From assembly GCA_016184305.1 (NCBI GenBank), contig JACPCX010000115.1, positions 1 through 31,520 of the forward strand: a DNA stretch of 31,520 bases. The letters run 5' to 3'. Below the pieces are notes generated by a model. It was not told the origin of the DNA, searched no databases, and was given only the letters and a program-made list of their open reading frames with translations. Numbering within the stretch: position 1 is the stretch's first letter; each line of letters starts with the position of its first letter. Below are positions 1 through 31,520 of the stretch, piece after piece. The position numbers and the translations under genes are program-made. The stretch comes from Candidatus Rokuibacteriota bacterium. Its GTDB lineage: Bacteria > Methylomirabilota > Methylomirabilia > Rokubacteriales > CSP1-6.

Positions 1-109
1 CCGCCGTGACGAAGGGGCAGTCCAGCTCGACGGCGAGGGCTACGAACGACGCATCGTAGAAGGTCAGCCCGAGGTCGCGCCCGAGCCAACCTGCGCGCGC
101 GAGGAGGGG
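1..109 (-). pseudogene. C-terminal fragment of a VapC/PIN-domain toxin, running off the window start and apparently 5'-truncated
   Basis: The minus strand translates to [36 protein letters not shown], matching the PIN C-terminal pattern (L-T-x-YDA-x-Y/F-VALA...P-x-VTAD). No in-frame ATG/GTG was found upstream to about position 240, where the frame crosses the riboswitch. Confidence 0.6.
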
Positions 110-120
110 GCTGGCCGGTG

Positions 121-126
121 TATACT
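121..126 (+). promoter_or_regulatory. Putative -10 box (TATACT) of the thi operon promoter
   Basis: TATACT lies about 10 nt upstream of the riboswitch 5' end in a very GC-rich context. No clear -35 box. Confidence 0.5.
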
Positions 127-135
127 CGGGCAGGC

Positions 136-219
136 GACGCGGGGGGAGGTTTCCTGAGAACCGGGTGCGGCCCGGGACCCCTCGAACCTGATCTGGGTAA
201 TCCCAGCGAAGGGAACGCG
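136..219 (+). promoter_or_regulatory. TPP (THI-box) riboswitch aptamer
   Basis: Conserved elements GGGG...CTGAGA...GACCC...GAACCTGAT-CTGGG-TAAT-CCCAG-CGAAGGGA, directly upstream of thiS-thiG-thiE-thiO. Confidence 0.95.
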
Positions 220-268
220 AAGCCCGGATGGCCAGCGCCCGCCGCACCCGACGAGGTGCGGTGCCCTC

Positions 269-469
269 ATGCGCGTCACGGTGAACGGCAAGCCGATGGA
301 GATCCCCGACGGCCTCACGGTCGAGGGGCTGCTCGAGCATCTCCGGATCCGCCGGGAGTACACGGCCGTGGCGATCAACCGCGAGGTCACCGCCAGGTCC
401 ACCTACGACGAGACCAGGCTTCACGACGGCGACAAGGTCGAGATCGTCCACCCGATGGGTGGCGGGTAG
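269..469 (+). CDS. thiS: Sulfur carrier protein ThiS
   Basis: 66 aa, MRVTVNG start, AVAINREV, C-terminal GG; located between the riboswitch and thiG. Confidence 0.95.
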
Positions 470-489
470 CGGCGAACCGGGAGGCAGGC

Positions 490-1275
490 ATGTACGATAC
501 ATCGTTGTGGCTGGGGGGCAAGGAGTTCAAGTCCCGGCTCATCGTCGGCACCGGCAAGTACCCCTCGTTCGAGAGCATGCGCGAGGCGCTGGAGGCCTCG
601 GGCGCGGAGATCGTCACGGTCGCGGTGCGGCGCGTGAACCTGCCGGGGCAGGGGGAGTCGCTTCTCGACTTCATCGACACCAAGCGCTACACGCTCCTGC
701 CGAACACCGCCGGCTGCTACACGGCCGACGAGGCGATCCGGACTTGCTACCTCGCGCGGGAGGCCGGGCTCGGCACCCTCGTGAAGCTCGAGGTGATCGG
801 CGACTCGCGGACGCTCTTCCCGGACGTCGAGGGCTTGCTCGAGGCGACCCGCACGCTGGCCCGCGAGGGCTTCAGCGTGCTGCCGTATACCAACGACGAT
901 CCGGTGACCTCCAAGAAGCTCGAGGACGCCGGAGCGGCCGCGGTCATGCCGCTGGGCGCCCCGATCGGCTCGGGCCTCGGCATCCGCAACCCGTACAACA
1001 TCAAGCTCATCCTGGAGGCGGTGACGGTACCGGTGATCGTGGACGCCGGCGTCGGCACGGCCTCCGACGCCGCCATCGCCATGGAGCTCGGCTGCGACGG
1101 GGTCCTGATGAACACGGCCATCGCCTCGGCCAAGGACCCCGTGGCCATGGCCACCGCCATGAAGCTCGCCGTCGAGGCGGGGCGCCTGGCCTTCAAGGCC
1201 GGCCGCATCGGCAAGAAGCTCTACGCCACGGCGTCCTCCCCCATCGAAGGCGTGCCGGATTGGAGTACGAGCTGA
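490..1275 (+). CDS. thiG: Thiazole synthase ThiG
   Basis: [44 protein letters not shown] and ASSP motifs. True start is ATG 490 after GGAGG, not position 118. Confidence 0.97.
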
Positions 1276-1349
1276 GGGACGGCTCTGCGGCCCGAGGCGA
1301 GTGGAGACGGGAATCGGGCGAGCGTGAGCGAGCCGGGACGAGCTGAGGG
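1267..1349 (+). repeat. Short intergenic insertion carrying the 20-mer CGGGCGAGCGTGAGCGAGCC (1315-1334), bounded by a 12-bp direct repeat ACGAGCTGAGGG
   Basis: Direct repeat at 1267-1278 and 1338-1349. The 20-mer is identical to 21305-21324 and to the reverse complement of 9856-9875. Confidence 0.75.
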
Positions 1350-1972
1350 TGACGGTGGACTTCGCGCTGTATCTCGTCACGGACCGCTCGGTCGCGAGGA
1401 GGTCCCTGGTGGAGGTCGTCGAGGAGTCTCTGGGGGCTGGGCTCCGGGCGATGCAGCTCCGCGAGAAGGATCTCCCGGTGCGCGACCTTCTCGATCTTGC
1501 CGTTCCGCTGCGTGAGGCCACCCGTGGCCACGGCGCCCGGCTCCTGATCAACGACAGGACCGACGTCGCTCTCGTCGTCGAGGCCGATGGCGTCCAGCGC
1601 ACCCATGACTCGCTCCCCGTCGGCGCGCTGCGCGACATGACCCCGGCCGGCTTCCTGATCGGCGCCTCGGTCCACTCCCCGAGTGAAGCGCAGGAGGCCG
1701 CGTCCCAGGGCGCCGACTTCCTTGTCTTCGGCCCGGTGTGGGACACCGCCTCCAAGCGCACCTATGGCCCGCCTCAGGGGCTCGAGGCCCTCCGCAGAGT
1801 CGCGGCCGGGACCGCCGTGCCGGTGCTCGCCATCGGCGGGATCACCCCCGAGCGCGTGCGCGCGGTGCTGGAGGCGGGCGCCGCGGGGGTGGCAGCGATC
1901 TCCGCCATCCTGGCCGCTGACCGTCCGGCGGAGGCCACGAAGGCCTTCCTCGACGCGCTGGGGCGCTCCTGA
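1349..1972 (+). CDS. thiE: Thiamine-phosphate synthase ThiE (ThiE/TenI family)
   Basis: LYLVTD, QLREK, LLINDR, GASVHS, GPV..T.SK and AIGGI motifs; thi operon context. Confidence 0.85.
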   Translation: MTVDFALYLVTDRSVARRSLVEVVEESLGAGLRAMQLREKDLPVRDLLDLAVPLREATRGHGARLLINDRTDVALVVEADGVQRTHDSLPVGALRDMTPAGFLIGASVHSPSEAQEAASQGADFLVFGPVWDTASKRTYGPPQGLEALRRVAAGTAVPVLAIGGITPERVRAVLEAGAAGVAAISAILAADRPAEATKAFLDALGRS

Positions 1973-3090
1973 TGCCGCCCTCCGCCCTCATCGTGGGCGG
2001 TGGCATCATCGGCTGCGCCACCGCCTACGAGCTGGCCAAGGGCGGCTGCGGCGTCACCGTCCTCGAGCGCGACACGCCGGGAGGGGAGGCCTCGGGCGCC
2101 GCGGCCGGGCTCCTCGCGCCGCTGGGCGAGTCCCGGGACCCGGGCCCCTTCCAGACGCTCGCCGTGGAGAGCTGGAGGCTCTATCCGAAGGTCGTGGACG
2201 AGCTCGAGGCCGCCACCGGGATGAACGTGGAGTACATGACCGCAGGCACGCTGTACCCGGTGCTCGACGCAGGAGAGCTCGCGGCCGCGCGCGAGCGGAC
2301 GACGTGGCCCGTGGCCCGGGAGTTCGGCGTGGAGCTGCTCGAGGGGGCACGCGTGCTCGAGCGCGAGCCGGCCCTGGCCGGCAGCATCACGGCCGCGCTG
2401 TTCGTCCACGGAGACCACTGGGTGAACAACGAGCGCCTGGTGGCGGCCTATGCGCAGGCGGCCGCGGAGCGCGGCGTCGTGATCCGGAGCGGGGTCGAGG
2501 TCAGCGAGATCCTCATCGAAGGGGGCCGGGCGCGTGGCGTCATGGCCGGAGGGAGGCGCCTGGAGGCGGACTGCGTGCTGCTGGCAGCGGGCGCCTGGTC
2601 GGGGGGGCTCATGGCCGCGCGAGGCAGCGGGCTCCCCGTGGAGCCGGTGCGCGGCCAGATGCTCTCCGTCTCCAACTCGCCGCCGCTCCTCACCCATGCG
2701 GTACACGGGCGGAGCGTCTATCTCGTGCCGCGCCCGTCGGGCGAGCTCCTGGTGGGAGCCACGGTGGAGCATGTGGGATTCGTCCGGGAGGTCACCGACG
2801 AGGCGCTCGAGGGTCTCATCGACGAGGCCGTGTCGCTGGCGCCCGGGATGGGCGAGCGCCCGCTGCTGAGATCGTGGTGCGGCTTCCGGCCGTGGGCGCC
2901 CGACGGCCACCCGATCCTCGGGCCCTGGCCGGGCGTGGACGGGCTCTTCGTCGCCACGGCCCACTACCGCAACGGCATCCTGCTGGCGCCCATCACGGCG
3001 CATCTCATGAGTCAGTGCATGCTCACGGGCCGCGCCCCGGCCCTGCTGGGCCCCTTTCTACCCGACCGCTTCATCTCATCCACCCCCTAA
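1972..3090 (+). CDS. thiO: Glycine oxidase ThiO (FAD-dependent)
   Basis: IVGGGIIG dinucleotide-binding motif, ASGAAAG, PVRGQ, GFRP, HYRNGILLAP; TGATG-coupled to thiE. Confidence 0.93.
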   Translation: MPPSALIVGGGIIGCATAYELAKGGCGVTVLERDTPGGEASGAAAGLLAPLGESRDPGPFQTLAVESWRLYPKVVDELEAATGMNVEYMTAGTLYPVLDAGELAAARERTTWPVAREFGVELLEGARVLEREPALAGSITAALFVHGDHWVNNERLVAAYAQAAAERGVVIRSGVEVSEILIEGGRARGVMAGGRRLEADCVLLAAGAWSGGLMAARGSGLPVEPVRGQMLSVSNSPPLLTHAVHGRSVYLVPRPSGELLVGATVEHVGFVREVTDEALEGLIDEAVSLAPGMGERPLLRSWCGFRPWAPDGHPILGPWPGVDGLFVATAHYRNGILLAPITAHLMSQCMLTGRAPALLGPFLPDRFISSTP

Positions 3091-3109
3091 CAGGACGCGG
3101 ACCACCTCC

Positions 3110-3230
3110 GCAGGCCGGTCGAAAAGGCTCAGATGCAAGGCGGCGAGGGATGCGACGAGCGAGGCGTACTCCGCTTGGCGAGCCGAGCCGGAGGCGAGGT
3201 GAGCGGATCCGGAGATCCGGGCGAGCGTGA
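3110..3230 (+). repeat. Partial copy of a palindromic MITE-like intergenic repeat (copy A)
   Basis: 3159-3230 matches the reverse complement of 9863-9934 at 70/72 nt. The 5' end GCAGGCCGGTCGAAAAGGCTCAGATGC resembles the ends of copy B. Confidence 0.85.
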
Positions 3231-4558
3231 CCCGTGACGACGTCAAGCGCAGCGTGTGCGAGGCCATTGACCGGCGCGCCGAGAAGATCACCGCCGTGGG
3301 CGAGACCATCCGCCGCAACCCCGAGCTCGGCTTCAAGGAGTTCAAGACGGCACGGCTCGTGGAAGAGACCATGCGGGAGATCGGGCTGTCGCCGCGCGGC
3401 GGTCTCGCGGTGACGGGCGTCAGGGCTGAGCAGCGGGGCGCCAAGGACGGGCCCACCTTCGCCCTGCTCGGTGAGCTGGACGGCCTCGTGGTGGCCGGGC
3501 ATCCGGTGGCCGACAAGGAGTCCGGCGCGGCGCATGCCTGCGGTCACAACGCCCAGGTGGCGGGGCTCCTCGGCGCCGCCATGGGGCTCATGGCCGCCAA
3601 GGCCTTCGACCACCTGGCCGGACGCGTCGTGTTCTTGGCCGTGCCCGCCGAGGAGTACGGGGACGTCGAGTGGCGCGTTCAGCAGGCGCGGGCGGGCCGG
3701 CTCGAGTTCCTCGGTGGCAAGCCCGAGCTGCTGCGGCTCGGCCACTTCGACGACGTGGACCTCGCGATGATGATCCACACCACCTCGCAGCCGGAGATGA
3801 AGCGGGCGGGGGTGGCCGCCTCCAACAACGGCTGCATCGTCAAGACCGTGCGCTACCTCGGCCGCGCCTCGCACGCGGGCGGCGCGCCGCACCACGGGAT
3901 CAACGCGCTGTACGCGGCGAACATCGGGCTCATGGCGATCAACGCCGTCCGCGAGACCTTCAGGGACGAGGACTCAATCCGGGTGCACCCGATCATCACT
4001 CACGGCGGCAGCCAGGTGAACGTGATCCCCGCCGAGGTGCGCCTGGAGACCTATGTGCGCGGGAAGACGGTCGAGGCGATCCTGGACGCCAACCGCCGGG
4101 TGGACCGCGCGCTGCGCGCGGGCGCCCTGGCGCTGGGCGCCCAGGTGGAGATCGAGACCCTGCCGGGCTACCTGCCGCTCTTCAACCATGCCGGCATGGC
4201 CGCGCACTTCACGGCCAACGCGCGGGCGTTGCTGGGCGCCGACGAGGTGACGGAGGCCGGCCATCGCAGCGGCTCCACCGACATGGGGGACATCTCCCAC
4301 GTCATGCCGGCGCTCCACCCGTACATGGGGGGCGCCGCGGGGAGCGGACACGGCGCCGACTACGCCATCGCCGACCCGGGGCTCGCGTACGTCGAGCCCG
4401 CCAAGCAGCTCGCCCTCATGGCCGTGGATCTGCTCTGGGGCAATGCCGAGACGGCCCGCGAGATCCTCAAGGCCTGGACGCCGCGCATGACGAAGGAGGA
4501 GTACCTCACCTTCCAGCGCGGCGTCGCCCGTACCGAGCTCTACGACGGCGCTCGCTAG
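3227..4558 (+). CDS. M20D-family amidohydrolase (AbgB/HmrA-like)
   Basis: NPELGFKE, GELD, HACGHN, PAEE, G..SHAGGAP..GINAL and GSTDMGDIS motifs. Confidence 0.9.
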   Translation: MTRDDVKRSVCEAIDRRAEKITAVGETIRRNPELGFKEFKTARLVEETMREIGLSPRGGLAVTGVRAEQRGAKDGPTFALLGELDGLVVAGHPVADKESGAAHACGHNAQVAGLLGAAMGLMAAKAFDHLAGRVVFLAVPAEEYGDVEWRVQQARAGRLEFLGGKPELLRLGHFDDVDLAMMIHTTSQPEMKRAGVAASNNGCIVKTVRYLGRASHAGGAPHHGINALYAANIGLMAINAVRETFRDEDSIRVHPIITHGGSQVNVIPAEVRLETYVRGKTVEAILDANRRVDRALRAGALALGAQVEIETLPGYLPLFNHAGMAAHFTANARALLGADEVTEAGHRSGSTDMGDISHVMPALHPYMGGAAGSGHGADYAIADPGLAYVEPAKQLALMAVDLLWGNAETAREILKAWTPRMTKEEYLTFQRGVARTELYDGAR

Positions 4559-4567
4559 CGGGGGGGG

Positions 4568-5974
4568 TCAGACCCGGTAGAGCCAGAGGTAGGTGACGGT
4601 CACCATGAGGTTGTTCACGGCATGCGCGAGGATGCCCGGCAGGAGGCTCTTCGTCCGCTCGTAGGCTGCCGCCCAGAGGATTCCGCTCCAGAGCGCCGAG
4701 GTGAAGCCGACCGGCCCGTAGCCGTGGGCTGCCGCGAAGATCGCAGCGCTGCAGAGCACGGCCGGCGTCACCCGCATGACCCGTCGCAGCGTGGCGTAGA
4801 GCACCCCACGGAACGCGATCTCCTCGACCATGGGCGTCCACAGGCCGCCGTCGATGGTGCCGATGACCAGGCGCGAGCCTGGATCCCAGAGGATCCCCTC
4901 GGGGAATCCGTCAGCCCAGTGAGTGTGCAGGCCGAGGGTGCCGGCGACGACGGTGATGATGCCGTCGCCCGCGATCCCCAGAGCAATGACCACGCAGATC
5001 GCGGTCACGAGGCCCGAGCCTCCATCGGCAATGAGGCGGAGGCCGAAGGCGGCCGCCGGTCCCCTGCCGCGGACGCTCAGGTAGCGGATGGTCCACCACA
5101 GCATCGGGATGCCGGAGGCGACGCCCGCCAGGTGGAGGAGCGCGCTCCCCTCGGGCAGGAGGGCGCCGGCGGCAATGCCCACGCCGAGGAGCCCCGCGAC
5201 GCCCCGGATGAACAGGGCGTAGCCGTCGCCGAAGGGCCACGTCGGCGGCACTGACGCTGCGCCGACCGCGACGGGAGCGCGGCGGGTGAGGACGGCGGCG
5301 AGCCCTGCCAGGCCCAGGGCGAGCAGGAGGCCCTGGCCGGCCCCGAGCACGCGCAAGCGCCGGAGCAGGGAGGCCCCGCGCGCGGCGCTGGCCGACTCGG
5401 CCTGCGCCTGGCTGGCGCGATCGTCGATCCTGGCGGCCACCCGCGCCACGAGGGTGTCGGCAAACCAGTTCTCGGGCAGGCGCTCGCGGATCTCCGCAAT
5501 CACCGTGCGCCCCGCATCGGCCTCGATCGGCGCCTCTCCGTAGGCCGCGCCCATCCACTCGGCCGAGGCGAGTGCGGGGCTCGCCCGCGCCGGCCGTCCC
5601 GCCTCCGCCATCAGGATGTGGCGATAGATCTCGGCCCGTGGAGCGTCGAGCGTCTCGGTGAGCTCCTCGTACCAGACGATGGACTCCTCGATCGGGTCGC
5701 TAGATCCTGCCAGGAGCGCGTACAGCGCAACCTCCCAGGTTGGCGCGTGCTGGAGCGCGGCGCGCAGGTCCAGCTCGCTCGAGACGAGCCGCTCGAGGGA
5801 CTCCTCGGGCCGGTCGAGCCCCAGGAGTGGGGAGCTGGAGAGAGGCCAGGTGAAGAGCCCGAGGAGGGCGGCGACCAGGAGCGTCGCCAGGAGGGTGATC
5901 CAGCCCGAGAAATATGGCGACGGTGGCGCTGGGAGCGGGACATGGTCCGCGTGCTCTGGAACCGACTCGAACAT
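4568..5974 (-). CDS. CPBP/Abi-family intramembrane glutamic endopeptidase with N-terminal extracytoplasmic domain
   Basis: EEIAFRG, FAAAH and HAVNN motifs in a multi-TM C-terminus. Start set at ATG 5974 (MFESVPEH); the longer ORF is antisense to the BtuF-like gene. Confidence 0.88.
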   Translation of the reverse strand: MFESVPEHADHVPLPAPPSPYFSGWITLLATLLVAALLGLFTWPLSSSPLLGLDRPEESLERLVSSELDLRAALQHAPTWEVALYALLAGSSDPIEESIVWYEELTETLDAPRAEIYRHILMAEAGRPARASPALASAEWMGAAYGEAPIEADAGRTVIAEIRERLPENWFADTLVARVAARIDDRASQAQAESASAARGASLLRRLRVLGAGQGLLLALGLAGLAAVLTRRAPVAVGAASVPPTWPFGDGYALFIRGVAGLLGVGIAAGALLPEGSALLHLAGVASGIPMLWWTIRYLSVRGRGPAAAFGLRLIADGGSGLVTAICVVIALGIAGDGIITVVAGTLGLHTHWADGFPEGILWDPGSRLVIGTIDGGLWTPMVEEIAFRGVLYATLRRVMRVTPAVLCSAAIFAAAHGYGPVGFTSALWSGILWAAAYERTKSLLPGILAHAVNNLMVTVTYLWLYRV

Positions 5975-6046
5975 GGGGCGGAAGTATATCACCCGGGTGT
6001 GCAGCCCCCGGGCGCCGGCTCCAGCGTCTGGTATGGTGGAGGAGAC

Positions 6047-6847
6047 ATGTACGGCAAGGCTGCCGCCGACTTCCCCCGCCGCATCGTCTGCCTCACCTCC
6101 GAGCACGTGGAGATCTGCTACGCGCTCGGGGCAGGGGATCGCGTGGTCGGGGTGCCGGGGACGGCGCGGCGCCCGCCCGAGGCGCGGGACAAACCGAAGG
6201 TCGGCGGCTTCACGAGCTTCCGCCGGGACAAGATCATCGAGCTCGAGCCCGACCTGGTGCTGGCCTTCTCCGACCTTCAGGCGGACATCGCGGCCGAGCT
6301 GATCCGCGCCGGGCTCACCATCCTCTGCACCAATCAGCGCTCCGTGGACGATATCCTCGGCGCCATCCTGATGGTTGGCGGCGCGCTGGGGCTTGCCAGG
6401 GAAGCGGGCGGACTGGTGCAGGACATCCGCGACGAGCTCAAGCAGGTCCGCGAGTTCTCGAGCGTGTGGCCCGACCACCCGCGCGTGTATTTCGAGGAGT
6501 GGCCCGATCCCCCGATCGCCGGCATCCGCTGGGTGTCCGAGACCATCGAGATCGCGGGAGGGCGGGACATCTTCCCGGAGCTGCGGGTCGGGACTTCCGC
6601 GAAGGAGCGGGAGGTGGACCCGGCGGAGGTCGTGCGGCGCGATCCGCAAATCATCCTGGCCTCCTGGTGCGGCAGGCGCGTGGACATCGAAGCCATCCGC
6701 CAGCGCCCGGGCTGGGCAGGGGTCACGGCCGTCAAGTCCGGGCGCATCCACGAGCTTGACGGGGCCGACATCCTGTCCCCGGGACCCTCGGTCCTCGCTG
6801 GGTTGCGGCTCATCCACGAGATCATCCAGGCAGCCCTGGATGAGTAA
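6047..6847 (+). CDS. BtuF-like helical-backbone metal/cobalamin-binding protein, no signal peptide
   Basis: PRRIVCL, IIELEPDLVLA, PRVYFEEWPDP, WVSE..EIAGG and PGP motifs; GGAGG RBS before ATG 6047. Confidence 0.85.
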   Translation: MYGKAAADFPRRIVCLTSEHVEICYALGAGDRVVGVPGTARRPPEARDKPKVGGFTSFRRDKIIELEPDLVLAFSDLQADIAAELIRAGLTILCTNQRSVDDILGAILMVGGALGLAREAGGLVQDIRDELKQVREFSSVWPDHPRVYFEEWPDPPIAGIRWVSETIEIAGGRDIFPELRVGTSAKEREVDPAEVVRRDPQIILASWCGRRVDIEAIRQRPGWAGVTAVKSGRIHELDGADILSPGPSVLAGLRLIHEIIQAALDE

Positions 6848-6869
6848 GTGAGACCCTCGAGGTGTGACT

Positions 6870-6983
6870 GCACCAGCGATTCCCAATACGCTGATAGTTC
6901 AGCTGTAACTCGACCTTCAGCGGGGACTCAGGCGGGCGCTTCGACGTATCCGAATATTTGAAAGCCCGCGGGAATCGCGGTGC
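6870..6983. other. Structured intergenic element closed by a 14-bp inverted repeat (MITE remnant or structured RNA)
   Basis: GCACC-A-GCGATTCCC (6870-6884) pairs with GGGAATCGC-GGTGC (6970-6983). Internal hairpins GCTGA-TAGT-TCAGC and GCGGGC...GCCCGC; interior is relatively AT-rich. Confidence 0.5.
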
Positions 6984-7021
6984 TACGATGAAGTCCTCCT
7001 CAGAGCCCCACGGAGACTGAA

Positions 7022-8457
<1,436 letters not shown>

Positions 8458-8458
<1 letters not shown>

Positions 8459-9795
8459 TGCTCGATCTGCTCGCCGACCTCCTCGCCCGCGCCACGACGA
8501 AGGGGGCCACCGCGGCGGATGCCTTCATGGTGGAGGCGCAGGCCTTCTCCGCCCTCGTGCGCCTCGGCCAGGTGGACACCGTCAAGCACGCGCGCGAGCA
8601 GCGCCTGGCGCTTCGCGTGTTCGTGGGACAGTCAGTGGCCGCCGCCTCCACCTCGGACCTGAGCCGCGAGTCCGTCGGGCGGCTGGTGGAGGACGCGGTG
8701 TCGCTGGCGCGGATCACGAGCCCGGACGAGCTGGCGGGACTCCCGGACGCCGCCGAGCTGGCGCATCCGCCGCTGCCCGACCTCGACCTGGCCGATCCCA
8801 CGGGGCACGATCTGTCGCCCGAGGAGAAGATCGACCTGGCCCGGCGCGCGGAGCAGGCGGCCCTGGACTTCGACCCACGCATCACGAATTCCGAGGGCGG
8901 GGACTTCTCGGATCATCGGGCGTGCTACGCCTACGCCACGACCCACGGCTTCGCCGGCGAGTACCGCGCCTCCTCCTTCAGCCTGTCGGTGGCGCCGGTG
9001 GCCGCGAGCGGCGGGGAGATGCAGCGGGATGCCTGGTATCACGTCACGCGCAAGCGCGCCGCGCTCGATCCGCCGGAGGAGATCGGCCGGAAGGCCGCCG
9101 AGCGGGCGCTCCGCCGGCTCGGCGGCCGGTCGGTGAAGACGGCAGAGGTGCCGGTGATCTTCGACCGGCAGACGGCGGCGAGCCTCCTGCGTCACCTGGC
9201 CGGCGCGGCCTCGGGGCCGTCGCTGTACCGCGGCGCCTCGTTCCTCCTCGACCGGCTCGGGCAGTCGGTGGCCGCCCCCTCGGTGACCATCGTGGACGAC
9301 GCCACGCGGCCGGGCGGCCTCGGCTCGCGCCCCTTCGATGGGGAAGGGCTCTCGGTGCGGCGCACCGTGCTGGTGGAGAAGGGCGTGCTCGTCTCGTACC
9401 TGCTCGATACCTACACCGGCCGCAAGCTGGGGCTGCCCTCCACGCACCACGCTGCGCGGGACGGCAGCGGCGTCTCGGTGTCCACGACCAACCTCTACCT
9501 GGCCGCGGGCGAGTCGAGCCCGGAGGCGCTCATCCGGAGCGTCACGCAGGGGCTGTACGTCACCGAGCTCATCGGCTTCGGGGTCAACGGCGTCACGGGC
9601 GACTACTCCCGCGGCGTCGTGGGGCTCTGGATCGAGAACGGGGAGCTGGCCTATCCGGTGGAGGAGATCACCATCGCGGGAAACCTGCTGGACATGTTCC
9701 ACGCCGTGGAGGGCGTGGGCAATGACCTGGTGTTCCGGGACCGCACTGCGTCGCCGACGCTCCTGATTGGCCGCATGGTGGTGGCCGGCTCCTAG
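8458..9795 (+). CDS. pmbA: TldE/PmbA, non-catalytic partner of TldD
   Basis: SRPFDGEG, GVNGVTGDYSRG and EITIAGNL motifs; no HExxxH; TGATG-coupled to tldD. Confidence 0.92.
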
Positions 9796-9977
9796 CAGGC
9801 TGCTGAAAAAGGCCCATCTGCGGAGGTACGGCGCCCTCAGCCGCACGCTCAACGTGGCTCGCTCACGCTCGCCCGGGTCTCCGGATGCGCTCACCTCGCC
9901 TCCGGCTCGGCTCGCCAAGCGGAGTACGCCTCGCGTGCGGCCGTCGGGCGCCGCCTCGCATCTGGACCTTTTTGAGC
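9792..9977 (-). repeat. Near-complete palindromic MITE-like repeat (copy B) with a nested inner repeat
   Basis: The ends CTAGCAGGCTGCTGAAAAAGGCCCATCTGC and GCATCTGGACCTTTTTGAGC are imperfect inverted repeats. The CTAG overlaps the tldE stop. Core matches copy A at 70/72 nt. Confidence 0.85.
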
Positions 9978-10724
9978 TTCTCCGATCTGCGGGCGACGCT
10001 CTCCCGCGCGCTCGAGTCCGACGTCTGGGGCGTCGTGGCGGTGGGCTGCGACCCGCAGAGCAATGCGCGGACGCTCGAAGCTGTCGCCGCCAACGGCAAG
10101 GCCGTATGGCCCGCGCTGGGCTTCCACCCGGAGTGGGCCCATCTCACCGACGAGGAGCTGGCCCAGGTCGAGGAGCAGGTGATCGCGAACCATTCCAGGC
10201 TCGTGGCGCTGGGGGAGGTGGGGCTTCCCTGGTACAACCTGGAAGGGGCCGCGGACGCGGCCTCTCTCATGATGCGCGGGCGAGAGCGGCTCGGGCGGCT
10301 CCTCGGTCTCGCCACGCGCTTCGACCTGCCGGTGGTGATCCACGCTCCGCACGGCGCGGCGGTGGGGGCGCTCGAGGCGCTCAAGGCGGCCGGCGTGGAG
10401 CGCGCGGTGTTCCACTGGCACAAGGCGCCGCAGGAGGTGACCCGCGCCATCCTGGACGCGGGCTACTTCGTCTCGGTCACGCCGGAGGTGGTGTACCGGG
10501 AGCGCGACCGCGAGCTCGTGCAGTGGGTGCCGCTGGATTCGCTGCTCGTGGAGAGCGACGGGCCGTGGCCGTACAGGGGCGAGTTCGAGGCTCTGGCCTC
10601 GGGGCCGTGGCTTGTCTCCCGCGTGGCGGAAGAGGTGGCCAAGATCAAGCGGCTTCCCGTCGACGAAACCATGTACCGGCTCTCCGTCAATGCCTGCCAG
10701 CTCTTCGATCTCATCTGGGCCTAG
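9885..10724 (+). CDS. tatD: TatD-family hydrolase lacking the N-terminal HxH motif; start uncertain, possibly a pseudogene
   Basis: GFHP, ALGEVGL, VVIH, VFHW and LLVESDGP motifs. TatD similarity begins at about 9978 (FSDLRATLSRA); the preceding 31 codons come from repeat B. Confidence 0.75.
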   Translation: MRSPRLRLGSPSGVRLACGRRAPPRIWTFLSFSDLRATLSRALESDVWGVVAVGCDPQSNARTLEAVAANGKAVWPALGFHPEWAHLTDEELAQVEEQVIANHSRLVALGEVGLPWYNLEGAADAASLMMRGRERLGRLLGLATRFDLPVVIHAPHGAAVGALEALKAAGVERAVFHWHKAPQEVTRAILDAGYFVSVTPEVVYRERDRELVQWVPLDSLLVESDGPWPYRGEFEALASGPWLVSRVAEEVAKIKRLPVDETMYRLSVNACQLFDLIWA

Positions 10725-10752
10725 CCTCGGCGCAGCAGTGAGCGCAGCGGTG

Positions 10753-11481
10753 ATGGCCGAGCGCTTCAGCGTCGGCGTGGGGGGCGCGGAAGTGGTCGGC
10801 GTCCTCCATCGGCCTCGGCTTCATGAGCCGAGCCCCTGCGTCGTGGCCTGCCACGGCATGGGCGCTTCCAAGGACAGCGACAAGTATCTCCTCCTCGCGC
10901 GCGAGCTGCCGCCCGCGGGCCTGGCGCTGGTGCGCTTCGACTTCCGCGGCAGTGGCGAGTCCGGCGGAGCCTGCCAGGGCGCGACGGTGGCGAGCCGCAT
11001 CGCCGATCTCGAGGCCGTGCTCGCCCACCTCGGCGGGCACCCGCACCTCGATGGCCGCTTCGGGTTGCTTGGCTCGAGCCTCGGCGGCTTCGTCGCGCTC
11101 TGGGTAGCCTCACGGCAGCAGCCACCAGGCGCCGTGGTCACCTGGAACGCGCCGGCCAATCTCCTGGACCTCGCGTCCGGGCAAGGATCGGAGGCCCCCG
11201 GTCCTTCGCCGGCGCTGATCGCGGAGGTGCGCGCGGGTCGCCACGCCGAAGCCCCTGCGGGCGTCCGCCGCGTCCTCGTCATCCAGGGCGACCACGACGA
11301 GGTCGTGCCGCCGGCCCACGGCCGGGCGCTCTTCGAGCGCGCCCGTGTGCCGCGGGAGCTGTGCATGATCGAGGGCGCCGACCACCGATTGTCCGAGCCG
11401 CTCCACCGGCTCCAGGCCCTCGAGCGCAGCCGCGAGTGGTTTCTCCGCTACCTGGGCGGCACCCGCGTCTCCGGTTCGTAA
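10753..11481 (+). CDS. Alpha/beta-fold hydrolase
   Basis: CHG, RFDFRGSGES, GSSLGG nucleophile elbow, GDHDEVVP and GADH. Start is ATG 10753 or GTG 10738. Confidence 0.88.
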   Translation: MAERFSVGVGGAEVVGVLHRPRLHEPSPCVVACHGMGASKDSDKYLLLARELPPAGLALVRFDFRGSGESGGACQGATVASRIADLEAVLAHLGGHPHLDGRFGLLGSSLGGFVALWVASRQQPPGAVVTWNAPANLLDLASGQGSEAPGPSPALIAEVRAGRHAEAPAGVRRVLVIQGDHDEVVPPAHGRALFERARVPRELCMIEGADHRLSEPLHRLQALERSREWFLRYLGGTRVSGS

Positions 11482-11630
11482 AAAGCCTCCCGCGTCGCCT
11501 GATCCGCGCCCCCCAGGGGGAATCCTCGATCAACCCCGTCTCACGGCCGGCCTCGACCCTGGGGGCTTGCGGCCGCTCCTTGACCCGGGCGGCAGCGTTC
11601 CTGTAGCGTCCTGGCATGGGTCGCTGCGGC

Positions 11631-12410
11631 TCACCGGAACACCCACATGATGACGACCCCCAGGGCGCAGCGGTAGATGACGAAGGGCAGGAGCGAGCGG
11701 CGTTGCAGGAAGTTGACGAGGAACCACACCGCCGCGAGCCCCGCCAGGAAGGACGTGAGCACTCCCATGCCGAGGGGGCCCAGGAGCGCCGGATCGAGTC
11801 CGTGCCCGAGCAGCTTGAGCGCGCTGTAGCCGCCCGCCGCGGCGGTGATCGGGATGCTGAGCAGGAACGCGAAGCGCGCGGACGTCACGCGGCTCATGCC
11901 GGCGAAGAGCCCGGTCGTGATCGTGATCCCCGAGCGAGAGGTGCCGGGGATCAGCGCGATGGCCTGCGCGACGCCGACGGCCATTCCCGCGAGCCAGCGC
12001 ACGTCGGCCGGCGCCTGGGTGAGCTGGCGGCGGCGTGAAGCCTGGCGGTCCGCGATCCACATGACGAGGGCCCAGACGATGAGGGAGACGGCCACGACCA
12101 TGGGGCTCCGGAGGCGCGTCTCGATGGCCGTGCCCAGGAGGAGCCCCGCCAGTCCCGCGGGCACGGTGGCGGCGGCGAGCAGCACGGCGAGGCGCCGGTC
12201 GGTCCCGAGCGCCATCTCCACGAGGTCTCGCCGGAAGTAGACCAGCAGCGCGGCGAGCGTGCCGAGGTGGATGGCCGCGTCGAAGGCGAGTCCCTCGTCC
12301 TGCCAGCCCAGCAGGCGCGGGATCAGGATCAGGTGGCCGGAGGAGGAAACCGGAAGGAACTCGGTGAGCCCCTGGATGATCCCCAGCACCGCGCTCTGGA
12401 AGTAGGTCAC
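11631..12410 (-). CDS. uppP: Undecaprenyl-diphosphate phosphatase UppP (BacA)
   Basis: GIIQGLTEFLPVSSSGHL and PGTSRSG motifs; start GTG 12410 (VTYFQSAVLG). Confidence 0.95.
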   Translation of the reverse strand: MTYFQSAVLGIIQGLTEFLPVSSSGHLILIPRLLGWQDEGLAFDAAIHLGTLAALLVYFRRDLVEMALGTDRRLAVLLAAATVPAGLAGLLLGTAIETRLRSPMVVAVSLIVWALVMWIADRQASRRRQLTQAPADVRWLAGMAVGVAQAIALIPGTSRSGITITTGLFAGMSRVTSARFAFLLSIPITAAAGGYSALKLLGHGLDPALLGPLGMGVLTSFLAGLAAVWFLVNFLQRRSLLPFVIYRCALGVVIMWVFR

Positions 12411-12436
12411 GGGCGGCCCCGCGCCGGCCGCGGAGC

Positions 12437-12613
12437 CTAGTGCGCGTCCAACGAGTTTCGCCTGCACCCCGCGGGCGCCCGCAGGGTGCCGGCCCAAATG
12501 ACGAGCCAGACGAGGCCCGAGGGAGGCGCCGGCCGGAGGCGTACGTGGGTGTACGTCGAGGACCGGCGCCGACCGAGAACGAAGTATGGCGAAGTTAGTT
12601 GGGCCGGCACTAG
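12437..12613. repeat. CTAG-bounded palindromic MITE-like element (copy E)
   Basis: 25-nt terminal inverted repeats (19/25 match), a perfect inner 12-bp IR (12486-12497 / 12599-12610), and a central GAGGCGTAC-N6-GTACGTCGAG hairpin. The right CTAG is the stop codon of the SDR gene. Confidence 0.75.
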
Positions 12614-13428
12614 CCCGTGATCTCTTCGCCGCCATCCACGCCGATGACGTTCCCGGTGATCCAGTACGTGTCGGGATGGGACAGCACCACGATGGCGCGC
12701 GCCACGTCGTCCGTCGTCGTCATCCGGCGGTGCGGATTGCGCTCGACGGCCCGCCGGGAGAACTCCTCGTAGTTCGGGATCTTCTTGGCCGCGGGTGTGG
12801 CGGTGACGCCGGCGCGAATGGAGTTCGCCGTGATGTCGCGCGGGGCGAGCTCGGCGGCGAGCTGGCGGATGTTCGACTCGAGCGACGCCTTGGCGGCGGA
12901 GACCGGGCCGTAGAAGGGGAGGACGCGGGCGCCGCCGGCGGAGGTCATGGCGAAGATCCGGCCGCCCTCGGCCATGAGGCCGCGCCCGACGATCTCCTGC
13001 GCCCAGTAGATGAGGCTGTGGGCCATCACGTCCAGCGTCATGTCCATCTGCGCCTTCGTGACGGCTTCCTTCATCGGGTCGGCCATGAAGAGCTTGAGCG
13101 TGCCGAAGGCGAGGGAGTGGAGCATCACGCGGAGCCGCCCCAGATCGCCGCGTTCCTTCAGCACCTGCTCCATCGTGGCGGCCACCTCGGCGCGCTTGTC
13201 CTCGTCGGCCGCGTTGACGTTGAAGAAGTGGGCCTCGCGGCCCAGCGCGCGGATCGCGCCCACGATGCGCTCGACGTTAGGCAGCGTGCCCTTCCGGTCC
13301 AGATGCACGCCGAAGATGTTCATGCCCGCGCGCGCCAAGGCCAGGCTCGTCGCCTCGCCGAAGCCGGACGATGCCCCCAGGATCAGGGCCCAGCCGCGAA
13401 GCGTGATGCGGGAGGCGTCGTCGGTCAT
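12610..13428 (-). CDS. SDR oxidoreductase, enoyl-ACP reductase-like (FabL/FabI type)
   Basis: LGASSGFG, HSLAFG, Y-x6-K catalytic spacing (YGPVSAAK), ITGNVIGVDGG; AGGAG RBS. Confidence 0.85.
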   Translation of the reverse strand: MTDDASRITLRGWALILGASSGFGEATSLALARAGMNIFGVHLDRKGTLPNVERIVGAIRALGREAHFFNVNAADEDKRAEVAATMEQVLKERGDLGRLRVMLHSLAFGTLKLFMADPMKEAVTKAQMDMTLDVMAHSLIYWAQEIVGRGLMAEGGRIFAMTSAGGARVLPFYGPVSAAKASLESNIRQLAAELAPRDITANSIRAGVTATPAAKKIPNYEEFSRRAVERNPHRRMTTTDDVARAIVVLSHPDTYWITGNVIGVDGGEEITG

Positions 13429-13542
13429 CGCGAAGTCTCCTCTCGGGACGAGTCGGGGAGCGTCATGGCGGCGTTGATCTTATCACCTTCTCCTCCGGCG
13501 GGCCTACTTCGGCCGCGCATCGCCGTGCTACCATGGATCGCC

Positions 13543-14274
13543 ATGGCGAAGACCGCGGGCATCATCCTCATCGGTAACGAGCTCCTCTCCGGGAAGGTCG
13601 TGGACGAGAACGCGTCGTATCTCTGCCGGGAGCTGCGCGGGCTGGGTGTGACGGTGCGGAAGATCACCGTCATCCCAGACGAGGTGGATCTCATTGCCGC
13701 CGAGGTCGCCCCGCAGAGCCGGGCCTTCGATGTGGTCTTCACCTCCGGCGGCGTGGGGCCCACCCACGACGACGTGAGCATCGAGGGCGTCGCGCGGGGC
13801 CTGGGCGTTCGGGTCGTGCGCGACCCGCACCTCGCGGACCTGCTGCAAGGTTTCTACAAGGGCCGGCTCACCGAGGCGCGGCTCAAGATGGCCGAGGTGC
13901 CCGAGGGCGCGGAGCTCGCGGGCGGGACCCGGCTCGTGTTCCCCGCCGTGGTGATCCGGAACATCTACGTGCTGCCCGGGGTTCCGGAGATCTTCCGTCA
14001 GAAGTTCGAGGCGCTGAAGGAGCGTTTCCGGGAGTCCCCGTTCTTTCTGACGAGCGTATTCGTCAGCATGGGCGAGGGGACCCTCGCCGACTATCTGAAC
14101 GAGCTGCTGCGGCGCCACCCCGACGTGATGCTCGGCTCGTATCCCGAGTTCTCCAACCCCGAGTACAAGGTCAAGGTGACGCTCGAGTCCAAGGATCGCG
14201 AGCTGATGGAGCGCGCCGTCGCCGAGCTCCTCGGCGATCTGCCGTCGGACGCCGTGGTCCGCGTCCAGCGCTGA
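13543..14274 (+). CDS. CinA N-terminal-like molybdopterin-binding domain protein
   Basis: IGNELLSGKVVDEN, FTSGGVGPTHDD and LPGVP motifs; no C-terminal PncC domain. Confidence 0.88.
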   Translation: MAKTAGIILIGNELLSGKVVDENASYLCRELRGLGVTVRKITVIPDEVDLIAAEVAPQSRAFDVVFTSGGVGPTHDDVSIEGVARGLGVRVVRDPHLADLLQGFYKGRLTEARLKMAEVPEGAELAGGTRLVFPAVVIRNIYVLPGVPEIFRQKFEALKERFRESPFFLTSVFVSMGEGTLADYLNELLRRHPDVMLGSYPEFSNPEYKVKVTLESKDRELMERAVAELLGDLPSDAVVRVQR

Positions 14275-14328
14275 CGGGGCGAACCCGGGCGGTCCTGACC
14301 GCTCTCGCCGCGCGCGCCGATCACGCCG

Positions 14329-16062
14329 ATGAGCATGAAGATCCTCCTGGGTGTCGCGCTGGTCGCCGCCGCCCTGTTCCTGGGGGGCCTGGGGCAACCG
14401 CCCTTCGTGGACCCGCCCGAGGGATTCCACGCCGCCATCGCGCGGGACATGCTCCATCTCGGGGACTGGGTCACGCCCCACGTCAACGGGGTGCGCTACT
14501 TCGACAAGCCCGCGCTGCTCTACTGGCTCATGGCGGGTGCCTTCGCCCTCCTCGGCGTCAGCGAGGGCGCGGCCCGGCTGCCCTCGGCGCTGCCGGCCAT
14601 CGGCGTGGCCGTGGCGACCGCCTGGCTCGGGCTGCGGCTGGGCTCCCTCCGCCTCGGTCTCGTGGCGGGGCTCATCGTGGCGGCCAACCTCGAGATCTTC
14701 CTCTTCGCGCGGCTCGTCAAGCCGGACCTGCTCTTCGTGTTGTTCATCCTGCTGGCCTTCGGGGCGTTCATCGAGGCGTATACGGGTGGCGGCAGGCGCT
14801 GGCTTCTCGTCTGCGCTGTGAGCCTGGCCCTCGCGGTGCTCGCCAAGGACGTCCTGGGCGCGCTCGGCCCGCTGGCCGTGATCGCGCTCTTCCTCGTGCT
14901 GGTGCGGGAGCGCGACGTCGCCGCGCGCTTCGTCCCGTGGGCCGGGGTGGCGATCTTCCTGGCCGTGGCCCTGCCCTGGTACCTGCTCGTGGAGTGGAGC
15001 AACCGTGGGTTCCTCTGGTACACCGTCGTGGACAATCACGTGCTGAACTTCACCCGGAGCCGGGTGTTTCCCGATGAGGACGTGCCGCTGTCGGCGCTGG
15101 AGTTCGTGGGCGTGACGGCGGCCGGCTTCTTTCCGTGGAGCCTCGCGCTGCCCTGGGCGGTGTGGCGGGGACTCCGCGATCCCAGGGACAACCCGTGGGC
15201 GCGGCCCTGGCTTCTGCTGGCGCTCTGGACCGTGGTGGTTCTCGGCTTCTTCACGCTGTCCCCGTTCAAGCTACCGCATTACGGGCTCCCGGCGTTCCCG
15301 GCCATGGCGCTCCTCGTGGCGAAGCTCTGGGAGGACGTGCTGGACCGAGCGCCGGGGGCGCCCTCCCCGCGGACGCTCCTCTTGCCGGCGGCGGTGTTGC
15401 TCCTCGCCCTGGCCGCCGTCTCCTTCCTGGCCTGGCAGGGGCGGCTCCCGCTTCCCGGGGGAGCGCCCCTCACGGTGGATCTGGCCGCGAGGAACATGGC
15501 TGCGCGGGGCGGGCACGAGATGCCCTTCATGCCGCTCCTGCAGCTCCGGCCCGTCTTCGGCTGGCTGGCGCTGATCTTCGGCCTCGGCGGCCTGGGCGCG
15601 GCGCTGGGTCTCGCCCTGCGGCGCCCGATGGTCGGGCTCGGCGCTCTCCTCGCCACCATGATCGCCTTCCTGCCCGTCACGGTGGAAGGGTTCGCGCTCT
15701 TCGCCGAGAGCCGCTCGGTCCGGACCCTGGCCGAGGCCATCGCGCTGCGGGCGAATCCCCTGGACGTGCTGGCCCACGAAGGAGCCCTCGAGAACAGCGC
15801 CTCGTGGCTCCTGAGCCTCGACCGGCCGGTCGCCATCGTGAACGGGCTGCAGTCCAATCTCGCGTTCGGCGCGACCTTTCCCGAGGCGCGGGAGGTGTTC
15901 TGGGACGCTCGCCGGCTGCGGGAGGTGTGGCGGGGAGAGCGGCGGGTCTTCCTGCTGTCGGCCGCGGGCCCGGAGCAGAGCGTGATGCGCGACCTTCCGC
16001 CGGCGGAGGTGCACCTCCTGGCCCACACCGGGGGCCGCTGGCTCTACTCGAACCGACCCTGA
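14329..16062 (+). CDS. ArnT/PMT-like (GT-C fold) membrane glycosyltransferase
   Basis: D..EG..A..AR.M...GDW.TP..NG..YFDKP.L.YW, ARLPSAL, ALPWY and KLPHY motifs; many TM segments. Confidence 0.9.
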   Translation: MSMKILLGVALVAAALFLGGLGQPPFVDPPEGFHAAIARDMLHLGDWVTPHVNGVRYFDKPALLYWLMAGAFALLGVSEGAARLPSALPAIGVAVATAWLGLRLGSLRLGLVAGLIVAANLEIFLFARLVKPDLLFVLFILLAFGAFIEAYTGGGRRWLLVCAVSLALAVLAKDVLGALGPLAVIALFLVLVRERDVAARFVPWAGVAIFLAVALPWYLLVEWSNRGFLWYTVVDNHVLNFTRSRVFPDEDVPLSALEFVGVTAAGFFPWSLALPWAVWRGLRDPRDNPWARPWLLLALWTVVVLGFFTLSPFKLPHYGLPAFPAMALLVAKLWEDVLDRAPGAPSPRTLLLPAAVLLLALAAVSFLAWQGRLPLPGGAPLTVDLAARNMAARGGHEMPFMPLLQLRPVFGWLALIFGLGGLGAALGLALRRPMVGLGALLATMIAFLPVTVEGFALFAESRSVRTLAEAIALRANPLDVLAHEGALENSASWLLSLDRPVAIVNGLQSNLAFGATFPEAREVFWDARRLREVWRGERRVFLLSAAGPEQSVMRDLPPAEVHLLAHTGGRWLYSNRP

Positions 16063-16642
16063 CGGCCGCCGCGAGGAGGCGTGACCCATCCGGGCCATGC
16101 TCGGGGCCGCCGGCCTCGAGAGCGGGATGCGGTCGAGGGCCACGGGCCCGCCGGCGAGAGCGCCGTCACGGTGTTTGCCTGCGCGCGCCCGAACGGCGAC
16201 CATCGCCGGCGGCGGCCCCTGGAGGGCCGACATCCGGGGGGTCCTGACTCTGCATGCCTGGCGGAGCCTGGCGGACCTCCATGGCATCGCCAAGGTGCCA
16301 GGAGCCCTCCCGGCGGCCGCCGCAACCAAAGTGGTTCATGCCGTCGCGGGGCCGGATGATATCCTGGCCGTGGGCGCCGGGGCGCGACCGGTGGGTATTC
16401 CGCCCTGTGCCCAGGCTGGACGGGACGTCAGCGCCTGCCGGCGGCGGCGCGGGCCATCCGGGAAAGGACGGCAGAGCCATGGCAGTTCGCATCTTCCACC
16501 CAACCGACTCGAAGCAGGCCCACGTGGCGGTGGCCGGCAGCGGCGCCTGAGAGGCCCGCTCGCCGGGCGGTGTGCTCACCGGAATTTCGCTGGAGCGGCG
16601 GTGCGCGCCTGCGGTGATCGCCGTCGTGCTGACGAGGCTTCC

Positions 16643-17341
16643 GTGAGATCGGCCGCGTACCGGCTGAAGGGCGATCCCCACTCGAGCCACGCGCTGATCC
16701 TGGCCGCGCTGGGCGAGGGGGACGGCCGGCGGGTGCTCGACGTGGGAGCCGCCGACGGCTTCCTGGCGGCTGAGCTCACGGCGCGAGGCTGGCAGGTGAC
16801 GGCGCTCGAGCGCGACCCCGCCCGGGCGGCCGCGGCGCGCGGGAAGTGCCGGGAGGTGGTGGTGGTGGATCTCGAGCGGGAGACGCCCCCGCTCGATGGG
16901 CCCTTCGTGGCGGCCGTGTACGGCGATGTGCTCGAGCACCTCAGCGATCCCCTGGCGGTGATGCGAAGGCTCAACCGCCTCCTCGCCCCGGGAGCGGTCG
17001 TGATCGTCTCGGTGCCCAACGTGGCGCACTTCTGGGTGCGCCTGTCGCTCCTCTTCGGGCGCTTCGAGTACGCCGAGCGCGGCATCCTCGACGGCACCCA
17101 CCTTCGCTTCTTCACGCGGCGCACCTTCCTCGAGCTCCTGGCCCTGGCGGGGCTCGAGCTGCGCGCTCTCCGGGTGACGCCAGTGCCGTTGCCGCTGGTG
17201 GTGCCGGAGCGGCTCCACGGCGCCTGGCTCCGGGCGCTGCACGGGCTGTCGGCTGCCGCCGCGCGTTGCTGGAAGAACGGGCTGGGGTATCAGTTCGTGG
17301 CCGTCTGCTCGGTTGCTCGCACGGTGCAAGGCGCGAGATAG
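16643..17341 (+). CDS. Class I SAM-dependent methyltransferase (polysaccharide-cluster type)
   Basis: VLDVGAADG, GDVLEHL, SVPNVAH and GILD.THLRFFT motifs. Start inferred at GTG 16643. Confidence 0.88.
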   Translation: MRSAAYRLKGDPHSSHALILAALGEGDGRRVLDVGAADGFLAAELTARGWQVTALERDPARAAAARGKCREVVVVDLERETPPLDGPFVAAVYGDVLEHLSDPLAVMRRLNRLLAPGAVVIVSVPNVAHFWVRLSLLFGRFEYAERGILDGTHLRFFTRRTFLELLALAGLELRALRVTPVPLPLVVPERLHGAWLRALHGLSAAAARCWKNGLGYQFVAVCSVARTVQGAR

Positions 17342-18136
17342 ATGCCGCAGCCCAAGGTCGTCGTGGTCATGCCCGCCTACAACGCCGGGCGGACGCTCAG
17401 GATGACCTACGAGGAGCTGCCGAAGGACTCCGTCAACCTGGTCATCCTGGTGGACGACGGCTCCACCGACGCCACCCGCGAGATCGCGCGCCAGCTGGGG
17501 CTCGAGGTCTTCGTCCACGACAGGAACTACGGCTACGGGGCGAACCAGAAGACCTGCTACACCGAGGCGCTCAAGGCCGGGGCCGAGATCGTGGTGATGG
17601 TGCACCCGGATTACCAGTACGATCCCACGCTCGTGCCCAAGATCATCGAGCCCATCGTGCGCGGCGAGGCCGAGCTGGTGCTGGGCTCTCGCCTCAAGGG
17701 GGGCGGCTCCGCGATCCAGCAGGGGATGCCCTGGTGGAAGTACCTCGCCAACCGGGCGTTGACCTGGGTGGAGAACCGGGCCTTCGGGCTCGACCTGTCG
17801 GAGTTCCACACGGGCTACCGCGCCTTCCACAGGGACGCGCTCGAGGCCGTGAACTTCAGGATGAACTCCGACGGTTTCGTCTTCGACCAGGAGATCATCG
17901 CCCAGGCGGTGGCGGGCGCCTTCCGCATCGCCGAGATCCCCGTGCCGGTCCGCTACTTCCCCGAGGCGTCCTCCGCGAGCTTCTCCGACTCCTGCATCTA
18001 CGGCTTGAAGATCCTCTGGGTCGTGGCCCGTTACCTCCTCCACCGGTCCGGTCTCAAGCGCTCGCGCCGCCTCCAGACGATCCGCGGACGGTACACGCGG
18101 CTCCCGGGGCAGCACGGGGGGCCGCCCGGCGCCTGA
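17342..18136 (+). CDS. GT2 glycosyltransferase, polyprenol-phosphate glycosyltransferase (DPM/ArnC-like)
   Basis: VVMPAYN, VDDGSTD, NYGYG, HPDYQY, GSR and TGYRAF motifs. Confidence 0.92.
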   Translation: MPQPKVVVVMPAYNAGRTLRMTYEELPKDSVNLVILVDDGSTDATREIARQLGLEVFVHDRNYGYGANQKTCYTEALKAGAEIVVMVHPDYQYDPTLVPKIIEPIVRGEAELVLGSRLKGGGSAIQQGMPWWKYLANRALTWVENRAFGLDLSEFHTGYRAFHRDALEAVNFRMNSDGFVFDQEIIAQAVAGAFRIAEIPVPVRYFPEASSASFSDSCIYGLKILWVVARYLLHRSGLKRSRRLQTIRGRYTRLPGQHGGPPGA

Positions 18137-18143
18137 TCGTCTC

Positions 18144-19697
18144 GTGACGCCCGCTCGTCTGCTGGATCTGCTGGCGCTGGCCCTCGGGGCCTGCCTCCTC
18201 TCTACCCTGGCGCTCCCGTGGTGGCGGCCCGAGGAGATCGTCCTGGCGATCCTGGCCGTGGTCTCGCTGCGGCTGCTGCTGCGGCCCGCGGCGGTTCCCT
18301 CGTGGCGCCCCCGACGCGTCGTGGCGATCGGGGTCGTGGCCTACGCGGCTCTCTTCTCCTTCGTCACCGTGACCCGCCACTTCACCTTCCTCACTCATGC
18401 CCTCGACCTGGGCTACTACGTGCAGCTCGTATGGAATCTCGCCGGGGGGCGTGGCCCGCGGGTGAGTCTGCCCGAGATGCACGCCTGGGGCGACCACCTC
18501 TCGCCGATCATGTACCTCTTCGTGCCGGCCTTCTGGGTGGCGCCGGGGCCGGTGGCGCTCCTCATCAGCCAGTCGGCGCTCCTGGCGCTGGGCGCCGTGG
18601 CGGTGTTCGGCATCGCAAACAAGCGGCTCGGGGACGAGCGGCCCGCGGCGGTGTTCGCCGTGCTCTACCTCGTGAACCCGTCGCTCCACGGCATCAACGT
18701 GCGCGACTTCCACGCGGCCGCGCTGGTGATCCCGCTGCTGCTGGCCGCCATCTGGGCCGTCGAGGCGGAGCGGCCCCTGTGGGCCTGCGGCGCGGCGGCG
18801 CTGGCGCTCGCGTGCCGCGAGGATGCGGCCATCGCGGTGGCGGGGCTCGGGATGTGGGTGGCGCTCGCGCGCGGGTTCCTTTTCTGGGGCGCCGGCCTGG
18901 CCGCCGCCGCGCTCGGCATCCTCTTCGTGGAGCTGCGCTGGGTGATCCCGCACTACCGGGGCGAAGCCTACAGTCACCTCTGGCGCTACGATCATCTGGG
19001 ACGCTCGCTCCCCGAGGTCGTCTCGACGGTGCTCCTCCATCCGCTCCGCACGGCGGCGGGGCTCCTCACGCCGGAGCGCCTCGTCTATCTGGGGGCGCTC
19101 CTGGCTCCGCTGGCGCTGCTGCCGCTGGCGGCGCCGCTCGAGGTGGTGGGCGCCTTGCCGGGGCTCGCCCAGAATCTCCTGAGCCGCGATCCGATCCTCT
19201 TCCACCACCGCACCCAGTACCAGGCCTTCGTCGTCCCGTTCCTGTTCGTGGCCGCGGTGGCGGGTTATGCGCGGCTCGCCGCCCGCCGCCCCGGGCGCCT
19301 GCCCGCCGCGGTGCTGGTGGTGGCCATGATCGCGAGTCTCGCGCTGGCCTCGCGGACGGTGAATCAGTTCGCCGTGTACCGCTTCTGGCCCAGGCCCGAG
19401 CAGCATGCCGCCTACCGCGTGCTGGCGAAGGTGCCCGAGGGCGCCGCGCTGTCGGCGCAGGACCCGTATGTCCCGCATCTCGCCATGCGCTCGCGCGTCT
19501 TCGTCTTCCCGGTGGGCATCGAGAAGAGCGACCACGTGTTGCTCAACGCGACGACCTATCCCTGGCGCAACCTGCCCGGGGCGACCATGGTCCGCCGGGG
19601 TGACACGGTGAGCATCTCGCCCTCGCCCGGCGCCCCGGAGTACCGCTACGTCGTGGCGGCCGAGGCAGGCCCCCACCTGCTCCTCCGCCGGCGCTGA
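18144..19697 (+). CDS. DUF2079-like multi-pass membrane protein (probable GT-C-type transferase)
   Basis: DLGYYVQLVWN, GDHLSPI, DFH and REDA motifs; hydrophobic multi-TM profile. Confidence 0.8.
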   Translation: MTPARLLDLLALALGACLLSTLALPWWRPEEIVLAILAVVSLRLLLRPAAVPSWRPRRVVAIGVVAYAALFSFVTVTRHFTFLTHALDLGYYVQLVWNLAGGRGPRVSLPEMHAWGDHLSPIMYLFVPAFWVAPGPVALLISQSALLALGAVAVFGIANKRLGDERPAAVFAVLYLVNPSLHGINVRDFHAAALVIPLLLAAIWAVEAERPLWACGAAALALACREDAAIAVAGLGMWVALARGFLFWGAGLAAAALGILFVELRWVIPHYRGEAYSHLWRYDHLGRSLPEVVSTVLLHPLRTAAGLLTPERLVYLGALLAPLALLPLAAPLEVVGALPGLAQNLLSRDPILFHHRTQYQAFVVPFLFVAAVAGYARLAARRPGRLPAAVLVVAMIASLALASRTVNQFAVYRFWPRPEQHAAYRVLAKVPEGAALSAQDPYVPHLAMRSRVFVFPVGIEKSDHVLLNATTYPWRNLPGATMVRRGDTVSISPSPGAPEYRYVVAAEAGPHLLLRRR

Positions 19698-19802
19698 ACT
19701 ACTACTTCCGAGAATCGTCGCGCCGCGCCTCGCGCGAGGAGGATTCTGATGTATTCTGGGGCCTGTTGCTCCATCAGCGACCGATCAGACCAGGAGAGTG
19801 TC

Positions 19803-20594
19803 GTGAGAGAGAACACGCTGAAGTCGATCTGGGCGCGGGGCGAGGCGGTCGTGAACGGCTGGCTGTCCATCCCTGCCTCCTTCTCCGCCGAGGTCATGGC
19901 CCACCAGGGATTCGATTCGCTCACCATCGACATGCAGCACGGGATGATCGACTACCAGACGGCCGTGACCCTGCTCCAGGCCATCTCCACCACGTCCGTG
20001 ATGCCGCTGGCTCGCGTGCCGTGGAACGATCCCGGGCGGCTCATGAAGATCCTCGATGCCGGGGTGTACGGCGTCATCTGCCCCATGATCAACACCCGCG
20101 CCCAGGCCGAGGCGCTCGTGGGCGCGTGCAAGTACCCCCCGCGGGGATTCCGGAGCTGGGGCCCCGTGCGCGCCTCCATCTACGCGGGCGCCGACTACGG
20201 CGACCGCGCCAACGCGGACATTGTTGTCATGCCGATGATCGAGACGGCCGAGGCGGTCCAGAACCTGGACGAGATCCTGAGCGTCCCCGGCGTGGACGCC
20301 ATCTACGTGGGCCCCTCCGACCTGAGCCTGGCGCTGGGCTGCAAGCCCCGGCTCGACCAGACCGACCCGCCGGTGGTGGAGGCGCAGCTGAAGATCGTGG
20401 AGGCCTGCAAGCGCCACGGGGTCGTGGCCGGCATCCATAACAACACGGCGGCCTATGCGCTCACGATGATCGCCGCCGGCTACCAGTTCGTGACGCTCGC
20501 CAGCGACAGCCGATTTCTCGCGTCGAAGGCGGCCGAGGAGGTGGCCGTGGTCCGCAAGTCTGGCGCCAGCGCCGGGAAGCTGCCCGCCTACTGA
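19803..20594 (+). CDS. HpcH/HpaI aldolase family protein
   Basis: GFDSLTIDMQHG, ARVPWN, LDAG, KYPPRG.R, MIET and YVGPSDL motifs; AGGAG before GTG 19803. Confidence 0.9.
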   Translation: MRENTLKSIWARGEAVVNGWLSIPASFSAEVMAHQGFDSLTIDMQHGMIDYQTAVTLLQAISTTSVMPLARVPWNDPGRLMKILDAGVYGVICPMINTRAQAEALVGACKYPPRGFRSWGPVRASIYAGADYGDRANADIVVMPMIETAEAVQNLDEILSVPGVDAIYVGPSDLSLALGCKPRLDQTDPPVVEAQLKIVEACKRHGVVAGIHNNTAAYALTMIAAGYQFVTLASDSRFLASKAAEEVAVVRKSGASAGKLPAY

Positions 20595-21214
20595 TGCCGC
20601 AGTTCGACGAGGCGCTCCTCGCGCGGGCGCGCGACCACCTCGCCGCCTTCCCGCGGCGGGCCACGGAGTGGGACGGACTCCGACCGGCCGCGGTGGCGGT
20701 GGTGCTCCTCGGAGATGACGAGGCGCGCGCGTGCTTTCTCCTCACGCGGCGCGCGGCGGCGCTCCGTGTCCACGCCGGCCAGTGGGCGCTGCCCGGCGGG
20801 GGCATCGAGGACGGCGAGCGCGCCGAGGGCGCGGCGCTGCGCGAGCTGTGGGAGGAGGTCGGGCTCGGGCTGGGCGGGGAGTCGGTGCTCGGGCTCCTGG
20901 ACGATTACCCCACGCGCTCCGGGTTCGTCATCACGCCGGTCATCGTGTGGGCCGGGCCCGTGGGCGAGCTCCACCCGGACCCGGACGAGGTGCAGGAGGT
21001 CCACCGGGTGCCGCTGGCGGATCTCGAGGGTCCCGGCGTCCCGCGGCTCATCCACATCCCGGAGAGCGAGCGGCCCGTGATCCAGATGCCGATTCTCGGC
21101 ACGACGCTCCACGCGCCGACGGCGGCCGTGCTCTATCAGCTCTGCGAGGTCGTGGTGCATGGCCGGACGACCCGGGTGGATCACCTGGAGCAACCCGTGT
21201 GGGCGTGGACATGA
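20594..21214 (+). CDS. Nudix hydrolase, CoA-pyrophosphatase (NudL/PCD1)-like
   Basis: LLTRRA..LR.HAGQWALPGG followed by the Nudix box AALRELWEEVG. Confidence 0.88.
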   Translation: MPQFDEALLARARDHLAAFPRRATEWDGLRPAAVAVVLLGDDEARACFLLTRRAAALRVHAGQWALPGGGIEDGERAEGAALRELWEEVGLGLGGESVLGLLDDYPTRSGFVITPVIVWAGPVGELHPDPDEVQEVHRVPLADLEGPGVPRLIHIPESERPVIQMPILGTTLHAPTAAVLYQLCEVVVHGRTTRVDHLEQPVWAWT

Positions 21215-21262
21215 GGTGGGCCGAGGCGGCCGGAGCGGAGCGAGGCGGCGAGGCGCAGGCTG

Positions 21263-21324
21263 GGCGAGCCGCAGCCGGAGGCGAGGCGAGCGCATATGGC
21301 AGACCGGGCGAGCGTGAGCGAGCC
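21263..21324 (+). repeat. Stand-alone copy of the inner repeat (copy C)
   Basis: GGCGAGCCGCAGCCGGAGGCGAGGCGAGCGCATATGGCAGACCGGGCGAGCGTGAGCGAGCC aligns with the inner part of copies A and B. Confidence 0.8.
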
Positions 21325-22360
21325 TGAGCGCGGCTTCACCCTCCTCGATGGCGGCAGGCCCGTCGAGGTGCCGGCCCGGGTCGAGGGCGGGGCGGTCAGG
21401 CTCTCGCCGCAGGCAGTCGAGGCTCTCGGCTGGCGGCTCGAGCCCGAAGGTCTGTGCCGGGAGGGGCTGTGTGTGCCGGTCCCGGCCGGTGCCGCTCTCG
21501 TCACGCCAGACGGCATCGCCCTCGAGGTGCTGGCGGCTCTCCTCGACCGGCCGCTGGCGCTGGACCTCGAGGAGGGCGTGGCGTACCTCGGTGCCTCCGC
21601 CGCCGATCGCGCCGGAGCGCTGGCCTCGCTCGAGGCGCCCGACTTCACGCTCCCCGATCTTCACGGCCGGCTCCACTCGCTGGCCGAGCACCGCGGGAAG
21701 AAGGTCTTCCTCGTCGCCTACGCCTCCTGGTGAGGGTGCCGCCTCGACCTGCCGGTGTGGCAGGCGCTGTACGAGGAGCTGAAAGCGCTCGGCTTCGTGG
21801 TGATCACCGTCGCGCTCGACCGGGGCCCGGAGGATGCACGACCCTGGATCGAGGCGGCGAGGCCGACCCATCCCTCGCTCATCGACGTCGGGCACGCGGT
21901 CGCCGACCTCTACAACATGGTGAATGTCCCCACGGTGGTCTGGATCGACGAGCGCGGCCGTATCGTCCGGCCCAACGACGTGGCCTTCGGCACCGACACC
22001 TTCCGCCACATCACGGGGATCGAGGCGGCCCGCCATCTGGGCGCGCTGCGCGCCTGGGCGCGGGGCCAGGCGCCCGTCATCGCGGCGCGAGAGGTGCGGG
22101 CCCTGCAGCGCGTGGCGAGCCAGGCGGATCAGCAGGCGCGGGCGGAGTTCGGGCTCGGTCGCTGGCTCGCCGAGCGAGGACGGGGCGAGGCGGCAGAGAG
22201 GCACTTCGTGCGGGCCGGAGAGCTGGCGCCGCACGATTTCACGATCCGGCGCGGGACCATGCCCATCCGCGGCATCGACCCCATGGGGCCAGCGTTTCGC
22301 GCGATGCTCGAGGAGTGGGTGGGGGCGGGGAAGTCGTACTACCGTCCGCTTCCCGACTGA
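21296..22360 (+). CDS. Probable selenoprotein: thioredoxin-fold redoxin (TlpA/AhpC-TSA-like) with a UGC motif, an N-terminal Cys-containing domain and a helical C-terminus; Sec at 21731-21733
   Basis: The two listed ORFs share one frame. Read-through gives APDFTLPDLHG..HSL...RGKKVFLVAYASW-U-GCRLDLPVWQ...VITVALD...NVPT..WIDERG, an intact Trx fold. A SECIS-like hairpin follows. Start is ATG 21296 or GTG 21314. Confidence 0.85.
21734..21772 (+). promoter_or_regulatory. Candidate bacterial SECIS element
   Basis: Stem CCTGCC (21748-21753) / GGCAGG (21759-21764) with a G-initiated loop GGTGT; 20 nt separate the UGA from the loop. Possible lower stem GTGC/GTAC. Confidence 0.7.
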
Positions 22361-22380
22361 ACGACACACGGGAGACAGTC

Positions 22381-23148
22381 ATGGCCAAGGCGACGCTCAA
22401 CGGCATCCAGATCGAATACCAGGATGGCGGCACCGGGCCTGCGGTGTTCCTCACCCACGGCTACTCCGCCACCGGGCGCATGTGGGACGGGCAGCGGCAG
22501 GCCCTCGGGGACCGCTACCGGATCATCTCCTGGGACATGCGCGGCCACGGGCAGACGGATAGCCCGGAGGACCCGACGCAGTACTCGCATGCCCTCACCG
22601 TGGCTGACATGCGCGCGCTCCTCCAGCATCTGGGCCTGGAGCACGCGGTGGTGGGCGGGCTCTCTCTCGGCGGCACGATGTCGCTGGCCTTCCGCCTCGC
22701 CCACCCGGAGATGGTCCGCGCGCTGGTCATCTGCGACTCGGGACCGGGTTTTCGCAATGCCGGGGCGCGGGAGGAGTGGAACCAGCAGGCGCAGAAGCGG
22801 GCGGCCGATCTCGAGGCGGTTGGCCTCGAAGCGCTTGGCGGGAGGAGCCGCGAGATGGAGGAGGCCGTGAGATACCACCGCTCGGCGCAGGGATTGGCGC
22901 ATGCGGCGCGCGGCATGCTGGCCCAGCAGGATTCGCGGATCATCGACTCCCTGCCGGGGATCGCCGCGCCCACGCTCATCATCGTGGGGGACCGGGACAC
23001 GCCTTTCTTGGCGCCGTGCGAGTACATGGCGAAGAAGATCCCCGGCGCCCGACTCGAGGTCATCGCGGGCGCGGGGCACTCGTCCAACCTGGACCAGCCG
23101 GAGGCCTTCAACCGGGTCCTGGCGTATTTCCTCGACTCGCTGGCCTGA
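22381..23148 (+). CDS. Alpha/beta hydrolase (PcaD/MenH-like)
   Basis: THGY, WDMRGHGQT, GLSLGG, GDRD and GAGHSSN motifs; GGGAG RBS. Confidence 0.88.
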   Translation: MAKATLNGIQIEYQDGGTGPAVFLTHGYSATGRMWDGQRQALGDRYRIISWDMRGHGQTDSPEDPTQYSHALTVADMRALLQHLGLEHAVVGGLSLGGTMSLAFRLAHPEMVRALVICDSGPGFRNAGAREEWNQQAQKRAADLEAVGLEALGGRSREMEEAVRYHRSAQGLAHAARGMLAQQDSRIIDSLPGIAAPTLIIVGDRDTPFLAPCEYMAKKIPGARLEVIAGAGHSSNLDQPEAFNRVLAYFLDSLA

Positions 23149-23161
23149 GGGGCACACACAC

Positions 23162-24154
23162 ATGGGCATGCTCGACGGAAAGACGGCGCTGGTGACGGGA
23201 GCCGGGCGCGGCATCGGTCGCGGGATCGCCATCGCGCTGGCCGCGGCCGGCGCCAGGGTCGTGGTCAATGACCTGGGCGCGAGCCTCGGGGGCGACGGGG
23301 TGGAGCGAGGGCCGGCGGACCAGGTCGTGGAGGAGATCAGGAAGCAGGGCGGCACGGCGCTGCCGAACTACGGCTCGGTGGCCGACTCCGAGCAGGGACC
23401 CGCCATGGTGCGGCAGGTGATCGACGCCTGGGGACGCATCGACATCCTGGTCAACGTGGCCGGCATCCTGCGCGACCGCATGATCTTCAACATGACCGAG
23501 GCCGAGTGGGACATGGTCATCGCCGTCCACCTCAAAGGCACCTTCAACTGCACCCGCGCCGCCGCCAGCGCCATGCGCCAGCAGCAGGGCGGGCGGATCA
23601 TCAGCATGTCGTCGGTCTCGGCCCTGGGCGCGCCGGGGCAGCCCAACTATGCCGCGGCCAAGGCCGGCATCCTCGGCCTCACCTGGTCCACGGCCAATGC
23701 GCTGGCCAAGTACGGGGTGACGGCCAATGCCATCCTCCCGAGCGGCGCCACCCGGATGATCGATTCGACGCCGCGCGGCCAGAAGGTGTTCGCCGAGACC
23801 GGCAAGTGGCCGAGCGAGCTGGCTGCCGGCACCGAGCGCGATCCGGACAACGTGGCGCCGCTGGTGGTCTACCTCGCGAGCGAGGCCGGCGCGGGGGTCA
23901 ACGGCCAGGTGTTCCACTCCTTCGGCTACGGCTACACGCTGCTGGCCCAGCCGCAGGCGATCAGGCGTCTGGTGGCGGATCGTCGACTGGCGCCCGAAGA
24001 GCTGGTGGCGCTCTTCCCCGGCACGCTCGGCGCCGATCTCAAGACGCCGCCGGGGACGGACTTCGGCCGGACGCTCCACGAGCGGCCCGCTGCCGAGTGG
24101 AAGGACCTCGGCGGGGGGGTGCGCCTCTGGCAGTCCCCGTGGGAGGAGCGGTGA
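23162..24154 (+). CDS. SDR oxidoreductase (hydroxyacyl-CoA dehydrogenase-like)
   Basis: TGAGRGIG, VVNDLG, AGILRDR and GQPNYAAAK motifs. Confidence 0.9.
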   Translation: MGMLDGKTALVTGAGRGIGRGIAIALAAAGARVVVNDLGASLGGDGVERGPADQVVEEIRKQGGTALPNYGSVADSEQGPAMVRQVIDAWGRIDILVNVAGILRDRMIFNMTEAEWDMVIAVHLKGTFNCTRAAASAMRQQQGGRIISMSSVSALGAPGQPNYAAAKAGILGLTWSTANALAKYGVTANAILPSGATRMIDSTPRGQKVFAETGKWPSELAAGTERDPDNVAPLVVYLASEAGAGVNGQVFHSFGYGYTLLAQPQAIRRLVADRRLAPEELVALFPGTLGADLKTPPGTDFGRTLHERPAAEWKDLGGGVRLWQSPWEER

Positions 24155-24633
24155 GGACGATTCTCCTCGTCTGCCATGCCAACACGGCCCGCAGCGTGAT
24201 GGCGCAGGCGCTCCTCCACCGGATGCTGGCGGACCGGGGCGCGCTGGACGGCGTCCGCATCCGGTGCGGGGGCATCGCCTCCTACGCGCGGGACGGCATG
24301 TTGCCGTCGCTGGATGCGCGGATCGTGCTGCGGGAGGAGGGCATTCACCTCGGCGAGGACGACCTGGTGTCCACCGATCTCAAGCGACACCGCCATCTCC
24401 TGGCGGAGGCCGACCTCATCGTGACGATGACCGTACAGCAGAAGCACATGGTGGAGGACTTCGCCGAGGCGCGCGGGCGGTCCGTGCTCACCCTGCGTGA
24501 GCTGGCCGGCGAGGAGGGTGACATCGGCGATCCCGCCACCCAGGGGGAGGAGACCTTCCGCGCCTGCCGCGACGAGATCCGGCGCTGCCTCGAGCGGTCC
24601 GTGGACCGGCTGCTCCTGGCGCTGTCGACCTGA
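24151..24633 (+). CDS. Low-molecular-weight phosphatase family protein (LMW-PTP/ArsC fold)
   Basis: ILLVCHANTARS (CX5R), ADLIVTM and DIGDP motifs; GTGA overlap with the SDR stop. Confidence 0.85.
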   Translation: MRTILLVCHANTARSVMAQALLHRMLADRGALDGVRIRCGGIASYARDGMLPSLDARIVLREEGIHLGEDDLVSTDLKRHRHLLAEADLIVTMTVQQKHMVEDFAEARGRSVLTLRELAGEEGDIGDPATQGEETFRACRDEIRRCLERSVDRLLLALST

Positions 24634-24802
24634 CCCGCCCTACTCATGAGGCTCCACCACCAGAGGGAGGACGGGTGAGCGGCGTGGGCCATCGTGCCCA
24701 CCGGCCGGCCCTTCAGCGGAGGCGAAGGTGGTCCCCGCTCCCGTCCGGTAGGTCTGCTCCCCGCTCGCTGCCCCGTCCAGTGGGTGTGATACGATCTTGC
24801 CC

Positions 24803-25015
24803 ATGAGACTCAGGGTCATCATCGAGCAGGACGAGGACGGGGTCTTCGTCGCTCAGTGTCCCTCACTGCCCGGCTGCATCTCGCAGGGCTCGACCCGAAG
24901 CGAGGCGCTTGCCAGCATCCGCGACGCCATCCAGGGCTATATCGAGAGCCTGAAGAAGCACGACGAGCCGATCCCGCCCCCGATCAGCGAGGAAATGGTG
25001 GAGATCGCAATGTGA
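24803..25015 (+). CDS. hicB: HicB-family antitoxin, short form without a DNA-binding domain
   Basis: IIEQDEDG.FVA.CPSLPGCISQG.T..EAL..I.DAI pattern; 70 aa. Confidence 0.9.
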   Translation: MRLRVIIEQDEDGVFVAQCPSLPGCISQGSTRSEALASIRDAIQGYIESLKKHDEPIPPPISEEMVEIAM

Positions 25016-25236
25016 CGCGTCTCCCGGTCGTCTCCGGCCGAGAGGCGGTGAGAGCATTCGTCAAGATCGGCTACCGCGAAGATCGTCAGACCAGTAGCCA
25101 CATCATCCTCCGCCACCAGGATCCGCCGCACCGGCGCCTGACTGTCCCTGACCACAAGGAACTCGCCAGGGGCACCTTGCGCAGCTTGATCCGGGAAGCT
25201 GGTCTCACCGTCGAGGAGTTCGTGGCTCTCGTGTAG
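25012..25236 (+). CDS. hicA: HicA-family mRNA interferase toxin
   Basis: LPVVSGRE..RA..K.G...RQ.SSH, TVP.H.EL.RGTLRSLI..AGL; GTGA overlap with hicB. Confidence 0.9.
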   Translation: MTRLPVVSGREAVRAFVKIGYREDRQTSSHIILRHQDPPHRRLTVPDHKELARGTLRSLIREAGLTVEEFVALV

Positions 25237-25298
25237 TCGCATCGATCCTCTCGAGCGGGTCCTTGTGCGAGAGGACCCGGTCGAAGGGGGCGATGCGA
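25237..25298. other. Long imperfect hairpin directly after the hicA stop (possible terminator, stabiliser or REP-like element)
   Basis: Paired segments TCGCATCG/CGATGCGA, TCGA/TCGA and CGGGTCCT/AGGACCCG; no U-tract. Confidence 0.55.
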
Positions 25299-25372
25299 TG
25301 AACGCCCGGCTTGAAGCACGGCGTCAGGATGCTACGAAGGCCGCGTGCTTACAATGGTACGATGGCCCGGTC

Positions 25373-26308
25373 ATGCTGGCCGTGGACGCGCGGGATCTCA
25401 GCAAGACCTTCCGCGCCGGGTGGCTTCACCGCCGGCGCACGGAGGCGCTCCGGGGCGTGAGCCTCCAGGTCCCGCGCGGGGCGATCTTCGGCCTGCTCGG
25501 GCCCAACGGGGCGGGGAAGACCACGCTCTTGTCCATCCTGGCGACGCTCCTCCTGCCTGACTCGGGTTCCGCGACCGTGCTCGGCCTGGACGTGGTGCGG
25601 GACAGCCTGGCCTTGCGCCGCCGGCTCAACATGGCGAGCGGCAACGCCTCCTTCGTCTGGAGCCTCCGGCCCGCCGAGGTGCTCATGTTCTACGGCAGGC
25701 TCTACGGGCTCAGCGGGCGGTCGCTGCGCCGGCGCGTGGAGGAGCTGATCGAGGGGTGCGAGCTCACCGGGCACAAGAAGACGGAGTACAACGAGCTGTC
25801 GACGGGGCTCAAGCAGCGGCTGGCCTTCGCCAAGGCGCTCTTGAACGACCCCGAGGTGCTCTTCCTCGACGAGCCCACGCTGGGGCTCGATCCGGACATG
25901 TCCATCAGGATCCGCGCCCAGATCGCGCGCCTCAGGCGCGATCGGGGCACGACCATCATCCTCACCACCCACTACATGCGGGAGGCCGAGGAGCTCTGCG
26001 ACGAGATCGCCTTCATCAAGGGCGGACGCATCCTGGCCCAGGGGGGGCCCGACGCGCTCAAGCGCCAGATCCGGCTGGGCGAGGTGATCGCGCTGAGGCT
26101 CGATCCCCTCGAGCCTGCAGGCCTTGCCTCGCTGCCGGGGGTGCTGGAGTACCGCATCCGGGACGAGCACCTCGAGTGCACGGTGGACGTGGCCGACAAG
26201 CGGCTGCCCGAGCTCTTGCGGTGGCTGCACGAGCAGGGCGTGGTGGTCCGGCAATGCGAGGTGCGGGAGCCGGACCTCGAGGAGGTCTTCGTTGAGCTCA
26301 ACCGCTAG
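25373..26308 (+). CDS. ABC-2 type exporter ATP-binding protein
   Basis: Walker A GPNGAGKT, signature LSTGLKQ, Walker B LFLDEPT and TTHYM. Confidence 0.92.
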   Translation: MLAVDARDLSKTFRAGWLHRRRTEALRGVSLQVPRGAIFGLLGPNGAGKTTLLSILATLLLPDSGSATVLGLDVVRDSLALRRRLNMASGNASFVWSLRPAEVLMFYGRLYGLSGRSLRRRVEELIEGCELTGHKKTEYNELSTGLKQRLAFAKALLNDPEVLFLDEPTLGLDPDMSIRIRAQIARLRRDRGTTIILTTHYMREAEELCDEIAFIKGGRILAQGGPDALKRQIRLGEVIALRLDPLEPAGLASLPGVLEYRIRDEHLECTVDVADKRLPELLRWLHEQGVVVRQCEVREPDLEEVFVELNR

Positions 26309-27119
26309 TCCGGCGTTGCACGTCAATGGTCTCCGGGCGGAGTGGGTGAGGACGTGGGCCTTTGCCTGTCGCAACGTCATCATGGCGCGCCGCAACGTCT
26401 TCTTCGTCTTCGAGCTGACGTTCTGGCCCGGGGTCGCCATGCTCTCCCACGGGCTCTTGACGCAGTTCCTCGCCCTCACGCCCGAGATGACGGCCTTCAT
26501 CCTCTCGGGCACCGTGGCGCTCTCCGCCGTCCAGGTCTGCCAGCTCGACGTGGCCTATGCGGTGCTGTTCGACATCTGGTCCAAGTCCATGAAGCACCAG
26601 TTCCTCGCGCCGGTGGGGATCCGGCACCTGGCGCTCGGCTCCTGGCTCGTGGGGGTGGCCCGCGGCCTCGTCGTGTTCGCGCTCATGGCGCTCATCGGCA
26701 CGCGGGCCTTCGGCTTCGACTTTCTCGGCGGAGGCGCGGGGAGCCTCGCCGCGTTCCTCGCCGGCTGCTTCCTCTGCGCGCTCGTCATCGGGCTCCTGGT
26801 CTGCACGCTCGTCCTGCTCTTCGGTACGCGGGCCGAGACGTCCGCCTGGGCCGCCGTGAACCTCGTCGTGATGCTGGCGGGCATCTACTACCCGATCTCG
26901 GTGCTGCCCGGCTGGGTCGCCGCCATCTCGGCCGCGATCCCGCTGACGTACTTCCTCGACGCGTTCCGGGCGGGGTACGGGTTCGAGTCCCAGTTCAGCG
27001 CCCCGCTGATCAAGGGATTCGCCCTGGCTCTCCTCTACGTGGCTCTCGCGCACTGGGCGCTGGCCGCCGCCATCACGCGGGCGCGCCGCACTGGCCTTCT
27101 CCTCAAACTCTCGGAGTGA
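26292..27119 (+). CDS. ABC-2 type exporter permease
   Basis: About 6 TM segments, GIYYPISVLP.W and PLTY motifs. TTG start after GGAGG is inferred. Confidence 0.85.
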   Translation: MSSTASPALHVNGLRAEWVRTWAFACRNVIMARRNVFFVFELTFWPGVAMLSHGLLTQFLALTPEMTAFILSGTVALSAVQVCQLDVAYAVLFDIWSKSMKHQFLAPVGIRHLALGSWLVGVARGLVVFALMALIGTRAFGFDFLGGGAGSLAAFLAGCFLCALVIGLLVCTLVLLFGTRAETSAWAAVNLVVMLAGIYYPISVLPGWVAAISAAIPLTYFLDAFRAGYGFESQFSAPLIKGFALALLYVALAHWALAAAITRARRTGLLLKLSE

Positions 27120-27122
27120 CTC

Positions 27123-27794
27123 GTGACCCAGAATGCTTCCGCCATCAGGACTGACATCTCCCGCCCGGCGGCCGAGGTGGTGCGCGCCTTCCGGGCTCTC
27201 TCGCCCACCACGCTCGCGGATGTGCTCGACCTCGGCTGCATCATGCGGATCGGCATCAATCCGCTCTGGCCCGGCATCCCGCGCATCGCCGGGCCCGCCT
27301 TCACGGTGCGCACGGCGCGGCACGACAACCTCATGCTCCACGCCGCCATCTACCTCGCCGAGCCCGGGGATGTGATCGTGGTGGCGGCCGGTGACGCGGA
27401 GATGGCCGTGGCGGGCGGCAACGTCTGCGCGGTGGCCCAGCGGCGTGGCGTCGTAGGCTTCGTCATCGACGGCGTGATCCGGGACGTGGCCGAGTCGCGC
27501 GCCAACGCATTTCCCGTCTTCGCCCGCGGTGTCTCGCCGATCCCCGGGGGCAAGGACGGGCCGGGAGAGATCAATGCGCCCATCACCTGCGGAGGCGTGC
27601 GTGTGACCCCGGGCGACGTCCTCGTGGCCGACGAGGAGGGAATCGTCGTGGTGCCGTGGGCGCGGGCGGCGGAGGTGCTGGCCAAGGCCCAGGCCAAGGC
27701 GGCGGCGGACGCGGCCGAGACGCTTGACACCTGGGAGAAGAAGCACCGGGCCCGCGTGGAGCTGACGCTCAAGGCCAAGGGGTATCGCCCCTGA
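27123..27794 (+). CDS. RraA/HMG-CHA aldolase family protein
   Basis: IAGPAFTV, DNL, GDVIVV, VIDGVIRD and PGDVLVADEEGIVVVP motifs. Confidence 0.88.
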   Translation: MTQNASAIRTDISRPAAEVVRAFRALSPTTLADVLDLGCIMRIGINPLWPGIPRIAGPAFTVRTARHDNLMLHAAIYLAEPGDVIVVAAGDAEMAVAGGNVCAVAQRRGVVGFVIDGVIRDVAESRANAFPVFARGVSPIPGGKDGPGEINAPITCGGVRVTPGDVLVADEEGIVVVPWARAAEVLAKAQAKAAADAAETLDTWEKKHRARVELTLKAKGYRP

Positions 27795-28585
27795 TGGATG
27801 CCGGCCTCTCGGTGATCCTGCTCGGGCTCCTGCTCGGAGTCCAGCACGCCACGGACCCGGACCACGTCGTCGCCGTCGCGACCATCGTGAGCCGGACCCG
27901 CCGCTTCGGCGCCGGCGCCGTGATCGGGGCGCTCTGGGGCGTGGGCCATACGGCGACCATCGCCGCCGTGGGCAGCGCCATCATTGTCTTCAAGGTGGCG
28001 ATCACGCCGGCGGTGGGGCTGTCGCTCGAATTCGCGGTGGCGCTGATGCTGATGGCGCTGGGCGCCGTGAGACTCGTCTCGGCCCTCCGCGAGTTGGATG
28101 CCGTGCCTCTGGCTCATCTCGGCGAGCCGCATCCCCATGCCGGCGAGCCCGCGTTCCACAGTCATCCCCACACCCACGGCAACACCGTTCACCGCCATGC
28201 CCACGTGCACCCCTCTCCGGCGCTGGCGCGCGCCCTGCAGACGGTCGGGGCCGCGCAGGCCCTCCGCTCGGTGGGCGTGGGGCTGGTGCACGGGCTGGCG
28301 GGAAGCGCGGCGGTCGCCCTGCTCGTGCTCTCGACCGTCGGGAGCCCCGAAGGCGCCGTGGCCTATCTCATCCTGTTCGGTGTCGGTACCATCGTGGGGA
28401 TGACCGCGATCACGGCGGTGCTCGCGGTGCCGTTCGCCGTGAGGGGTCGGTGGCTTGCCGGGGGGCGGCGGGCCCTGGCCATGGGGACGGGCCTGCTCTC
28501 GCTCGGGCTGGGCCTTTACCTCGCGTTCCAGATCGGCTTCGGGGACGGCCTCTTCCTGGGCGCCCCGGTCTGGATCCCGCGCTAA
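27794..28585 (+). CDS. Ni/Co transporter (HoxN/UreH/RcnA-like) with a His-rich loop
   Basis: HATDPDH, GVGHT, His-rich HSHPHTHG..HRHAHVH and GLVHGLAGSAA motifs. Confidence 0.87.
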   Translation: MDAGLSVILLGLLLGVQHATDPDHVVAVATIVSRTRRFGAGAVIGALWGVGHTATIAAVGSAIIVFKVAITPAVGLSLEFAVALMLMALGAVRLVSALRELDAVPLAHLGEPHPHAGEPAFHSHPHTHGNTVHRHAHVHPSPALARALQTVGAAQALRSVGVGLVHGLAGSAAVALLVLSTVGSPEGAVAYLILFGVGTIVGMTAITAVLAVPFAVRGRWLAGGRRALAMGTGLLSLGLGLYLAFQIGFGDGLFLGAPVWIPR

Positions 28586-29508
28586 CGGTGGAGGAGCTTG
28601 AGGACGCTGCGCGCGATGCCGTCGGGGTCGAGTCCGTGCTTGGCGTAGAGGCCCTTCTGATCGCCTGACTCGCCGAAGCCCGTGACGCCCAGGCGCCACA
28701 CCGGCGTGGGCATGACCTCGCTCAGCAGCTCCGCCACCGCGCCGCCGAGACCGCCGCGCACGCCGTGATCCTCCACGGTGACCACGCGCCCGGTCTTGCC
28801 CGCCGAGCCGAGGATGGTCTCCTCGTCCAGCGGCTTGATGGTGGCCACGTTGACCACTTCCGCATTGACACCCTCGGCGGCGAGCCGTCTCGCGGCTTCC
28901 AGGCAATTCCAGAGCGGGCCGCCCGAGGCGAGGATCGAGACGTCGTTGCCGGGGCGGAGGACCTCGGCCCGGCCGAAGCGGAAGCGGTAGCCGTCGGCGT
29001 GGACGGGCTCGAGGTTCTGGCGGGTGAGCCGCAGGTAGACGGGGCCGGGGTGCTCCACCGCCCAGGCCACGGCCTGCTTCGTCTCGATCTCGTCAGCCGG
29101 CTGGACGATCGGGATGTTTGGCAGGGAGCGGATGCAGGCGATGTCTTCCAGGCCCATCTGGGTGTAGCCGTCTTCCCCGATGGCGACGCCCACGTGGGTG
29201 CCCACGAGCTTCACGGGCGCCTGCGTGTAGGCCACCGACACGCGGATGGTCTCGAAGCGCCCGATCAGGAAGCAGGCGAAGGAGCAGGCGAAGGGGACGC
29301 GCCCGGTGAGCGCGAGTCCCGCGGCCATGCCGATCATGGTGGACTCGGCGATGCCCACGTTGAACGCGCGGGAGGGGTAGGCCCTGGCGAACTTCGCCGT
29401 CATCGTGGACTTGGACAGATCGGCGTCCAGCGTGACGATGCGCTGGTCCGCGGCACCCAGCTCCACCAGGGCTTCCCCGAAGGCGGCCCGCGAGGCCTTG
29501 GCCGGCAT
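28582..29508 (-). CDS. tkt: Transketolase, C-terminal subunit of a split enzyme
   Basis: R.AFGEAL, DADLSKST, GIAE, GEDGYTQ, KPLD and TVEDH motifs; start ATG 29508 (MPAKASR). Confidence 0.92.
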   Translation of the reverse strand: MPAKASRAAFGEALVELGAADQRIVTLDADLSKSTMTAKFARAYPSRAFNVGIAESTMIGMAAGLALTGRVPFACSFACFLIGRFETIRVSVAYTQAPVKLVGTHVGVAIGEDGYTQMGLEDIACIRSLPNIPIVQPADEIETKQAVAWAVEHPGPVYLRLTRQNLEPVHADGYRFRFGRAEVLRPGNDVSILASGGPLWNCLEAARRLAAEGVNAEVVNVATIKPLDEETILGSAGKTGRVVTVEDHGVRGGLGGAVAELLSEVMPTPVWRLGVTGFGESGDQKGLYAKHGLDPDGIARSVLKLLHR

Positions 29509-30404
29509 CACTTCTTGTCCAGTCGCTCGAGCTCGGCGACGATTGCCCGGGCCCAGTCGGGAAGGGGGTCGCCGAGGATCTCGTGGATGCCGCGGATCGC
29601 CTCGGCCGGCTTCGGGGCCTTGCCGTGCCACTCCGGGTCGTCCTCCATGAAGGAGACGCCCTTGCCCTTCACGGTGCGGGCCACGACGAAGGTCGGCTTG
29701 CCCTTGATGGCCTCGGCCTGGTCCAGCGCCTTGTCGATCTGGGCGATGTCGTGACCGTCGATGTCCACGACGGGCCAGCCGAAGGATTTCCACTTGTCCA
29801 CCATCGGCTCGAGGTCGAGGATCTTCTTCACGTGATCGTCGAGCTGGATCCCGTTGTAGTCGACGATCACGCAAAGGTTGTCGAGCGCGTGGTCCGGCTG
29901 GCCGAGCTTGGGCGCGGACATGGCCGCCTCCCACACCTGCCCTTCCTGGATCTCGCCGTCGCCCACGATGCAGTAGACGCGCGCGGTCTTGGCGGCGATC
30001 TTGAGCCCCAGCGCCATGCCGACGGCGATGGAGAGCCCCTGGCCGAGCGAGCCGGTCGCCGCCTCGATGCCGGGGAGTGCGACGCGGTCGGGATGGCCCT
30101 GGAGCGGACTGCCCAGCTTGCGAAGCGTGATGAGCTGGCGCCCCGGGAAGAAGCCCGCCTTCGCCATGCAGCAGTACTGGGCCGGGACGCAGTGCCCCTT
30201 GGAGAGCACGAGCCGGTCGCGGTCCTCCCAGGTCGGCCGCGCGGGATCGTAACGCATGCGGTTGAAGTAGAGCGTGACGAGGATGTCCATCACGGAGAGC
30301 GAGCCGCCCGGATGGCCGGAGCCGGCGTGGGTGAGCATCCGCAGGATCTGGACGCGGCACTCCCGCGCGATCTGCTGGAGCCGCGCGAGGTCGGCAGCGG
30401 ACAT
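29508..30404 (-). CDS. tkt: Transketolase, N-terminal ThDP-binding subunit of a split enzyme
   Basis: SGHPGGSLS, LSKGH, LQGHP, GSLGQG, GDGE..EG..WEA and KGKGV motifs; start ATG 30404. Confidence 0.94.
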   Translation of the reverse strand: MSAADLARLQQIARECRVQILRMLTHAGSGHPGGSLSVMDILVTLYFNRMRYDPARPTWEDRDRLVLSKGHCVPAQYCCMAKAGFFPGRQLITLRKLGSPLQGHPDRVALPGIEAATGSLGQGLSIAVGMALGLKIAAKTARVYCIVGDGEIQEGQVWEAAMSAPKLGQPDHALDNLCVIVDYNGIQLDDHVKKILDLEPMVDKWKSFGWPVVDIDGHDIAQIDKALDQAEAIKGKPTFVVARTVKGKGVSFMEDDPEWHGKAPKPAEAIRGIHEILGDPLPDWARAIVAELERLDKK

Positions 30405-31520
30405 CAGTCGGACCCCTCCATGACGCTCGAGATCTCGTCCACGTGGACCCCGCTCACGGCCATCTCCGGGGTGTACACGACCTCGTCGGCCGCCCAGACC
30501 AGAGTGCCCTTGGCCTCCTTGGCGATGCCGACGATGCTCTGGAGCAGCCGCGTGACGTTGTCGTTGATCCGGATGACGTTGGCTCGCATGGGCGCCGCGA
30601 TCCGGCCGTCCCGGATGATAAAGGAGTCTCCCACCACGGTGCAAGTGAAGTCGCCCGCGCGCAGCCCGTTGATCGGGTACGTGTACCAGATGCGGCCGAT
30701 GTAGAGCCCGTCCTTGACGGTGCGGATCAGCTCGTCGAGGGGGAGGGGATCGGCGCCCTCGACGATCACGTTGGAGGCGGCGACCCCGGGCTGGACGTCG
30801 AAGGCGCGCCCTCCGCCGCCCGCGTAGCGGAAGCCGTTCCGCGCCACGAGGGCGGGCGCGGCTGCTGCTCCACCCACGCCGAGCTTCTCGCGGAGGGCCG
30901 GATCCCGGAGCAGCCGCTGCCCGTCGTACCAGCTGGTGAGCAGTCCAACAAGCTCGCCGTTGCGGATCAGGTCGGTGCGCCCGGTGGGGAGCCCCTCGCA
31001 GGTGATGCCCTTGGAGCCCATGAGCCCGGGCACGGCCCCGCTGTCGTACACCGAGAGGCGCGGCGAGGCGACGGGCTTGCCGAGCTGTCCGAGAAAGGGT
31101 GTGCTCCCCGAGTAGAAGGCACCCGCGTGGCAGGCCGGGATCACGAGGTTGTTGAGGATGTCGGCCACCGGCTGCTTGCCGAAGACCACGGTGTAGTCGC
31201 CCGCCGGGACGCGCTCTCCGTCGATGGCCGCGATGGCGTTCTGCGCCGCCTCGACCCCGGCCTCGTCGGTGAAGTGGTCGAGGCGGATGCCCGTGGACCC
31301 GCCCGAGCCCTTGGCGTCGTAGGCCTCGACCATGGCGGTGACGGTTCCCATCATGAGCGTGGACTCGTCCGTCTGGGCCTCAACCAGATGGGTGGAGGCG
31401 ATGGCCATGCGCTCCTGGAGCATGGTGACATCGCCTCCCACGATGAATCCGAGGCGGCGGAGGCCGGCGTCGCCTCCGGCGAGGCCTGCCAGCCGGGAGG
31501 AGGCGAGGAAGGCGCCGAGG
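30404..31520 (-). CDS. TldD/PmbA-family protein, second PmbA-like paralog; 5' end lies beyond the window
   Basis: PAGDYTVVF, TCEGLPTGRT.LI.NG.L, GDFT and IRDGRI motifs; no HExxxH; frame stays open to the window end. Confidence 0.82.
   Translation of the reverse strand, partial: LGAFLASSRLAGLAGGDAGLRRLGFIVGGDVTMLQERMAIASTHLVEAQTDESTLMMGTVTAMVEAYDAKGSGGSTGIRLDHFTDEAGVEAAQNAIAAIDGERVPAGDYTVVFGKQPVADILNNLVIPACHAGAFYSGSTPFLGQLGKPVASPRLSVYDSGAVPGLMGSKGITCEGLPTGRTDLIRNGELVGLLTSWYDGQRLLRDPALREKLGVGGAAAAPALVARNGFRYAGGGGRAFDVQPGVAASNVIVEGADPLPLDELIRTVKDGLYIGRIWYTYPINGLRAGDFTCTVVGDSFIIRDGRIAAPMRANVIRINDNVTRLLQSIVGIAKEAKGTLVWAADEVVYTPEMAVSGVHVDEISSVMEGSD

Follow-up and report, generated by a model that had tools for sequence, protein, structure and literature searches.

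A three-domain thioredoxin-fold protein from a Rokubacteriales bacterium with a U-G-C motif, very probably a selenoprotein

Results

A single reading frame continues through an internal TGA

We analyzed a 31,520-nt stretch of DNA from a Candidatus Rokuibacteriota bacterium (contig JACPCX010000115.1; hereafter, the window), focusing on a gene at 21296..22360 on the forward (+) strand, on which all features described here lie. Within this locally G+C-rich DNA (71%), one frame of 354 codons (21296..22357) contains an in-frame TGA at 21731..21733 and closes at another TGA (22358-22360), with no stop between the two. The first piece of this frame, 21296..21733, ends in ...VFLVAYASW-TGA, after which the frame reads GGG TGC CGC CTC GAC CTG CCG GTG TGG. 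With the internal TGA as selenocysteine (Sec; U146), the motif at this position becomes ASW-U-G-C-R, in which Cys148 (TGC, 21737..21739) is the presumed resolving residue of a U-G-C center and occupies a column that is invariant across 49 sequences. The GTG at codon 7, which one ortholog uses, is a possible alternative start.

Gene callers close a first ORF at 21733 and open a second at the GTG at 21755. An earlier note on this sequence had proposed that this split divides one protein of ~350 amino acids. Consistent with that proposal, the read-through product has 354 residues, its AhpC-TSA match (aa 113-224) crosses the TGA, and its AlphaFold2 (AF2) model reaches a pTM of 0.92. The split itself, also anticipated by the note, recurs in public gene calls, where ~201-aa C-terminal fragments are numerous, the window's own included. 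In this phylum and several others, the 145-aa and ~201-aa pieces are labeled 'hypothetical' or 'thioredoxin family'.

The gene is present in groundwater and soil sequencing runs. At 21731-21733, where the note had considered a sequencing error, covering contigs from three DNA runs of three studies carry no other letter, and these same contigs differ synonymously at 21724, 21727 and 21736. A search for the gene in RNA libraries returned one contig spanning 21781-21995 and another spanning 21626-21667 with 5 differences, none crossing the TGA. Because DNA carry-over is possible in these libraries and no contig bridges the TGA, we make no claim of expression from them. TGA is also the stop codon of this gene and of all four neighboring genes, and is thus not reassigned.

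The read-through protein has a ResA-like domain between two additional domains

The AF2 model of the read-through protein (pLDDT 93.6) shows a thioredoxin fold that is continuous over the TGA position. This central domain (aa ~106-235; 21611..22000) matches AhpC-TSA (PF00578; E 1.5e-17, 64.2 bits against a gathering threshold of 26) and Redoxin (3.1e-13) in Pfam, and its profile matches in the PDB include 3kcm (2.7e-21) and ResA 1st9 (2.7e-19). Structural comparison points in the same direction, with Foldseek matching ResA 1st9_A (E 1.4e-11, TM 0.82 on the target) and VIA-align matching 3gl3_A (Z 15.9, rmsd 2.2, 140 aligned) and ResA 2f9s_A (Z 15.0). The insertions typical of ResA are present in this thioredoxin fold. 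When aligned by profile to the WCxPC active site of ResA-like chains, the site reads WC-G-(gap)-C, one residue shorter, such that Cys148 aligns with the second Cys of CxxC past a one-residue gap. This HMM alignment agrees with the note's description of the redox motif as U-G-C rather than CxxC.

The N-terminal domain (aa 1-105; 21296..21610) is mostly beta and matches no Pfam family. Modeled alone, it reaches an AF2 pLDDT of 85.5. It contains the Cys pair for which the note had singled out the stretch LCREGLCVP: C54 (21455-21457) and C59 (21470-21472), a CxxxxC arrangement invariant in 56/56 N-domains. Foldseek returned no match for this domain at E <= 0.001, and the best VIA-align results were 5h3k_A (Z 6.0, rmsd 4.2, 92 aligned) and the usher N-domain 4b0e_A (Z 5.5). 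Scores of 6.0 and 5.5 are within the range common for VIA-align, and we therefore dropped a fold assignment.

The C-terminal tail (aa ~236-354; 22001..22357) is helical in the AF2 model. Weak TPR matches accord with the TPR-like tail that the note had described: in a profile search, one helix pair at ~270-309 matches designed or consensus TPR proteins, and the Pfam models TPR_12 (14.2 bits; gathering 30.1), TPR_2 (13.6; 27) and TPR_14 (12.8; 23.5) all score below gathering. As no Pfam TPR model reaches its threshold, we refer to the tail as TPR-like only. A hydropathy scan of the first 40 windows found no hydrophobic N-terminal segment (19-residue maximum of 0.31).

The TGA column alternates between Sec and Cys codons across several phyla

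Among the window and its relatives' genomes, all 40 loci carry TGA at the identical aligned column. A wider set of 178 distinct loci divides into 158 with TGA and 20 with TGC or TGT at this column; by the titles of their database records, these loci come from Rokubacteria/Methylomirabilota, Chloroflexota, Binatia, Actinomycetota, Myxococcota/delta-proteobacteria and others. A FastTree phylogeny of the 178 rows requires at least 6 switches between Sec and Cys. Invariant columns flank the TGA on either side.

Cys is the usual partner residue of Sec in homologs. Here, the sequence SWCGCR occurs in 13 full-length database proteins, and these Cys homologs, single ORFs of ~345 aa, align end to end. 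Four Cys forms were verified at the DNA level as TGC or TGT (L093, L102, L104 and L136). Both states that the note had proposed to look for in homologs at this column, Cys or a retained TGA, are seen. Together, these findings strongly support, at the level of comparative sequence, recoding of the UGA at codon 146 to selenocysteine.

A conserved hairpin follows the UGA

Downstream of the UGA lies a SECIS-type hairpin (21748..21764) in which a 6-bp stem, CCUGCC/GGCAGG, encloses the 5-nt loop GGUGU. Its 5′ arm (CCTGCC) occupies 21748-21753, its loop (GGTGT) 21754-21758 and its 3′ arm (GGCAGG) 21759-21764. By these coordinates, a spacer of 14 nt separates the UGA from the stem and one of 20 nt separates it from the loop, the latter being the distance given in the earlier note.

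The hairpin differs between Sec and Cys forms. A 5-bp stem core can pair in 158/158 TGA forms versus 8/20 Cys forms, with the latter showing CAA, CTC, CTA and GAG changes in the core. Across all TGA forms the loop follows N-G-(U/G)-N-U, and four variant stem arms still pair through G.U. True compensatory double changes were not found in the stem of TGA forms, which shows only single changes that preserve G.U pairing. After correction for relatedness, the Sec-versus-Cys difference in hairpin integrity has too little statistical power (4 independent pairs on supported branches; median sign-test p 0.5).

Codon usage within the stem is also constrained. For the Leu of the stem, 157/158 TGA forms use CTG and none uses CTC. 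In the same genes, CTG makes up 16-59% at 17 further conserved Leu columns, and at most such columns CTC is the commonest Leu codon. Likewise, the codon of Q156 is CAG in 157/157 cases versus 118/134 at Q279.

By energy alone, the region from 21725 to 21800 is unexceptional (z = -0.89), with 35/200 shuffles folding equally well or better. Hairpins of such energy are ordinary in DNA of 71% G+C, and the weight of the argument therefore rests on conservation of the hairpin. Scanning 21000-22600 against Rfam at E <= 10 produced only five chance-level miRNA/snoRNA rows and no SECIS family, and RNAalifold on 40 sequences recovered nothing beyond the short hairpin and a weak hairpin of 4 bp; a lower stem was not conserved. 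The SECIS of E. coli fdhF is an in-coding hairpin right downstream of the UGA with G-U in its apical loop. The hairpin described here shares the position shortly past the UGA within the coding sequence and the G-U of the apical loop. Unlike SECIS elements of the fdhF type, however, its conserved part consists only of a 5-6 bp stem and a 5-nt loop, and a conserved lower stem containing the UGA was not found. The pairing and codon bias across homologs strongly support selection on this hairpin at the RNA level.

Sec machinery is clustered in relatives and partly found in the window's assembly

The earlier note had made the Sec machinery of the genome a check on its reading, and the outcome is divided. 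The window's own assembly encodes SelD (345.7 bits), whose gene itself has one in-frame TGA in the context ...CAG-U-ASK.... By contrast, neither selA nor selB nor tRNA-Sec turned up in this assembly with family models, the SelB-wing_3 and SelA Pfam models and ARAGORN, or by blastn/tblastn with the tRNA-Sec, SelA and SelB of relatives; the SelB search matched only IF2/EF-type GTPases. The assembly is rated 88.8% complete, comprises 3.2 Mb versus 4.7-5.4 Mb for congeners, and yields 25 tRNAs by ARAGORN. In all five relatives tested, selA and selB score above cut-off and the sel genes sit together as one selC-selA-selB cluster (5/5). tRNA-Sec exceeds gathering in 4/5, with the fifth interrupted by a contig end.

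Neighboring genes show little recurrence beyond the phylum

We surveyed the neighborhood of 159 loci by BLAST with the window's neighbors, which gave a cleaner picture than a clustering contaminated with spurious, low-complexity ORFs from G+C-rich DNA. HpcH (17 loci), NUDIX (23) and LMW phosphatase (20) genes occur only beside those loci that resemble the window most (L059-L105), nearly all of which are titled Rokubacteria or Methylomirabilota. An alpha/beta hydrolase accompanies 20 of the 159 loci and an SDR 38, at 24-32% identity outside L059-L105. No neighbor clearly recurs beyond the phylum among these 159 loci, and we dropped the naming of a partner from the alpha/beta hydrolase or SDR, as their recurrence is too weak.

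The protein belongs to a sister subfamily of NF041054

The top NCBIfam match of the protein is NF041054 (WAxxUGC_long), an equivalog model of 354 positions described as 'ResA-like WAxxUGC motif-containing protein'. The match is strong (2.9e-73, 247.2 bits) but lies below the cut-off of 300, as do those of three orthologs (244.9, 249.2 and 247.3 bits), such that 0/4 reach it. Members of a paralogous WASWUGC clade, 43-50% identical to the window clade, score 353.9, 345.5, 305.3, 301.8 and 281.8 bits, and 4/5 pass. Two of the relatives' genomes (G016 and G036) carry both clades, indicating that the window clade is a sister subfamily to NF041054. The two share their length, the SW-U-G-C-R core and alignment of the N-domain and redoxin domain to profile positions 16-204. 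They differ at the first residue of the motif, which in the window is Y (Y-A-S-W-U-G-C) rather than W; W is found here in some orthologs (L028, L029) and in the entire paralogous clade.

ResA, TlpA, CcmG (DsbE) and StoA are extracytoplasmic thiol-disulfide oxidoreductases that act in cytochrome and spore maturation. The window protein shares their fold and the placement of the attacking residue after a Trp. In contrast to their W-C-x-x-C, its U-x-C site is one residue shorter and has a predicted selenium in place of sulfur. It further differs in having no signal peptide or membrane anchor in the hydropathy scan and in its additional N- and C-terminal domains. Its score against the ResA model NF002854 is 62.8 bits (cut-off 170).

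The motif of the family's Cys forms, SWCGCR, is that of the C-G-C site of Woycechowsky and Raines (2003), in whose hands CXC (Cys-Gly-Cys) sites in an engineered thioredoxin and a peptide reportedly mimic protein-disulfide-isomerase. In contrast to that engineered site, the motif here is natural and mostly carries Sec.

The note had described UGC-type Prx-like selenoproteins as already known from metagenomes, and the literature bears this out. A 'Prx-like (UGC-containing)' selenoprotein family was catalogued in 2008 by Zhang and Gladyshev in their GOS survey (PMC2398784), where the passages available describe a pfam00578 match, a U-G-C motif, many Cys homologs and greater abundance in non-marine samples. 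A UGC-type Prx-like/TlpA-like family also appears in a table row of PMC13188914, and MDE0950781.1 is a named member of the UGC-containing TlpA family. By fold, motif and description, the window protein fits the Prx-like (UGC-containing) family as those passages present it: both have a thioredoxin fold with a pfam00578 match, U-G-C and Cys homologs, and the reported non-marine abundance agrees with the occurrence of the window gene in runs from groundwater and soil. The same excerpted descriptions mention no N-domain, TPR-like tail or function. Literature searches returned no paper on 'WAxxUGC' or on a selenoprotein 'UGC motif', and one unrelated item for Rokubacteria selenoproteins; 'UGC' is absent from the main text of PMC5029168.

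Discussion

We consider it very likely that the product of this gene is a selenoprotein of the U-G-C type with three domains and a thioredoxin fold, probably cytoplasmic, its UGA being recoded and its hairpin under selection. Alternatively, the TGA could be a nonsense mutation in a pseudogene or an error of sequencing or assembly, with the full-length protein never made, as the callers' stop at 21733 and restart at 21755 and an assembly without selA, selB and selC might suggest. A TGA column shared by 158/178 distinct loci from several phyla is hard to reconcile with this, as are conserved flanks on both sides, agreement at 21731-21733 among contigs of three DNA runs, and a SelD in the same genome that likewise has an in-frame TGA; such conservation in practice refutes a pseudogene or error, to which we assign a vanishingly small probability. 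Nor do we give any real credence to a pair of genes, the first encoding 145 aa of N-terminal sequence and the second a 201-aa protein from the GTG at 21755. Each piece is an open frame with a possible start and ~201-aa fragments abound as database entries, but the break would come right at the active site, parting strand 1 of the thioredoxin fold from helix 1, against both the single ~345-aa ORFs of the Cys homologs and the compact read-through model (pTM 0.92). Decoding of the UGA as Trp, Gly or Cys, through a changed code or near-cognate suppression, would account for Sec machinery not being found in the window's assembly. It is nevertheless highly improbable, given that TGA serves as a stop in the gene and its four neighbors, homologs without Sec always have Cys instead, selA, selB and selC are present in relatives, and plain suppression gives no role to the hairpin conserved at SECIS distance.

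A different question is whether the Sec center, instead of acting as a thiol-disulfide oxidoreductase, is a GPx- or Prx-like peroxidase that reduces hydroperoxides via a selenenic acid. Several observations lean toward a peroxidase: AhpC/TSA is the top Pfam match (64.2 bits, gathering 26), GSHPx also matches weakly (E 0.0011), and the family is called 'Prx-like' in PMC2398784. Bcp, AhpE and GPx chains are also among the structural neighbors (Z 10-12), yet in both sequence and structure the protein lies nearest to ResA, DsbE and TlpA rather than to Prx. A thioredoxin-type Trp precedes U (ASW-U), and the resolving Cys is one residue off, like in CxxC-type enzymes. Peroxiredoxins have a Thr or Ser three residues ahead of the catalytic Cys; at that position the window protein has Ala. 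On balance, a peroxidase seems unlikely, though it deserves to be taken seriously.

For the preferred selenoprotein with thiol-disulfide chemistry, a mechanism can be outlined by analogy. As in bacterial Sec insertion generally, SelB carrying Sec-tRNA(Sec) would dock on the hairpin with its apical G-U. U146, replacing the first Cys of WCxxC, would be the exposed attacker at the N-terminus of helix 1. Given its fold, and by analogy with ResA/TlpA chemistry, it may attack a substrate disulfide, another oxidized sulfur or a peroxide. Cys148, one residue off, would then resolve this intermediate by forming an intramolecular selenenylsulfide, to be reduced in turn by a thiol reductant. The CxxxxC pair of the N-domain is probably a second redox or ligand site, and the TPR-like tail is probably a partner-binding surface; both roles are putative. 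A more specific proposal is that the three-domain form is a distinct cytoplasmic seleno-enzyme whose shortened W-U-G-C center would form a strained and unusually oxidizing selenenylsulfide, such that it would act as a disulfide isomerase/oxidase or peroxide sensor, exchanging electrons with the CxxxxC of the N-domain while the tail selects the client. We regard this proposal as speculative and improbable as a whole.

For a selenoprotein specialist there is nothing surprising here; the find is sound and ordinary. Its practical worth is in annotation, as the gene is currently cut in two and the curated NCBIfam model misses the sister clade. On the biochemical side, it points to a widespread family, mostly in Sec form among the sampled loci, whose thioredoxin fold has a naturally occurring C/U-G-C site. 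It also adds evidence for wide use of selenocysteine by soil and groundwater bacteria.

An in-frame UGA alternates only with cysteine

The open reading frame at 21296..21733 stops, as the earlier note described, at ...KKVFLVAYASW-TGA, and beyond this codon (residue 146, 21731-21733) the same frame continues as G-C-R-L-D-L-P-V-W-Q and stays open until the TGA at 22358-22360, giving a read-through frame of 354 codons. TGA is a normal stop in this genome: it terminates the selenoprotein gene and its four neighbours, the first five genes of the order at 19749-24633 (aldolase through SDR). Contigs from three DNA runs covering codon 146, each from a different study, show no alternative letter at 21731-21733, and they carry synonymous variants at 21724, 21727 and 21736.

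Across 60 relatives' genomes, which yielded both orthologs and paralogs, every match spanning residue 146 at E <= 1e-57 contains exactly one in-frame TGA. At this column TGA lies inside SW-U-GCR in 40/40 loci, comprising the window's own and 39 from relatives (39/39 without L038, a locus from the unpublished genome G025 on which none of the conclusions rests). Scanning public genome contigs in two rounds brought in a further 80 loci (75 TGA, 4 TGC, 1 TGT) and 79 loci (60 TGA, 18 TGC, 1 TGT). After duplicate removal, 178 distinct loci comprised 158 with TGA and 20 with Cys codons, a ratio that is biased as a frequency because loci were picked by similarity to the queries. By record title, the loci come from Rokubacteria/Methylomirabilota, Chloroflexota (Dehalococcoidia, Tepidiformaceae), Binatia, Actinomycetota, Myxococcota/delta-proteobacteria and others. 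All 13 aligned full-length database proteins with cysteine at this column read SWCGCR, and TGC or TGT was confirmed in the DNA of four such proteins (L093, L102, L104 and L136). On a FastTree of the 178 rows, built with the trait column masked, there are at least six switches between Sec and Cys. These data show that UGA-146 is a conserved coding position, alternating solely with Cys. The gene is a real selenoprotein gene, mis-split at the TGA, as the earlier note had proposed.

Some individual loci were unusual. The ortholog of one congener (L024, G001:C217:29002-30117) is split over two matches, one to residues 3-266 and one to residues 252-354, a pattern suggestive of a frameshift or an error of assembly in the C-terminal part. 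Contigs titled Candidatus Nitrosocosmicus sp. (L061) and Margulisiibacteriota (L082/L226) carry orthologs with 63-74% identity to the gene in the window. L061 shares its NUDIX neighbour with the Rokubacteria loci, and its contig may therefore sit in the wrong organism's bin.

A coding-region hairpin follows the UGA

The hairpin described in the earlier note is present, with a 5′ arm CCTGCC (21748-21753), a loop GGTGT (21754-21758) and a 3′ arm GGCAGG (21759-21764); the stem thus begins 14 nt, and the loop 20 nt, past the UGA. By itself this hairpin is unremarkable at 71% G+C (folding of 21725-21800, z = -0.89, with 35/200 shuffles at least equally stable), and no Rfam family matched the region. 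Its 5-bp core CUGCC/GGCAG can nevertheless pair in 158/158 TGA forms, four variant arms (CGG for CAG, CUGUC twice, UUGCC) retaining pairing via G.U, and the loop reads N-G-(U/G)-N-U in all 158. Among the Cys forms the core pairs in 8/20, the others having CAA, CTC, CTA, ATG or GAG changes. Relatedness weakens this contrast (supported branches yield only four independent Sec/Cys pairs, too few for a sign test to reach significance), making a within-gene codon control more telling. In TGA forms the stem leucine L152 is encoded by CTG in 157/158 (TTG once, CTC never), as against a CTG share of 16-59% at 17 other conserved Leu columns of the same genes, where CTC is mostly commonest. Likewise, Q156 is CAG in 157/157, versus 118/134 for Q279. 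Third positions that fall in the loop, those of a Pro and a Val codon, change freely (CCG 97, CCC 56; GTC 93, GTG 56). Frozen stem codons beside freely varying loop third bases indicate that the RNA stem is itself under selection. No true compensatory double substitutions were seen in it; overall, the sequence pattern is as expected for a SECIS element within a coding region.

The Sec machinery of the lineage

The selenoprotein reading calls for sel genes, and the window's own assembly supplied these in part. Its SelD (selenophosphate synthetase) gene (C18:28407-29345, minus strand; L007:1501-2439) scores 345.7 bits, over cut-off, and carries one in-frame TGA within the N-terminal active-site loop (...CAG-U-ASK...), making it a selenoprotein gene itself. 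Searches of the assembly with family models, ARAGORN and BLAST with congeners' genes did not find selA, selB or tRNA-Sec. The assembly is rated 88.8% complete, spans 3.2 Mb versus 4.7-5.4 Mb in three congeners, and yields only 25 tRNA genes by ARAGORN. Five relatives were searched, three from the same genus and two from the same family: selA and selB score over cut-off in 5/5 and tRNA-Sec over gathering in 4/5, the fifth being cut by a contig end. All five have one selC-selA-selB cluster, so that loss of one contig would remove all three genes. The cluster is probably unassembled here, and the relatives show that the window's lineage has Sec machinery.

In the same assembly, ARAGORN also called a 'tRNA-???' of 96 nt whose anticodon has four bases (catg; C36, complement 33411-33506); blastn found no likeness between it and the relatives' tRNA-Sec.

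A sister subfamily of a known selenoprotein kind

The read-through protein matches Pfam AhpC-TSA (1.5e-17, aa 113-224) and Redoxin, indicating that the fold is continuous over the TGA. An AlphaFold2 model built from 49 sequences is compact and confident (pLDDT 93.6, pTM 0.92), with a mostly beta N-domain (aa ~12-98), a thioredoxin fold (aa ~106-235) and a C-terminal helical tail, in which TPR models give only sub-threshold Pfam matches (aa 268-318). The middle domain superposes on ResA/DsbE-like chains (1st9_A, Foldseek E 1.4e-11; 3gl3_A, VIA-align Z 15.9, rmsd 2.2 over 140 residues; 2f9s_A, Z 15.0). The family profile 'asWCG.CRedLp' aligns opposite 'WATWCPpCREEIP' of these chains, placing U146 at the first, attacking Cys position and C148 at the second. 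The U-G-C motif put forward in place of CxxC is thus a C/U-x-C site, with one residue fewer between the redox residues. Modelled alone (pLDDT 85.5), the N-domain had no Foldseek match at E <= 0.001 and no convincing VIA-align relatives (best Z 6.0 and 5.5). Its Cys pair, noted previously, is invariant (C54/C59, 56/56 sequences).

The top NCBIfam match is the curated family NF041054 (WAxxUGC_long), 'ResA-like WAxxUGC motif-containing protein' (2.9e-73), yet the window's protein scores 247.2 bits, below the curated cut-off of 300. Its orthologs score 245-249 (0/4 at cut-off, window counted) and three Cys forms 266-271, whereas a paralogous W-A-S-W-U-G-C clade, 43-50% identical, has 4/5 at cut-off. 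Since both clades occur in two relatives' genomes (G016 and G036), the window's gene is, on these sequence scores, a sister subfamily of NF041054, with a common architecture and a diverged C-terminal part. The earlier note's statement that UGC-type Prx-like selenoproteins were already known is borne out by that curated family and by a row of the GOS selenoproteome, 'Prx-like (UGC-containing)' (pfam00578, motif UGC, figures 46, 15, 855), a family described there as more abundant in non-marine samples (PMC2398784). A review (PMC13188914) also gives the family a row in a table. Peng et al. (PMC5029168) do not use the string 'UGC' in their main text, and their supplements may bear on the point. 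The selenoprotein kind is already known and curated, and the window's gene joins it as a new member, a sister subfamily.

Relatives' genomes of this order also hold many shorter redoxin-domain paralogs with a single in-frame TGA, or sometimes two adjacent (for example G003:C80:346534-346947 and 347186-347629), suggesting several more thioredoxin-fold selenoprotein genes per genome.

Possible function

In bacterial Sec insertion, SelB with Sec-tRNA(Sec) binds a hairpin and brings Sec to the UGA. By analogy, the complex would dock here on the G-U loop and deliver Sec to UGA-146. Judging from the fold, the U146 selenolate would attack an oxidised substrate, Cys148 would resolve the adduct to a selenenylsulfide spanning one Gly, and reduction by a thiol would restore the enzyme. 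Thioredoxin scaffolds with a C-G-C site are more oxidising and isomerase-like, a character that may extend to the U-G-C selenoprotein. The main functional rival, a peroxidase role, seems to us rather improbable. A hydropathy scan found no hydrophobic N-terminal segment, and on that basis the selenoprotein is probably cytoplasmic, in which it differs from ResA and TlpA.

Gene neighbourhoods at 159 loci gave no robust partner gene. In the window (19749-24633) the order is HpcH/HpaI aldolase, NUDIX hydrolase, selenoprotein (21296..22360, forward strand), alpha/beta hydrolase, long SDR and LMW phosphatase-like; the NUDIX, HpcH and LMW-phosphatase neighbours are confined to the loci most similar to the window's. 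In 38/159 loci an SDR gene adjoins the redoxin gene, Chloroflexota among them, where the SDRs have only 27-31% identity to the window's. Within the protein, the N-domain cysteines together with the TPR-like tail point to a possible second site and a partner.
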